In this document: in pieces, positions 1 to 64,000 of the stretch
How the letters are laid out: the number at the start of each line of letters is the position of its first letter
Position numbering within the stretch: the first letter of the stretch is position 1
Assembly: GCA_001661245.1 (NCBI GenBank)
Contig: KV454014.1
Span: 450,954-514,953, forward strand
Direction: 5' to 3'
Source: Pachysolen tannophilus NRRL Y-2460
Lineage: Eukaryota
DNA: 64,000 bases
The notes under the pieces: generated by a model
Told to the model about the DNA's origin: nothing
Seen by the model: the letters and a program-made list of their open reading frames with translations, nothing else
Databases searched by the model: none
Translations under genes and position numbers: made by a program

Positions 1-1103
1 TTTTTTTTTTTTTTTTGCAAAGTCAACTGATTTCAGTAAATAGGATGGTGTTTTCTCTGCTACTGATGTTGAACAATCAAGGATATTTTAATTAATTCAA
101 ACTCCTTTAAAATACTATGATGATCTCTGTCATATTTAAGAACAAATTTCAAAAAGTAGCCTCAAAACAGTTAACACCGTTACAATTCCAACAGATCTTA
201 ACATAAGAAAAATTTAGTTGTAAATTCTGGAGAAAAGAGGAAGCAGCCATAATGACTGTACTGTAAACTTTGTTTAAACCAAACGGTTTAAACATCATCA
301 ACTCAAAATGTCAAAAAAAAAATTAAAAAAAAAAGTGAAAAAAAAAAAGAAGAGACCTAGACTAAGCCTTAATCCAAGTTCTTGAGTAAAAATCATTGAG
401 CCATGGATAGAAATGATACTACGAGTGGAATTCAAAATGAAACAGCGACCAGGAGGTACCAGCAGCATATTTGACTTACAAATTAAATTAATATTATGAA
501 CAAACTTTTTTTTTTATTTTTTTTTTTTTATTTATTTGAAACTATTTCTGCAAGAACTAAGTTAAGTTCCTGATAGTTCAGCTTAGTTTTCAAAGAAATT
601 TCACACATGCTAAAAACGTTGAATTTGAATTTCAATGAATATTTTAACAATCCTAAAAAAAATTGGTTTCCGCTCATTACGGTTGGCAATCGTTTGGGTT
701 GAAAATGTTGAATTTTAATTTTGCGCGCCGCCCATAATGGAGTTGGCCGCATTGCAGATGCATCCATAAGAAATCTAAGAATCCCGACTGAATAAAGTTG
801 AAAACTTGTGGTCGGGGGCGGGTGTTTCGGACCAACTACTAAGGGCATACACAGTTAATTTAGTGTTATCCACTAAAAAAACTATTATATTTTAGAACTG
901 AAACTGAGACTGATAGTGAGTGAGACAGCAGAAGGCAGGAGTAGCTAAACTCAAAAAAAAAAAAATTTTACATGCGCATATGGTTGCATAGAACAATCTC
1001 CAGCAATTGTTAACGTTTGATCAGATCAATCTTTTTTGGATTAAATGAAAAATTTTATTTTTAAATTTTACTGTCTGAAAAGATACATATAATTATACAA
1101 CGT

Positions 1104-4100
1104 TCAATAATAAGCCTCGGCACTTGTTTCAACACAGTTGTAAATGCTAATTTGACTGTTTTGATTATAACTTGTAGCCATCATCATTCTATGTGGATGT
1201 AAAGTCAAACTTGATAAATAATTAGAAGTTCTATTGGTTAAATAGCCAAATGGACTTTTTACTGTTGTTAACAAATCACCAGATGTAGAATAAATATTGA
1301 CATTCTTAGAACCTGCAGCAATAACTGGAGCATGTTCATGGATTTCCATGGCCATTAAATTCCTGGTATCACTGAAAGTTAGTAAAGGATGATCAAGTCT
1401 AATATCCCATAAATTTAAAGAGCCATCGGAATTACCAGAACATAACTCCCTAAATCCACCTCTCTGCAATTGAATTTTCTTAATAGGCGAATTAGTCCTA
1501 CTTTTAGAAGTATCCCTCCATAATTTGACCATTGAATCTCTTGAAGACAATCTTCTATCATAAACTCTGATAGAACCATCTACAAATCCACATGTGAAAA
1601 TATTTCCTGCAACTTGATCCGATGTTATTGAAGTTATCGCACTTGTTGAGCGTGCTGGGATATCAACAATACACATTTCTCTTGGAGCATCCCATAACCT
1701 AATAATCTTAACATCACCGGTGACTAACAAAGAACCTCTTGATTGCTGCCATTCTGAAATCAAACCGGATGATCTTGATGTTAATAACAAATCTGTTAAA
1801 CCTCTCCAAGCCGAGACCATTTTCAAATCTTTAATAGAATGGAAGTTTTTATATAACCTAATAGTACCATCTGAAGAGCCTGTTAACAACAAAGGTGAAT
1901 CATCTTCGTTTAAAAACTTCAAGTCCGTTATTTTGGTTCCAAAAGGATTACCATTTGAAAATCTACATAACTGTATATTTGCATTCCAATCAAAACAAGT
2001 AATGTTGTCCTTATCATCAGAACTTAACAAATAGTCTCCAAATTGAGTAAATTTTAATAATTTTGGTTGTGTTTTATTATCCAAAATTCCTGTATTATTG
2101 TTCCAATTACCGGTAACGGCCAAACCTTTCTGCTGTTGAGTTTCTGCAATGATCAATTCATTTCTATTCCTTCTCCATAACCTTTTGGCATAGTCTTCAC
2201 TTCCTGTTTCCTCAGATTCCTGGATTCCAATTTGAGGTTCTTGAAAATATTCACAACTATAATCGAAAAACCCGGAAACTAAAGGTAACTCAGGTTTACT
2301 TGAAGTATTTCTTGGTTTAAATCTTGGTGTAGTTGCTACCGGTTCCACGCCGTAACCTACTGACACAGGTTTATATGAAACTTTCAATATATTGTTTAAA
2401 CTTAATTGACTGTCATGACCTGTGATTTCGTTTTCATTATTCTCATCTATTAAATTTAAAGCCCTTAATAACTTTTCTATAGATAGAGTATTTCTCAACT
2501 TCTCAGTTATTGAATTATTACTAACCGTTGATGAAGTTGAAATCACTCTTTTCTTACCATTATGAATGCTGCTATCATCAATCGGTGTCGGAATAATAGT
2601 TGTTATATTACCATTAGTACTTCTCTTAATATTCAAAGACGAATGATGAAGATTAGCATCCTTTTGTTTTTTAAGATCTGTATACCCATGTCCAATCGAA
2701 TTATTCATATGATGAACAGAGTTATGATGACTGCTACCATTGTCATCGTAAATACCATTGGAATTATTTCCACTCATAACAGTGACATTTTTCTGAAGTA
2801 AATATATTTCCATCTCATTGACTATATCAGCCAATTTACTTCCATTTAAACTTATCAAAACATAATCCACAACTTGTTCAGCATAAGATCTAACTTCCAT
2901 ATGTGGATCTTCTGCTAAAATTAACAAAGCTTTCCAAACTGAGCTGAAAATAGTCCCATAAGATGGAGAATTTCTTCTAACTTCATCAATCAAATTAGGG
3001 TTATCTATCAAGACTATTTCCTCTTCAAGCTGTCCAAAAGCACTAACTAAAAAGAAAGAAATGTACTTTAAGACAAACTTACTGAAGAAACATATTATTT
3101 CTCTTCTTACTATTGGTGATCCATCACCAATCAACTTAAGTACCGCTATGGCTAATTTAATTTCCTGCTGTTGTAATTCTTCTCTTCCTAATCCATTTGT
3201 ATTATTTTCTTCTTCATCACTATCAGGTAAGAAATTTGTTAATGCTAATATTAAGGATGTTCTAACTTCCGGAATGGGGTCATTTAGCAAACTAGCACAT
3301 TTTTCTAAATATCCATCTTTATAAGCAACCCATTTACCTTCTAAATATTGGTCCCATAACTGAGATATCAGCAATGCACACCATTGTCTTAAAAGAGGAT
3401 TTTCGCTTGACAAATTTTTCACCACAGTTAAATTATTTTGAGTTGAAAAAATTAATTTTTTGTTAGTTGAATTATTTCTAACAAATAACGATATAATAAA
3501 ACAACACATTGCTTTATGGGGTTCTCCTAAAGCCTGTGGAAAGTTTGGTGCTAAATTATTTGTTGAAGTTGGCATTGGCATGTTTAAAATTTGCAAGAAA
3601 TAATTATAACCTTTGTCTTTCAGTAATTCTTGTTGTGTATTTTTATAATCTACTCCTAAAATTCTGGCCCAAATAAACGTTAATACCGGTTTCAATTCTT
3701 GAGCAGGACTCTGTAATAATTTTAAGACATATGGGAATATACCTATTGATAATGCCAAATAAGCTGCCCAGGGTCCCAAGTCTAAAAACCGTGATAATAA
3801 AGTTAAAGCTCTAATACGATGTACTTGAGATAATAAAACTTGTAAAACAATAGGTAGCTGTTGTGGAGGCTCTTTCTTTTGAGATCCATAATTTAACCAT
3901 ATTTCAAATGCAGTTAAATGTTGTTCAAAAAAAGTTGAGTGTTGAAAATTCATTATAAATGGATCTGTAGGAACTGATGAAGGATTATTAGCACTTCCAT
4001 TTCTATTTTGTTCTGCTAATTGTTGTTGTTGTTGCTGTTGCTGTTGAAATTGTAACTGTTGTAAAGAAGTCGCAGGATTACCTGTTTGTTCTCTATTTTT

Positions 4101-5585
4101 CAATAATTGAGATAAAATTTGATCAATTGCCAAATCAAAAGATTCCCACATTGGATGTTCATTTATTTCTGGTAATGGAGGGTCAGATATAGGATTACAA
4201 CCAGCTAAAGGCATAATTCTTTTTGCCAATAAGAAATTCCTGAATAATGCAGCAACCATTAAATCTTGTCTAAATAATCTCTTAAAAAGAGGTCTTGATA
4301 AAGATGTCCATGCTATAGTATCGGTTATTGCAGTAAAGATCCAATTCAATTCACCCAAAGGAGTTCTTCTATCTGTTAATTTTCCTGGTATAACAACTTG
4401 CCCATTTTCATTATATAAAGAATTATAATATCCATGTTTTTTCAAAGGGGAATTCATTATGAACCATTTGACACTAATTTCAATTGGAGATGTTAAACAA
4501 CAAGTGAACAAGTCTGCTGGTAATTCTGGATTCATTGGTAATATTTCATTTGACCTACAAGCAGCTAATTGAATAGAATCAATATATGCAGAGGTTGGTG
4601 AAGGAGCAGAAATATCATGATTTTCATTATTATCATCATCAATTCTTTTTTGAACAAATTTTTTAAAATTTGTAATTATATTTCCAGCAGAATTACAATC
4701 ATATACGTACATACATGGGGCACCCAACCAGGTTTGTAAATCATATAAAGATATTGGGATGTATTGAGTATATCCTCTATTAAATACCCATATTTCACCA
4801 CTTTGAGTTGGTTGAGGGACCCCATGTCCATTATAATAAAATAAGATTCTTTCATCTTTTGAAGATCTTCTCAATTGGTTTAAAAATCTTTTCATATCTT
4901 CAACCGAAGGATCTAAACATTGTTTATATTTAGTTCTCATTGACATATTTTCTAAATTTTTTTGAATATTATCACCTATTGCTTGAAGACATTTTTTATT
5001 ATCACTAAAAGTATTTGGATTTATTCCACCTTCAGTTATAGCACAAGGATGTGTCTTAACAACATCTGGAGGATCAACACCCAAGTTCAAGCACAACACC
5101 ACAGCAGCGCTCACTGTTTTTTGTCTATCTTTCATTATTTTCCAATCCAAAATAGGTTGATAATTCTTCCAATTTTTCAGTTTTTCTTCTGGAGTTATTG
5201 GATTTCCCGATGTATTATGTCTCTTATCATCATAGTAAATGAAAAAATTATTAGCCAATAACGACATATAATGCTGTGAGGAATATTCATCTTCAAACCC
5301 ATGTCTCATTTCCATATTCAACGGCTTTAAAAGATGAGATGCAGACCCAGAAGTACCAGAAGCACCAGAAACACCAACAGCGCTAGCAGCGCTAGCAGTA
5401 CCAACACCAACACCACCAGAACTAGTACCTACACCGGTACCAGCACCAGCACCCTCATTACTACGTGTCTCCACATTATTCTCTCTCGCTATCTTACTAG
5501 CACCATCTCTAACTTCAAAAGGAGCACCTTCAACTCCCAATGGCGATACCGTTGAATCATCTTGTCGATTTATGGTACTTATCAT
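1104..5585 (-). CDS. KOG1: TORC1 subunit Kog1/Raptor
   Basis: RNC domain (LCLNLGVDPPD, YNGHGVP, LGELNWIFTAITDTIAW), HEAT region and C-terminal WD40 repeats. First ATG at 5585 (the ORF track starts at an upstream TTG); 1493 aa. Confidence 0.97.
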   Translation of the reverse strand: MISTINRQDDSTVSPLGVEGAPFEVRDGASKIARENNVETRSNEGAGAGTGVGTSSGGVGVGTASAASAVGVSGASGTSGSASHLLKPLNMEMRHGFEDEYSSQHYMSLLANNFFIYYDDKRHNTSGNPITPEEKLKNWKNYQPILDWKIMKDRQKTVSAAVVLCLNLGVDPPDVVKTHPCAITEGGINPNTFSDNKKCLQAIGDNIQKNLENMSMRTKYKQCLDPSVEDMKRFLNQLRRSSKDERILFYYNGHGVPQPTQSGEIWVFNRGYTQYIPISLYDLQTWLGAPCMYVYDCNSAGNIITNFKKFVQKRIDDDNNENHDISAPSPTSAYIDSIQLAACRSNEILPMNPELPADLFTCCLTSPIEISVKWFIMNSPLKKHGYYNSLYNENGQVVIPGKLTDRRTPLGELNWIFTAITDTIAWTSLSRPLFKRLFRQDLMVAALFRNFLLAKRIMPLAGCNPISDPPLPEINEHPMWESFDLAIDQILSQLLKNREQTGNPATSLQQLQFQQQQQQQQQLAEQNRNGSANNPSSVPTDPFIMNFQHSTFFEQHLTAFEIWLNYGSQKKEPPQQLPIVLQVLLSQVHRIRALTLLSRFLDLGPWAAYLALSIGIFPYVLKLLQSPAQELKPVLTFIWARILGVDYKNTQQELLKDKGYNYFLQILNMPMPTSTNNLAPNFPQALGEPHKAMCCFIISLFVRNNSTNKKLIFSTQNNLTVVKNLSSENPLLRQWCALLISQLWDQYLEGKWVAYKDGYLEKCASLLNDPIPEVRTSLILALTNFLPDSDEEENNTNGLGREELQQQEIKLAIAVLKLIGDGSPIVRREIICFFSKFVLKYISFFLVSAFGQLEEEIVLIDNPNLIDEVRRNSPSYGTIFSSVWKALLILAEDPHMEVRSYAEQVVDYVLISLNGSKLADIVNEMEIYLLQKNVTVMSGNNSNGIYDDNGSSHHNSVHHMNNSIGHGYTDLKKQKDANLHHSSLNIKRSTNGNITTIIPTPIDDSSIHNGKKRVISTSSTVSNNSITEKLRNTLSIEKLLRALNLIDENNENEITGHDSQLSLNNILKVSYKPVSVGYGVEPVATTPRFKPRNTSSKPELPLVSGFFDYSCEYFQEPQIGIQESEETGSEDYAKRLWRRNRNELIIAETQQQKGLAVTGNWNNNTGILDNKTQPKLLKFTQFGDYLLSSDDKDNITCFDWNANIQLCRFSNGNPFGTKITDLKFLNEDDSPLLLTGSSDGTIRLYKNFHSIKDLKMVSAWRGLTDLLLTSRSSGLISEWQQSRGSLLVTGDVKIIRLWDAPREMCIVDIPARSTSAITSITSDQVAGNIFTCGFVDGSIRVYDRRLSSRDSMVKLWRDTSKSRTNSPIKKIQLQRGGFRELCSGNSDGSLNLWDIRLDHPLLTFSDTRNLMAMEIHEHAPVIAAGSKNVNIYSTSGDLLTTVKSPFGYLTNRTSNYLSSLTLHPHRMMMATSYNQNSQISIYNCVETSAEAYY

Positions 5586-6241
5586 CTTCAAATTAAAAAA
5601 CAAAAAAAAAAAACAGAATGAATTTGAAAACCAATCAATAAATAAAACCCCTCTAAAACATAAGATCTAAAGTCACAAATCTATCCGCCCTTGACTCAAC
5701 CAACTAATCAATGACCTCTAACCAACTCTCCAACTACTACTTTTATATTAAATTAAATTAAACAAACCAATATCAACAAGCTTTGTTATCATATTAATTT
5801 TTGTTCTGACATTCATCTCAAAACCTTTTAATTTTTGATGATGTTCAACACGACCATAAAAATTCAATGGTTTTTGTACAGAATGGCCAAATTATTAGCT
5901 AAAATTCAGTTATTTGAATTGTTGAATTGGTTATAATTTGGAATTTAGTAGAGAGAGGAATTTTGCGTGAAGTTAGAGTTTGTTTATTGATTGTATTGAG
6001 AGTTATTTGTAGTGGGAGCTTGAAAGGTTTGAAAGTTTGAAAGTTTGAATACTAGGATAGAAATTTTTTTGGACAACGAAGATAAGATTAGTGAATTTAA
6101 GCAAGAAGAATAACGAAAATTTTTTTTGTGATAGAGTTGAATTTCAATTTAAGATTTTGTGTGAGGTGTGAGTAAGTGAGTAAGTGAGTAAGTGACTGAC
6201 AGAGTGAGTGAGTGAGTGAGTAAGTTTTCAAAATTTTTGTG

Positions 6242-7561
6242 ATGTCGCTCTCTTCAGAAATAGCAGGTGCTTTAGAAGAATCCGAAAGAGAAGAAGATCT
6301 CTTGCTTACAGTGGTACCTCCGACGATCGGTTCGTCTTCAGCTTTGTCTTCATCTTCATATTCATATTCGGGTCTTGTTGTAGATGGGAATTATCCACAG
6401 CCACCGTCTACACCGTCAACACTGCAAGTCCATTTGGAAAATATAACATTGCCTCAAAGAATGCTCAGCGCTTGTGCTGGATCATTAATAACCTCCTTGG
6501 TGGTAACTCCATTTGATGTGGTACGGATTAGATTACAACAACAGCAGTTATTTTTACCTGAGGCATTAAACAAAGGGGAAGAATGTTGTACAAAAGTATT
6601 TTGGATGCAAAGTGATCTCAACAATTCTCTTGGTAACCTGGGAAAAAATTTTACAACTACACAAAATGGTAATATTGTAGCTAAAAATCCAACTGCAAAT
6701 ATAATAAATCAATATTGTATTTCAAATACTTGTGCAGAAGATTCCAAGATAAAAGGTACTTACCAAGGTTTAATTAAGATATATCAAAACGAAGGACTTT
6801 TCACTTTATATAGAGGTCTTAGTTTAACTTTGTTAATGGCAATTCCATCAAATGTGGTTTATTTTTCTGGTTATGAATATTTTAGAGATAATTCTCCTTT
6901 GAAAAATTATCAAATTCTTAACCCATTACTTTGTGGTGCATTTGCTAGAATCTTAGCAGCAACAGCTGTTTCACCTTTTGAATTATTGAAAACAAGATTA
7001 CAAGCGGTACCCACAACATCTTCTTTGAAATCTAATGAAATAATGAAACGAATATTATCAAATACTTATCATGATATTAAACAAAGTGGAATAAAAACTT
7101 TATTTACCGGATTACAAATAACTTTATGGAGAGATGTCCCATTTAGTGCTATATATTGGTCTTCATATGAATTTTGCTCCAAAACTTTGAAAAAAAATTT
7201 TAAAATATTAAAACCAGATAATCAAAATATTAATCGTGGTGATTATATAGATCCAAAAGTCTTTTTCACCAGTTTTTTAAGTGGATCATTATCTGGTATT
7301 TTAGCTGCATTATTTACTAACCCTTTTGATGTTGGTAAAACAAGATTACAGGTATCCCCTGTAGATAATGATAAAAAATTGGAGACAAAATCAAAAAAGA
7401 AATCAATGTTTAAATTTTTATACAACATTGTTAAAACTGAAGGATTTAGTTCTTTATATGTTGGTATTGTACCTAGATGTTTAAAAATAGCACCATCATG
7501 TGCTATTATGATCAGCACTTATGAAGTAAGTAAAAGGTTTTTTGGGTTGAAAAGAGAGTAG
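6242..7561 (+). CDS. MTM1: Mitochondrial carrier, Mtm1/SLC25A39-40 family
   Basis: Three Px[DE]xx[KR] motifs (TPFDVVRIRLQ, SPFELLKTRLQ, NPFDVGKTRLQ), Cys-containing loop insert, LWRDVPFSAIYW and IAPSCAIMISTYE. Confidence 0.93.
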   Translation: MSLSSEIAGALEESEREEDLLLTVVPPTIGSSSALSSSSYSYSGLVVDGNYPQPPSTPSTLQVHLENITLPQRMLSACAGSLITSLVVTPFDVVRIRLQQQQLFLPEALNKGEECCTKVFWMQSDLNNSLGNLGKNFTTTQNGNIVAKNPTANIINQYCISNTCAEDSKIKGTYQGLIKIYQNEGLFTLYRGLSLTLLMAIPSNVVYFSGYEYFRDNSPLKNYQILNPLLCGAFARILAATAVSPFELLKTRLQAVPTTSSLKSNEIMKRILSNTYHDIKQSGIKTLFTGLQITLWRDVPFSAIYWSSYEFCSKTLKKNFKILKPDNQNINRGDYIDPKVFFTSFLSGSLSGILAALFTNPFDVGKTRLQVSPVDNDKKLETKSKKKSMFKFLYNIVKTEGFSSLYVGIVPRCLKIAPSCAIMISTYEVSKRFFGLKRE

Positions 7562-8017
7562 TAAGTTTATTTTGCATTATATGACAAAGAAAAATAGAAT
7601 TTATAGTAGATTCTTTTTCAAATCAATTTATTATCTTCATTTTTGTTTTTGCTTTTTTTGCATTTTGCTTTCTTTGATTTCATGTATATATATTTTTTAC
7701 CTAGTCATTATTTAGGAATAATAAAAGTAGCTTTTCTTATTGTTATTTCTAAAAAATTGAATAGCTATAAAGTCTACAGACATTTAATATAGCATTCATT
7801 CATTTTAATCCTACTTGTAAAAAGAATTATCTTAAATGAAAGTTGAAGAACAAGTTGATACACAAAATCGAAAAAGAAGAAAAAAAAAAGAAACAGAAAA
7901 CTCAATATCTAACACAAAAGCATAAAAAGAATAAAGTTGGTTTAAAAAGCATTTTCCAATTTCAACTGCAAACATCATTTTTTAAAAGTTTCATTTTTTC
8001 TATAGTATATTGTAATA

Positions 8018-9652
8018 TTATCTCCACTGATCATGAGTACTCATATTACTTGGTATTCTTAGACGTAATCCACCGGGAGTATTGTAGCCATTGCTTGGAG
8101 TAACCTGGGAAGAAGATGTACCTCTTTTCTCTCCTGAATTGGAATTGTTATTGGAATCAGCATTACCAGTCCAAGAGCTGTTTCCCAATTTATTGTTAAT
8201 ACTTAATAATCCATAATCAATCTTTCTCTTAAGATTAGTAATATCTCCCAAACTACCACCAGCATTATTACTATTATTATTATTATTATTATTATTACTA
8301 TTAGTATTATCTTGATTATTATTGTTTTCTGATTGATTAGGACCATTATTGTTATTGCTGTTCATATTTATACCATTGCGATAATGATGATGTTGATGAT
8401 CTGTTTTACTATTTGTAATGTTATGAACACAAGGAGCTAATCCTTTTGTTTGAGAAGAAGACTTATTTGGGAGATGGAAACAATCAGGACAAGGTTGTTG
8501 ATCTTCTGATTTTACCATGATATTGTGATTTTCACCATTGGAATCTGAATTCTTATTATTATTATTATTATTAGCACCACCATTGTTTCCAGTTGCAAAA
8601 TTTTCTTCATTCAGAGAAATAGGTCTTTTCTGGGTAATTTGATTTTTCAACATATTGAGGTAAGAATCATGAACACTTTGTTGTTGTTGTTGTTGCTGTT
8701 GATGTTGTTGATGTTGTTGACCAGAGTTTTGCTGAAGTTGACTATTTGGATTCATTGGTACTGGGGTACCGCTTCCACTAGTGATCCCAGTACTAATTGG
8801 TTGATTATACCTGCTCATTATAATTGGACTGTTTGTTGAAGAATCAATTGACTGTAATTGAGAAAATCTATTTGGTGAACCTGAATTACTTGAAGGGAAA
8901 ATACCTGTATTCGCTGAATAAATATATTTTTTAGGTGTTTCTATTAATCCACTTGTAGTACTTGCTAAACTGTTGAAAAACCGGTCAATACTACTTTTAA
9001 ATTTAGAACAACTTAAAGACATTGCAATAGTATAATCAACCAAGCTACTTTTAAGAGAACTGTTTATTGCTCTTATATATTGTTCTTCAACAACTTCAAC
9101 TGAAATTTCCAATTCTTCTAAATTCTCCTTTGTTAAAGTAACTACTGGAATATCTCCAACTTTACTTTCTTGATCTCTTAATGTTCTATACAACTTATTT
9201 CTTTTATTTTTCAAATCATGTGCTTTACTTTCTCTTTTTTGAACACTAACTAATTGTAATTTTATATTTTCTTGTTTATGAATTAATTCTTCTCCAGAAT
9301 CTGCTTGAATTTCCAAGAAATTACTAAATTCATTTAATAATTTTTTACTATCATCATTTGGTATAATAGTTAACCATGAGTTTAAATCTCTAATTAATTC
9401 TTGTTGTTGTCTAATAACTTTTTTCTCTGCTTTAATTAATTTTGTTATTCTATCATGAACTGTACGAGAATTTGCTTGTGCAGGTGTACCACCCATCAAC
9501 TCCAAGACTTTCCCCAAAGTTGAAGTTGTTAAAGGAGAAGACTGAGCATAAGTGTTAATTAATCGTCCAGCAACAGAAGAAGTCTCAGCTGTTCCTGTAT
9601 CTGGTGGCCCACTCCTGGAAACAAGAGAATTCGGTGAAAATATGCTTGACAT
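8018..9652 (-). CDS. Divergent Pil1/Meu14-type BAR/coiled-coil protein with N/Q-rich tail; probable Ssp1-like prospore leading-edge protein
   Basis: First ATG at 9652 (MSSIFSPN). The helical region LIKAEKKV...LVSVQKRE...RNKL...EELEISVEVVEEQY...LKSSL resembles the Pil1-type BAR pattern. It lies next to KOG1/MTM1, and SSP1 neighbours KOG1 in S. cerevisiae. Confidence 0.55.
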   Translation of the reverse strand: MSSIFSPNSLVSRSGPPDTGTAETSSVAGRLINTYAQSSPLTTSTLGKVLELMGGTPAQANSRTVHDRITKLIKAEKKVIRQQQELIRDLNSWLTIIPNDDSKKLLNEFSNFLEIQADSGEELIHKQENIKLQLVSVQKRESKAHDLKNKRNKLYRTLRDQESKVGDIPVVTLTKENLEELEISVEVVEEQYIRAINSSLKSSLVDYTIAMSLSCSKFKSSIDRFFNSLASTTSGLIETPKKYIYSANTGIFPSSNSGSPNRFSQLQSIDSSTNSPIIMSRYNQPISTGITSGSGTPVPMNPNSQLQQNSGQQHQQHQQQQQQQQSVHDSYLNMLKNQITQKRPISLNEENFATGNNGGANNNNNNKNSDSNGENHNIMVKSEDQQPCPDCFHLPNKSSSQTKGLAPCVHNITNSKTDHQHHHYRNGINMNSNNNNGPNQSENNNNQDNTNSNNNNNNNNSNNAGGSLGDITNLKRKIDYGLLSINNKLGNSSWTGNADSNNNSNSGEKRGTSSSQVTPSNGYNTPGGLRLRIPSNMSTHDQWR

Positions 9653-10212
9653 TGTTTTTTTGGTTTTTGGTAAAATATTTATAATGAAAAAAGAAAAAAA
9701 AACTAATAAGAAAAACCCAGATAAACTAAAACTTGAAAAGCAATATTTCTCAAAAAAACTTAAAATAAGAGAAACAACTTCTTTTTCCTTCAATTATGAT
9801 AAAATATCTAGCTGGTTTATTTGAACTTCACAATCGTGAAATAGACCTTGAACAAGATGAATACTTGAACTTCTCGGAAACAAGATTTGTTTTGAAATCG
9901 TGCGGCTGAAAGAACAGAATTGTACATATTAGTAACCACAAATAGGACATAAATACGTTTATACATAAACATACATACGTACATAAATATATATATATTT
10001 TTATATATATATTTATGGAGAAATATTTTTTACCTGGTTTACAAAATGCACCACTAACACTAACAGATAGACGGATTGTATAGAACTCTTTAGCTTTAAC
10101 TTAATTACGCTATTTATCTTTTAAAAAAAAATTTTATTAATATGTAATTTGCATGCATGAAAAATTTTTAAAAAAAAACTTTTCCTTTAAGTTAAAATTA
10201 ATAATTACATTA

Positions 10213-10986
10213 TTATTTCCCCTTCTTTGTTACTTCCTGATCTATATTTAAACCAGTTACATCTGCAATGAGCTTTCTTGTATCTTTTATTGTTGAATCA
10301 ATTTTTCTTTTACCTTCACCAGCAGTTTTTTCAACATCGTTAACTAAACTATCAACTTTTTCAGCAGCCAATTTTTGTCTTGAAGCAAATTCTGGTAAAT
10401 TTTTTTGTTCCAATTTCCAAACAAGTTTTTTAGAGTTTTCAAAAGTTTGAGGTAAGAAAATTGCAAATGAAAATAATCCAAAAACCAATGGGGATAAAGC
10501 TCTAATTAAGATATTTCTACGTCTAGCAACAATTGTTCCAGCCAAGGTACCGACAACAATATATATCGAGTTAGGAAATAAATCTTCTCTTCTATCATGT
10601 AATGAGGATATTGTTGAAGTAACCTCTCTTTCCTTTGTATAATATTTATCAGTTAATTCATTAAATTTATTTTCAACATTTTGATAATAATTTAAACTTT
10701 CTTGTCTAACAGATTTGAAAAAATTCTCCAATACCGATGGCGAGCGTACAGATACACCGCTAACTAGTTTATTTGGACCCAAGACTTCTAATTCAGATGC
10801 AGAAGCAGGAATAACAGTACCAGGAATAGGTGTAATTTGATCATCATCTTCATAAAAATCACGTCTTGTTGATTCATTCAATATAATGGAATTTGCATTA
10901 TTGTTCAATTGATTTAAACATAATAAAGTCGAAGAAGCTCCAACTAAAAAAGTACCAGCCTTAACCGAGCGATAAAATACCAGCAT
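10213..10986 (-). CDS. MIC26: MICOS subunit Mic26 (apolipoprotein O family)
   Basis: GPNKLVSGVSVR, YYTKEREVTSTISSLH, GTIVARRRNILIRA and PQTFEN match Mic26 as recalled. First ATG at 10986. Confidence 0.88.
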   Translation of the reverse strand: MLVFYRSVKAGTFLVGASSTLLCLNQLNNNANSIILNESTRRDFYEDDDQITPIPGTVIPASASELEVLGPNKLVSGVSVRSPSVLENFFKSVRQESLNYYQNVENKFNELTDKYYTKEREVTSTISSLHDRREDLFPNSIYIVVGTLAGTIVARRRNILIRALSPLVFGLFSFAIFLPQTFENSKKLVWKLEQKNLPEFASRQKLAAEKVDSLVNDVEKTAGEGKRKIDSTIKDTRKLIADVTGLNIDQEVTKKGK

Positions 10987-11786
10987 CTCCCTACTTTTTC
11001 TTTTTCTTTCTACCTTAGCATACAAACAAATTAAGTTTAATTGATTTAATATATATATATATATTTGTTGAAATTTTCTATTTTTTTTTGCTGTTTTTTT
11101 TTTTAAACTAATTTTAAATGGTTAATAAAATTTCCGTATATCAACACACGACCTGTTTTGATCAACACTTTTCAATTTACCATATAATTAATCAATTTAT
11201 TTATTAATTTTACTAGATAGCTAGATAGATAATAACTCAAGTGACTTTTTTACTTCCTTTTTCTTTCTATTAGGATCTTCACTTTAATTTATGTAGATTT
11301 AGATTTAAATTTTAAAAATATTTCAAAAATGACATTAAATTACAAAAATAAATTCCTTTGAATAAAAAAAGTAAAATCATCAAAAAAAGATTTTTTGAAG
11401 AAACAAACTAATATAATGAAAGCAATTATTATTTTTCAAAAGAGAAGATTTTAAAAAAAAACAGAAAATGCTATTTGTAACTATTTCAATGTATATTTTC
11501 TTTCCTTCTTTCTTTTCTTAAAAGTTTTCTGATGTTTTTATTTTTTTTTTTTTCATACTTTTTGGGTTTATATAAACTTCTTCATCTTATACCTTCTTCA
11601 TCTTTACTCCCTTCAACTGTACTTAATTTAAATGAATAATCAATCCTTTGTAAACTTTTTTTAATTTTTTCATTTTTTTTTGAGAACCAATCCTTTCTAC
11701 CATGAGAATTAACAAATTTTTTTTTTTAAAAAAGCAATCCAAAAATTTTGAATAGATATATATTCAAATTAATTTTTTTTTTCAAA

Positions 11787-12364
11787 TTACTTTCTTCTGA
11801 AAGCACAACCTTCTGATAATTTAGCCTTACCACCGGTTGGAGTACATAAAACAGTAGTACATGAATCGCATACAACAGCGGTTTGAGCGTGTGAGAAAAC
11901 TGTGGTGATGTTTAAACAACCTGGACATCTAACATCCATGAAAAATGAACGTGGAGATTGAACCAAGGTCTTTAACTTGTGCTTCTTAGCTTCTGAAGCT
12001 GGAGTTGGGTTTAATAAATCAACGACTAAGACCTAATTGCAAGAAAAAAAAAAAGAAATAAAATTGCACAGTTAGTAAATCAAATCTAATAATTCCAAAA
12101 GGTAGAAAAAAAATGTAATTTGAATAAATGATATATACGGCAACAGATGATCCCACATTATTGGCAGTTAACAAAAGCAAATAGAAAAGAAAAAAAAGAA
12201 AAATTCCCACTAAATATATTATAATTAACTTCTTTTCATCAACTTTGCTTAACATATGAATCTTTAATACCGTTCCAATATCTAGGTCTAGGAATAAAAT
12301 CTATCCATCTAACTATCGTATATCATCCATTCTAATTCATTTGCTGATATATAAAACATACCAT
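11787..12364 (-). CDS. RPS27: 40S ribosomal protein eS27, spliced (not in ORF track)
   Basis: Exon 1 is ATG only (12362-12364). Intron 12033-12361: GTATGT...TACTAAC (12071-12077)...TAG. Exon 2 (11787-12032) gives [40 protein letters not shown]...CDSC...[15 protein letters not shown], 82 aa. Confidence 0.98.
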
Positions 12365-12573
12365 ATTGCTCTATATTATTTTCAAGTTGATATCTATGAT
12401 TAATTAATTAAATAATTATTAAAGATTTATAATTAAATTATTATATAAAATTATACGGCACAACCTGAAAAAAAAAAAAAAATTGTAAAAAATTTTTCAC
12501 TAAAAAAATCGAAAAAGGAAAAAAAAAAGAAAAAAAAAAAAATTTTTTTTTTCTTGAAAAAAATTCGAGAAAT

Positions 12574-12592
12574 TTAGGGTTAAAAGCCCTAA
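12574..12592. promoter_or_regulatory. Inverted TTAGGG/CCCTAA pair, Tbf1-type ribosomal-protein promoter element
   Basis: TTAGGG-ttaaaag-CCCTAA about 210 bp upstream of the RPS27 ATG. Confidence 0.6.
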
Positions 12593-12965
12593 CAAGTAGT
12601 GTTCCAAATAAACAAAGCTCTTAATTGGGAAAGATCATAAATACCGAATTTTATTTAAATATTTTTTTCCCCAATATTTCCCAATTTGGAAAAACAAAGA
12701 TTTGAGAAAAAAAATTTTTTTACCTTTTTTCGGTTGTTTTACTTTTTTGGTTTTTTTTTGACTTTGTTACTTCCTAATGAGGAAATTTATCTTATCAGAT
12801 CAACTCAGCTACCACAAATATGCTAATATGTACCTATATGTAACTAAACTATAGATAGTACAATTATGACTTTTTTTAATTGGTCTAGTTAATGTTTTTT
12901 CCAAGTATGTTTGGTAAAATTTACTTTACCTTGGAGCGCAAATAGGGTAGGGTTTTTCTTCAAAG

Positions 12966-14498
12966 ATGTTGAAGCAATTAGATATAAACACTATAGATAA
13001 TAGGTCTGTTCAGAATGGAGATAGTAAGAAAAGTAAAACTTTGCGAGCCGCATCTTTGTCTTTTCAAGCTGCAGGTAGGAAAAGTAAAGATGATTTAATA
13101 TATGATGAGAATGATGTTGGAGTTGCAACTAAAGCAGCTGCTGAAGCTGTTGCTAATACTACTGCATTGGCACAAGATGCCCGTTATTTGAAGAGCATTA
13201 AGCTGGATAAACAAAATTTTTTTGGAAAAGTTGTGATGGATGAAGTTGAAGTTGAAGTTGAAGCTGAAGCTGAAGAAAATGGAAATACTAAAGATGAGTA
13301 TAATAAGGTTAAAGATTTTTCTAATAAAGTTGAAAATGATTCTTCTTTAAAAATGGAACCGATTTCAATTAAAAAAAACTCAATTATTTCTGGAACTTCT
13401 GATGATAGTTTTTATAAATATTTTAACAAATATCCTTGGTTATTTTTTTTCATTCTTTTATTACCTGATACTTTCAAAATATTATTAATTATTGGATTTT
13501 GTTTAGAATGGTCATGGAAATGTTATCTACAGAAAAAACAAGAAATTTACAAATTAATTGAAAATTATAACAATTGTAATGATCCAACAGATGATTTAAA
13601 ATTGAATATTGTTTCCAAAAATAATAAGGCAATGATTTCTTTATTAATACATTGGTTAGGTATAATATTAAGTGGGTTTTTCTTGGATCTTTCAACTTAT
13701 TATATTCATGATTTAAAAATTTTGTTCAATAGGTTTAATGCAATATCTTTAATTTCATTTGGTACAATACATATAATTTTGGAATTACATGAAGGTAAAA
13801 ATATTAAAGATACGAAGATGATAATTAAGAAAATTTCTAAAGATTTAAAATTAAAAGATTTAAAAAATAAAAAAAATTCAAGAGATTTGAAAAATTTAGA
13901 AATATTAACAAAAAATTTAAGCCAAAAAATTGAAATTGAAGAAGAAGAAATAAATCGTCTTAGAAAAATTAATAAAAAATTAATGATTGAAATTAGTGCT
14001 GCAAAAAGAAATTCAGGCAAAAGTAAATTATTGGCTTTAAATACTGGGGTAGGTGGACCTCTTAGTGGATTTAATGGTTTACATGGTTTTAATGAGAATA
14101 ATAAAAATTTAATTAAGCGTAATCTCACACAAGGTGTTACAGGTAATGCAACTGGTTCTGGACCAGCAGATAATTCCATTTTTAACTTTTATGGTGTTCC
14201 ATTAAGTTCTACCATAGTAGATTCGTTGAAAAGACAAATATCTCCTTCTTCAAATCAAATTAATAATGATAATCATTCACAACATCCAACACAGTTATTA
14301 TTAACTCCAGGTGAACAACAAATAAATTCAACCACAATTCCAAATTCAAATTTTAATGTGTTAAATTCTGGAAAAAATAAAAATCAAAATTTTTTAAAAA
14401 GTAATTGGTTAACTTCTTTAATCGAAAGAGTAATGTTTTGGGGATTGAAGAAAATAATGAAAGTTATCAGTTTATTCTTGGGATCAGGAGAACCATAA
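12966..14498 (+). CDS. Hypothetical membrane protein (about 3-4 TM helices, then coiled coil)
   Basis: 510-aa ORF with hydrophobic segments (WLFFFILLL..., ISLLIHWLGIILSGFFL, AISLISFGTIHII) and a K/E-rich coiled coil. Family not recognised. Confidence 0.75.
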   Translation: MLKQLDINTIDNRSVQNGDSKKSKTLRAASLSFQAAGRKSKDDLIYDENDVGVATKAAAEAVANTTALAQDARYLKSIKLDKQNFFGKVVMDEVEVEVEAEAEENGNTKDEYNKVKDFSNKVENDSSLKMEPISIKKNSIISGTSDDSFYKYFNKYPWLFFFILLLPDTFKILLIIGFCLEWSWKCYLQKKQEIYKLIENYNNCNDPTDDLKLNIVSKNNKAMISLLIHWLGIILSGFFLDLSTYYIHDLKILFNRFNAISLISFGTIHIILELHEGKNIKDTKMIIKKISKDLKLKDLKNKKNSRDLKNLEILTKNLSQKIEIEEEEINRLRKINKKLMIEISAAKRNSGKSKLLALNTGVGGPLSGFNGLHGFNENNKNLIKRNLTQGVTGNATGSGPADNSIFNFYGVPLSSTIVDSLKRQISPSSNQINNDNHSQHPTQLLLTPGEQQINSTTIPNSNFNVLNSGKNKNQNFLKSNWLTSLIERVMFWGLKKIMKVISLFLGSGEP

Positions 14499-14802
14499 CA
14501 CGCTATTTCTTTACAAATTCTTTCTTTATTTCTTTCCAACTTCTTCTCAAATTAATACTTATATTGTGAAAATCATATATACAGAATGTTAAAATAGCAT
14601 AGATTATAACAGTGATTAATCAATGGAATAGAAAAATTCGTAATAGAGAAAAGGATGCAAAAGCAAAAAAAAAAAAAAAAAAGTAAAAATCACAATTGGC
14701 ACATCTTTCTAAACAATAAAAAAATAAATAAAAAAAAAATTAAGTCATAATTCATTGAATTTCAAAAGCTTGTAAAATGAAATCTCTTTCTATGATTTTT
14801 GA

Positions 14803-17493
14803 TTAATCAACTTGATTCACATTCTCCAAATTGAAGCTCTCAACAATTTTCTTTTGATATAAAACTGATTTCAATGTCTTATTATAGAAATTAAAACTCA
14901 GATCACTACTTTTCAAGCTCGAGACAATCTTTTCCTTTCTAGAAGCTGCTTTGTCAATAGAAGTTTGAAATGAATTCAAAACTTCCCTTGAAGGAATATT
15001 TAAAACAGTCCTTACTTCTTTGGAAATTCTTAAAGAGTTCAAATGAGGATAATTCAATTCATTGATCTGCTTTGCAATTTTCTTTGCAGTTTTTCTTTGA
15101 AATGAGTTTGGCATGTCTAAAATTAAATAAGAAACTGAAACCATACCTGCAAAAATTAATAATGGCTTCGAAACTGTGACCAAGAATTCAACTCTAAACA
15201 AATCAGATACTGATACAAAATTCTTCAAAAGATACAAGTTATTAGTAAAGAATTTTGTAGCTGAATATACAGCTAATGCTGAAGCTGAATTTTTCCAAAT
15301 CATTAACTGATTATTTGATAAATTCGTAAAAGGTATCAATGAATGGATTGAAGAAGATGAAGATGAAGATGAAGCTGGTGTATTACTTTTAAAGCCAATT
15401 GCTTTTGCAAAATTTTCAAAAGAAGGATCAAAGAAATCCAATATTGAAATATCATATTTTAATTTTTTTTGAATAGAATCTTTCTTTCTGCTAAACATTA
15501 ATTCATCTCTGAAAACTCTATTCGTATAGAAATCAGATCCTAATTCATCAGATCCAATCTGCTTGATAACTTCAACTTTTTCAGTTGTTTTTTTCCTTGC
15601 ATAATTTTCACCAACTACTACAGACTGCAGAAGCTTATTAATCATTGCTTGTTGTAATTCAACTGAATATTGATATAAATCTTTTAAACCAGAATATTCT
15701 ATCAAATTTTCGCTATTCATTTCCAGAATTGTTTCATCAATTGTTTTCTTGCTGTAATTGTAAACATCAGTAGCAGTGTTTTCAATGATTTTGTTTATTG
15801 CATCATTTATCTTAACGCTTCTTTGCATTGCAGATTCATATTTAGGCATTATTTCATTCAATTCTTTAATCATTTCTTCTTTTTCTTTTGAATATAATTG
15901 TTCATTAAGCTTAAACAAAACTTCCAAATCAGATAATAATCTAAACAAGTAATTCTTGGATGGTAATAATTTGGATAAAGATCTTTTCTCCAAAATGAAA
16001 TTTCTCAAGCATGCTTCTAAATGATCAAAGTCCGGATCATCTGGTCCAGCATCACCACCACCATTATCATCTGGATCATTTCCAGGTCCATCACCGTCAC
16101 CAGGATTATCTTTTTGAATGTTATTTGAAGAGACAAAATGTACAAAGTCTCTTGCATCTTTATGTGTATCTGGGGATAAACTTTGGACTTGATCTAATAT
16201 TTTTCTCATACATTTATCTTTATCTTTAACGGAATCAAATTTATTGATAACAATGAAAATCAAATTTTTTTCATTTGCAGCAGAGCTTATAAATTCTTTA
16301 CCACTTAAAGTAAAATGATTTTTAGCATCTACAACAAATACAACCAAATCAATTTCTTCTTGTCTTGAAAAAACTTGAGTTGTTTGATAAGAATCCATGT
16401 TTAAGCCAGGAGCATCGATTAATGAAATATCGATAATTCCATTTTTCAATAAACTTTGCTCTATTGGTCTATTATCATTACAATAAATTTTTAAAATGGC
16501 ATATGTATCACTTTGATATACCAAATCATCAATATCCTTTAAGGGGAAAATTTTGTAAGTTGATTCATCTTTTATATCATAATGACTTCCAATTGGTACC
16601 GCATGTATTTCTTCTAAACCATTATTATCTCTAGCATCAATTACTTCACAAAATACATTAGTACATGGTTGTTCATCTTCAGGTAATAATTTTTTTCTTA
16701 ATAAAGCATTACAAAAAGCAGATTTACCTGAATTTAAATCCCCAGTTACAAATACTTTAGAAGAAGTATCATCTATTCTATCCTTTAATGCCAATAAATG
16801 CTTAATGGTTAATGCAATTTTTTCATCCAATAATGATGCTAATGATTCTTTATCCAAATTAGTAATAAAATTACCACCATCACGATGGAAATGATCCAAT
16901 CTAATATTAATATTTAAAATTTTAAATTCTGGAATTTCTCCATCTTCAAAATTTTCATCTGGTATAGCAGTTTCTGATAATTTCTTATCAGCAAAAGAAT
17001 TTTGTCTAAATAAAGCTAAATGAGATTTCTTACTATTCAATTTTTTTTCATTATTATCATTTATAACCGTTGGATAATAAATAGGTCTTTCTTTATTTTC
17101 AGTACGTAATTCATTTAAAATCTCAATCGAAGCATTAATGGACCTATCAAGAGCAACCTTATTATCGTTATATTGTAATTGTTGTATATGTGTCTTTAAC
17201 TGTCTATTATTACTTGTAACTCGATTTTTACTACTTGAACCTTGAATAAATTTATTATCATTACTTCCGTTACCATTAATTAAAGTTGTCGAATCATCTT
17301 CCAACCCACGGCCCGTAGAATACATGATCTTAGCATCAGGCAAAGAATTAATTAATTCATCTGCAGTTATTAAAGTCTTGGAATCATCATAATAATCTTC
17401 TTCATGATCAACGTTATTATTATTATGATATCCGTTACCGTTACCATTAATATTATTATTATTACCGTTTTTTTGATAATATTCTTCACTCAT
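14803..17493 (-). CDS. FZO1: Mitofusin GTPase
   Basis: SKVFVTGDLNSGKS P-loop, LPEDEQPCTNVFCEV, DAPGLN, QEEIDLVVFVV and NKFD; C-terminal TM and heptad region. Confidence 0.96.
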   Translation of the reverse strand: MSEEYYQKNGNNNNINGNGNGYHNNNNVDHEEDYYDDSKTLITADELINSLPDAKIMYSTGRGLEDDSTTLINGNGSNDNKFIQGSSSKNRVTSNNRQLKTHIQQLQYNDNKVALDRSINASIEILNELRTENKERPIYYPTVINDNNEKKLNSKKSHLALFRQNSFADKKLSETAIPDENFEDGEIPEFKILNINIRLDHFHRDGGNFITNLDKESLASLLDEKIALTIKHLLALKDRIDDTSSKVFVTGDLNSGKSAFCNALLRKKLLPEDEQPCTNVFCEVIDARDNNGLEEIHAVPIGSHYDIKDESTYKIFPLKDIDDLVYQSDTYAILKIYCNDNRPIEQSLLKNGIIDISLIDAPGLNMDSYQTTQVFSRQEEIDLVVFVVDAKNHFTLSGKEFISSAANEKNLIFIVINKFDSVKDKDKCMRKILDQVQSLSPDTHKDARDFVHFVSSNNIQKDNPGDGDGPGNDPDDNGGGDAGPDDPDFDHLEACLRNFILEKRSLSKLLPSKNYLFRLLSDLEVLFKLNEQLYSKEKEEMIKELNEIMPKYESAMQRSVKINDAINKIIENTATDVYNYSKKTIDETILEMNSENLIEYSGLKDLYQYSVELQQAMINKLLQSVVVGENYARKKTTEKVEVIKQIGSDELGSDFYTNRVFRDELMFSRKKDSIQKKLKYDISILDFFDPSFENFAKAIGFKSNTPASSSSSSSSIHSLIPFTNLSNNQLMIWKNSASALAVYSATKFFTNNLYLLKNFVSVSDLFRVEFLVTVSKPLLIFAGMVSVSYLILDMPNSFQRKTAKKIAKQINELNYPHLNSLRISKEVRTVLNIPSREVLNSFQTSIDKAASRKEKIVSSLKSSDLSFNFYNKTLKSVLYQKKIVESFNLENVNQVD

Positions 17494-17865
17494 CTTCTAC
17501 AATACACCCTTATATATATTGTAATCTGATAGATTATAACATCCAATAGATTCAATAGAGAACTAAAGGTTATATTACCTCGACTCTTTGTTCAAAGGAT
17601 CAGGTGTTTAATTATTATATTACTATAATTTTGCCATCATTTAATTTTTTTTTTTTTGCCATTACAAAAACAACAAAAAAAAAAAAACAAACAAAAAAAC
17701 AAGAGAAACAAGAAAAATTGGTTACAAATTGCAAAAAAATAGTTGAATACTACATAGAGAATAAAAGAGAAGAAAATCCAAGTTTTGTTTTCGTTAAGTT
17801 CATTATAATGATGGCTAGTGGTGATAGCTAGTGATAATTGATTTAAATCGATTATTAATTTTTTT

Positions 17866-18900
17866 TTAATGATTATTGTCAATTTCGAATAATTCATGGT
17901 AGGAGATACCTATAAATTTATGTAAATCACTTGTTTGCATTGCTCTACCTTTTTCTACAAAAGCTTTTCTTGCAGATAATCTTGTGATAGTGCTACCTCC
18001 AAAGCAACTGAGTATGATTAATTCTTCATCAGTTAGAATTGGAGGAGTTTTAGCTCCTTCCCAAATTTGTGGTTTATAGGCGGATTCTGTCCAAGAAAGA
18101 AGAGTTGCAGTCACACCAGTGAAGGAATCACCTTGGCCACCAACTCTTTTATTGGAACCAGTAGTTGAACTAATAACATAGTTGTCACCTTTGACTATGA
18201 TATCTTTTTCTCCTTTCTGGACAATGGTAACGTTACCCAATTTTTTGGAAATTTGAGAAGCAGTATCAGCTGCAGACGCAGCATCATCAGCATGAACACC
18301 AAGAGAGTCTGCTAATCTCTTAAACTCAACCACATTAGGGGTTAACACGGCCTTTTCATAACCTTTAATAATTTCTGGTTTCAAAGAAACTAAATATAAC
18401 GCATCTGCATCTAGAATAAGTGGTAAATTTCTTTTTTTAACTTCACCAATTATCAATTCCAAAGTCCTCAACATATAACCATCTCTTCCAAAACCAGGCC
18501 CGGCAACAACAACATGGACTCTGTCTAATATTTGAGAAATTTTCTTCATCACTTTTTCTCGTAAAAAAAATTCACCTTCCTCATCACCACCATCACCATC
18601 ATCATTTTGATATTTTTCTGGTATATTATCTTTTTCAAACATATACGGATGAACCATCAAATCAGGTGAATAACTTTTTATAATTGGAGCAGCTAACGTC
18701 TCACAGATTATATGAGTCAAATCACATCCCATTAAAGCTGAAGCATGAGCACTGAAAAAAGGTGCCCCTGTATAATCTTCACATCCTCCAATAACTACAA
18801 CTCTACCTGCTTGACCTTTATGAAATTTAGATAAAAGCGGCGGAATAAATTTTTTAGTCAAAGAAATCAATTCTTTTGTAGACTTGTTAACTAATGACAT
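17866..18900 (-). CDS. NNR2: ATP-dependent NAD(P)HX dehydratase (YKL151C family)
   Basis: HKGQAGRVVVIGGCEDYTGAPFFS, IKSYSPDLMVHP, GPGFGR, LTPNVVEF and KRVGGQGD. Confidence 0.94.
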   Translation of the reverse strand: MSLVNKSTKELISLTKKFIPPLLSKFHKGQAGRVVVIGGCEDYTGAPFFSAHASALMGCDLTHIICETLAAPIIKSYSPDLMVHPYMFEKDNIPEKYQNDDGDGGDEEGEFFLREKVMKKISQILDRVHVVVAGPGFGRDGYMLRTLELIIGEVKKRNLPLILDADALYLVSLKPEIIKGYEKAVLTPNVVEFKRLADSLGVHADDAASAADTASQISKKLGNVTIVQKGEKDIIVKGDNYVISSTTGSNKRVGGQGDSFTGVTATLLSWTESAYKPQIWEGAKTPPILTDEELIILSCFGGSTITRLSARKAFVEKGRAMQTSDLHKFIGISYHELFEIDNNH

Positions 18901-19204
18901 ATTCTATTGATCAATACACCAATAAACTATATAGATAAACTATTTATCAATCGATCAATCAATCAATCAATAAAAAATGGTTCTGATTAGATGATAATTG
19001 CGCCGGCAATTAAGTGGTGCTTTCCGGCCCGATACCAATTGGAAAAATTGTGGCAATTTTTGGAAGAAGAATTCGGTTTTCGACCAGTTTTAAATAATTA
19101 AATGTAATTCTATTTATCAATTGGTTTTAAAAAATTGATTTATTGATTTATTGATTGATATATTACTATTATCAGTTTGAAGAAGTAGTTTTGTATATGG
19201 GTTT

Positions 19205-20110
19205 ATGTTAACAAGTAGAATGTTTTCAAAATTATCACTTAATTCTAGAATTTTAATTTCTGCAGCTGCTAGTTCTGTTGCAATTGGTTCAGCTTATTAT
19301 TTTTCATCATCATCATCTGCAATTTATAATGAACCATCAAAGGCTTTTAAAGGAGATGATCAATGGATTGATTTAAAATTGAAAAAGACAATTCAAGTTT
19401 CTAGAGATACAAGAAAATTATTTTTTGAATTACCTTCACCAGATGATGTTAGTGGTTTAATTACAACATCTTGTGTATTAGCAAAATTTGTTACACCAAA
19501 AGGTTCAAATGTTATTAGACCTTATACTCCAATTTCAGATATTGGTGAAAAGGGACAAATTGAATTTTTAATTAAGAGATACCCTGAAGGTAAGATGGGT
19601 AATCATATTTTTGAATTAAAAGAAAATGATACTTTATCATTTAAAGGTCCAATTACAAAATTTAAATGGGAACCAAATCAATTTTCAGATATTGGATTAA
19701 TTGGTGGTGGTACTGGTATTACCCCATTATATCAATTGTTACATCATGTTACTGCTAACCCAAGTGATAAAACAAAAATTCATTTATTTTATGGTAATAA
19801 AACTGAAGATGATATTTTATTAAAACCAGAAATTGATGCAATTGCTCAAAAATTCCCAGATCAAGTTAAAGTCACTTATTTCCTTGATACTCCACCATCA
19901 GGCTGGAAAGGTCAATCCGGTTTCATCACTAAAGATTTCTTGAAAGAAAACCTTCCAGGTCCAAGTGATAAAGTTCATGTCTTTGTTTGTGGTCCACCAC
20001 CTTTATATAAGGCAATCTCTGGAAATAAAACTAGTCCAAGTGACCAAGGTGAATTGACAGGTGCTTTGTCAGAATTAGGTTACACCAAAGAACAAGTTTT
20101 CAAATATTAA
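19205..20110 (+). CDS. MCR1: Mitochondrial NADH-cytochrome b5 reductase
   Basis: RPYTP FAD motif, [16 protein letters not shown] and C-terminal QVFKY; N-terminal targeting/anchor segment; divergent from NNR2 as in S. cerevisiae. Confidence 0.95.
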
Positions 20111-20567
20111 AAATATATTAAAGTCTAGAGTTTTATCCCTAAGCAAAAAGTTTTTTCTTATATAATTTCTCTACTTATATGATAAGTTTTTATATTCCTT
20201 TACTTCGATAAGAAGATTATTTTCATTTTTTTCATTATTTTTTTTTATTTTATTTTATTTTCATTTTTATTTTTTTATTTTATCACATTCATTACACAAA
20301 TTAAATAAATTCAATAAGCATTATTTAAATGCTATTATCACAATTCAAAAATTGTTGTAGTTGATTCAATTTCATTTACTTTGTTAGTTTTCAATTGTGT
20401 TAAAGAGGTTTATATTATTATATATTGATTAGCTAGCTTCAAACGACTGATTTTTTATATATACATAGATAAAACTTTTCACCAAATACAAAAGATTGTT
20501 TAGGGAAGGTATTTTTCTTCGTTTTTTTTTGGAATAAACGATTTGATTGCTTGAATTAAGCAACGTG

Positions 20568-21989
20568 ATGTCGAGTAGTGGAGCTACTAAGATTAGAGTA
20601 GCTATTGAAGGTTGTTGTCATGGTGAACTTGATCAAATTTATAATTCGTTATTGGATAAAGCATCAAGAATTAATCAAGCATTACCTGATTTATTAATAA
20701 TTTGTGGAGATTTCCAATCTGTGAGAAACGAACTGGATTTGAATTGTATTTCTATGCCAATAAAATATAGGAAATTAGGAGATTTTCAAAGTTATTATAC
20801 CGGTGTAAAGAAAGCTCCATTAATGACAATATTTATAGGAGGAAATCATGAAGCATCAAATTATTTACAAGAATTAAAATTTGGTGGATGGGTAGCTCCA
20901 AATATTTATTATTTAGGACATTCAGGGTGTATATGGTATAAAGGTCTTAGGATAAGTGGGATATCAGGAATATGGTATCCTTATGATTTTAGTAAACCTA
21001 GATTGGAGAAATTACCTTATGATCAAAATTCAATTAGATCTATTTATCATGTTAGAAAATTGGATTTTTTAAAACAATTTTTAATTAAACAACCAATTTC
21101 AGTGATGTTATCACATGATTGGCCACAAGGAATTGAAAATTATGGGAATTTGAATAGATTATTAAGATTTAAACCTTTTTTCCAAAAAGATATAATTAGT
21201 GGGAAATTAGGATCTCCTGTTAATAGAATATTATTATCTAAATTAATGCCTGAATATTGGTTTTCAGCACATTTACATGTTAAATTTGAAGCTGAAGTTT
21301 TCCATGAATCATCAATTAAGAAAAGGAAAAATAGTTTAGATAAAAATGAAAATTTGGAATTGGAAAATAGTGAATTTAAAAAATTGAAAAATGAATCAAA
21401 TTTAAAAGTAAATAAAGAAGAAATAAGTTTAGAATTAGATGATGAAAATTCATCTCAAGAAGAAGAAGAATCTATTTCTGATGAGGAAAAAATTGGAAAA
21501 CAAAAACAAAAACAACAATTAATTCAAGAATTTGATATAAATAAATTAAATCAATTTGATTCTTTTACATTTACTTCTACAAAATTCTTAGCCTTGGATA
21601 AATGTCTTCCAAAGAGAAATTTTTTAGAACTTTTACACATTCCAGTCACTTCAACAAAACATCCTTCATTTATAGATAACCAAAACTTATACTGGGATAA
21701 AGAATACATAGCAATAACAAAAGTTTTCCACAACATGTTCATCCATACAGACTATTACAAGAAACTATACAAATTCGAAGAAATCTTCAATATAGATAAA
21801 GATATCCTAGATGAATTAAAAAGAGAAATCAATATAGAATTTGAAAAATTAAACGAAAAATCCCATGATTCCTTCCAAATAAACCCAAACTTTTTCGTGA
21901 AAACTGCAAACACAGATACAACTGAACTCAAAGAATACGAAAATCCACAAACAACTACTTTCCTATCAAATTTCAACATAAATCAATAA
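20568..21989 (+). CDS. DBR1: RNA lariat debranching enzyme
   Basis: EGCCHGEL, GDFQ, GGNHEAS, SHDWP, WFSAHLH and FLALDKCLP. First ATG at 20568. Confidence 0.96.
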   Translation: MSSSGATKIRVAIEGCCHGELDQIYNSLLDKASRINQALPDLLIICGDFQSVRNELDLNCISMPIKYRKLGDFQSYYTGVKKAPLMTIFIGGNHEASNYLQELKFGGWVAPNIYYLGHSGCIWYKGLRISGISGIWYPYDFSKPRLEKLPYDQNSIRSIYHVRKLDFLKQFLIKQPISVMLSHDWPQGIENYGNLNRLLRFKPFFQKDIISGKLGSPVNRILLSKLMPEYWFSAHLHVKFEAEVFHESSIKKRKNSLDKNENLELENSEFKKLKNESNLKVNKEEISLELDDENSSQEEEESISDEEKIGKQKQKQQLIQEFDINKLNQFDSFTFTSTKFLALDKCLPKRNFLELLHIPVTSTKHPSFIDNQNLYWDKEYIAITKVFHNMFIHTDYYKKLYKFEEIFNIDKDILDELKREINIEFEKLNEKSHDSFQINPNFFVKTANTDTTELKEYENPQTTTFLSNFNINQ

Positions 21990-22137
21990 TTACAACAACA
22001 AGCTCAAAATTCAGCTCAAAAACCTGTATAGTAATCATAGTAATCAGAAGAATTCCGTACAATAGAAAAAAGGTCGTGTGTTTTGTAGACAAGTTTTCTT
22101 TGTAGCTTTAAAAATTTCGAGAAATCAATGTGTCTGA

Positions 22138-22147
22138 TTTTGCCTCC
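22138..22147 (-). promoter_or_regulatory. Rpn4/PACE-like element GGAGGCAAAA
   Basis: TTTTGCCTCC on the + strand, about 140 bp upstream of the proteasome gene RPT1; resembles Rpn4 site variants of non-Saccharomyces yeasts. Confidence 0.5.
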
Positions 22148-22287
22148 CAATTGGAAGCGATACGATAGCATTTTATAATATAACCATTTTAATTGTTTAT
22201 CAATTAACACTTGAATTGTGAATAAGAGAGTGAGTGTGAGTGTATCAGAGAAGAAGAAAAGACAAGTAAAAGAAAAAAAAAAGAAAT

Positions 22288-23673
22288 ATGCTGCCAAAAG
22301 AGGATTGGGAAAAATATAAGGCGCCGATTGAAGATGAGAAAAAACCTGAAGATGAAATCAAACCTTTGTCTGAAGGTGATATTCAAGTTTTGAAAACATA
22401 CGGTGCAGCTCCATATGGAGCTGCGTTGAAGCAAATTGAGGATGATTTGAAAGAGATTGAGAATAGAATTAAAGAGAAGGTAGGAGTTGAAGAAAGTGAC
22501 ACTGGGTTAGCTCCTTCGACATTATGGGATGTAGCTGCTGATAAACAAAGGATGTCTGAAGAACAACCTTTACAAGTTGCAAGATGTACTAAGATTATTA
22601 AGAGCGGTGGTGATTCGTCTTCTTCTCTGGGTACTGGTGGTGCTGGTAATGAGAGTGGGGGTGATAATCTGGATACAAATCTGATTGATGAAAAGGCAAA
22701 ATATGTTATTAATATAAAACAAATAGCTAAATTTGTTGTTGGATTGGGAGAAAAAGTTTCTCCAACAGATATTGAAGAAGGTATGAGAGTAGGTGTTGAT
22801 AGAACAAAATATGAAATCCAATTACCATTACCGCCAAGAATTGATCCTTCTGTAACGATGATGACAGTTGAAGAAAAACCAGATGTTACTTATAGTGATG
22901 TAGGTGGATGTAAAGATCAAATTGAAAAATTAAGAGAAGTTGTTGAATTACCATTGTTATCACCAGAAAGATTTGTTAAATTGGGTATTGATCCTCCAAA
23001 AGGTATATTACTTTATGGACCTCCAGGTACAGGGAAAACATTATGTGCTAGAGCTGTTGCTAATAGAACAGATGCAACTTTTATTAGAGTTATTGGTTCT
23101 GAATTGGTTCAGAAATATGTTGGTGAAGGTGCTAGAATGGTTAGAGATTTATTTGAAATGGCAAGAACTAAAAAAGCATGTATTGTATTTTTTGATGAAA
23201 TTGATGCTATTGGTGGTGCAAGATTTGATGATGGTGCAGGTGGTGACAATGAAGTTCAAAGAACAATGTTGGAATTAATTACTCAATTGGATGGTTTTGA
23301 TCCAAGAGGTAATATTAAAGTTATGTTTGCTACAAATAGACCAAATACTTTAGATCCAGCATTATTAAGACCAGGAAGAATTGATAGAAAAGTAGAATTT
23401 TCATTACCAGATCTTGAAGGACGTGCAAACATTTTCAGAATTCATTCAAAATCAATGTCTGTAGAAAGAGATATAAGATGGGAATTAATTTCAAGATTAT
23501 GTCCAAACTCAACAGGTGCTGAATTAAGATCTGTATGTACAGAAGCAGGTATGTTTGCCATAAGAGCAAGGAGAAAAGTCGCAACTGAAAAGGATTTCTT
23601 GGCTGCTGTTGAAAAAGTTATTAAAGGTAATATGAAGTTTAGTTCTACTAGTAGATACATGCAATATAATTAG
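22288..23673 (+). CDS. RPT1: 26S proteasome regulatory AAA ATPase Rpt1
   Basis: [10 protein letters not shown] start, [29 protein letters not shown] and [11 protein letters not shown] end. Confidence 0.98.
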
Positions 23674-23954
23674 ATTTTACTTTGTTACTTTTGTTTACTT
23701 TTGTTTTATTGTTTGCATGATGAATGATTGTTTCATTGTTTTTGTTTTTTATTAGTTTCAATCCCAGTCCAGTTAGTGTTGCTTTTTTTTATTATTATTA
23801 TTATTCAACTTTTTTGTTTTATTTTTAAATAAAGGTTTTAATTTAAAAGGTTTATTTTGTAATGCTACATTATTTTTAGTCTATATCTAAAAAAAAAATA
23901 CACTCAATTTTGTTGTTGGTTGTTTTTTTTTTTTTTTTTATCAAATAAAAATAC

Positions 23955-24623
23955 TCATTCCCACCAACTAACACAACCCATACCATCTGTCTGACAGCTG
24001 GCTACAATGGCATATGGCGGCACTTTGCCCTTATTATCATCTTTATCTTTATCTGCGCCATCTTGATCTTCATCATTATCGTCATTGTTATCATTATTTC
24101 TACTCAGTTGATTTACCAGTATCAACTCATTCTTTGGACCTTGTGGTTTGACATTAGCAAAAACTTCTTCTTCAACTCTGAAATTTATCCTCTCATTAAT
24201 ATCAAGATATAATTCAGCTGAATCTTCATCTGGTTGCCATATCCAAGCATTATCTGCTTCTGAATAATAACTATTCTCAAACAAGTAGTCTTTAGGTATA
24301 AATATATCATTGAAAAATTCCAATTTCACCTTAATCCCTTCTGGAGTACACTTCTCTATCCAACCAGTCAATACCTCACCTACAAAAGGTTTCCATATAA
24401 CCATTCTGAAATTCACTTTGACATAAGATGAAGCATCACCTGGTTTTAATAATCCATCGTCTATAGAAATTATATCCCAAACGGTAATCACAAGTCCCAA
24501 CTTAGGAATAACTTTATTTGCATATTTCTTGTTGAGCTCATTAACAATTGCTTTTCTAATTGGAATACCAAATGCTGGAGGTGGAATACTTATAAGATCA
24601 GAAATGACCGATAGTTGAAACAT
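23955..24623 (-). CDS. RPC25: RNA polymerase III subunit C25
   Basis: LNKKYANKVIP, DGLLKPGD, KPFVGEVLTGWI and C-terminal SCQTDGMGCVSWWE. Confidence 0.96.
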   Translation of the reverse strand: MFQLSVISDLISIPPPAFGIPIRKAIVNELNKKYANKVIPKLGLVITVWDIISIDDGLLKPGDASSYVKVNFRMVIWKPFVGEVLTGWIEKCTPEGIKVKLEFFNDIFIPKDYLFENSYYSEADNAWIWQPDEDSAELYLDINERINFRVEEEVFANVKPQGPKNELILVNQLSRNNDNNDDNDEDQDGADKDKDDNKGKVPPYAIVASCQTDGMGCVSWWE

Positions 24624-24808
24624 AATTTGTCAAATATGTAATTTTGTAATTTCTACTAATAAAAAAATCGAACCTCTTTTTTTTTTTTTTTTTCTTTCTC
24701 TTTTCCCCTAATTTTTTTTATAATCAACAAAAAACCCCTGATCTATAATAGCTCCCAACTTTTATCCTATTTATGGTGAATTCTCGTAAGTCTTGTAAGT
24801 CTCCTATG

Positions 24809-24870
24809 TCATCTCAAGAAGCACCCATCTCTGGTTTACAGTGAAAAATTGTTTAAATGAAAAAATTTCA
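24809..24870. promoter_or_regulatory. RRPE and PAC-like ribosome-biogenesis elements upstream of RPC25
   Basis: TGAAAAATT (24842), TGAAAAAATTT (24858) and TCATCTC (24809, GAGATGA on the - strand). Confidence 0.5.
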
Positions 24871-25127
24871 GTGTCACACAAAACAAAGTGACATAGGGCG
24901 AGTGACACTGTGGTGTCACATCCCAAACCACCTTTTTAAATAAAAGGTTGTTATAGTTGAATGATTTAGGATGAATTGATGATTACTAGGGAGTATAGAG
25001 CGCGTTTTTGCTTATATTAAATAGAAAACCAGAGGAACAACCTTAGTGAAGAGTAGGATACAAAAATAATAACAATAAAAAAAAAAAAATAAAAAGGAAA
25101 AGAAAAATGAAAAGAAAAGAAAGTCTA

Positions 25128-27176
25128 TCATTTTTGTAATTTTATTAATAACTGAGCACCTTTATTACCATTTTCTTCAGCTTCCTTAGCTAAGAAATTT
25201 TTAAGATTCTTGATTATTTTTAAGAAATTTTTGGCAGTATCTTCTTTACAATTTTCATTTTGTATGCTTTCAAAAAGTGCAATAACCACAAATGAGCCTG
25301 GAGATTTAATCCAAGCTTTTAATGCATTTTCATTTTCACCTTCTTCAAAAATTTCATTAATAAACTTCAAGGTAAAATTTAAACCTAATAAGCAAGAGTC
25401 CTTTACTTTTACAACAGTCTTCTCTTTAGCATTCCAACGACCACCTTGAATCAATGTTCTCAATAATCTTGCTGAAAAAGGTTTATTAATCAAATGGTCT
25501 TCACTTAACAGTTTCCCATTAAAAGATTCAATTATAGTATTTAATGCCTTTTCACGTTTATCAGTGTCAATATCTTCATTTAACAATACTTCACCAACAA
25601 ACTGAGATCCAATATTTTCACCTAATGACTCAAAAGGATGATTTATAATACATTCAAAGAAACTTTCACCAAATGCTTTTAATAACTCTAAACGTCTTTG
25701 TTCTTGTGGTTTCTTAGAAGTTTCTTTCGAAAACTCTTCATATCTCAATAGTTCCTTTTTGGTGATTGGAGAAAAAAAATGAGGATCAAGACCATTTAAA
25801 AGATATAAAAATGGACGTCTTGAAAATTTATCTACAATCAACTCATGCATGGTAGAAGAATATTCATTGACAAATGATTTGGAAACCAAAACTGTATCAT
25901 CCACAGTCATGAATATTGTAGTTAGCACTAAATTACCGTGTTCATTAGTGATTAAACTTTTAGCATGCAGCTTTAATGTTTTCAAAATCATTTTTCTTTC
26001 TTTAGCAGTTGCTTTTGCAATTAAAGTACATGCAACATTAGAACCTTCTGGGGTATGCACTAATTCTGCAAATTGTTCATGTAATAACTCAATAAATTCA
26101 TGAGTTTGCTTATCATCACAAATTTTAATATATTCTTCCATAACAGCATGTAAAATCTGAAAACCTGTTGAACCTTTATCTACAGAAGCAGTAATAGTTC
26201 CTATCAAATTTCTTGTAATCAAAGCCTTTTTCTCTTCTGATTCTTTTGCAACTTCCTCTATATCTTTTCCATCACCAGCATTTTTGAAAACTGCGTATTC
26301 AGCACCCCAAAATTCTCTAATCATTTGTTTTTTCTGATTCAGTGTTGCATAAAGTACATATAAATCTTCAACAACATAAGCACCTTCTCTATGTCTCATT
26401 AATTTTCTTAATTTACCATGCAATTCATTCAAGATAAGATCACGGGATTCTTTAGATCCATAATGTAACAATTTAACCAAAAGATACTTACCATAAGAAC
26501 TAGTAGCCAATTGATAATAATTTCCCTTTAAAGAAGAAACAATAACGTCTCTTCTTTGTTTAGAAGAATATTTAACCAAAGTTTGAACAACTCTTGAAGA
26601 ATCATGTTTCATAACTAAATCTTTAATAACATCTTTTGATAATTCCCAAATATCGTTACATAATTTTTCTCTAATGTCTTTAGGTAATGGTGGATTTTTA
26701 ACTCTTAATTTTTCCCAAATAAATTTGATTTTTTGAACTTCAACACCTGCTTTTCTTTGCAATTTCCTCTCTTCTAAAAGTTTCTTTTGCTCTGCATGTT
26801 GTTCTTTTGAACTTTGCTTGGGTTTTGAATCTTCAGCATCACCATCATCTTCATTAGCTTCATCTTCATTAGCATCATCTTCAACAGCAGCATCACCATT
26901 CAATTCACCTTCATCTCCATCCAAGTCGTCTAACTCATCAAGCTCATCCTCTTCCGACTCTGAAACAGAATCTAAGGAATCATCTGAAGATTCACTATCG
27001 TCATCATTATCACTTTTTCCACTTTCTGAATCTGAATTTGAACTTTCCTCTCCATAAGATGGAGTCTCAATTTGTTTGACTTCCTTCTTATTCTCGGATT
27101 TCTTCTGTTTCTTTACTCCATTTTTTAAAGAATCAGAAACTATAGAACGCTTCACAGCCCTATTTCCTGATACCAT
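25128..27176 (-). CDS. PUF6: Pumilio-like nucleolar protein Puf6
   Basis: Acidic N-terminus, KHDSSRVVQTLVKY, KLMRHREGAYVVEDL, ELVHTPEGS and RLLRTLIQGGRWN. First ATG at 27176. Confidence 0.96.
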   Translation of the reverse strand: MVSGNRAVKRSIVSDSLKNGVKKQKKSENKKEVKQIETPSYGEESSNSDSESGKSDNDDDSESSDDSLDSVSESEEDELDELDDLDGDEGELNGDAAVEDDANEDEANEDDGDAEDSKPKQSSKEQHAEQKKLLEERKLQRKAGVEVQKIKFIWEKLRVKNPPLPKDIREKLCNDIWELSKDVIKDLVMKHDSSRVVQTLVKYSSKQRRDVIVSSLKGNYYQLATSSYGKYLLVKLLHYGSKESRDLILNELHGKLRKLMRHREGAYVVEDLYVLYATLNQKKQMIREFWGAEYAVFKNAGDGKDIEEVAKESEEKKALITRNLIGTITASVDKGSTGFQILHAVMEEYIKICDDKQTHEFIELLHEQFAELVHTPEGSNVACTLIAKATAKERKMILKTLKLHAKSLITNEHGNLVLTTIFMTVDDTVLVSKSFVNEYSSTMHELIVDKFSRRPFLYLLNGLDPHFFSPITKKELLRYEEFSKETSKKPQEQRRLELLKAFGESFFECIINHPFESLGENIGSQFVGEVLLNEDIDTDKREKALNTIIESFNGKLLSEDHLINKPFSARLLRTLIQGGRWNAKEKTVVKVKDSCLLGLNFTLKFINEIFEEGENENALKAWIKSPGSFVVIALFESIQNENCKEDTAKNFLKIIKNLKNFLAKEAEENGNKGAQLLIKLQK

Positions 27177-27253
27177 TTCCAATTTACAATTATCTATGGT
27201 ATATATAATTAATTATAAATTTCTTTACTTTTATTTCTTATAGATTTTGTATG

Positions 27254-27316
27254 TGAAAAATTTTAAAAAATTTTTTTTATAAAAATTTTTTTTTTAGTTT
27301 TTCTTCAAATCTCATC
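27254..27316. promoter_or_regulatory. RRPE plus PAC upstream of PUF6
   Basis: TGAAAAATTTT at 27254-27264 and CTCATC at 27311-27316 (GATGAG on the - strand). Confidence 0.6.
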
Positions 27317-27840
27317 TCCAAAATTTAATTTATAATTTATCACAACTACAACGATAATACTTAAATAATACTAAATCAAAACGACAATTAACAAAATCAA
27401 GTGCTATAAAAAAAATATATATATATAGTTATTATCAATAAATATCACAAATTTCATGTTTATTATGGTCACATAAAACCTGAGTTTTCAAAAAAACAAA
27501 AAATAAGAATAAAAAACTCTATGAACAAATAAGAGGTTGAAAAAAAAAAATAAAATGAAAATAGTTATATAAAAGAAAAAAAAAAAAAAAATAAAAAAAC
27601 AAATTGTGATATCATCTTTAGGAAATTTTAATTGATAAGTCATTATTGTAGCACCATTATTTGTTGAAACATACAAATGTTAAGCTTTATAAATGAACAA
27701 ATTGAAAAATTAAAATTTTAAATGGATACATATATTTTGTAAATTTTTTTTTTTTTTTTATTTTTTCTCTTATACAATGGTGGTAATAATAGATATATCA
27801 ATTATTGTGTAAATGATAATAATTTGAATAAAAAACTTTC

Positions 27841-29763
27841 TTAGTATGCTCTGATGGTTGGAGGAACTGGTTTACATTCCTTTTCATCTAATGTGGTGGC
27901 AATGACTGATCTGTATTTCAAATCAACTTTATCACCGAAATTCTTTTGCCATGATAATGTATGTTTCATCCAGTTAACATCATCTCTTTCTGGGAAATCT
28001 TCTCTTGCATGAGCACCTCTTGATTCTTTTCTAACAAGAGCAGATTCAGCAGTTTGAGTAGCACAAGTTAACAAGTTTTGTAATTCCATAGTTTCAACTA
28101 AATCAGAGTTCCAAATCATTGATCTATCTGTAGTTTTAACATGTTTAAAACTACTATCAATTTCTCCAATTTCTTTAACACCTTGTTCTAAAGAATCATT
28201 TGTTCTAAAGACAGAAACATGTTTTTGCATAGTTTTTTGCATTGCTAATCTTATATCAGCTGTAGATTTAGTACCTTCAGCAGTTCTTAATTTATCCAAA
28301 TTAGCAACTGATTCATGACCAATATTAGTTGGTAATTGTGTAGTATGAGGAGTATTTGGAGTTTTTGTACCTGCAATTGTATGAGAAACAGCACGACCGA
28401 AAACAACTAAATCTAACAAGGAATTAGCACCCAATCTGTTAGCACCATGGACAGAAGCACAAGCAGCTTCACCACAAGCATATAAACCTTCAACAATCTT
28501 ATCCTTACCATTTTCATCAACAGTGATAACTTCACCAGTCCATTTAGTTGGAATACCACCCATATTATAATGAACAGTTGGTAAAATTGGAATTGGTTCT
28601 TTTGTAACATCAACACCAGCAAAGATAGCAGCAGTTTCAGAAATACCTGGTAATCTTTCTTTTAAGACAGCAGCAGGTATATGGGATAATTGTAAGAACA
28701 TGTGATCTTTTTCAGGACCAACACCTCTACCTTCATTAATTTCCATAGTAATAGCTCTTGAAACAACATCTCTACAAGCTAAATCTTTAGCAGTTGGAGC
28801 ATATCTTTCCATAAATCTTTCACCTTCAGAATTGATCAAATAACCACCTTCACCTCTAGCACCTTCAGTGATCAAACAACCTGAACCATAAATACCAGAA
28901 GGATGGAATTGAATGAATTCTAAATCTTGTAACGGTAAACCTGCACGAGCAACCATTGCATAACCATCACCAGTACAAGTATGGGCAGAAGTACAAGAGA
29001 AATAAGCTCTACCATAACCACCAGTTGCAAGAACAGTGTTATGAGCTCTAAATCTATGTAAAGTACCATCTTCTTCGTTATATGCAATAACACCAACACA
29101 TTTACCATCATGCATCAATAAATCCATAGCGAAAAATTCAATGAAAAAATGGGTATTATGTCTTAAAGCTTGACCATATAAAGTGTGTAACAATGCATGT
29201 CCAGTTCTATCAGCAACAGCACAAGTTCTATAAGCTTGACCACCTTTACCAAATTCTTTTGATTGACCACCAAAAGCTCTTTGATAAATTCTACCAGAAT
29301 CAGTTCTTGAAAATGGAACACCAAAATGTTCCAATTCAATAATTGATTTTGGTGCTTCTCTTGTCATATAATGAATAGCATCTTGATCACCAAGCCAATC
29401 AGAACCTTTAACAGTATCATACATATGCCAATGCCAGTCATCCTTATGCATATTACCTAAAGCAGCATTGATACCACCTTGAGCAGCAACAGTATGAGAT
29501 CTTGTTGGAAATAATTTTGAAATACAAGCAGTTTTAAAACCAGCTTCAGCCAACCCAAAAGCTGCTCTTAAACCAGCACCTCCAGCACCAACAACAACAC
29601 AGTCATATTCATGATCAATGATATGATAATCCTTGGCCATAGCTATAGAAGCATTCTTACCGTTTAATTCAGTCTGATTACCAATAACTTGACTCCTTAT
29701 TAACGAACTCGAAAAAAAACGATTCGAAGATTTAATCAAACTCTTGTTACGTAAAGAAAACAT
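27841..29763 (-). CDS. SDH1: Succinate dehydrogenase flavoprotein subunit
   Basis: [16 protein letters not shown] (FAD-binding His), HYNMGG and [13 protein letters not shown]; mitochondrial presequence. Confidence 0.99.
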
Positions 29764-29933
29764 TATGACTTAAAAAATTTTTTTTTTCAAGCTTCCCTTT
29801 ATTAATATATCTTTCTTATATTAACCGCCGTTGAATTAATTAATTATTTAATTAATTAATTAATTATATTTTGAATATTATATTGCTGTATATTTGTATA
29901 TATCTTTTCAAGAATTCAAACCGCTACAAACGA

Positions 29934-30322
29934 CCAATTCACTAACCTTTTTCTTTTAATTAAAAAAGACAAAAACTGAAAAGATCAACTCCAATTAAAC
30001 GAAACAAAGAAGAAAGTAAAAAAAAAAAAAAAAAAAATTAATTTAGATAATACAATAAATATAATAATAATAATAATGATATTAAAATAATATTAAACAA
30101 AATTATATATATTACTAATGGAGTTTTTTTCTTTTTTTCTTTCTTTCTTTCTTTCGCAAAACTAATTCTTAATTGAGTTGAAGAAGCTCTTCACGGGAGC
30201 TTTTACCTTACTTTAACTCAATTTTTAATTAATGTGTTTTGCAGTATAAAATCAATTGTAGTCATCAAAGCGGATGCGATTCCGGAAAGTTTCGTAACAA
30301 GTTTTGGCTTGAATAAGCCAAT
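29934..30322. promoter_or_regulatory. CCAAT boxes (Hap2/3/5-type) upstream of SDH1
   Basis: CCAAT at 29934, 29991 and 30318. The motif is short, so chance occurrence is possible. Confidence 0.35.
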
Positions 30323-30676
30323 TAAATTTTAACAATTTCTAATTAAAGGCTGAAAGCAAATCGAAAGAGGAAAGTGTTGAGTGGCTAGTACCTGGTTTTT
30401 TAGTTGTCAAAAGTGGCTAGGGAGTTTTTAACTTGAGTCCTGTGAGTGAATAAGTAAGTAAGTATATTGTATTATCCTACACTACTAAGTTTTATGCCCT
30501 CGTAAACCTCGGGTTTTCGCATTTCCCTTGTTTTTTTTTTTTTTTTTTTTTGTGGAGGACTGGCCGGTAACTGAATTCACAAGGAAGTGAGTTTGAAAAA
30601 ATCTACCCGGTTTTGTACAGATCAAATAATTAAAATAAAGTATTTTATTTTTTTTAAAATAACAAATAAACGTAAA

Positions 30677-30760
30677 ACATCCTACACCATAAATCATACA
30701 CAGCACACCATTAAAATATACATCCCACACCACTTACACCACTTACACCACTTACACACC
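30677..30760. repeat. CA-rich tandem repeat (CACTTACAC)x3 and telomere-like motifs directly after the ATPase stop
   Basis: catcccacac cacttacacc acttacacca cttacacacc, plus acatcctacacc at 30677. Confidence 0.7.
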
Positions 30761-30762
30761 AG

Positions 30763-33700
30763 TTACCAATTCTTTTCAATTACTGTGGAATCAAAGATAT
30801 CCTGTTGTAAGACAACTTTTGGCGGTTTGAAAAACTTCAAGGCCAAGCTGCTCAATACAACGCTGACACTGCTCAGCGCCATTGCAGCGCTCGCCCATAC
30901 GGGATTCAACCGCGAGTTGTTATATGGATATATCACACCAGCAGCTATTGGTATACCAATCGTATTATAAAATAAAGCCCAACCAAAATTGAATTTGACT
31001 CTTTGGAATACGGTCCTCGATAACGAGAATAAAGTCAAGAGTGCAATCAAAGGGTGTTGTGGAGCTAATAAGACAAAGTCTGATGACGTCAATGCTAGAT
31101 CAGAGCCTGAGGCTAATGCTATACCAATATCTGCGACAGCCAATGCCGGAGCATCATTGATACCATCGCCGACCATTGCAACGATTGCGCGCTTAGTGGT
31201 ATGTGATGCTGATCCAGAACCAGAACTAGAACTAGAACTAGAGTTAGAGTTGTTTTTAGAAGTTGCATAAAAAGTTCTTTGAATCCATTTGATCTTGTCT
31301 GCTTTCTCCTCAGGAAGAACTTCGGCAATAACGTTATCAATTCCCAATTCTGCAGCAGCAGCTCTAGCGGTTATCTCGTTGTCTCCACTGATCATCCAGC
31401 ATGTGATTTGTTGCTTGTGTAAGTTGTCAATAACACTTTTAGCTTCAGGTCTGATTTCGTCTCTAGCAGCCATAATCATAATTGGATGATAATTCTCACT
31501 ATTGTCCCAAATTTTGGAACACTTCAATGCAATTAAAATCACACTTTTCCCCTGTTTTTTCCAACCATTTAATACTTCTTGTTGTTCTGGTAATAATGGT
31601 TTACATCCATTCTCTTTTAAGAAAAATTCATTGCCTAATAAAGCTTCTCTTGGTTCATTTTTAACCCAAAATTCATCATCATTATTTGTAAACATAAATT
31701 TACCTTTTAATCCTCTTCCAGGAACTTCTTCAACATCTGGTAATTTATTAGCATCTAATGTAAATCCATCAGAATTAGCATTGACAAAATTTTTTACCGC
31801 TGTAGCTAATGGATGTCTAGATCCTAACTCTAAATCTCTTGCAATTTGAAACCCAATTTTACGTAAAATTGATTTCTCATTTGTATCATTGCTCAAAATA
31901 CTAAAATCAGTAACTTTTGGTTCACCTCCTAATGTCAAAGTACCCGTTTTATCAAAACAAACAACATTAACTTTAGAACCTTCTTGAAATGCAGCTCCTC
32001 CTCCTCTTGCTAATATACCATTCTTAGCAGCCAACCCAGCACCAACAAATAACGCAGTAGGTGCAGCAAGACCAATACCACAAGGACATGCAACAACAAA
32101 TACAGCAATGGCAAATTCTAAAGACCATACAACCCATCCACCAACGTCAATATCTAAATAACTATCAGGTAATTTCCCTGTACATCCAAGACCTAACCAG
32201 ATTAACCAAGTTAAAATGGCACTTAAAGTGATTACTGGTACAAAATAACCAGTTAAAACATCTGCTGTTCTTTCAATAGGAGCTCTTTTCAATTGTCCAT
32301 CTCTCACTGTTGCAACAATTTGATCCAAAAAAGAAGTTCCATCTAAAGCAGAAATTTTGGCAATAATCGAGTTTGGACCTATATTTACAGTTCCTGCAAA
32401 TATTTGTTCACCTTCTGAATGTTTTACAGCAAAAGATTCACCCGTAAGTGCACTTTCATCAAATTCCGTGTTTCCTTGAACAATAATGGAATCTGCTGGT
32501 GGAGATTCTCCTACAGCGAGTCTTATATAATCACCCACTTCTAAGTAATCAATTTTAATATCTTCATCATCTCCAAATTGATAACTGGATTCATTAGCTA
32601 AATGAGAGGTTGCATCTCGTTGTTGTTCTTTCAGCGGCGAAGACAGAGATGGCAGCGATGGACGAAATTCTGAAGAAATCAGTGTTGATGATGACGACGA
32701 TAATGGGTTAACACTATCCAGCGATTCTGATGAACTTAATATATGAACTAGCTTTGCCATACTAGGTTTCAACCCACTTAAACTTACTACAGCATCTGCT
32801 GCCCTACTTTTTGAAAATGCTTCTAATAATCTTCCAATCAATAAGAAAAAAGTTAAAAATACCACTGAGTCAAAATAAGTGGTAGAATAACCAGTGCTTT
32901 GTTTTCTAGCACGAGCACTAAGTCCTAATAATGCAATACTTGCAAAATATGCAACAGAGGTTCCTAAAGACATCAACAAATTCATAGAACCAAACCTAAA
33001 TAACCTTCTTTTCCAAGGAACATGTGGTTTCCATAAACTTCTAATCTCTATCAAGGCTTTAAGATGGAAAATATCAGCAGCAAAGAAATATACTGGAGTA
33101 GCCAATATAAATAAGGCCCACGTTGAACGCGAGACATTTCCTTTCCAAATTGGTTTCATAAACCAAGCTCTTAAATGATTCTTACTAGGAATTAATGACA
33201 TAATAACAACGCCAATTATGAAAGTGGGTATTGCTACAATTGTGGCCAAAACCAACCTTCTCAAAACTTTTATTGTATCAACATGTGCCATTTTTCTCAA
33301 ATGCTCATCAAGAGCAACCAACTTAACCAACTCGACTTTGAAAACAGGCGACAACTCATTGATTTTTTTCAAAAGAGATCTAATAGTTAAATCAGGTGGT
33401 GCTGGAATGTAAGTGAATTTAACATAAGGATTACTCAAGCTTATCGGATTATTAATCACTATGGCATCACCATAAGATTTCAAAAAATCATTTATAATTT
33501 CTGGACAATGTTCACAATACATACCATCAATTTTTAAATTGACTGTTCTTGATTGAATTTGTTTAGAAGCATGACTAATCTTTACCGATTCAACAAGTTC
33601 AAATTCATAACCAATATCTTCTATTGAATCTTTTAAACGATCTAAAGTTTCTTTAGAGTCCGAATCTAAAATGAAAATACCAGTTTTCGAAACAATATTA

Positions 33701-34710
33701 ACAGCACATTCACTTACAAAGGGTAAATCTTTTACAGCAGTATTTATTGCTGAAGCACAAGCAGCACAGGTGATACCACCAATGGCAGCAGTGATTTTAT
33801 ACTTTGTTGATCTTTCAATTGGTAACAATTCAATTAAGGAACAACTGTAACCAATGTCTTTAACATTCGCAATTATATTATTGACCAATTGTTTATTTGG
33901 TAGGATAACAGTAGCCACATTCGAAACTGGAGAAACTGAATAAACTAGCTCATTATTTTCATTCATAGTTTTAACATTATGAGATTGTAAAACTTCATTA
34001 ATAGCATTTTCTACAGCATTGGAGCAAGAAACACAAGTCATTCCACCAATTACAAATGAAGCTCTATATTCCTTAGGGACAGCTACCACAACTTCTGGTT
34101 GTTCAAAATTCTCTTCATACTTCCCAGAACTGACAGGAGTTGCTTCATCATCTTGAGGTTTTTTTGCAAATAAATGTTTAAATTTTTCCTTTGTTTCAGA
34201 CTTATCTAGTTCATGTTTTTCACGACACACTGCACAATTCAGTAAATGAACATTATGTCTTTTCCTTTCTTCAATTATATATTTACTTTTCTTGAGCATA
34301 CTAATGATTGGTTCAAAAATACTACTCATGTTCTCTTTAGAATACATCTCTTCTGAGTTATTTGCCGTTATAAGTTCAGAAGAAATGATATCAAACCCAG
34401 TATCTTCTAAAAGCTCAATGATCTTTTTCTCTCTTGACTTCAATACACCTTTACCACCGACCAAGACCAAACTGTTTTCAGATAACAAGAAGGAAACAAC
34501 AGGTTTCCTTTCCAGCTCATGAGGACCACCATATCCTTCTTCAACTAATTCTGATTCCTGCTGTAGTTGGTGACGATTAAGAGAACTTGAAGAAGACCGA
34601 TCATTAGATATATACTCATTAACAATGAAAAATGATGAAATAGCCCTCCTCAAGTTTCTCGAGCACTCTTCACAATGTAAATTTCCAAGAACTATATTTA
34701 ACTGCTCCAT
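30763..34710 (-). CDS. Copper-type P1B ATPase (Ccc2/Crp1-like)
   Basis: HMA motifs HCEEC, MTCVSC, ITCAAC and MYCEHC; TGES, CPC, DKTGT, SRHP, GDGINDAP, YN and M-x-x-SS in the last TM helices. Confidence 0.93.
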   Translation of the reverse strand: MEQLNIVLGNLHCEECSRNLRRAISSFFIVNEYISNDRSSSSSLNRHQLQQESELVEEGYGGPHELERKPVVSFLLSENSLVLVGGKGVLKSREKKIIELLEDTGFDIISSELITANNSEEMYSKENMSSIFEPIISMLKKSKYIIEERKRHNVHLLNCAVCREKHELDKSETKEKFKHLFAKKPQDDEATPVSSGKYEENFEQPEVVVAVPKEYRASFVIGGMTCVSCSNAVENAINEVLQSHNVKTMNENNELVYSVSPVSNVATVILPNKQLVNNIIANVKDIGYSCSLIELLPIERSTKYKITAAIGGITCAACASAINTAVKDLPFVSECAVNIVSKTGIFILDSDSKETLDRLKDSIEDIGYEFELVESVKISHASKQIQSRTVNLKIDGMYCEHCPEIINDFLKSYGDAIVINNPISLSNPYVKFTYIPAPPDLTIRSLLKKINELSPVFKVELVKLVALDEHLRKMAHVDTIKVLRRLVLATIVAIPTFIIGVVIMSLIPSKNHLRAWFMKPIWKGNVSRSTWALFILATPVYFFAADIFHLKALIEIRSLWKPHVPWKRRLFRFGSMNLLMSLGTSVAYFASIALLGLSARARKQSTGYSTTYFDSVVFLTFFLLIGRLLEAFSKSRAADAVVSLSGLKPSMAKLVHILSSSESLDSVNPLSSSSSTLISSEFRPSLPSLSSPLKEQQRDATSHLANESSYQFGDDEDIKIDYLEVGDYIRLAVGESPPADSIIVQGNTEFDESALTGESFAVKHSEGEQIFAGTVNIGPNSIIAKISALDGTSFLDQIVATVRDGQLKRAPIERTADVLTGYFVPVITLSAILTWLIWLGLGCTGKLPDSYLDIDVGGWVVWSLEFAIAVFVVACPCGIGLAAPTALFVGAGLAAKNGILARGGGAAFQEGSKVNVVCFDKTGTLTLGGEPKVTDFSILSNDTNEKSILRKIGFQIARDLELGSRHPLATAVKNFVNANSDGFTLDANKLPDVEEVPGRGLKGKFMFTNNDDEFWVKNEPREALLGNEFFLKENGCKPLLPEQQEVLNGWKKQGKSVILIALKCSKIWDNSENYHPIMIMAARDEIRPEAKSVIDNLHKQQITCWMISGDNEITARAAAAELGIDNVIAEVLPEEKADKIKWIQRTFYATSKNNSNSSSSSSSGSGSASHTTKRAIVAMVGDGINDAPALAVADIGIALASGSDLALTSSDFVLLAPQHPLIALLTLFSLSRTVFQRVKFNFGWALFYNTIGIPIAAGVIYPYNNSRLNPVWASAAMALSSVSVVLSSLALKFFKPPKVVLQQDIFDSTVIEKNW

Positions 34711-34981
34711 AACTAGCTAATTTCAATTACAAAATTGCCTTCCATCCTTATAAAAATGGATTATTGCTAACTTTTATATATTGTAACGATGAGATCTTTT
34801 TGCCTATTGGCAAAATTGACGCATAGAAAAAAAAGAAATAAAAAAAATTTAATACCAAAAAAGAAAAAAATTATTATTATCTTAATAATCATTAATACTA
34901 ATTAATTGTCTATCAAGTTAAAAGACGATACGGGTTAAATTTCCAGTTGTCACTTTTTCGAACTGCTAGTATATTTCCAAG

Positions 34982-36235
34982 ATAGCTAACAAATCCAGAC
35001 CAAGACAGACCAGAGGTTTACGTTACAAGAAGTACGTATATGGTGTAAAGCAAAATGATATTCCAAATACTGGAGATGGTGATGGTGATGGCGATGTCGA
35101 AGAGGAAGAAGAGGAAACGGAACATGATCGGATGGCTAAAATGCTGATTGGTAATGGTGATGGTGATGGTGATAATAGTCAAGAAGTTGGGTATGGGCAA
35201 GTTTCGAAACTTCCAATAGAATTGATTTATTTAATTTTGGCAAAATATTTATCAGTTAAGTCATCATACTTATTGCTCAATAAATGGTTATTCCATTTAC
35301 TTTCTCCAATACTTTATGAGCAGCCAGTACTTTCCAGTAAAAATTTTTTCAGTTTTGTTGAGACTTTATCTTCTTCTCCAAGGAAAAAATATTATGGGTC
35401 GCTTGTCAAACATTTGGATTTAAGTACCATTATTCAATCTGGGAAAAATTCGTTTGTTTCTAGATTGTTGAGACGTTGTTCTTTAAACTTGATTAGTTTC
35501 ATAGCACCTCAAACGAGCTTTGGCTATGCACCATTAGTTAGTTTAAGGGCATGCCATAGTTTAAAAGTGTTGGATTTAAGATTGGTTTCAGAAACTGTTA
35601 ATTTAACAGAATTATTTCATAGTATGAAAAATTGCAAAAATTTGGAACAATTATCATTTCCTAGATCATCAGTGGAATGTAAAGACTTTGAAAAAATTGC
35701 ATGGCCTGAAAATTTATCATATTTGCGTTTATCTGGTGGAATAACGAATGAATTTTTAGATTCTGTAAAATTCCCTAAAACAATAAGAACTTTAGAATTT
35801 GCTCATTGTCCATATTTAAACGCAAAAAGTATTTATAAAGTGTTAATGGCATTGGGGAAAAATTTGAAAAGTTTATCGATTCATTATCCTATGCCCAATT
35901 TAGATCAAGATTCCATGAATATGGTGCTAATGTATTGTCGAAACTTAAAGTTCTTGTATATAACCGTTGACTACATTAGCAGTGGATTATTATCTGATTT
36001 CTTGGATGAAGATCATAGTTTAGAAACGTTATGGATTGATTCAAGTGGAACGTTGGGTCAATCTTTTAAATTACATCCTGATGATTTAACTATTGCTATA
36101 AGCGAATACAGATTGCCGAGATTGCGTACAGTCAGGATCAATTATAGGCTCGGGTGGGATACAGCAAGCTCTGATGTCCTGGATTTGGTTGGAATATTAG
36201 AAGATCAAGGTGGTAGCTTATATGTAGTTAGATAA
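34982..36235 (+). CDS. PFU1: F-box/LRR protein, YDR306C (Pfu1) family; probable start at ATA 34982, first in-frame ATG at 35132
   Basis: LPIEL F-box, LSTIIQSGKNSFVSRLLRRC, FIAPQTSFGYAPL, LSFPRSS, LSGGITNEF, HPDDLTIAI and LEDQGGSLY. The frame is open back to 34970, and from 34982 reads (I)ANKSRPRQTRGLRYKKYV, matching the recalled YDR306C N-terminus. Neighbours PMT and SRB7, like YDR306C-308C. Confidence 0.85.
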   Translation: MANKSRPRQTRGLRYKKYVYGVKQNDIPNTGDGDGDGDVEEEEEETEHDRMAKMLIGNGDGDGDNSQEVGYGQVSKLPIELIYLILAKYLSVKSSYLLLNKWLFHLLSPILYEQPVLSSKNFFSFVETLSSSPRKKYYGSLVKHLDLSTIIQSGKNSFVSRLLRRCSLNLISFIAPQTSFGYAPLVSLRACHSLKVLDLRLVSETVNLTELFHSMKNCKNLEQLSFPRSSVECKDFEKIAWPENLSYLRLSGGITNEFLDSVKFPKTIRTLEFAHCPYLNAKSIYKVLMALGKNLKSLSIHYPMPNLDQDSMNMVLMYCRNLKFLYITVDYISSGLLSDFLDEDHSLETLWIDSSGTLGQSFKLHPDDLTIAISEYRLPRLRTVRINYRLGWDTASSDVLDLVGILEDQGGSLYVVR

Positions 36236-36265
36236 CTGTAACAAACAGGTCATCATCTATTCAAC

Positions 36266-36303
<38 letters not shown>

Positions 36304-36745
36304 TACATTATTCTTTAATTTATCGTTATTACTTTTATTTTTTTTTTCATTCTTCTTCTGCTATACCATTGCTTTATATCTACTATAGAGCTTCAACAGT
36401 AGACTTTCTTCTGCTCATCCTTTGGTTTCTTACTACGGCTATTAGAGATCAAATTCTCATCTTCAACTTTTTGTTGTCTTTTTGATTTTTTGATTTTTTA
36501 ATTTTCCAAAGATACCTTTTATATTTAACGTGTATAAATTATTTAAAGTGTTAAATCATCATATATACTCAGGTAGCAGCAGGTAAAAAAAAAGAAACGA
36601 AACGAAAACCTCAAGGAGAGTAGGAGCTGAATATTGAAGTGTCATTCATTGGGATAAGTTAAGATAAGTTTTTTCCAATTTGGTTTAATCTAGAGTTGCA
36701 ATTTTCTATTTTGAAAAATATTTGAAACATCATATATTTGGAAAC

Positions 36746-38992
36746 ATGAAGCTGCGCCAACTAGAAAAGGAATCAAGTGATAATGATCTTGAAAAATACT
36801 TGACGACGTATGAATCTGGTACAAGAAGAGATTTTTATAAATCAACTCCAGATTCTGAGTTATTCCATAATCTAACTAAGTTCAATTCTAAACTTGAAGT
36901 GGTTGGCTATACGGTTTTAGCATTATTTGCGATAGTTATAAGGCTTTATAATATTTCAGAACCAGATTCAGTTGTATTTGATGAGGTTCATTTTGGTGGT
37001 TATGCTAGGAAATATCTTAAGGGGATTTACTTTGTTGATGTTCATCCACCATTGGTTAAGTTAATTTATGCCATGTTCTTGAAATTGGGGAAATTTAGAG
37101 GTGATTTTGAATTTAGTAATATTGGTGATAGTTATGTAACTAGTGAATATGAGGTTCCTTATATACCAATGAGATTATTCTCTGCATTTTGTGGTATTTG
37201 TACAGTATTACTTACTTATAGAATATTGAAAGTTTCAGGTTGTAAACCTATTATTTGTTGGTTGGGATCATTTTTGTGTTGTATTGAGAATTCATTAATA
37301 ACTCAATCAAGATTAATCTTGTTAGATTCTCCGTTAATATTTTTCATTACTTTAAGTATTTTCAGTTTCAAGATGTTTCAAATATCAGTACCATTTTCTA
37401 AAAATTGGTTTAGATACTTGACTATTTTGGGGTTTGCATTAGGATTAACAATTAGTTCCAAATGGGTCGGATTTTTCACTTATGCTTACATTTTATTATT
37501 AGTGCTAAAACAGCTATGGTTTATTATTGGAGATTTGAGTATTTCAAACAAAATACTAGTAAAACATATTTCATCAAGAATTTATTTTTTGGTCATAACA
37601 CCATTAGTTTTTTACCTTGGATTTTTCTCAATTCATTTCATGCTTTTAACAAAAGTAAGTGGTGATTCATCACTTATGTCTCCCGCTTTTCAAAATGGGT
37701 TTGAAAATTCCATTGTGCATGACTATTATGCTGATGTAATTCATGGTTCTACAATCACTATAAAACATGTTGGAACAGGAGGTTATTTACATTCTCATAG
37801 TCTGGTATATCCAGGTTCGGGACAACAACAAGTTACTCTGTACTCTTTCCAAGATGTTAACAATGACTGGGTGATAGAAAGAGTAAATAAATCTATAATT
37901 CCATCGAAAATTTTACAAAAACATGATGTTGTTAAAGATAGAGCAAAAGTAAAACTTTTCCATGTAAAAGAACAAAAATACTTGAGAGTAAATGATGCAA
38001 GACCACCAGTTAGTGATCAAGAATATAATAATGAGGTTACCTTATTTGGTGATGCCAATTATACTGCAGCAGATCAAAATGAGGTATATGAGATTAAAAT
38101 AATTAAAGATAGATCAAAATTAAACGATGATGCTCAAAAAAGGTTAAAAGCAGTTGATACTGTTTTCCAAATTTACCACAAAGGAACTGGATGCACCTTA
38201 ATATCGCATAATGTTAAACTCCCTGATTGGGGATTTAATCAAAATGAAGTAATTTGTATTGAAAAACCAACATTAGAAAACACATTATGGTACATCGAAG
38301 GAAATACAAATCCATTATTTGATGAAGATCCAGTAAAATTTAAGAAAATTGATTTCAAGAATTTAAATTTTTTGGAAAAATTTGTTGAAGTTCATAAAAT
38401 CATGTGGAGAGTCAATAAAAGTTTAACTCAGAAACATAATTTTGAAAGTAAACCTGAATCATGGCCTTTTTTATCAAGAGGAGTTAGTTATTGGACTGAA
38501 GATCATAGAAATATATATTTCCTTGGTAATTACGTAATATATTGGTTGACTTCTACATTCCTTATTGCTTATGTGATATTCAAAGTTTCAACAGCATTGA
38601 ATGTGTTAAGACCAAGTTATTTTGTTAATTTATCAAAAATTACAGTTGTTCCAGCTACTGTATTATACGATTCTAATTGTCTTGAATATTTAATTGGTTG
38701 GTTTTTCCATTACTATCCATCATTTTTAATGAAAAGACAAATGTTCTTACATCATTATTTACCTTCTTTATATTTCAGTATATTATTGTTAGCCCAATCT
38801 TTACAATTCATTTATTCTAAAAATCGTATGATTGGGTACTTTTTAATTTTTTCTATTGGAATTACCAGTTTGTACTTTGGATTTATAAAATATGCTCCAT
38901 TAATTTATGCTTTGAATTGGAATTATCAAGATTGTATTGATTCCAAATTACTCAATACTTGGGACATTAACTGTGAAGCATATTTACATTAA
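36746..38992 (+). CDS. Dolichyl-phosphate-mannose:protein O-mannosyltransferase (PMT1-subfamily-like, at PMT7-syntenic position)
   Basis: VVFDEVHFG, DVHPPL, SRLILLDS, MIR domains (YLHSH, QQQVT, LPDWGFNQNEV) and RQMFLHHYLP. First ATG at 36746. Confidence 0.92.
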   Translation: MKLRQLEKESSDNDLEKYLTTYESGTRRDFYKSTPDSELFHNLTKFNSKLEVVGYTVLALFAIVIRLYNISEPDSVVFDEVHFGGYARKYLKGIYFVDVHPPLVKLIYAMFLKLGKFRGDFEFSNIGDSYVTSEYEVPYIPMRLFSAFCGICTVLLTYRILKVSGCKPIICWLGSFLCCIENSLITQSRLILLDSPLIFFITLSIFSFKMFQISVPFSKNWFRYLTILGFALGLTISSKWVGFFTYAYILLLVLKQLWFIIGDLSISNKILVKHISSRIYFLVITPLVFYLGFFSIHFMLLTKVSGDSSLMSPAFQNGFENSIVHDYYADVIHGSTITIKHVGTGGYLHSHSLVYPGSGQQQVTLYSFQDVNNDWVIERVNKSIIPSKILQKHDVVKDRAKVKLFHVKEQKYLRVNDARPPVSDQEYNNEVTLFGDANYTAADQNEVYEIKIIKDRSKLNDDAQKRLKAVDTVFQIYHKGTGCTLISHNVKLPDWGFNQNEVICIEKPTLENTLWYIEGNTNPLFDEDPVKFKKIDFKNLNFLEKFVEVHKIMWRVNKSLTQKHNFESKPESWPFLSRGVSYWTEDHRNIYFLGNYVIYWLTSTFLIAYVIFKVSTALNVLRPSYFVNLSKITVVPATVLYDSNCLEYLIGWFFHYYPSFLMKRQMFLHHYLPSLYFSILLLAQSLQFIYSKNRMIGYFLIFSIGITSLYFGFIKYAPLIYALNWNYQDCIDSKLLNTWDINCEAYLH

Positions 38993-39085
38993 ATAGAAAC
39001 ATTTAAAATTTAGACATTAAAAAATATAATAAAATGATTATATATATATATAACTTACAATAATTGTTAATGTATTTTTTTTTTT

Positions 39086-39578
39086 TTAATCTCTACTTTT
39101 AGCAATTCCATCAGCAACTTCTAATATCAATTCATTAATCCAATCTAATAATTCATTTTTCCTTTTAATAGCCAGTTTTTTCTCTTTTTCAACTTTTGTT
39201 AGTTCTATTTGCAAACTTTCAATTTTTTCCACTTGTTCTTTCTTTGTAACACCTACCCCAGGTAATGAATCTATTACTGTTAAAATTTGCCGTGTTTTAA
39301 GAATTAAATCTGAACTTAATTCATTTATTGCACCATTAAACTCTTCTTCTGGAATAATTGTTGCCAAAGGATCTGTCATTTTCTCTTCTCCAATCTCTGT
39401 GGGTATAAAATCATGATGTTTATCTACATAATTAAGTGTTGAACAAAATTGTTCTATAAGCTATTAATATTTTCAAGTTAGTTTTTTATTCCAATACAGA
39501 TATAAATTTAAAAAATAAATAAACATGAATACTTACTTGATCTAAACAAATCTGAAGTTGGGTCAATCTATCTGCCAT
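39086..39578 (-). CDS. SRB7: Mediator subunit Med21/Srb7, spliced
   Basis: Exon 1 39537-39578 (MADRLTQLQICLDQ). Intron 39461-39536: GTAAGT...AACTAAC...TAG. Exon 2 39086-39460 (LIEQFCSTLNYVDK...IDSLPGV); 138 aa. Confidence 0.96.
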
Positions 39579-39827
39579 CTTCTCACCTTTTGATAATAAT
39601 TTCCACCAAATCTTATGATTGAATAATTATTTTATTTAACAATGTATTAAATAAACTTATATATTATATTATATTATATGCACACAAAAATTTGATCAAA
39701 AATATATAAATTTTATATAAATAAACCCGAATAACAATTATACCACTTAAAACTCCCAAAATAAAACACCGGTAAATCAAGAAAAGAAAGAACAGAAAAA
39801 AGCAGAAAAGGAATAAGAGTTTGATAC

Positions 39828-40734
39828 TTATGTGGTTTTTTTCTTGGATTCCTTTTTTAATTCTTTAATTTCCTTGTAAATACATGATAATTTGTTTTTT
39901 AAATTAATAATTTCAATACAATTATAAACACCTTTTTCGAAAAATTTTTTTGATTCTTTTAATTGGAAAGGGACTAAGATTCCAAACATATTAATTGGAT
40001 CTCTATAAGGAAGATCTTTTTTTTCAAATGTCATTGACTTTTTTTGTAAAGTAAAATTTTCATTCTTTTGATTTCTATTGCGTAAAGTGGAAAATTCCTT
40101 TTCGTTATTATTATCTTCATTTTCCAGTATTTCCTTTTCCTTTGTTTCTAATAAGTTTTTTTTTTGTAATTCTAACAAATCAATTAATTTCAAATTGTTA
40201 TTTTCATCAGTTTCACTTCAAAATGAGTAATATGAGTTAGTAAATGATCATGATCTTCTTTTTTTTTCTCTCTTATATAAAAATAATTAATATTAAAATT
40301 ACTTACACAATTTTTATTGCTTTGACTTCTCTTAAATCGTAATAATCTCTATTAAACCTTCTATGGTTATTACCATTAGCATAATTGGCTCTCGACAAAT
40401 TAATGAACCCATTAACGAAATTCATCCTATACTCTTGACATTTTAATTCATACTTGTTTAATAAATTTAAATATTCAATCATTTTTAAATCCATATATGA
40501 CTGTAAATTTTTATTATTTTGATCATCACCATCTTCATGTAACATTGTAGATGTGGAAAATTTGGAAATTAAATCTTCTGGTAAATCATCAGTTTCACTT
40601 TCAATTCCACTTTCAGTTCCACTTTGTGTGCTACTTTCTTCCCTTAGAGAATCATCAACCTTATTTCTCGATAAGTTTTCAACGTCTTGGCTCAAGGACA
40701 GACTACCGTTAACCTCATTCAATACTAATGACAT
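39828..40734 (-). CDS. VMA22: V-ATPase assembly factor Vma22/CCDC115, spliced
   Basis: Exon 1 40307-40734 (...GFINLSRANY...YDLR). Intron 40216-40306: GTAAGT...TACTAAC...AAG. Exon 2 39828-40215 (DPINMFGILVPFQLKES). Joins two ORF-track pieces in frame; 271 aa. Confidence 0.88.
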
Positions 40735-41602
40735 TACCAACCTCTTTCCAAGACCCAAAAATATAAAAATAAAAAGAAAAAAGATGAATAAAAAAAAAAA
40801 GCCTCCCAGATCTAATTTGAACTTTGAACTTTGAACTTTGAAATATTTACAAATCTATAGTTGAAGTTGAAGATGAAGTTAAAAAGTTATCTCTTCTCTT
40901 CTCCTTTCCTTTTGTTTTGTTTTTCTACCTTTTTCTTTTTTTTTCTTTTGCGATTTTTTGTTTGCGCTTACAAACATGGATTTTTTATATATAATCGAAA
41001 ATCAAAAGAAAAGGTTCTCGATGTGTAGTCAACGACAGTTACCTTAAAGACAGAAATAGCAAGTTTAGACAGATGAGATGATCACGTCAGATCTTTAGAT
41101 ATATATGGCGGATTAAATAAAAAAATCTAAACTACAAACTTGTACATACTCGTAATAATTGCAACTACAGAATTGGAAATAAATGTAGGAACCAAAAAAT
41201 AATTTACAAATTGAATCTCACTTTACTCACTCAACATCTTTCTATTTTTCTAATCTCTTTTAATCTCTTTTAATCTCTACTAATCTCTAATCTCTGTGGC
41301 TACCGCTGTTACTGTTACTGTTACCGTTACCGCTACTGCTGTTACCGCCGTCGTTACCATACTAATAGAAACAAAACAATAAAAACAGGTAGTGCACCGA
41401 AACACACAAAAGTTGTTTTTTTTTGTTTACATTTTCTGTAAACAGCGAAAAACAAAAAAAAATAAAAACAAAAACACAAAACAAAACAAAACAAAACAAT
41501 TTTCTAATATTATAACAAATAAGTTCACGGTGAAAGAGTATTAGATTGATGTTCTTGTGAGGACAAAAAAAAAAAGACATAGAGCGCTTATTTTTTTTTG
41601 GT

Positions 41603-44600
41603 ATGAGTGAGTTACTAGATAATGGGAATATTCGACAGAGGTTTTATGATTTGCAAAGTATTGAGGCCGGTGAAAGAAAAGAAGGTGAAGAAGAAGTAGA
41701 AGAAGAACTTGGAGGTGCAGGTGTAAATGAGGGTGACGTAAAGAATCGTTTAAATAATATAAATAATTTAAATACTGGTGTTATTCAATTAAAGCCCGAA
41801 TTTGAAGACTCGATGCTTCAGTTGGCAAATCAGTTTGAAAACTCGTTGAGTATTAGTGATAAAGAAGTTTCTAAAGAGGAAAATATGTTACAATTTGATT
41901 CTAAAGATATTCCCGAATTGGATAAAGTGATACGGAATGATTTGTCACCTAGGAAATATATTGTTAACGCTGATAGGGGCGGCAGCGCTAAAGATGGGAA
42001 CTTACCAGCAGCAATAGCGGCAACAGCAACAGCACCTAATGCTGGTGCTATTGAGAATAATGATAATCAACAAAATCAAAATTTAAGTTGGTTGCCATCT
42101 CTTTTAAAAGATGAATGGCCCGATGATGAAGCAACAAATAAAAGTAAAAGTAATCCAAGTTCAAATAATTTTGATGGATATTACTATGGTGATGATGATG
42201 ATAATAATAATAATAATAACAATTTCACGGAATCGGTTTTAATTCATCGCAGTGTTGCTGGTTCTCCAGAAAGACAACCAGATTGGAAAAGAGCAGCTAT
42301 TGATGCACAACAACGAAGAATTAATATACAGCCTAAATTAAACGAATATTTTATTCTGCCAGAAAGTCTTAAAACTAGTAATTTTTCTGAATCAAATAAT
42401 AATATTAATTTTCAACAACAACAACAACAAGATCAAAGGCAATTGACTATAGATTCTTCAGCTTTTAATACTGCATTTAAATTATTTGGTCAACATAATA
42501 GTTTTACCCAAAATAAATTAAACCAAATTATTGATGATATTGAAAACGTTAACAAGTTAAAAGAAACACCCGATAAAAATAATCAAATAAGTGATAATCC
42601 AAATTTCCATTATGAAAGTAGTCAAACTGAAGATTATTTGAAAAATGCAGAAGCTTTATTTGCAAATTTAAAATCAAAAGGAGCTCCTGATTTTAACCCA
42701 CAACTGCTTCCTCAATATGAAGTAACAACAACAACAGATAGCTCATCTAGTATGGATCTTTACCCGGAATCCCAGGATCAACATGAAATGGTTCAATCAG
42801 TTCATGAACTAGAAGAATCTAAAGATGATACTGAATCATCTACAAGCTCTGGTATTTATCATACAGAGCAATCTATAGATCATCATAATTCAATACCTCA
42901 TAAAAGTCCAGATCAAGGTAACTACACAGAAACTTCTGAGAGTTTTAATGATTCTGAAGATTACCAGCTGGAAACTTTTCCTCATGGAAGAAGTGATGAA
43001 ATTTTTATAAATAATCACTACGAAGAAGAAGAAGAAGAAGAAGAAGAAGAAGAACAGAAATCTGATATATCTCATCTCGAAGATTTGAAACTGAAATACA
43101 ACACCACTTTTCCTTTGCTTCAAGAAGAAAATAAGATTCAAACCCCCAAATTGAAAAACGTTATTTATAGAAAACCAACTTTGATTAAACCGGAGGATTT
43201 TGGAATGGAATTGGATAAAAATAAAAAAGAATGGATAGTTCCTGAAGAGAATAATGAAAAATTAATGGAAGATAAAGAAAATGACGAAAGAGTTCTGGCC
43301 TTGAACGCAATAAATGATTTGACCACTATGCGTCATAAAAATAATAAACAAATAAATAATAAAGATTTTGTTAATGACTCAAAAAGGCAAAATTCAAGTA
43401 TTTTAAAATCTGCAACCCCATCTATTTTGAAATCTAGAGATACGAATTCGAAATTAGAAGTTTCATTTAGAGTTCCAAGTGGTCATAAATCAAGAGATGG
43501 AGGTGAAGGAGATGATGATAAAGATGATACTTTTCATAATAGATCTCAATCGAAAAGTAAATCATTTGGTTTCGATGATATAACACATGCATCACAACTT
43601 GAAGATATTTCGTTTTCTGAATCAAAGAAAAAATTAATTAGTGTGTTAACTATAGTTGAACCTAGTGGGAATTGGGATGAAATATTGGAATTGAACCTTA
43701 GTGATTTGGGTCTTGAACATTTGAAAGATTTTTATAAATTTATTCCTAATTTGAAAGAAATAGATTTATCAAATAATAATATCAAATTTGTGAATGATTT
43801 ACCTACAAAGATTCAAAAATTGATACTTAAAAATAATCTGTTAGATGGTCTTTGTTCATTTGAAAAATTTCATGATTTACATTATTTAGATATAAGTTCA
43901 AACTCTTTTGATAAAATTATTGATTTGAATAGCTTATACAATATCACAAACATTATAGCGTCTAGTAATGTGATTAATTCACTTGATGGATTAAATTCTT
44001 TAGGTACATTGATTGAATTGGATTTGAGTAATAACAAATTGAGAGGGAAAATAGATTTTAATCAATTTAAATTACCGAATCTTCAAAATTTGAATCTTAG
44101 TGGGAATGAAATTACTCATTTAAAAGGTTTAAGTAAATTAACTCTGTTGGTAACGTTACGAGCTGATGAAAATAATTTGGAAACAATTGAGTTTGAAACT
44201 GTACATATGAAATTGAAAAAAATATGCTTAGAAATGAATAATTTAAAAGAATTGAACTGTGAATTTTTCCCTAATTTAAGAGTATTAAGAATTGATGGTA
44301 ATGATATAATATATTTGTCAGGTTGCGATAAGTTAAAGTATTTGGAAGAATTAAGTGCAAAATCTCAACAGCAAGAGAGTATTATAAATGAAATAATTGA
44401 AGAACTTAATGATGTTAAAATGTTGGATTTAGCAGGAACTACAAGTTTAAGATTAAATCAATTTAAATCATCATTTAGTAATGTCACTTCTTTAAATTTA
44501 TCTGCTATGAATATTGAAAAATTACCTTTTAATTTTCATGAAATTTTTTGCAATGTTAGAGATTTAAATTTAAATTTCAATAAATTAACAGATATTTCTT

Positions 44601-45202
44601 CTTTAAAGAATTTGAATAAATTAAAGAATTTATATCTTGTTAGTAATAATTTAAAAGATTTAGAAAGTTTAGTTGATGCATTATCAGGTTCAAGGAAATT
44701 TTTGAAAAGGTTAGATTTAAGATTAAACCCTATTAACAAAGGGTATTATCCGTATGTCTTTTCACCTCATGAGTCTGATAGTAACAAGATTTCTGGTGGT
44801 ACATCTACAAGAAATTATCAAGGAAATCATCTAATTTCAACAGAAGTTAGCGGAGATGAAAATTATACATTAATTCAACTTGATACATTGGATGATATAA
44901 AAAGTTTTACAATTCTTTATAATGCTTTGGTTAAAAATGGAGAGCAAGATAATTCTGATTGGGTTATTAGAGATCGTGCTTTTGTTAATAATTTAAAAAT
45001 TGAACATACTAAAAAATCTAAAAATAATAATGAAGATTCTTTGTATATTAGAAGAAAGAAATATGAGACTATAATGTTAAGATTATGTGGAAGGATTGGG
45101 TTTTTCGATGGAAGATTAATTAAAAAAGAGGATATGATTGATGCCAAAATAATGCTACAAGAAATGAGTAGTGGCAACAGCTCCTCCAGTAGTAATAGTT
45201 AA
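41603..45202 (+). CDS. NUD1: Spindle pole body / MEN scaffold LRR protein Nud1 (Cdc11-like)
   Basis: Long low-complexity N-terminal half, DISFSESKKKLISVLT motif, then many LxxLxLxxN repeats ending LDLRLNP...YP. Confidence 0.8.
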   Translation: MSELLDNGNIRQRFYDLQSIEAGERKEGEEEVEEELGGAGVNEGDVKNRLNNINNLNTGVIQLKPEFEDSMLQLANQFENSLSISDKEVSKEENMLQFDSKDIPELDKVIRNDLSPRKYIVNADRGGSAKDGNLPAAIAATATAPNAGAIENNDNQQNQNLSWLPSLLKDEWPDDEATNKSKSNPSSNNFDGYYYGDDDDNNNNNNNFTESVLIHRSVAGSPERQPDWKRAAIDAQQRRINIQPKLNEYFILPESLKTSNFSESNNNINFQQQQQQDQRQLTIDSSAFNTAFKLFGQHNSFTQNKLNQIIDDIENVNKLKETPDKNNQISDNPNFHYESSQTEDYLKNAEALFANLKSKGAPDFNPQLLPQYEVTTTTDSSSSMDLYPESQDQHEMVQSVHELEESKDDTESSTSSGIYHTEQSIDHHNSIPHKSPDQGNYTETSESFNDSEDYQLETFPHGRSDEIFINNHYEEEEEEEEEEEQKSDISHLEDLKLKYNTTFPLLQEENKIQTPKLKNVIYRKPTLIKPEDFGMELDKNKKEWIVPEENNEKLMEDKENDERVLALNAINDLTTMRHKNNKQINNKDFVNDSKRQNSSILKSATPSILKSRDTNSKLEVSFRVPSGHKSRDGGEGDDDKDDTFHNRSQSKSKSFGFDDITHASQLEDISFSESKKKLISVLTIVEPSGNWDEILELNLSDLGLEHLKDFYKFIPNLKEIDLSNNNIKFVNDLPTKIQKLILKNNLLDGLCSFEKFHDLHYLDISSNSFDKIIDLNSLYNITNIIASSNVINSLDGLNSLGTLIELDLSNNKLRGKIDFNQFKLPNLQNLNLSGNEITHLKGLSKLTLLVTLRADENNLETIEFETVHMKLKKICLEMNNLKELNCEFFPNLRVLRIDGNDIIYLSGCDKLKYLEELSAKSQQQESIINEIIEELNDVKMLDLAGTTSLRLNQFKSSFSNVTSLNLSAMNIEKLPFNFHEIFCNVRDLNLNFNKLTDISSLKNLNKLKNLYLVSNNLKDLESLVDALSGSRKFLKRLDLRLNPINKGYYPYVFSPHESDSNKISGGTSTRNYQGNHLISTEVSGDENYTLIQLDTLDDIKSFTILYNALVKNGEQDNSDWVIRDRAFVNNLKIEHTKKSKNNNEDSLYIRRKKYETIMLRLCGRIGFFDGRLIKKEDMIDAKIMLQEMSSGNSSSSSNS

Positions 45203-45378
45203 TAGGACAATATATATATATATTTTTTAGCTTATCATAATTTGTATATTACCATTGTGCTTTTTTTTTTTTTCTTTTTAATTTAGATATAAATGATTTA
45301 TATATGTATATTATTACATGTGGATTTGGGATTTTGATAAATAAATAAATGAATAAATAAATAAATAAATAAATAAAA

Positions 45379-45969
45379 TTATATGTTGGGTGGTAATAAA
45401 ATTGCTGCAACTTGACTAGGAGATCTCTCTGTGGCTAATAAATCATAACTCAATACTGCATGTTTTGTATCACTAACTTCGTATTGAATCCCTAATTTGC
45501 TTAAGCTTTTCTTTGTATTTTCATGTAAAATTCTTGATTTTTTACCTAATCCAATGACTAATAATTCAGGTTTTGGATGAATTAATTCCAAAAATTGGAA
45601 AATTGAACCTGATCCATCTTGATCTAATATCTCAATCATAAAATCCTTATAGTTATTAAACCCGTTTTTAGACAAATTTAACTGATAAATCTCATTGTTC
45701 AACAAAAAAGATGCCATCACATGTCCTTGTCTATTTGGTGACTTGATAACTGAAAGATTACTAAATATTATTGAATCATTACTTATCATTTCAATATTAT
45801 TCTTTGGTTCACCAATTGCACCTAATATATCGATTTGTGAAAGTCTTTGCCCCACATTCGCAGGTTTAAACCCAGGAACTGACCTATTTAAAATTAAAGA
45901 CGTGTGGAAACACCTTTTCAATAACCTTTCCAATACCGATACCCTCATGATTAACCCATTCATAATCAT
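45379..45969 (-). CDS. Complex I assembly factor NDUFAF3 (DUF498/Mth938 fold)
   Basis: HPKPELLVIGLG, LGIQYEVSDT and YDLLATERS...AAILLPP; presequence-like N-terminus. Start codon uncertain. Confidence 0.8.
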   Translation of the reverse strand: MIMNGLIMRVSVLERLLKRCFHTSLILNRSVPGFKPANVGQRLSQIDILGAIGEPKNNIEMISNDSIIFSNLSVIKSPNRQGHVMASFLLNNEIYQLNLSKNGFNNYKDFMIEILDQDGSGSIFQFLELIHPKPELLVIGLGKKSRILHENTKKSLSKLGIQYEVSDTKHAVLSYDLLATERSPSQVAAILLPPNI

Positions 45970-46153
45970 CTTTTGCCCTATATTCAATTATATAAAATGT
46001 ATTTGAAATTGTTTTAGTAGTTGATGTTTTTCAAAACTTTTTTTACGTACAGTAAAAAGATGAAAAAATAATTATGAAGTCGAAGAAGAAAATATATAAT
46101 ATTTAAAGAAAAAGAAAAGAATACAAGAATATATCAATAAGATTGTATTAAAA

Positions 46154-46812
46154 ATGCCAGTAAAGGCTCTTTCAAAAGTTTCTATTGCAAGAAACGGTAT
46201 TGGTGCTTTTGTTTTACCAGTATGTATCTATGATTTTATGATTTTATGATTTTATGAATTTATGAATTTTTGACAAAAATGTGAGGAATTAAAAATACTA
46301 ACGTTTGATTTTTAAATAATATACATCAGTGTCGGAGAATCACTTTACAATATTGTAACTGGGGAGGAAGCTCTCAAGGAATGAGGTAAGTTAGCAATCA
46401 GATGATATGCTTGTGTACTTGTATACTTGTATATTAAAGTTGGAAATGTTTTTCATTTCTTTTCTTTTTTTTTTCACAAAAATTTTCAATACTAACCTAA
46501 CCCATATTTTATAGAGATTTTTTAACCCAAAGGTTATCCAAAATTGCCCAGCAATATCCAGAAATCGAGTTTAAAGTTGTTAGAAAATCAGGTCATCCAA
46601 TACTTAGAGGAGATTATAGTAATGATAAGGATAAAGTAGTATGTGTTAGAAATTTCAATATTGATGTTGTCGAAAACAAGTTGAAATTATTAGTTAACTC
46701 TACGGGAAGCCAATTGAAGAAACATAAACAAAACGTTGAGAGTTTGAATGAGAGTGTTAGAGGTATATGGTCGCCATTACATGCCCATCTGGAGTCAAGG
46801 TACAAGATTTAA
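46154..46812 (+). CDS. MRPL51: Mitochondrial ribosomal protein mL43/MrpL51, two introns (not in ORF track)
   Basis: Exons 46154-46219, 46330-46385 and 46515-46812. Introns GTATGT...TACTAAC...CAG (46220-46329) and GTAAGT...TACTAAC...TAG (46386-46514). Protein [41 protein letters not shown]...GHP...VCVRN...[10 protein letters not shown], 139 aa. Confidence 0.96.
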
Positions 46813-47147
46813 AAAGAAAAAAGAAAGAAAAAAATCGAAAACTTATTTTTATTTTTATATATAGTATTTTCTCTTTTATGTTCTATCTAGCTTGTATATA
46901 TAATACATAAACATAAACTTATAGGTTCAGACCTACTTGTAGTGTTTCTTATTAATTGTCCTAAGCATTCACTGAAGCAGTGTAGCTTCAGGAGAGAGAA
47001 GATTGCAAAAATATCAATCAATATTAAAATTTGTTTTCAAAGTGTAATAATACACACAGATTTTTTTTTAAGTCATAATATATATATATATATATATATA
47101 CGTCTATTGAAAAATTCTGGTGTACGTTTACCATATTGTCTAAAATA

Positions 47148-48890
47148 ATGTTATTGGGCATCCAGTCGAGGACTGGACGTCTCTGTGACTTGAGACGATC
47201 GTTGGTGCCTACTTTTAAAGGGTATTTGGGTTCATGTTCGGTATCCACAACTACAAATCAAAAATGTCAAACTTCAGAAGATGTATCGATTAAGGTAAAC
47301 CCTGATCGTCAGACAAAGACTTTAAAACTATTAGTTCCTAAAAGGCTTACCAAGATGCTTCAAACCGAAGATTTTATGGACCCTTTTGTGGCAAATCGAT
47401 CTCCGTTAAAATATCAAACCCATATTCCAAGTGATGTCTTACCAAATATGATTTTAACAATTCATGGAACGAAACCAATGATATTGAGATTTTGTCAAAC
47501 TTTACTTCATATCTTTAGATTCCAACCAATTCTTAAAGAAGGTAAAAATTTAAATAATTTGAATAATCGTAGGACACCCAAAGTTGAGAAACTTCAATTT
47601 TTAATACCAAATGATTTTGCAAAAGATACTTTAGGTATTTTCACAGAATCTGCTCAACAAAAATTCAACTTGGAACACAAGACTTTTATACGATTACTGA
47701 GTCCATATTATCAGCAGAATAGAATTTTCAAAGTTATGAGAAAAGATCTTGGTTCTTTTGTAAATTTAATATTAACAGGAACTAATAAAGAGATTTGTTA
47801 TGCAGAGGAATTGGATTATTTTATATTTAAAGATGAAGAATTAATAAAAGAAAGAATTGTTTCCTTTTCTGAGAAACAGATTCGCAAAGTGAGAGGAAAT
47901 AGAGGTAAAGAACTTAAGAGAATCTCTGAAGATACAAATTGTTCTATCACAGCTAACGAGTCCTTGACTGAATTAAAAATTGTTGCTCCATCAGAAAAGG
48001 CGATGAGATATGCTAAAAATTTGATTTCTTCGGAAGCTGGAGAATATGGAACTCCAAAAGATAGAGAGGCCATCAAAATTAGAGTCATAATACCCAGTAG
48101 GTATTTAACAATATTATTCAATAAGAAAGTATTGAATTACTTGAACAAAAACTATGTTTTTGTCTTTTTAACGAAGGAATTTAAAGGAGAAAAATTGCCC
48201 TTCTCTTTAATTGATATTAAAGCTCATTTAGGACATATGAATAAAATATTATTTCTGATTAAAAATATTCTCAATTGCAAACCAATAGATGAAAATGACC
48301 ATGAGGTTAATAAGATTACCTTAGATCCAGCAATTAATCCAAGTGACGTTAAATTTCAAATATTACTCCCAATAAAATTTGTTGAAAAATATCTTCATAT
48401 TTCAACAAAAGATGATTTTAATAATTTTTGTATTCGGAAAAATTTAAAAGATTCAAATTTCCTTCACGTCCCAAATTGTCAAGAGTATTTATTTCAAATC
48501 CATCCTGGAGATTGTACCGTTTTCTTAAAAGAAGTGTTTGGTAAATTAAGAGAAACAAATAGTTCTATAAGACTTTTTTCCGATTATAGCACAAAGGATC
48601 AGCGAAACTCTGAGGATAAATTACCATATCAGAAATACAAAGCTGACGAGTCTAATTTAACAACAAGTTATATCAAAAATATAACTGAATCACAGAAAGT
48701 AAGATTGTTGGGACCAAAGGGCAACACTTTGAAAAGTGTCTGCGATAATACAAATTGTCGAATTGATATCAAACCGGCGGAAAACACGACAACAAAATAT
48801 GATGTAATCTTGACTGCTGATTACTGGGATAACATTAGTCTTGCAGAGCAGATAATCCATTCTATAATAAAGCAACAGCAAACACTGTAA
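47148..48890 (+). CDS. Hypothetical KH-domain RNA-binding protein, possibly mitochondrial
   Basis: Two KH-like units (IRKVRGNRGKELKRISEDTNCSI; VRLLGPKGNTLKSVCDNTNCRIDI) and an R/L/S-rich N-terminus. First ATG at 47148. Confidence 0.65.
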   Translation: MLLGIQSRTGRLCDLRRSLVPTFKGYLGSCSVSTTTNQKCQTSEDVSIKVNPDRQTKTLKLLVPKRLTKMLQTEDFMDPFVANRSPLKYQTHIPSDVLPNMILTIHGTKPMILRFCQTLLHIFRFQPILKEGKNLNNLNNRRTPKVEKLQFLIPNDFAKDTLGIFTESAQQKFNLEHKTFIRLLSPYYQQNRIFKVMRKDLGSFVNLILTGTNKEICYAEELDYFIFKDEELIKERIVSFSEKQIRKVRGNRGKELKRISEDTNCSITANESLTELKIVAPSEKAMRYAKNLISSEAGEYGTPKDREAIKIRVIIPSRYLTILFNKKVLNYLNKNYVFVFLTKEFKGEKLPFSLIDIKAHLGHMNKILFLIKNILNCKPIDENDHEVNKITLDPAINPSDVKFQILLPIKFVEKYLHISTKDDFNNFCIRKNLKDSNFLHVPNCQEYLFQIHPGDCTVFLKEVFGKLRETNSSIRLFSDYSTKDQRNSEDKLPYQKYKADESNLTTSYIKNITESQKVRLLGPKGNTLKSVCDNTNCRIDIKPAENTTTKYDVILTADYWDNISLAEQIIHSIIKQQQTL

Positions 48891-48925
48891 AGTGAGTATG
48901 TTATATGTATTATATATATATAAGA

Positions 48926-48973
48926 GGTGTAGGGTGTGTGTAGGGTGTGTGCGGATGTGTGTGGGATGTATAT
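48926..48973 (+). repeat. GT-rich telomere-like imperfect repeat
   Basis: ggtgtagggtgtgtgtagggtgtgtgcggatgtgtgtgggatgtatat. Confidence 0.65.
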
Positions 48974-49101
48974 AGGCAGGCTAATTGAAAAATTAAAATA
49001 AATCAACTATATCGCTTAGTTCTAATCAGTTACAATTAAACACCTATACGAAGTTGTGAGTTCAATTGGATGGAGAATTTATAGAATTGATCTCTTTTAA
49101 G

Positions 49102-51693
49102 ATGAACGCTGCTGGTGACAACAACAATGGTAAAAATCGATATTCGTCCAAGTTATCAAATATTCCAATATTACAATATCAACCGTCATCTGCTCATAAT
49201 TCCACTATATACAACAATGAATCTAGACCTTCGACGGCTATTTCAAATTCGCAAATAATGGATAGAAGACGGAAAACTTATGAGAACTTGTCAGAAATTG
49301 ATTGGTCTTATGAATATGAATTGGAAAGAAAAAATAAAAAATTTATAGATACACAAATTACAACAGTTTTTGCGAGAATTTACTATAATAATTTGAAATG
49401 GATTGTATTAATATTAACAGGTTTGATATTAGGTCCAATTGCCATCATTATTGATATTGCAAGTAAATGGTTGAGAGATTTTAAATATGGGCTTTGTTAT
49501 AAAAATGACAAGGTAAATTTATTTGTGCCCAGATTGAACTGTGGTGAAGATGATTGGATAGATTGGTCTCATTTTATTTTTAATTTCATCAACCCTGATA
49601 ATACTATAATCCATTATTTCAATAATTATTTTTTTTACCTTCTGAGTTCTGTACTATTAGCATGGTTAGCGGCTTTAGTAGTTAAGACCCAACCTTTTAC
49701 AAAATTAAGTGGTATTTCAGAATTAAAAATCATATTAAGTGGATTCATTATTAATGATTTTATGAATTTTAAAGTACTGATCTCAAAGACGATTGGTTTG
49801 ATTCTAGTTGTTGCAAGTGGAATATCGGTAGGTAAAGAAGGACCATTAGTTCATATTGCTGCTTGTATTACACATTTTATAATAGACAGATTCCCATATA
49901 TCAAAAACAATGAAGCCATTAAGAGAGAAATAATATCTGCATCAACATCCGCGGGTATCGGTGTTGCATTTAATGCTCCCATTGGAGGTGTGCTCTTCAC
50001 TTTGGAACAAATATCAAGTTTTTTCCCAATTGATAAATTGATGTGGAATTCGTTTGTATGTGCCACTATTTCAGTTATGATCTTGCAAGTATTACACCCT
50101 TTCAGTTCTTTTTTCACTACTCAGTTGTTCATTGTAAGTGGATCAGAAAATTGGATCAGGTATGAATTTTTCCCCTTTGCCTTGTTAGGTTTACTTTGCG
50201 GATGGTTGGGTTTAAATTTTAACAAGCTAAATGTTGGTTTTGCAGAGATAAGAAATAAATATATTGATAAATCTACTAGATTGAAAATAATGGAAGTTGT
50301 AATCTTGGCATTTGTTTCTGCATTAGTTTCCTATCCATTTGCATTGAGTAGACTCCCACTTTCTGGGTTACTGTCAGTGCTTTTCACAAAATGCCCGACT
50401 GATGAAAACTCTAAAAATATTTCTGATTTAGTCTTAAATACTCTTTGCTTGGAAACAACTAATTCAGAAGACATAAGGTTTCCTCTTGAAACTTTGTCCT
50501 TACTATTAATGACTGCAATTCAGTTATTTATATTATCCAGTTATTCATATGGAACATTTATTCCAGGTGGTATTTTAATGCCTTCGTTAGCGATAGGTGC
50601 CACAGTTGGTAGATTTTTGGGAACTCTTATTGAATTTTTACAATTCAAGTATCCAACATGGTTTATGTTTGCCAATTGTAAAGCGGATTTATCACAATGT
50701 ATTACTCCGAGTTCTTATGCAGTTGTTGGTGCAGCATCTTTCTTAACAAGTGTCACAAAAATGAGTGTTTCAGTTGTTGTCATCTTATTTGAACTTACAG
50801 GTGCTTTGAATTACGTTATACCTATCATGATTGGTGTATTACTATCGAAATTTATTGCGCATTTATCTTCAAATAAATCATGTTACGAGTTATGGTTATC
50901 ACTACAAAAATATCCTTATTTAACACCAGGGAACGATGAAGAATTGATTAAACCTTTATTATCTGTTGTGGAATGTCGAAATTTTTTAAAACCCGTGGAT
51001 GATTTAATAATTTTATATGAAGAATCTAATGGGAATAATTTTGAATATTTAAAGAATTTATTAAGTACTCATAAATATCAAGGTTTCCCTGTATTAAATA
51101 ATGCTAAGGATAAAAATTTACTTGGATGGTGTTCAAGTTATGAATTGAAACAGGAATTGGATAAAGTAAAAGAGATTGAAGGGGTAACATTATCTGAACA
51201 ATTTTTCACATTTCTTGTGCCAAGAGATGGAGATGAAAAATATTCTTTAAACCCAATACTTTCAACAGATTTATTTGTCTTTTCATCAAATTTATCAATA
51301 TTAACAATTTATTCAATTTTTAATAAACTTTGTATCAGAGTTGCTATTTTCTGCTATCCCGGTAAAGGTCAGAAATTAAGAGGTATCTTAACCAAGAAAG
51401 ATTTAATTGAAATCGTTGAACTTAAAGATAAGTATTTGATGGATGTAAGAAACTATGGTCGTGTCCAATATGCAGATGAAGATGTAGATGAAGATAACAC
51501 TAATGAAGAAGCAAATGGAGCCAATCTAGCCAACATAGCCAACCAAGCCAACATAGCCAATGGAACCCATGGAACCCATGGCGAAGCCACTGCGGATTCG
51601 GAGGAATCGGATTCAAGGGTTTTATTCAACAATGAAGACGAATTTAACCAGTTTGAAATTGAAGACGATATAGAAGATGATAGGCATATTTAA
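49102..51693 (+). CDS. CLC chloride channel/transporter (Gef1 family) with CBS domains
   Basis: SGISE, GKEGP, AFNAPIGGVLF, GILMP and VVILFELTG; C-terminal CBS region (YQGFPV, GILTKKD). First ATG at 49102. Confidence 0.93.
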   Translation: MNAAGDNNNGKNRYSSKLSNIPILQYQPSSAHNSTIYNNESRPSTAISNSQIMDRRRKTYENLSEIDWSYEYELERKNKKFIDTQITTVFARIYYNNLKWIVLILTGLILGPIAIIIDIASKWLRDFKYGLCYKNDKVNLFVPRLNCGEDDWIDWSHFIFNFINPDNTIIHYFNNYFFYLLSSVLLAWLAALVVKTQPFTKLSGISELKIILSGFIINDFMNFKVLISKTIGLILVVASGISVGKEGPLVHIAACITHFIIDRFPYIKNNEAIKREIISASTSAGIGVAFNAPIGGVLFTLEQISSFFPIDKLMWNSFVCATISVMILQVLHPFSSFFTTQLFIVSGSENWIRYEFFPFALLGLLCGWLGLNFNKLNVGFAEIRNKYIDKSTRLKIMEVVILAFVSALVSYPFALSRLPLSGLLSVLFTKCPTDENSKNISDLVLNTLCLETTNSEDIRFPLETLSLLLMTAIQLFILSSYSYGTFIPGGILMPSLAIGATVGRFLGTLIEFLQFKYPTWFMFANCKADLSQCITPSSYAVVGAASFLTSVTKMSVSVVVILFELTGALNYVIPIMIGVLLSKFIAHLSSNKSCYELWLSLQKYPYLTPGNDEELIKPLLSVVECRNFLKPVDDLIILYEESNGNNFEYLKNLLSTHKYQGFPVLNNAKDKNLLGWCSSYELKQELDKVKEIEGVTLSEQFFTFLVPRDGDEKYSLNPILSTDLFVFSSNLSILTIYSIFNKLCIRVAIFCYPGKGQKLRGILTKKDLIEIVELKDKYLMDVRNYGRVQYADEDVDEDNTNEEANGANLANIANQANIANGTHGTHGEATADSEESDSRVLFNNEDEFNQFEIEDDIEDDRHI

Positions 51694-52511
51694 TTTGTAT
51701 GTACTATGTACTATGTACTAATTTATAGAATTTTTTTCTGTTTTCACTAGTTTAATACAGAAAGAAAAGACCCTAAAATTATTTTCTATCTAAGCTAAGC
51801 CTACTTACTAGCTTCTAATTACTGACTACTTACTATTTTTATAAAATAATTGCAAAAGATTTACAAAATTTATTATCACTTCGGAGGGAAACCACTGTTT
51901 TGAGCTTATATAAGCGGGTGGGAGTTAACTAACACTCCGTGGCGCCATGACACTGCCAGGGATGAGAAAGACGTAAAGCGGCTAATGTCACCCGTAAACT
52001 TCATTTTGTTATCGATGACATCAAAACCCGATTTGGAATCAAGATCCGATCAACCCATTTGTCTATTACCAGTTGTAGCCATAACTCCGTAGAACTTTAA
52101 TAGGGTTTTTTTGTTTTTAATTCTATTGTCAAATGAAAAGACATATTTCCTATTGGTGAAACGAGCAAAAAAAAAAACATAAAAAATACGGCTGAGTAGT
52201 CATTTGCATGTGTTTCTGATCTTTTTTAAGTGTTGAGAAGTAAGTCATTTCGTGTCTCTATCTCTATTGAGGTTTAGTCACCGGCTAGTGAGAGACCAAA
52301 ACCTAAAAATACAATGGTATTTAATAATAGTAATGGTCATAATGTTCACGTACATATAATATAAATATATATATTTATATTTATATTTATATTCTATGTA
52401 TGTATGTATATGTATGTATACAATATAAATAGAACAAGTTCCTTTTTTATATTCTTTATTTATGAAATTTTTAATACTAGAGTCGGTTTAATTGAATGTG
52501 TTGCCTTAAGG

Positions 52512-54587
52512 ATGTCCACGAGCTCTATTAAAACTTATACTAAGAAGGCTCATAAGAAATCAAGAAATGGTTGTTTGACTTGTAGATCTAGGAAAATCAA
52601 GGTGAGTACATATAAATTAATATATATATTTATATTTATATACATATATATATATAAATATATATATAAAAAGAGAAAAATTGTGTAATTAAACTCCGAA
52701 ATGCAAAAGAAGTTTCCCATTTCTCAAGAAGAAATGATACTAATTATCAATATGAATTTTTTTATTTTTTTTTTTCATTTTTAGTGCGATGAAACTCATC
52801 CGTCTTGTAAGAATTGTACAAGGAAGAACCTATCTTGTCTTTATGGTGAAAAATTTATTCCAAAAACCGGTACTCTGCTTGCTAGGATTAAAAAATCAAA
52901 AAAATATTGTAAAGACTCCAATTCTGATGAGTTAGTTCATAATGATTTTCCCAATGGTTCACAATTGTTATCTCCTTCAGATATATTGGATGACTTACCA
53001 ATGAATAATTTTCCAGGAGAAGTTTCATCATCAACGGGTTTGGGAAATTCAAGTTTAGGAAATCCAAGTTTGGGAAATCCCAATGCTTCCTTTGAATTTG
53101 ATGATTTTTTGGAGTATACGTCTTTGTCTGAACTATTTGCCACTTCGAATCAATTGAATAATGCTTGTGATTCTTATGATCCAAATTTTAATATACCATC
53201 GTTGCTAAATAGTTCTATGAATATGGCTTATTTAGATTACACTTCAAATTCTAACACATGTTCTCCTCTGTCACCATTGACGTCGTCGGAGTTAGTATTG
53301 AACGAGTCTGATTATCAAAAACAAAAGTTTGATTGTCCGCGAGATGAAGCTGTTGCTGTTTTCAAAGCTTTAGATGTGATGCTGTCTTTGGGTGGCGAAT
53401 CTACATCGGTTCCTGTTGCCACTGGATCAGAAACAGGGGTTTCATCAATTTCAGATTTTAAATTAGAATACAATTCAATTGATAGAAATTTTATATCAGA
53501 TAACTGCAAGCAAGCAATGACTTTAAGTAAATCTTATTTATCAGATTCTACTATAACTATTAAATTGATGCATTATTTTTCCAAAATTTACTACAAGAAA
53601 TTACCAACATATTCTTCTAAACAAAAATCATGGTTTTCATTATTCAGTTATTTTGGATTAGAATATGATCATGTACTTCATATGCTTTTGGCAGTGAGCG
53701 TGTTAGATTTATATAATCTAAAAATTTACACACATAAGGTTTCTAAAGATGATTTACTAAATTTAACAAATGATGAAGATTATTTGAAAATTGCTCAACA
53801 ACATTCATCTGAATCATTACGGAAACTTCAAAATAATCTTTGTAAAACAGATGATGATATGTCTAAAAAAAGTTCCACTGCTGTAGTGGATTTAGCAACA
53901 TCATTACTGAATCTTTTATATATTTTTTTAAATCCTTTGCATAAACTTGGTGATTCAATTTTTTACAACATGTCAAAACTAATACGAGAAATTTTTATGA
54001 AAAATTCATTTGTCATTAGTACCAAAAAATTTGAATATCAATCATTCAATAATGCAACAGTCGATTGGTATTCAAGAAATATAGGGTTAACAAATTTATT
54101 TGTTAAATCTAAAAGTGAAGTTCAAATGAGTTTTCTTCCAGTTTACTTATTTGGATTAGTAAATTTGACAACATTTAACATATACGATTCTTATGATGAT
54201 AATGAAACTCAATCTAAACTTATTTCAGATGCTCAACAGAAATCGATATATATGCTTTTCGCAGAATTAATCAATTTGGGCCGCAAAATAGACTTCATTG
54301 AAGAAAATGAACCAGATCTAATAAGAGTATTACTACGTTGGCCTGTCTCTATACCATGTTCCTTTATAGAATCTCTAGCTCAAAGAAACCCAATATCATT
54401 GATAATAGTGGCACACTATATCATGTTTTTATGTTCAAATTATATATGCCTGGTTTCTAATGGTCAATTCAAAGAAGACTACTTTGATGAAATTTTTAAA
54501 AACGAAATATCCTATATCGACGATTTATTGGATTATAAATGGAAACCTTGGATCGATGTTCCAAAAAGAGTAGTCGGATTGTTATAA
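52512..54587 (+). CDS. Zn(II)2Cys6 transcription factor (Upc2/Ecm22-like architecture), spliced
   Basis: Exon 1 52512-52601 (...HKKSRNGCLTCRSRKIK). Intron 52602-52784: GTGAGT...TACTAAT...TAG. Exon 2 52785-54587 (CDETHPSCKNCTRKNLSC...), in frame with the 540-aa ORF; 630 aa. Confidence 0.9.
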
Positions 54588-55330
54588 TATCTATTTGTGT
54601 TTCTTTTTTTTTTTTTTTTTTTTTTTTTGGTTTGTTATATTCTTTAATGTTGCTTCAAGGTTTGGGGAGGTTTTTATACGCTAAGGTTTACATGATTACG
54701 CTATGACTTATACACATATATATATCTTATCTTAATTTTTTTTTTGTTTTTTCACACGGTTAACTTTATTCTATTGCTTTATGACACTTATTCTTATCTT
54801 TACTTTTACTATGCTACGCTTTATAACATCTCTTATTTCCGCTACGTAGTTACTCGTTATTCGTTACTCGTTACCCCTTAACTCAACCCCTATAATAACG
54901 TCCTTAAATAAAAAGTCGTGAACTTACGATTACGCGCTTAAAACGCATAACGCGGAAAATTTAGGTTAAAAAAAGAAACCGCGGTACGCTTTTGCATCGC
55001 TTTTAAAATCATTGTGTCCCTCCAGGCTCCGCGAGAATTTAACCATGCATATTTCAAGTACGTATGTACATACATACAGATGGAAAAGCATTGAGTTTAA
55101 AAGTTTTATTGACGTGAATGAGCATGGTAAAGTGACCAAGTTTCTTTTAAGTTAAATTTCTTGAAGTAAAAACATAAAAAAAAAAAGAAAAAAAAGAAAA
55201 AAAAAAAAAAAAAAAAGTGAAATATTAAAATATAAAACATAAATGGTGATACCTAGGTAAAAATCACTGGTATTAATGTTTATGTATGATTTTCATTGAT
55301 GAAAATTGGTAGTTTAGGAGACATTAGAAG

Positions 55331-56296
55331 ATGAATTTTGAATGTTTAAATACAAATTCGAATATGTCAGGAGTACCCGCTGTTTTTAAGACTTGGAAAA
55401 AAAATGGTGAGGAACAGCCTCTCCATGATTACAGTTTTTCACGAAAATTGAAAGATGCTGGCGCTGGGTTTGTTGGGGGTGTTTCACAAGTGTTGATTGG
55501 ACAGCCATTAGATCTTATAAAAGTGTTGATTCAAACTGGTCAGTATAAGAATCCTTATGAAGCTTTCACTGCCACCATGGCTAAAGAAGGGCCCTTGGCT
55601 TTTTATAAAGGTGCTCTGGTACCATTGGTTGGTGTTGGATGTATCAATACTATTATGTTTAATTTTTGTTATGCAGCAAGACGTAAAATCATTGAAATGA
55701 ATCCGGGACAGACTGAGTTAAAATTAAGTCAATATTTCATTGCAGGTTCCATTGCAGGGACGTTAACTGCGTTTATCACCAGTCCCGTGGAACAAATCCG
55801 TATCTTGCTTCAAGCCCAACCTCTTGAAAACAAACTTTATAAAGGACCCATTGACTGTTTCCAAAAAATCCGTCATCAAAATGGGTTTGGACTTAATGGT
55901 ATGTTTCGTGGATTAGGAATGACAATTTTTAGAGATGCACCAGCTCATGGTGTATGGTTTTGCACTTATGAATTCTTGATGAGAGATGCATGTGCACGTC
56001 GCAACTGTAAACGAGATGACGTGCCTACGTGGCAATTGTTATTATACGGAGCCATTGCTGGTGATGCTTTATGGTTGATTTCATATCCAATGGATGTGGT
56101 CAAGACCATCCAACAAAATGACAGGTTCGGTAAAGATTCCAAATATAGAACCTGTGCCCAAGTGGCTACAAGACTTTACCAGACACAGGGCTTCAGAGGC
56201 TTCTGGATAGGTCTCACCCCAGCATTAATTAGAGCTCTGCCGGTAAATGCAGGTGTTTTCGCTAGTGTTGAATTAGCTTTAAGAGTTCTCGGATGA
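55331..56296 (+). CDS. Mitochondrial carrier, Ymc1/Ymc2-like
   Basis: GQPLDLIK, SPVEQIRILLQ, YPMDVVK and FYKGxxxPLVGVG. Alternative start ATG at 55364. Confidence 0.88.
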   Translation: MNFECLNTNSNMSGVPAVFKTWKKNGEEQPLHDYSFSRKLKDAGAGFVGGVSQVLIGQPLDLIKVLIQTGQYKNPYEAFTATMAKEGPLAFYKGALVPLVGVGCINTIMFNFCYAARRKIIEMNPGQTELKLSQYFIAGSIAGTLTAFITSPVEQIRILLQAQPLENKLYKGPIDCFQKIRHQNGFGLNGMFRGLGMTIFRDAPAHGVWFCTYEFLMRDACARRNCKRDDVPTWQLLLYGAIAGDALWLISYPMDVVKTIQQNDRFGKDSKYRTCAQVATRLYQTQGFRGFWIGLTPALIRALPVNAGVFASVELALRVLG

Positions 56297-56615
56297 TCGA
56301 ACTCCCATCGCACACAATATATAATAATATTCCTTTTTTTTTTGTTTTTGTGTTTTTTTTTGCTTTTTTCTGAATTTCTTGTTTTCCTCAAACTAAAATA
56401 CTAGAGAGTTTTGGGCATTTTATAAAGTTCAATAAATAATTATCAATAGTTGAAACTTGACTATAAATAACAACTACTTGTATTTATATATATATATATA
56501 TACCACTAATACCTCTACTCAGCCTCAAATTACTTCTTCTAGAAGGGTGCCTTTACCACTTCTTCCATGTTTTTAGTTTTTAGTCCGGCTGGCAAAACGG
56601 AAATGGGAAGAAAAG

Positions 56616-56622
56616 TTACCCG
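56616..56622 (+). promoter_or_regulatory. Reb1-type site TTACCCG upstream of CHC1
   Basis: GTTACCCGG in the GC-richer part of the intergenic region. Confidence 0.45.
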
Positions 56623-57048
56623 GGTTCCAACGTCGTGGAATAAACTTAACGCGCTTAAAAAGAAAGGGCTCACTCAAATTCCTACAATTAAGTCAGCCAC
56701 ACTCCCAAAAGCGGCACACACGCCACATGGGCCTTGCTGTTCGAAACAGAGAAAGTCAAAAAAAAAAGAAAAAAGATGTAAGGCCAATAATCTCAAATTT
56801 TATAATTATTATTATTATTATTAGAGATTCATTAAATTAAATCAAACCATTCCATTGAACAAAAGACATCAATTAATTAAGAAATTTTTGAAGAAAATAA
56901 AAATAGATAGAATAGCTCATTGAATTTAATTGTTTAGTTTTTTTTTTTTTTTTTTATTTGTCCTTTCTTTTTTTGTTTTTTCTTTAATTCATTTTCATTT
57001 TCTGTATTTGTTTGTTTCTTGTTGGTTTATAAACGCTGAAGAAAGAAA

Positions 57049-60000
57049 ATGGCCAGTGAAATCCCAATAGATTTTACAGAATTGGCCCAATTGACTTCAT
57101 TGGGTATACAGTCCCAGTCATTGGATTTCAAATCTACTACATTAGAATCAGATAAATATGTCTGTGTTCGAGAATCAACTGCAAATGGCAATTCTGTTTC
57201 AATTATTGATTTACAAGATGGTAATAAAGTTATAAAAAAAAATATGTCTGCTGATAATGCTATTATGCATCCAAGGCAATTGGTTATTTCATTGAGAGCG
57301 AATGGTACTACTTTGCAAATTTTTAACTTGGAATCAAAGCAAAGGTTGAAGGCTTTTACAATGTCTGAACCAGTTATTTTTTGGAAATGGTTGGATGATG
57401 AAGTATTGGGTTTAGTGACTCAATCTGCTATATTCACTTGGAGTGTATTTGATGGTACCAATGGCGGTCCAATAAAATTGACCGATAGGCACATCAGTTT
57501 GGGTAGTTGTCAAATAATCAATTTTGTAGCGAATGAGGCTCGTGATTGGTTTGCCGTTACTGGTATTGCTCAAGAAAATGGTAGAATTGCCGGTCATATT
57601 CAATTATATTCAAAACAGAGGAATATTTCACAAGCAATTGAAGGACATGTTTCCAAATTTTCCAAGATTAGATTGGATGGGGCATCTGTCGATACTCAGG
57701 TATTTGCCTGTGGTAATAGAACAGTAAATGGTGGTCAATTACATATCATTGAAATTGATCATCAAGAAGGTGCTCCAGTTTTCACTAAAAAAACGGTGGA
57801 TATCTTTTTCCCACCAGATGCAACAAACGATTTCCCAGTCTCGTTGCAAATTTCAAGCAAATATGGTATTATCTATTTGTTAACTAAATACGGTTTCATC
57901 CACATTTATGATTTGGAAAGTGGTGCCAATATCTTTGTTAACCGTATCTCCGCTGAATCTGTTTTTGCCGCATCATCGTATAATAATGGAACCGGTATAA
58001 TTGCAGTCAATAGATCTGGTCAAGTTTTGAGCGTTGAAATTTCTAAAGATAAGATTATTCCATATATCTTGACAAAATTATCCAATGTACCCTTAGCTAT
58101 AGCTTTATCTGCAAGAGGTGGTTTGCCAGGTGCAGAAAATTTGTTTATTCAACAATTTAATCAAAGTTTGATGAGTGGTGATTACTCTAGCGCAGCTAAA
58201 ATTGCAGCATCTTCTGAACAATTGAGAACATCGGATACAATCAACAAATTGAAAAATATTCAACCAACTCCTGGTCAAATTTCTCCTGTCTTGCAATATT
58301 TCTCAATTTTGTTGGATAAAGGTAATTTAAATAAATTTGAATCTATTGAATTGGCTAAGCCTGTCTTGCAACAAGATAGAAAACCATTATTTGAAAAATG
58401 GTTAAAGGAGGATAAATTGACAACATCAGAAGAATTGGGTGATATAGTTAAACCTTATGATACTCAATTGGCTTTGGCAGTCTATTTAAGAGCTCAAGTT
58501 CCAGTAAAAGTTGTCGGTGCATTAGCTGAATTAAACCAATTCGATAAGATTTTACCATATTGTGAAAAAGTTGGTTACCATCCAGATTATACTATTTTAA
58601 TTCAAAATATTTTAAGAATCAATCCTGATAGTGCAGCGGAATTTGCAACTCAATTATTACAGACAAAACCAGATTTGGATGTAGCCAAGATTGCAGATGT
58701 TTTCCTCTCACAAAATTATATTCAACAAGGTACTGCATTCTTATTAGATGCTTTGAAAGAAGATAAACCGGCAGAAGGTCATTTACAAACAAGATTATTG
58801 GAAGTCAATTTATTACATGCTCCTCAAGTTGCAGATGCTATCTTGGGAAACCAAATGTTTTCTCATTATGACAGACCAACAATTGCTGCATTGTGTGAGA
58901 AGGCTGGATTATACCAAAGAGCATTGGAACATTATGAAGATATTAAAGACATTAAACGTGTGATTATTCATACTAATGTTTTACCTACCGATTGGTTAGT
59001 AAGCTATTTCGGTAAGTTGAACGTTGAGCAATCAGTATCTTGTTTAAGAGAAATGTTATCCAAAAATATGGCACAGAACTTGCAAGTTGTTATTCAAGTT
59101 GCAACTAGATACTCTGACTTAATTGGTCCTTTGACTTTGATTAAGATTTTTGAAGATTACAAATGTGTTGAAGGTGAATATTACTATTTAGCTTCTATAG
59201 TAAACGTAACTCAAGATTCCGAAGTAGTCTTTAAGTATATTCAAGCAGCTTCAAAGTTGGGACAAATAAAGGAAATTGAAAGAGTCGTTAGAGAAAATAA
59301 CGTCTATAACGGAGAAAAAGTTAAAAACTTTTTGAAAGAAGCTAAATTAGATGATCAATTGCCATTGATTATTGTATGTGATCGTTTCAATTTCATTCAT
59401 GATTTGGTATTATACTTGTATAAGAACGAATTATTCAAGTTTATTGAAGTGTACGTTCAACAAGTTAATCCTGCCAGAACTCCACAAGTTGTCGCTGGAT
59501 TATTAGATGTAGACTGTGATGAATCTATTATTAAAGCTTTATTACAATCCGTTCTCGGATTAGTTCCAATTCAAGATTTGGTTGACGAAGTTGAAAAGAG
59601 AAACAGACTAAAGATTTTATTAAGCTTTTTGGAGGCTACTTTACTGGGTGGCTCAACTGATAAAGCTGTTTATGACGCGTTGGCCAAAATTTATATTGAC
59701 TCAAATAATAATCCAGAAAAATTCTTAAAAGAGAATGACATGTATGACACAAAAGTCGTTGGTAAATATTGTGAGAAGAGAGATCCTTACTTGGCTTATA
59801 TTGCCTACTCCAAGGGTCAAAATGATGACGAATTAATTAAGATCACCAACGAAAATGCTATGTATAAATATCAAGCAAGATATTTATTGAGCAGATCGGA
59901 TTTGACCTTGTGGTCGAAAGTTTTGAATGATGAAAACATTCATAGAAGACAATTGATTGACCAAGTCGTTGGTAATGCTATACCTGAGTTAGAAGATCCT

Positions 60001-62052
60001 GAGCCAATTTCAATTGCTGTTAAAGCTTTTATGGAAGCAAACTTACTTTCTGAGTTAATTGAATTATTGGAAAAAATTATTTTGGAACCATCTCCATTTA
60101 ATGACAATCCTTCGTTGCAAGGTTTAATGATTTTAACAGCTATTAAAGCTGAAAAATCTAGAGTCATGTCGTATATCGAGAAATTAGATGCTTTTGATCC
60201 AGATGAAATTGCTCCATTAGCAGAAGAAGCGGGATTATACGAAGAAGCATTTGAAATTTATGATAAATTTAAGTTACATTCTAAGGCCTTGAAGGTTTTG
60301 GTTGAAGATGTCATGTCATTAGATAGAGGTGAACAATATGCTGAAAAATTAGATCAACCTGAATTGTGGTCTCAATTAGGTACCGCTCAAATAAATGGTT
60401 TAAGAATTCCAGAAGCTATTGATTCTTATATCAAAGCAAATGATCCATCTAACTTTGAACAAGTTATCGATATTGCAGAACATGCTGGAAAAGAAGAAGA
60501 ATTAATTCCATATTTGAAAATGGCAAGGCAAACTTTACGAGAACCAAAAGTTGATGGTGCGATCATCAATGCATATGCATCTACAGATAAATTAAGTGAG
60601 ATCGAAAATTTCTTACAGTTGACAAATGTCGCAGACTTGGAATCAATTGGTGATAAATTATATGAGAATCAAAACTACAAGGCTGCGAAATTGATTTATT
60701 CGAACATTTCTAACTACAGTAAGTTAGCTTCGACGTTAGTTTACTTAAATGACTATCAAGCTGCTGTTGATTGTGCAAGAAAAGCTTCGAACATTTCTGT
60801 TTGGAAACAGGTCAATGATGCTTGTATTGACAACAAAGAATTTAGATTAGCTCAAATATGTGGTTTGAATTTGATTGTTCATGCTGATGAGTTGCAAGAA
60901 TTGGTCTCCAAATATGAATATCATGGTTATTTCAATGAATTGATTTCCTTGTTTGAGAGTGGTTTAGGATTGGAACGTGCTCATATGGGAATGTTTACTG
61001 AATTGGCTATTTTATATACAAAGTATGCTCCTGAAAAAACAATGGAACATTTGAAATTATTCTGGTCAAGAATTAATATTCCAAAAGTCTTGAGGGCCTG
61101 TGAAGATGCCCACTTATGGCCAGAATTAGTCTTTTTGTATTGCCACTATGATGAGTGGGATAATGCAGCATTGACTATGATGGAAAGATCAGAATCTGCT
61201 TTTGAGCATAACTCCTTTAAAGAGATTATAGTCAAGGTTTCAAATTTGGAAATTTATTACAAAGCAATTAACTTTTACATGAACGAAAATCCTCAATTAA
61301 TTGTTGATTTGCTTTCTTCTTTAACTCCAAGAATTGATTTACCAAGAGTTGTTAGAATTTTCCAAAAATCAGATAACTTGCCTATGATTAAACCATTCTT
61401 AATTTCTGTATTGGATAAGAACAATTCAGTTGTAAACCAAGCGTATCACGATTTATTGATTGAAGAAGAAGATGATAAGACTTTAAGATCAGTTATTGAA
61501 TCAAATGATAAATTTGATGCGTTAGGTTTAGCAGAAAGATTGGAAAAACACGAAATCATTTTCTTCAGACAAATTGCTGCTGTTTTATACCGTAAAAACA
61601 AAAAATGGAGTAAAGCTTTATCAATATTGAAAATCGACAAATTGTGGAAGGATGTTATTGAAACTGCTGAAATATCTGGAAAGAGTGATATAGCAGAAGA
61701 TTTATTAACTTATTTTGTCGAAACAGGAAATACCGAATGTTTCATCGCAATGTTATATAAATGTTATAATTTGATCAGATACGATGTGGTTTTGGAATTA
61801 TCATGGTTACACAAGTTGGATGATTATATTAAACCTTACCAAATTTCAATAACGAGAGAAAATCAAGAAAAGTTAACCAAAGTATATTCTGATTTAATCG
61901 AGAGAGAAGAAGCAAAGAAAAAAAGCGAGCAAGAACAAGAGCAACCAATACTAGGCCAAAGATTAATGATTACTAACGGTACTGGTATTCCAATGCAACA
62001 GCCTGCTATAGGTTTCCAGCAAACCGGTATCGGCTTTGGTAATGGTTTCTAA
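57049..62052 (+). CDS. CHC1: Clathrin heavy chain
   Basis: TTLESDKYVCVRE, MSADNAIMHP, CHCR repeats, GLGLERAHMGMFTEL and RLMIT tail; 1667 aa. Confidence 0.99.
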   Translation: MASEIPIDFTELAQLTSLGIQSQSLDFKSTTLESDKYVCVRESTANGNSVSIIDLQDGNKVIKKNMSADNAIMHPRQLVISLRANGTTLQIFNLESKQRLKAFTMSEPVIFWKWLDDEVLGLVTQSAIFTWSVFDGTNGGPIKLTDRHISLGSCQIINFVANEARDWFAVTGIAQENGRIAGHIQLYSKQRNISQAIEGHVSKFSKIRLDGASVDTQVFACGNRTVNGGQLHIIEIDHQEGAPVFTKKTVDIFFPPDATNDFPVSLQISSKYGIIYLLTKYGFIHIYDLESGANIFVNRISAESVFAASSYNNGTGIIAVNRSGQVLSVEISKDKIIPYILTKLSNVPLAIALSARGGLPGAENLFIQQFNQSLMSGDYSSAAKIAASSEQLRTSDTINKLKNIQPTPGQISPVLQYFSILLDKGNLNKFESIELAKPVLQQDRKPLFEKWLKEDKLTTSEELGDIVKPYDTQLALAVYLRAQVPVKVVGALAELNQFDKILPYCEKVGYHPDYTILIQNILRINPDSAAEFATQLLQTKPDLDVAKIADVFLSQNYIQQGTAFLLDALKEDKPAEGHLQTRLLEVNLLHAPQVADAILGNQMFSHYDRPTIAALCEKAGLYQRALEHYEDIKDIKRVIIHTNVLPTDWLVSYFGKLNVEQSVSCLREMLSKNMAQNLQVVIQVATRYSDLIGPLTLIKIFEDYKCVEGEYYYLASIVNVTQDSEVVFKYIQAASKLGQIKEIERVVRENNVYNGEKVKNFLKEAKLDDQLPLIIVCDRFNFIHDLVLYLYKNELFKFIEVYVQQVNPARTPQVVAGLLDVDCDESIIKALLQSVLGLVPIQDLVDEVEKRNRLKILLSFLEATLLGGSTDKAVYDALAKIYIDSNNNPEKFLKENDMYDTKVVGKYCEKRDPYLAYIAYSKGQNDDELIKITNENAMYKYQARYLLSRSDLTLWSKVLNDENIHRRQLIDQVVGNAIPELEDPEPISIAVKAFMEANLLSELIELLEKIILEPSPFNDNPSLQGLMILTAIKAEKSRVMSYIEKLDAFDPDEIAPLAEEAGLYEEAFEIYDKFKLHSKALKVLVEDVMSLDRGEQYAEKLDQPELWSQLGTAQINGLRIPEAIDSYIKANDPSNFEQVIDIAEHAGKEEELIPYLKMARQTLREPKVDGAIINAYASTDKLSEIENFLQLTNVADLESIGDKLYENQNYKAAKLIYSNISNYSKLASTLVYLNDYQAAVDCARKASNISVWKQVNDACIDNKEFRLAQICGLNLIVHADELQELVSKYEYHGYFNELISLFESGLGLERAHMGMFTELAILYTKYAPEKTMEHLKLFWSRINIPKVLRACEDAHLWPELVFLYCHYDEWDNAALTMMERSESAFEHNSFKEIIVKVSNLEIYYKAINFYMNENPQLIVDLLSSLTPRIDLPRVVRIFQKSDNLPMIKPFLISVLDKNNSVVNQAYHDLLIEEEDDKTLRSVIESNDKFDALGLAERLEKHEIIFFRQIAAVLYRKNKKWSKALSILKIDKLWKDVIETAEISGKSDIAEDLLTYFVETGNTECFIAMLYKCYNLIRYDVVLELSWLHKLDDYIKPYQISITRENQEKLTKVYSDLIEREEAKKKSEQEQEQPILGQRLMITNGTGIPMQQPAIGFQQTGIGFGNGF

Positions 62053-62156
62053 AGAAGCCAAAAGTTCACTTCCTTTTTTTTTAATAAAAGTATATAAAGA
62101 AAAAGAAAAAAGAAAAAAAAATTGTTTAAATGTTTTTATATATAGTTCTGAGAAAA

Positions 62157-62354
62157 ATGACACCTTTTGATTTTGAGTTTGTGCTTGATTCAGATGGAAA
62201 TGTCAAATTAACAAAGATTCAAATTGCTACACCAGGTATAAATGTTTGGAATCCTTCCTTCGATGTAACTCCTCATCGATTAATCGATTGTATTGTCACA
62301 GAAGACAAGTATTTATTGAAAGATGCGTCTGGAAATTTTCATCTAGAGAAATGA
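62157..62354 (+). CDS. MRI1: Displaced C-terminal fragment of MRI1 (last 60 codons) behind a new in-frame ATG
   Basis: [45 protein letters not shown]...SGNFHLEK contains the NP(A/S)FDVTP..LI..IVTE signature ending MtnA/Mri1. Homology begins at 62169. Confidence 0.85.
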
Positions 62355-62604
62355 TTCAAGTTCTCAAACTTTATAGATATAGAAACAAGAGATAAAAAAT
62401 ATAATTATAATAAACTGAAATATATTGCGATAAATAACAAAAGAAATCTGACCATTGAAATCTAAACTTCAATTTCGTAGCTCAATTGATATAAAAAAAA
62501 AAATTAAAATAAAATAAAAATAAAAATAAAAAATAATAAAAAAAGATAAACTAAAAATATCAATGTTCAACAAAATCAATTTCAAAACTGGAATAAAATG
62601 TATC
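62169..62604. other. Intragenic inversion (62172-62601) bounded by GAT/ATC microhomology
   Basis: Flipping the segment restores one continuous 417-aa MRI1 ORF: ...[17 protein letters not shown]... Confidence 0.85.
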
Positions 62605-63672
62605 CTCTTGGTTTAACTCCCCACCTCTAATGGATGTTAATTCTTTGGAAGGTCTTTGTTCAATAACGATATCACTTCCATCAGCTAGATTAAGATCAAT
62701 AGTGGTCTTAGGAGCAGCTCCTATAAACTTAATGTCCTTGAAATTTGAAGCAATTAAGGAAAGTTGGAAAGTTCCTATTTTATTTGCTAAATCACCATTA
62801 TGAACAATTCTATCGGCACCAACAATTATATACCTTAGTGGAGACTTATCAGGTAAATCTTGGGATTTTTTTGGAAAAGTTAATGATTCTGCCAAGAAGG
62901 ATACCATGTTATCAGTGATCAAAGAAAATGGTATTTTTTCATAATTCAATTCATAAGAAGTAAGTCTAGCTCCTTGGTTATAAGGCCTTGTCTCACACGC
63001 ATAAACGTGGGATAACCAAAATTCGTCATTATCTTCAACGTTATTTTTTGGATTTAATTTTGATTTTGCCCATAAAGACCTAATAATACCTAATGCTGTA
63101 CCATGACCTGATGTTGCCAAAGAACCTGTATTACAAATTGTCATTACCGAGAAAGGACCTTTAAAAGATGAATTTTTCAAATCTTGATAAATATAATCAA
63201 CACCATTTTCGCCAATTTTATAATTATTCACCAAATCATCTTCAAACAACTTAATACTGTAATCCTTTAACTTCAGTAATAATTCTTTTGGATCAGTATT
63301 TTGATTTTCACTAATAATTTCCCTTATATCGTTACAAGCATTTAATAAATTTACTGCAGTTGGTCTAGATTTTATCAAATAATCAATTCTCTTGTGTAAA
63401 TTATTGATAAAACTGGAATAGTTTGACAAATCATAATTAAAAACTTGAGCTTCCCCATTGTTCACAACATCATTCAATTCCAGTACAATTGAGAAAGAAC
63501 CAACAATAGCAATTGCAGGTGCACCTCTGACTTGCATCGCTTTAATAACATTAAATCCATCATCTATATTCTTCACTTGTATATACTTTGTCTGATAAGG
63601 AATCAAAAGCTGATCTAAAATCAACAATTTACAATTTTCCTTATCAAACTTTATAGCTTCTAAAGTCGACAT
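62560..63672 (-). CDS. MRI1: Methylthioribose-1-phosphate isomerase, N-terminal part (homology ends at 62602; 13 unrelated residues then stop)
   Basis: [55 protein letters not shown] and IVIEQR; lacks the terminal NPxFDVTP motif. First ATG at 63672. Confidence 0.93.
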
Positions 63673-64000
63673 TATCCTTAAACTCAAAAGAAATGGTTAT
63701 GTGTTATAATGATTGATCAACCATTCATTTCTTACTATTAAATAAAAAAATTTTTTATTTAATTAATTTATTTGAGAAAAACTGTGGCTGCACTCTCTAT
63801 TTTAACCATCATTTAAATTAAACGAATTAAAGAAAATAGATGAAAACCCCCCAATACAACTTTCTACAAGTTATCTTTTCGATAAATAAGAACTCTCTCT
63901 ATTGAATGATACTCCAGCAAGTAAGGAGATCCAAAGTCAAAAAAAAAAGATCAAAATGGGGAAAAAAAAACTGTTCAAAAAGTGAAAATGGAATAAAAAA

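What the first reader, a model, noticed from the sequence alone, without database searches (positions are those of the whole stretch)
34967..35147. F-box gene (PFU1/YDR306C-like) appears to initiate at a non-AUG (AUA) codon
Seen: 50 codons upstream of the first in-frame ATG the frame reads aag ATA GCT AAC AAA TCC AGA CCA... = (I)ANKSRPRQTRGLRYKKYVYG. An in-frame TAG at 34967 excludes an earlier ATG. The ATA has A at -3 and G at +4. Between it and ATG 35132 are seven out-of-frame ATGs (35040, 35055, 35076, 35082, 35088, 35094, 35124); the ORF from 35055 overlaps 35132 and stops at 35147, so scanning to 35132 looks unfavourable. Established (recalled): S. cerevisiae YDR306C begins MANKSRPKKIKAPYRKYVAG, with Met exactly where the ATA lies. 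Inference: near-cognate initiation limiting an SCF adaptor, or else a start-loss mutation or base-call error.
Basis: partly seen in the sequence, partly recalled or inferred. Interest (0 to 1): 0.75.

Follow-up and report, generated by a model that had tools for sequence, protein, structure and literature searches.

The report
F-box gene starting at AUA codon
A conserved yeast F-box gene has ATA where its relatives have the ATG start codon, and the same ATA or ATT recurs in many related yeast species, so the protein is most likely started at a non-standard codon.

Summary
The ATA is real: contigs of 4 runs from 2 samples match 33500-36261 with no base differences.

The gene is the PFU1/YDR306C orthologue of a yeast whose stored annotation reads CTG as Ala.

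DNA of 10 orthologous loci from metagenomes shows ATA in 5, ATT in 1 and ATG in 4 at the homologous codon. Seven further homologous proteins read Ile there.

In all 7 non-ATG loci, window included:
- No in-frame ATG lies between the upstream stop and this codon. In L004 the stop is only 3 codons away.
- The ORF is intact.
- No canonical intron signals joined to an ATG are present.
- The -3..-1 context is AAR in 5 of 7, the context reported as preferred for yeast near-cognate starts.

The stretch before the first in-frame ATG is as constrained as the rest of the ORF. The 90 nt upstream are at random-level identity.

The non-ATG state is confined to one large clade and toggles with ATG at least 5 times.

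Verdict: an obligate, conserved AUA/AUU near-cognate start, confidence about 0.8. No RNA, ribosome-profiling or peptide data could be obtained.

The parts
34792..34981 (+). 190-nt ATG-free, A/T-rich stretch upstream of the ATA; presumed 5' leader. The transcription start is not known.
   Evidence: the last upstream ATG is at 34789; composition is A82 C24 G22 T62. No RNA data were available.
34967..34969 (+). In-frame TAG, 5 codons upstream of the ATA. It excludes any upstream in-frame ATG start.
34979..34985 (+). Start context AAG ATA G: A at -3, A at -2, G at -1, G at +4.
   Evidence: This matches A-3 A-2 (A/G)-1, given as the preferred context for yeast non-AUG starts in passages of PMC3082883.
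34982..34984 (+). ATA at the position of the family's initiator Met; the proposed near-cognate start codon.
   Evidence: Confirmed in contigs of 4 runs from 2 samples.
34982..36235 (+). Full coding sequence of the PFU1/YDR306C orthologue: 417 codons plus the stop at 36233-36235.
34985..35059 (+). Conserved N-terminal basic motif ANKSRPRQTRGLRYKKYVYGVKQND, which lies upstream of every in-frame ATG.
   Evidence: Compare Ogataea angusta P0027, which begins MANKSRPKKTRGQLYKKYVYGVKENG.
35040..35147 (+). Cluster of seven out-of-frame (+1) ATGs and their short ORFs, ending at 35046-48 and 35145-47. They would trap ribosomes that scan past the ATA.
35132..35143 (+). First in-frame ATG (35132) and second in-frame ATG (35141). 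The stored annotation P0001 starts at 35141 and reads CTG as Ala.
35210..35239 (+). F-box-like core LPIELIYLIL (residues 77-86). It lies downstream of Met51, so a product started at 35132 would keep it.
   Evidence: for the motif position. Pfam gave no F-box hit for the window protein.

Best explanation
The gene at 34982-36235 is the PFU1/YDR306C-type F-box/LRR gene of a yeast that reads CUG as Ala. Its protein is started at the near-cognate codon AUA (34982), not at an AUG. A scanning 40S subunit crosses an AUG-free, A-rich leader and meets AUA in the context AAG AUA G. In a minority of passes it pairs Met-tRNAi with it, giving a protein that begins Met-Ala-Asn-Lys like its AUG-started orthologues. 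Ribosomes that pass the AUA are mostly lost on seven out-of-frame AUGs. The likely result is low output (inferred). The trait is not private to this genome. It is the prevailing state of this gene in one large clade (Pichiaceae-type, CUG-Ala and CUG-Ser1-type yeasts) and has toggled repeatedly with ATG.

Shown: the sequence facts, their conservation, the context, and the boundary of protein-level constraint.

Inferred: the act of initiation at AUA, its low efficiency, and any regulatory purpose.
For: (1) The ATA is real. 4 of 4 runs laid, from 2 samples, show 0 base differences over 33500-36261.

(2) Orthologous DNA. Of the 12 metagenome loci fetched, 10 carry the N-terminal motif. The homologous codon is ATA in L003, L004, L006, L007 and L008, ATT in L009, and ATG in L001, L002, L005 and L010. 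All 10 have intact ORFs of 427-485 codons.

(3) In 7 of 7 non-ATG loci, window included, no in-frame ATG lies between the upstream in-frame stop and the codon. The stop lies at -3 codons in L004, -5 in the window, and -10 to -51 in the others.

(4) Protein-level cases of Ile at this position are P0062 (Kuraishia capsulata), P0097, P0104 and P0105, and P0121, P0123 and P0125.

(5) Context. The -3..-1 triplet is AAA, AAA, ACA, GAA, AAA, AAG, AAG in the non-ATG loci, against CCT, GTA, TTC, AGT in the ATG loci. Counting the residue before Ile or Met in proteins as well, AAR occurs in 8 of 11 non-ATG cases and 0 of 7 ATG cases (Fisher p=0.004). A at -3 occurs in 10 of 11 against 1 of 7 (p=0.0025). 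The rows are not phylogenetically independent. Passages of PMC3082883 give A-3 A-2 (A/G)-1 as the preferred context. They also report that a GCN4 upstream ORF is translated in vivo from AUA in AAA context.

(6) Constraint. Between pairs of non-ATG loci, the codons before the first in-frame ATG have pN 0.235-0.268 with pS 0.81-0.94. The rest of the ORF has pN 0.212-0.263. The 90 nt upstream are 24-31% identical, which is random level.

(7) Splice signals. No canonical 5' splice site preceded by an ATG in a usable phase lies within 5 kb upstream in the window. None is shared among the other 6 loci. L009's ATT leaves no AG at the junction that the micro-exon model needs. A true intron in the window at 52603-52784 (GTGAGT, TACTAAT, TTTTTAG) shows that this organism's signals are recognisable.

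(8) Distribution. In the FastTree of 130 rows, one clade of 45 rows holds 11 Ile, 7 Met, 1 His and 26 rows without the N-terminus. The other 85 rows hold 81 Met, 0 Ile and 4 without the N-terminus. On the 62-row IQ-TREE the fewest Met/Ile changes are 8, and starred branches force 5-6.
Against: There is no direct evidence of initiation at the AUA. No RNA run was listed, so the transcript start and the absence of splicing are untested. No ribosome-profiling or N-terminal peptide data were seen.

AUA is a weak near-cognate: passages of PMC3082883 put near-cognates at 1-7% of AUG in a reporter.

In the window, and in 5 of the 6 other non-ATG loci, the first internal Met lies before the F-box-like motif. 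A shorter F-box protein started at that AUG is therefore conceivable and not excluded.

Two Ile-state proteins have a nearby upstream in-frame Met (P0123 MPSIANK, P0125 MATFPSKIANK) that could serve as their start.

In L004 an ATG plus 7 nt followed by GTGAGT lies 279 nt upstream in a phase that could join the ATAG. This occurs in 1 of 7 loci, with no branch point found.

No stabilising hairpin downstream of the start was found.

The window's nearest relative (P0002, 66-67% identical) lacks its N-terminus in the database, so the state in close kin is unknown.
Confidence: 0.8

Rival explanations
1. Start loss with use of the downstream AUG. The ATA is not used. The protein is made from ATG 35132 or 35141 as an N-terminally shortened F-box protein, as the stored annotation assumes, or the gene is on its way to decay.
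For: Met51 lies before the F-box-like motif at residue 77. The stored annotation P0001 starts at 35141. PFU1 does not appear to be essential: the S. cerevisiae YDR306C deletion mutant appears in the deletion-mutant data set of PMC8287957, and a review passage says that only CDC4 is essential among the substrate receptors it lists, Pfu1 included.
Against: Seven out-of-frame AUGs lie between the ATA and 35132, and six of their ORFs overlap it. The 50 upstream codons are open and encode the conserved motif. In pairs of non-ATG loci the corresponding stretch is as constrained as the rest of the gene, with synonymous sites saturated. The state is therefore old and the stretch is translated. L008 has no in-frame Met before residue 275.
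Confidence: 0.08
2. An unseen intron. A tiny upstream exon (for instance ATGG) is spliced to the TAG at 34983-34985 and supplies a normal AUG.
For: Five of the six other non-ATG loci, and the window, read ATAG at the junction. A TACTAAT lies 86 nt upstream of the ATA in the window. 26 of the 45 rows of this clade lack the N-terminus, as also happens with micro-exons. In L004 an ATG plus 7 nt followed by GTGAGT lies in a usable phase.
Against: No ATG followed by a GT[AG]NG-type 5' splice site in a usable phase lies within 5 kb upstream. The two ATGs of the intergenic region (34756, 34789) are not followed by a usable GT before a stop. L007 has no 5' splice-site-like or branch-point-like motif in 600 nt, and L009 has no 5' splice-site-like motif in the 228 nt held. 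L009 reads ATT G, so no AG stands at that junction. Under a YAG acceptor one would expect Leu, Val, Thr, Pro, Ala or Ser as well as Ile at this position, yet 14 of 15 non-Met cases are Ile. The window's real intron shows clear signals.
Confidence: 0.05
3. Initiation at another non-AUG codon nearby, such as ATT 34973 or, in other species, codons further upstream. The protein would then carry a few extra residues and the ATA would simply encode Ile.
For: ATT at 34973 is in frame and is a near-cognate. In several loci the open stretch upstream is 10-51 codons long.
Against: ATT 34973 has T at -3. In L004 only TCC and AAA precede the ATA after the stop. Conservation begins at the ATA or ATT codon, and the 90 nt upstream are at random identity.
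Confidence: 0.05
4. Sequencing or assembly error: the true base at 34984 is G.
For: None found.
Against: Contigs of 4 of 4 runs from 2 samples, at word depth 71-191, show no other letter anywhere in 33500-36261. One sample may be the window's own source. The same state occurs in six independent loci of other organisms.
Confidence: 0.01

Closest known systems
S. cerevisiae GCN4 nAuORF2 (AUA-initiated upstream ORF)
   Same: The same near-cognate codon (AUA) in an A-3 A-2 A-1 context, shown to be translated in vivo and abolished by AUA-to-AAA (passages of PMC3082883).
   Different: That is a short upstream ORF with no detected role. Here the AUA would start the only full-length product of a conserved protein-coding gene.
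S. cerevisiae GRS1 (UUG) and ALA1 (ACG) upstream near-cognate starts
   Same: Yeast near-cognate initiation that depends on an AAR context. The GRS1 context is quoted in PMC3082883. ALA1 is recalled and was seen in no call.
   Different: Those codons add an N-terminal extension (a mitochondrial isoform) beside a normal AUG-started form. Here the near-cognate replaces the AUG at the homologous position and no AUG form of the full protein can be made.
Animal genes whose main ORF starts only at a non-AUG codon (EIF4G2/DAP5 GUG, TEAD1 AUU)
   Same: An exclusive, evolutionarily conserved non-AUG start of a main ORF. These names are recalled. The reviews in the listing were not read.
   Different: A different kingdom and different codons. 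There the non-AUG state is fixed, whereas here it toggles with AUG at least 5 times within one clade.
Human FNDC5 (ATA where other mammals have ATG)
   Same: An ATG-to-ATA change at the conserved start position of an otherwise intact gene. This is recalled. Only the search listing of PMC4876758 was seen.
   Different: That is a single-species change of disputed consequence. Here the state is shared by many species with constraint on the downstream codons.
S. cerevisiae Pfu1/YDR306C, an SCF F-box receptor
   Same: An orthologous protein: E 1.6e-101 and 53% identity over 78% of the query, with the same N-terminal motif. A review passage lists it among confirmed SCF substrate receptors (PMC10216172).
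   Different: The S. cerevisiae gene starts with ATG. L002, which is identical to it in the tree columns, reads GTA ATG GCA.

Membership tests
PFU1/YDR306C F-box/LRR protein family | Full-length sequence similarity to YDR306C and its orthologues | tested here: met
   One search found 259 hits. S. cerevisiae P0061 scored E 1.6e-101, and Wickerhamomyces, Ogataea, Lachancea and Kluyveromyces orthologues scored 1e-105 to 1e-116. One search gave 44-67% identity to the 15 aligned homologues.
PFU1/YDR306C F-box/LRR protein family | N-terminal motif M-A-N-K-(R/S)-R-P-K-K...Y-(R/K)-(R/K)-Y | tested here: met
   The window reads (I)ANKSRPRQTRGLRYKKYVYG. Every residue but the first fits the motif.
PFU1/YDR306C F-box/LRR protein family | A recognisable F-box domain | tested here: inconclusive
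   Pfam gave no F-box hit for the window protein. Only 3 of the 16 aligned members match F-box-like PF12937, with best E 0.0024. The LPxEI core is present at residue 77.
PFU1/YDR306C F-box/LRR protein family | A leucine-rich-repeat substrate-binding region like the FBXL proteins | tested here: met
   The profile of A1 matches FBXL2 (E 3.3e-06) and SKP2 (E 9.4e-06) in the Protein Data Bank.
PFU1/YDR306C F-box/LRR protein family | Binding to Skp1 and assembly into an SCF ligase | not testable with these tools
   No complex prediction was run. Only a review passage on the S. cerevisiae protein was seen.
Main ORFs started at a near-cognate (non-AUG) codon | Conserved coding sequence upstream of the first in-frame AUG, closed off by an in-frame stop with no AUG between | tested here: met
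   The condition holds in 7 of 7 non-ATG loci.
Main ORFs started at a near-cognate (non-AUG) codon | A near-cognate codon (one base from AUG) at a conserved position in a favourable context | tested here: met
   The codon is ATA in 6 loci (window included) and ATT in 1. The context is AAR in 5 of 7, with a purine at -3 in 7 of 7 and G at +4 in 7 of 7.
Main ORFs started at a near-cognate (non-AUG) codon | No splicing or other event that supplies an AUG | tested here: inconclusive
   Splice signals are absent, with a positive control. No RNA run was available to confirm this.
Main ORFs started at a near-cognate (non-AUG) codon | Direct demonstration of initiation: a start-site profiling peak, an N-terminal peptide, or codon mutagenesis | not testable with these tools
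   No such data could be reached.
Yeast genes with a 5' micro-exon (ATG plus a few bases, then an intron) | A 5' splice site after an ATG, a TACTAAC-type branch point, and a YAG acceptor at one homologous position | tested here: not met
   No usable ATG plus 5' splice site lies within 5 kb upstream. No shared signals occur in the 6 other loci. L009 has no AG at the junction.

The most novel reading that the evidence does not exclude
The PFU1 start codon works as an evolutionary and physiological rheostat. In three yeast orders the sole start of this SCF adaptor has been kept as AUA or AUU in an optimised AAR context for a time long enough to saturate synonymous sites. It has flipped to and from AUG at least five times. 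Pfu1 output would then be tied to the cell's start-codon stringency (eIF1/eIF5 balance, stress, temperature), which would make it a natural, conserved sensor gene for initiation fidelity.
Probability: 0.25. Interest if true: 0.8.

Novelty: new member of a known kind. Interest (0 to 1): 0.66.

Why it matters
Main ORFs that rely only on a non-AUG start are rare in eukaryotes, and I recall almost none from budding yeasts. Here one conserved gene shows the state in many species, with a context signature and repeated AUG/AUA switching. That offers a natural series of alleles for studying how near-cognate starts arise, persist and are tuned.

It also has a practical side. In the clade concerned, 26 of 45 database rows lack the conserved N-terminus. 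Among them, annotated proteins of Candida theae, Yamadazyma tenuis and Scheffersomyces species begin at internal Mets. Kuraishia capsulata and Metschnikowia pulcherrima carry odd N-terminal models. The stored model for this window is truncated too. These models would all need correcting.

Five searches of the paper library found nothing on the start codon of this gene: YDR306C; PFU1 with F-box; 'AUA start codon' with yeast; and two broader non-AUG searches. Subscription journals are not covered.

Tried and rejected
- **Whole genome:** not held for this window, so genome-wide intron consensus and a tRNA check of the CUG reading were not possible.
- **tRNA scan of the window:** 0 genes.
- **Sequencing runs:** 7 listed and no RNA holder listed. 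All four runs laid are genomic contigs, so they say nothing on transcript start, splicing or expression.
- **Earlier findings of this scan, by sequence:** nothing.
- **Micro-exon search:** every ATG in 30000-34981 followed by GT within 60 nt was listed. None has a canonical 5' splice site in a usable phase near the gene. The only ATGG|GT (32703, GTTAAC) lies 2.3 kb upstream, antisense inside the neighbouring ORF.
- **Downstream hairpin that might aid a weak start:** folding of +4..+60 and +10..+50 in 11 loci gave z from -2.05 to +1.85, with no difference between ATG and non-ATG loci.
- **Pfam on the window protein:** only a sub-threshold TrAA12 match, taken as spurious.
- **A claim withdrawn:** I first thought the first downstream in-frame ATG would remove the F-box in the other loci. 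One search showed it lies just before the F-box-like motif in 5 of the 6 other loci, and after it only in L008 (Met at residue 275). I dropped that argument.
- **Two other long upstream-open ORFs in the window (9652, 10986):** no sign that their extensions are coding.
- **Rows left out:** L011 and L012 were left out of the start-codon table and the trees. The motif scan found no N-terminal motif in them, and their matches begin at query residue 110. P0001, the window's own annotated protein, was left out of both trees as a duplicate.
Full report
**What is in the window**

On the + strand an in-frame TAG lies at 34967-34969. It is followed by TAT ATT TCC AAG ATA GCT AAC AAA. The frame then stays open to the stop at 36233-36235, giving 417 codons counted from the ATA at 34982. 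The first in-frame ATG is at 35132, which is codon 51.

Between the two codons lie seven ATGs, all in frame +1. The ATG at 35040 opens a two-codon ORF. The other six share the stop TGA at 35145-35147, which overlaps ATG 35132 and ATG 35141.

Upstream, the last ATG is at 34789, so the ATA is preceded by 190 ATG-free, A/T-rich bases. The neighbouring ORF on the other strand starts at 34710. By my reading of its CxxC and DKTGT motifs it is a copper-ATPase-like gene; no tool tested this. The intergenic region is therefore only 271 nt.

**The base call**

Contigs of four public runs were laid on 33500-37500. Three runs come from one sample. The fourth comes from a second sample and study, which may be the source of the window. 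All four carry a contig that covers 33500-36261 at word depth 71-191 with no other letter. The single difference is one more A behind 34863, in a poly-A run. The ATA is not an assembly error.

All four runs are genomic. No RNA run was listed, so transcription and splicing remain untested.

**What the gene is**

A search of the large protein collection gave 259 relatives, of which the best 120 were listed. They are the PFU1/YDR306C family of budding yeasts. The Ogataea angusta protein begins MANKSRPKKTRGQLYKKYVYGVKENG. This is nearly the same as the window's (I)ANKSRPRQTRGLRYKKYVYGVKQND.

The window's own stored model (P0001, 364 aa) starts at ATG 35141 and reads two CTG codons as Ala. The organism is therefore annotated with the CUG-Ala code, NCBI table 26.

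A profile of 16 family members matches the leucine-rich-repeat part of FBXL2 and SKP2 in the Protein Data Bank, at E 3e-06 to 1e-05. Pfam's F-box models match only 3 of 16 members weakly, and do not match the window protein. A review passage lists S. cerevisiae Pfu1 among confirmed SCF substrate receptors (PMC10216172).

**The same oddity elsewhere**

Several listed homologues carry Ile where the family has its first Met, behind a fortuitous upstream extension:
- Kuraishia capsulata P0062 reads ..TPKIANKRRPKK.
- P0097 and P0104 read ..SKIANK.
- P0105 reads ..SIIANK.
- Babjeviella P0018 reads ..FHSNKQRPKK.

A second search, centred on locus L007, added P0121 (..STIANK), P0123 (MPSIANK) and P0125 (MATFPSKIANK). 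In the same search Metschnikowia bicuspidata has Met. The annotated M. pulcherrima protein has an odd N-terminus, MQSARRPKK.

To see DNA I scanned metagenome contigs with the family alignment. This gave 12 loci, 10 of which carry the N-terminal motif. At the homologous codon:
- 5 loci read ATA (L003, L004, L006, L007, L008).
- 1 locus reads ATT (L009).
- 4 loci read ATG (L001, L002, L005, L010).

All ten have intact ORFs of 427-485 codons from that codon.

In all seven non-ATG loci, window included, no in-frame ATG lies between the upstream in-frame stop and the codon. In L004 the stop is only three codons upstream (TGA TCC AAA ATA), and ATA is the sole near-cognate codon available.

**Is it an intron?**

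This was the main rival, because five of the six other loci and the window read ATAG at the junction. The evidence against it is as follows.
- In the window, no ATG within 5 kb upstream is followed by a canonical 5' splice site in a usable phase.
- L007 has no splice-site-like or branch-point-like motif in 600 nt. L009 has no ATG and no 5' splice-site-like motif in the 228 nt held. The motifs in L003, L006 and L008 are not preceded by an ATG.
- Only L004 has an ATG plus 7 nt followed by GTGAGT in a usable phase, and no branch point was found there.
- L009's ATT G leaves no AG at the junction.
- A YAG acceptor would allow Leu, Val, Thr, Pro, Ala or Ser at this position. Yet 14 of the 15 non-Met cases are Ile.
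- As a positive control, the window holds a true intron at 52603-52784. It splits a Zn2Cys6 cluster and has GTGAGT, TACTAAT, a T-run and TAG. This organism's signals are therefore easy to see.

I put the intron reading at about 0.05. Only RNA can close it.

**Is the upstream stretch translated?**

For pairs of loci that both lack the ATG, I compared the codons between the ATA or ATT and the first in-frame ATG.
- In that stretch synonymous sites are saturated (pS 0.81-0.94), while nonsynonymous differences are low (pN 0.235-0.268).
- The rest of the ORF is no more constrained (pN 0.212-0.263).
- The 90 nt upstream of the codon are 24-31% identical, which is random level.

Protein-level constraint therefore begins at the ATA or ATT codon. 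It has held over a time long enough to randomise silent sites. This argues against a recent start loss and against an untranslated leader.

One argument had to be dropped. In the window, and in five of the six other non-ATG loci, the first internal Met lies just before the F-box-like LPxEI motif. Only in L008 does it lie after the motif, at residue 275. A shorter product from that AUG would keep the F-box and cannot be excluded as a second isoform. It would have to be reached across 4-17 out-of-frame AUGs.

**Context**

The three bases before the codon are AAA, AAA, ACA, GAA, AAA, AAG (before ATT) and AAG (window) in the non-ATG loci. In the ATG loci they are CCT, GTA, TTC and AGT.

Adding the residue before Ile or Met in proteins with an extension:
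- AAR occurs in 8 of 11 non-ATG cases and 0 of 7 ATG cases (Fisher p=0.004).
- A at -3 occurs in 10 of 11 against 1 of 7 (p=0.0025).

The cases are related to one another, so these p-values overstate the evidence.

Passages of PMC3082883 state three relevant points:
- Near-cognates give 1-7% of AUG in a yeast reporter.
- The preferred context for a yeast non-AUG start is A-3 A-2 (A/G)-1, with -3 the most important position.
- The GCN4 upstream ORF nAuORF2 is translated in vivo from AUA in AAA context.

No stable hairpin downstream of the start was found.

**Distribution**

In a FastTree of 130 rows (119 hits, 10 loci and the window), one clade of 45 rows holds 11 Ile, 7 Met, 1 His and 26 rows without the N-terminus. 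This clade contains Kuraishia, Ogataea, Candida boidinii, Babjeviella, Yamadazyma, Scheffersomyces, Candida maltosa and others. The other 85 rows (Wickerhamomyces and Saccharomycetaceae) hold 81 Met, 0 Ile and 4 without the N-terminus.

Truncated predictions correspond to non-ATG genes:
- L003 (ATA) is identical in the tree columns to P0107, which starts at an internal Met.
- L004 (ATA) is sister to the annotated, shortened Candida theae protein.
- L009 (ATT) is nearly identical to the M. pulcherrima protein.

An IQ-TREE of 62 rows was built with the N-terminal motif left out. It needs at least 8 Met/Ile changes, of which starred branches force 5-6. In that tree the four outgroup rows did not fall on one side of a branch. 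The start has therefore toggled repeatedly between ATG and ATA or ATT while the gene stayed intact.

**Mechanism proposed**

Scanning ribosomes cross an AUG-free, A-rich leader. They initiate with Met-tRNAi at AUA in AAG AUA G at low frequency and make a protein with the normal Met-Ala-Asn-Lys N-terminus. Ribosomes that pass the AUA are captured by out-of-frame AUGs.

Low, stringency-sensitive output of an SCF adaptor is a plausible consequence but is inferred. Third-position changes (ATA, ATT), rather than CTG, TTG, ACG or GTG, may reflect G-to-A mutation bias. This is also an inference.

**Literature**

Five searches of the paper library returned nothing on the start codon of this gene: YDR306C (9 papers); PFU1 with F-box (1 paper); 'AUA start codon' with yeast (14 papers); and two broader non-AUG searches (396 and 166 papers, of which only the top listings were seen). 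I read passages of PMC8287957, PMC10216172 and PMC3082883 only. Subscription journals are not covered.

**Verdict**

The finding is a new, phylogenetically deep example of a known kind, a main ORF started at a near-cognate codon. Confidence is 0.8, limited by the lack of any RNA, profiling or peptide evidence.

Noticed in passing
window 52513-54587 (+), intron 52603-52784: A Zn2Cys6-type gene is split by an intron inside the zinc cluster. Exon 1 reads ..NGCLTCRSRKIK and exon 2 reads CDETHPSCKNCTRKNLSC... The signals are GTGAGT, TACTAAT, a long T-run and TAG. An ORF list from the first ATG (53001) misses the N-terminal part.
   Followed up: partly
window 34863: Contigs of all four runs laid carry one more A than the window in the poly-A run behind 34863. 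This is a homopolymer-length difference in the presumed PFU1 leader or shared promoter.
   Followed up: no
window 35141-36235 (+): The stored annotation of this gene (P0001, 364 aa) starts at the second in-frame ATG and reads CTG as Ala at two places (MAIGNG.., ..SSDVADLV). The genome is therefore annotated with the CUG-Ala code, and the model lacks 53 N-terminal codons.
   Followed up: partly
L009:229 and protein P0124: The annotated Metschnikowia pulcherrima protein begins MQSARRPKK. The near-identical locus L009 reads ..HKIANKRRPKK in frame, with ATT at the Met position and no ATG in the 228 nt upstream. The annotated N-terminus looks like a gene-model artefact that uses the AG of the Lys codon as an acceptor.
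   Followed up: partly
window 8018-9793 (-) and 10213-11121 (-): Two more ORFs have unusually long open stretches upstream of their first ATG (47 and 45 codons). The second is an ApoO/MICOS-type protein whose Pfam domain lies well inside the ATG-started part. The extensions read as low-complexity sequence and show no sign of being coding.
   Followed up: partly
window 34789 (+): By my reading of the sequence, an upstream ATG at 34789 opens a short A-rich ORF that ends before the ATA. Whether it lies in the transcript depends on the unknown transcription start. A TATAAAA stands at about 34749.
   Followed up: no
alignment A1, columns about 150-200: The window protein lacks the WPxSxFEK(I/V)DVL segment that most homologues of its clade carry between the N-terminal motif and the F-box. 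It has a short Asp-Gly / Glu-rich linker there instead.
   Followed up: no

Follow-up and report, generated by a model that had tools for sequence, protein, structure and literature searches.

How the gene for a housekeeping enzyme comes to be encoded in two pieces on opposite strands is the question raised by the MRI1 locus in the deposited genome assembly of the yeast Pachysolen tannophilus NRRL Y-2460 (GCA_001661245.1). The window, i.e., the whole stretch of DNA that was analysed, comprises 64,000 nucleotides of contig KV454014.1 (positions 450,954 to 514,953), and all coordinates given below refer to it. In this record, a minus-strand open reading frame of 370 aa (63672..62560) corresponds to Mri1 over residues 1-357 and then continues into 13 unrelated residues followed by a stop codon. 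The remaining 59 Mri1 residues are encoded on the plus strand, between 62175 and 62354, such that the two halves of MRI1 face each other, both of them without stops or frameshifts. A first-pass annotation of the sequence had recognized this arrangement and had offered three readings, namely a recent inversion affecting methionine salvage, a tolerated gene fission or an assembly error. The data presented here argue for the last of these: the split very likely reflects a wrongly oriented segment in the deposited assembly, and neither a gene fission nor a switch.

The identity of the gene product is apparent from both pieces. The N-terminal piece matches the Pfam family PF01008 (IF-2B) over positions 1-261 of the 280 in the profile, with an E-value of 7.9e-49 and 166.8 bits (cut-off 22.4), and this piece alone reaches 309.1 bits against the NCBIfam model TIGR00512 (mtnA; cut-off 279, positions 2-308 of 335). 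Among solved structures it matches human MRI1 (4ldq, E 1.8e-61) and also chains A and B of the yeast protein 1w2w, residues 4-129 of chain B corresponding to residues 220-357 of the query. The plus-strand stretch 62157-62354 aligns without gaps to residues 127-188 of the same 1w2w chain B (E 3.6e-13) and to positions 297-330 of the 335 in TIGR00512. Combined, the two halves represent the entire family profile, with the C-terminal piece resuming exactly where the body ends, and it is in this coverage of the full profile by both halves that the locus resembles S. cerevisiae Ypr118w (PDB 1W2W) and human MRI1 (PDB 4LDQ).

Within the 370-aa frame, C180 (in the motif CNTG) and D287 (in GADR) fall in columns that are at least 90 % conserved in the alignment of relatives; we take these residues to be the presumed catalytic cysteine and aspartate, in accordance with the roles described for the enzyme of B. 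subtilis. Every sequence feature tested was found, and as judged from its sequence the gene belongs to the Mri1/MtnA family as one of its ordinary members, its product being a predicted methylthioribose-1-phosphate isomerase. The description given by the first-pass annotation is borne out by these profile, structure and alignment matches: Mri1 can be followed on the minus strand to the GAT codon at 62604-62602, after which the frame runs into unrelated residues; the missing C-terminus lies on the plus strand and extends to the TGA at 62354, as seen with 1w2w_B and TIGR00512; and neither half contains a stop or a frameshift.

Public sequencing runs give a view of the locus that differs from the record. 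Runs X1, X2, X3 and X5, which represent at most three samples from two studies (2010-2023), were compared with the window as Logan contigs over 60800-64000; X4 was left out of this comparison. In each of the four, 62484..62174 on one strand is followed directly, within one contig, by 62603..64000 on the other strand, with no intervening letters, no letter differences in the flipped piece and at least 255 letters on the shorter side. The complete MRI1 coding sequence is found on one contig in each of these runs, and the strand-helix region at the C-terminus (block ...VWNPAFDVTP...), which the window has on the other strand, is contiguous with the body of the protein on that single contig. A second contig, again present in four out of four runs, reads from 60800 to 62173 or 62174 and then from 62601 or 62602 to 62550 on the other strand, its short side measuring 52-53 letters. 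The junctions defined by the runs are thus 62173|62174 and 62602|62603. At the left joint there is a play of one letter (62173|62602 in X5 as against 62174|62601 in the other runs), because a single complementary letter is common to both ends.

The window's own order across 62173|62174 or 62602|62603, with at least 31 letters on each side, was found in no contig of the four runs, and the contigs of all of them pass both junctions unbranched. Only the intact orientation is seen, which establishes the intact form as present and dominant rather than the form of the window as absent, Logan contigs being prone to drop rare variants. The inner continuity of the flipped segment is taken from the window, as 62485-62549 is bridged by no contig. 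When 31-letter words were sampled from 61700-63900, each of five runs (two studies) contained a share of 0.93 and none a higher one; the 60 words that span both window junctions make up 2.8 % of this stretch. A split of MRI1 in the organism itself consequently finds no support, since both uninverted junctions and an intact MRI1 are carried by all four runs. According to the first-pass annotation, reads for the uninverted arrangement only would turn the split into an assembly artefact; at the level of contigs this is what the four runs contain, none of them having the junctions of the window.

Each run also holds a third contig with two matches to this region, one of 27 letters with 3 mismatches at 62163-62189, over the left break point, and one of 18 exact letters at 61927-61944. 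The two matches are 15 letters apart and lie on opposite strands. As a bridge across the left junction this contig was rejected: on neither side does it reach 31 letters, and it continues into unlike sequence on both. It probably derives from another locus, with a chance or low-complexity likeness to the window.

Compared with the runs, the window contains a segment of 429 bases (62174..62602) whose orientation is opposite to that in all four of them, as delimited by the contig junctions. The part of the MRI1 coding sequence that extends from the start codon to residue 357, and that includes the CNTG and GADR motifs, occupies 62603..63672 on the minus strand, as identified by profile, structure and alignment matches; codon 357 can be taken to end at either 62602 or 62174. 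Codons 358-416 together with the stop codon TGA (62175..62354) lie inside the segment and read from the plus strand, which is the wrong one in view of the structure and profile matches and of the flip. They are followed by 248 bases of MRI1 3' flank (62355..62602, plus strand), likewise flipped according to the run contigs. It is from this flipped flank that the spurious tail of the 370-aa frame is read (62560..62601, minus strand; 13 codons and a stop): it follows ...NQED, whose last codon is the GAT mentioned above, and is absent from all eight relatives aligned. The segment also contains an A-rich low-complexity tract (62485..62549), in which the contigs break off in all four runs. Neither join is marked by an N in the record.

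A scripted flip of 62174-62602 restores one open frame of 416 aa that reads ...NQED|EFVL... at the join and ends in ...HLEK; flipping 62175-62601 yields the identical DNA. The nearest relative, P0004, also has 416 aa, is 69 % identical and reads ...ENN EFV TDS... at the corresponding position, with no gap needed. The first-pass annotation had inverted 62172-62601, and this join does give an open frame, of 417 aa, as it had stated. The ends given by the runs are nevertheless 62174-62602, with a product of 416 aa, and the 417-aa form has one Phe more and scores lower against five out of six relatives. Aligned over its full length to P0004, for example, the restored 416-aa protein scores 588 bits and the 417-aa join 584. 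The exception is P0005, for which the longer form obtains 535 bits and the 416-aa form 533. In length, the restored protein equals its nearest relatives in the Mri1/MtnA family. What sets the locus apart from this family, the last 59 codons on the other strand, exists in the record only; the runs are without such a difference.

The surroundings of the restored gene are unremarkable. MRI1 and the clathrin heavy chain gene (57049..62052, plus strand, 1667 aa) converge, their stop codons being separated by 369 bases, which is an ordinary layout, and the 3' end of the clathrin gene is on the left-junction contig in every run. No inverted repeats that could drive recombination were detected: the 54 pairs found in 61600-63200 are A/T-rich chance matches, none with arms at 62174 and 62602, in line with the earlier statement that the ends lack a long inverted repeat. 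The ends of the flip have one complementary letter inward and none outward. The GAT at 62169-62171 and the ATC at 62602-62604, noted previously as a 3-bp microhomology, are indeed present, but the argument built on them falls with the real ends, which share one letter.

Elsewhere in the window, a homologue of Vma22/CCDC115 (PF21730) is encoded in two exons at 39831-40737 on the minus strand. Its intron, at about 40305-40218, is an ordinary spliceosomal one of ~88 bases (GTAAGT ... TACTAAC ... AG). The small gene for Mediator subunit 21 (PF11221, E 4.3e-30) lies at 39089-39460, also on the minus strand. Neither tRNA genes (ARAGORN) nor Rfam families at gathering score were found in the whole 64-kb window.

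The consequences of the arrangement have reached the protein collections. The entry P0003 (370 aa, one member) is, letter for letter, the translation of the window frame according to NCBI table 26, in which CTG stands for Ala; both CTG codons of the frame 63672..62560 (residues 64 and 133) appear as Ala in the public entry. Since P0003 is identical to the translation of the window frame, the flip belongs to the public record, from where it has passed into a protein entry. Among the 120 best Mri1 relatives, the 370-aa product is the shortest, the others ranging from 375 to 437 aa, and none of the 120 is an intact Mri1 protein from the same species. The nearest named relatives in this set are from Kuraishia and Komagataella (65 % each); together with the reading of CTG as Ala and a GC content of 0.30 in the window, they point to a Pachysolen-like yeast. 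No paper in the literature collection that was searched combines Pachysolen tannophilus with methylthioribose.

The runs are not equally similar to the record. Three differences from the window are common to X2, X3 and X5, namely A>T at 63750, an additional AA behind 63743 and an additional A behind 63938. These are differences in homopolymer length, an A run and a T run (63744-63756) and an A run near 63938 each being one letter longer than in the window and in X1. X1 is identical to the window at all three homopolymer sites, and yet it has the intact MRI1 arrangement at both junctions; its sole deviation from the window is a single 1-letter gap in the contig piece 60800-62174. Since X1 agrees with the record at three sites where the other runs differ, it is the run closest to it, and it is possibly the source data of the record. 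The homopolymer differences themselves suggest either residual errors in the record, also elsewhere, or true strain differences.

A word of caution is in order, as a real two-break inversion would likewise leave an exact flip with blunt ends as its footprint. A very recent event of this kind, of the end-joining type and private to the sequenced clone or stock, would have knocked out MRI1 and with it methionine salvage in that stock, while others remained intact. The exact reciprocity of the flip and the lack of stops and frameshifts in the two halves are what one would expect of a fresh event; besides, contigs can miss a form that is rare in or absent from the runs compared, and the record may have been assembled from a library other than X1. 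We nonetheless regard such an inversion as unlikely, considering that X1 combines the homopolymer lengths of the record with the intact arrangement at both junctions, that none of the five runs stands out by a higher share of the sampled words, and that a repeat to drive the recombination is missing. For the reference clone as such, we think it quite unlikely that it carries a private blunt 429-bp inversion destroying MRI1; if it did, the reference strain would be a natural methionine-salvage mutant among otherwise intact stocks.

A reversible or heterogeneous inversion, with both orientations present in the culture and the minor one taken up by the assembler, could draw on the tendency of contigs to lose minority forms, and on nothing more direct. 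It is very improbable, given ends that have one complementary letter and no inverted repeats, contigs that run unbranched through both junctions in all four runs, and an orientation that would destroy a housekeeping enzyme. Site-specific invertible DNA switches are known, e.g., those of the Hin/Gin and Fim type. The sole likeness to them is an inverted DNA segment, and the present locus differs by the absence of flanking inverted repeats, by a single orientation in the contigs of four out of four runs, by its yeast host and by the housekeeping nature of the gene. As to a tolerated fission, in which the body of 357 residues and a C-terminal peptide of ~65 residues, expressed on its own, would together form an active enzyme, an in-frame ATG at 62157 or 62130 is available ahead of the C-terminal piece. 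This reading presupposes a real inversion, however, and is thus contradicted by the run contigs; moreover, nothing points to a separate promoter for the plus-strand piece, which is located 117 bases downstream of the clathrin stop codon, and each of the other 119 among the 120 best relatives is a single chain, 375-437 aa long. A fission is accordingly extremely unlikely.

An assembly error of orientation in the deposited record, the one of the three earlier readings that the four runs support, would account for the locus as follows. The organism would carry MRI1 as an ordinary, intact minus-strand gene of 416 aa that converges on the clathrin heavy chain gene, and the record would have 62174-62602 the wrong way round, a piece that comprises the final 59 codons with their stop codon plus 3' flank of 248 bases. 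It is this orientation that would make the record show a truncated 370-aa frame with a false tail and an orphan C-terminal piece. As for the cause, we infer that, most likely, a short contig or gap-filling piece around the A-rich low-complexity tract was joined without being reverse-complemented. Joining of this kind would leave precisely a reverse-complemented middle part between unchanged left and right parts, without gain or loss of letters. The fit to a misjoined piece comes from the letter-exact reciprocity of the flip, from the lack of a repeat at its ends and from the independent contigs that break inside the segment.

Inversion-type misassembly, in which a short piece is placed in the wrong orientation, is a well-known class of assembly error. 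The MRI1 locus resembles it in that a short segment bearing low-complexity sequence is flipped exactly and in that contigs from an independent assembly of the reads disagree with the record. It departs from it in that the ends lie here in unique sequence and not in a repeat, and in that no N marks the joins.

As far as the data go, the anomaly is no real feature of the organism. Its practical value is that it reveals a local orientation error in the record of this AT-rich yeast with its CTG=Ala code, and it calls for correction of both the record and the entry of 370 aa. Left as it stands, an Mri1 cut to 370 aa and ending in a false tail would mislead the scoring of presence or loss of methionine salvage across yeasts, or alignments of the Mri1 family.
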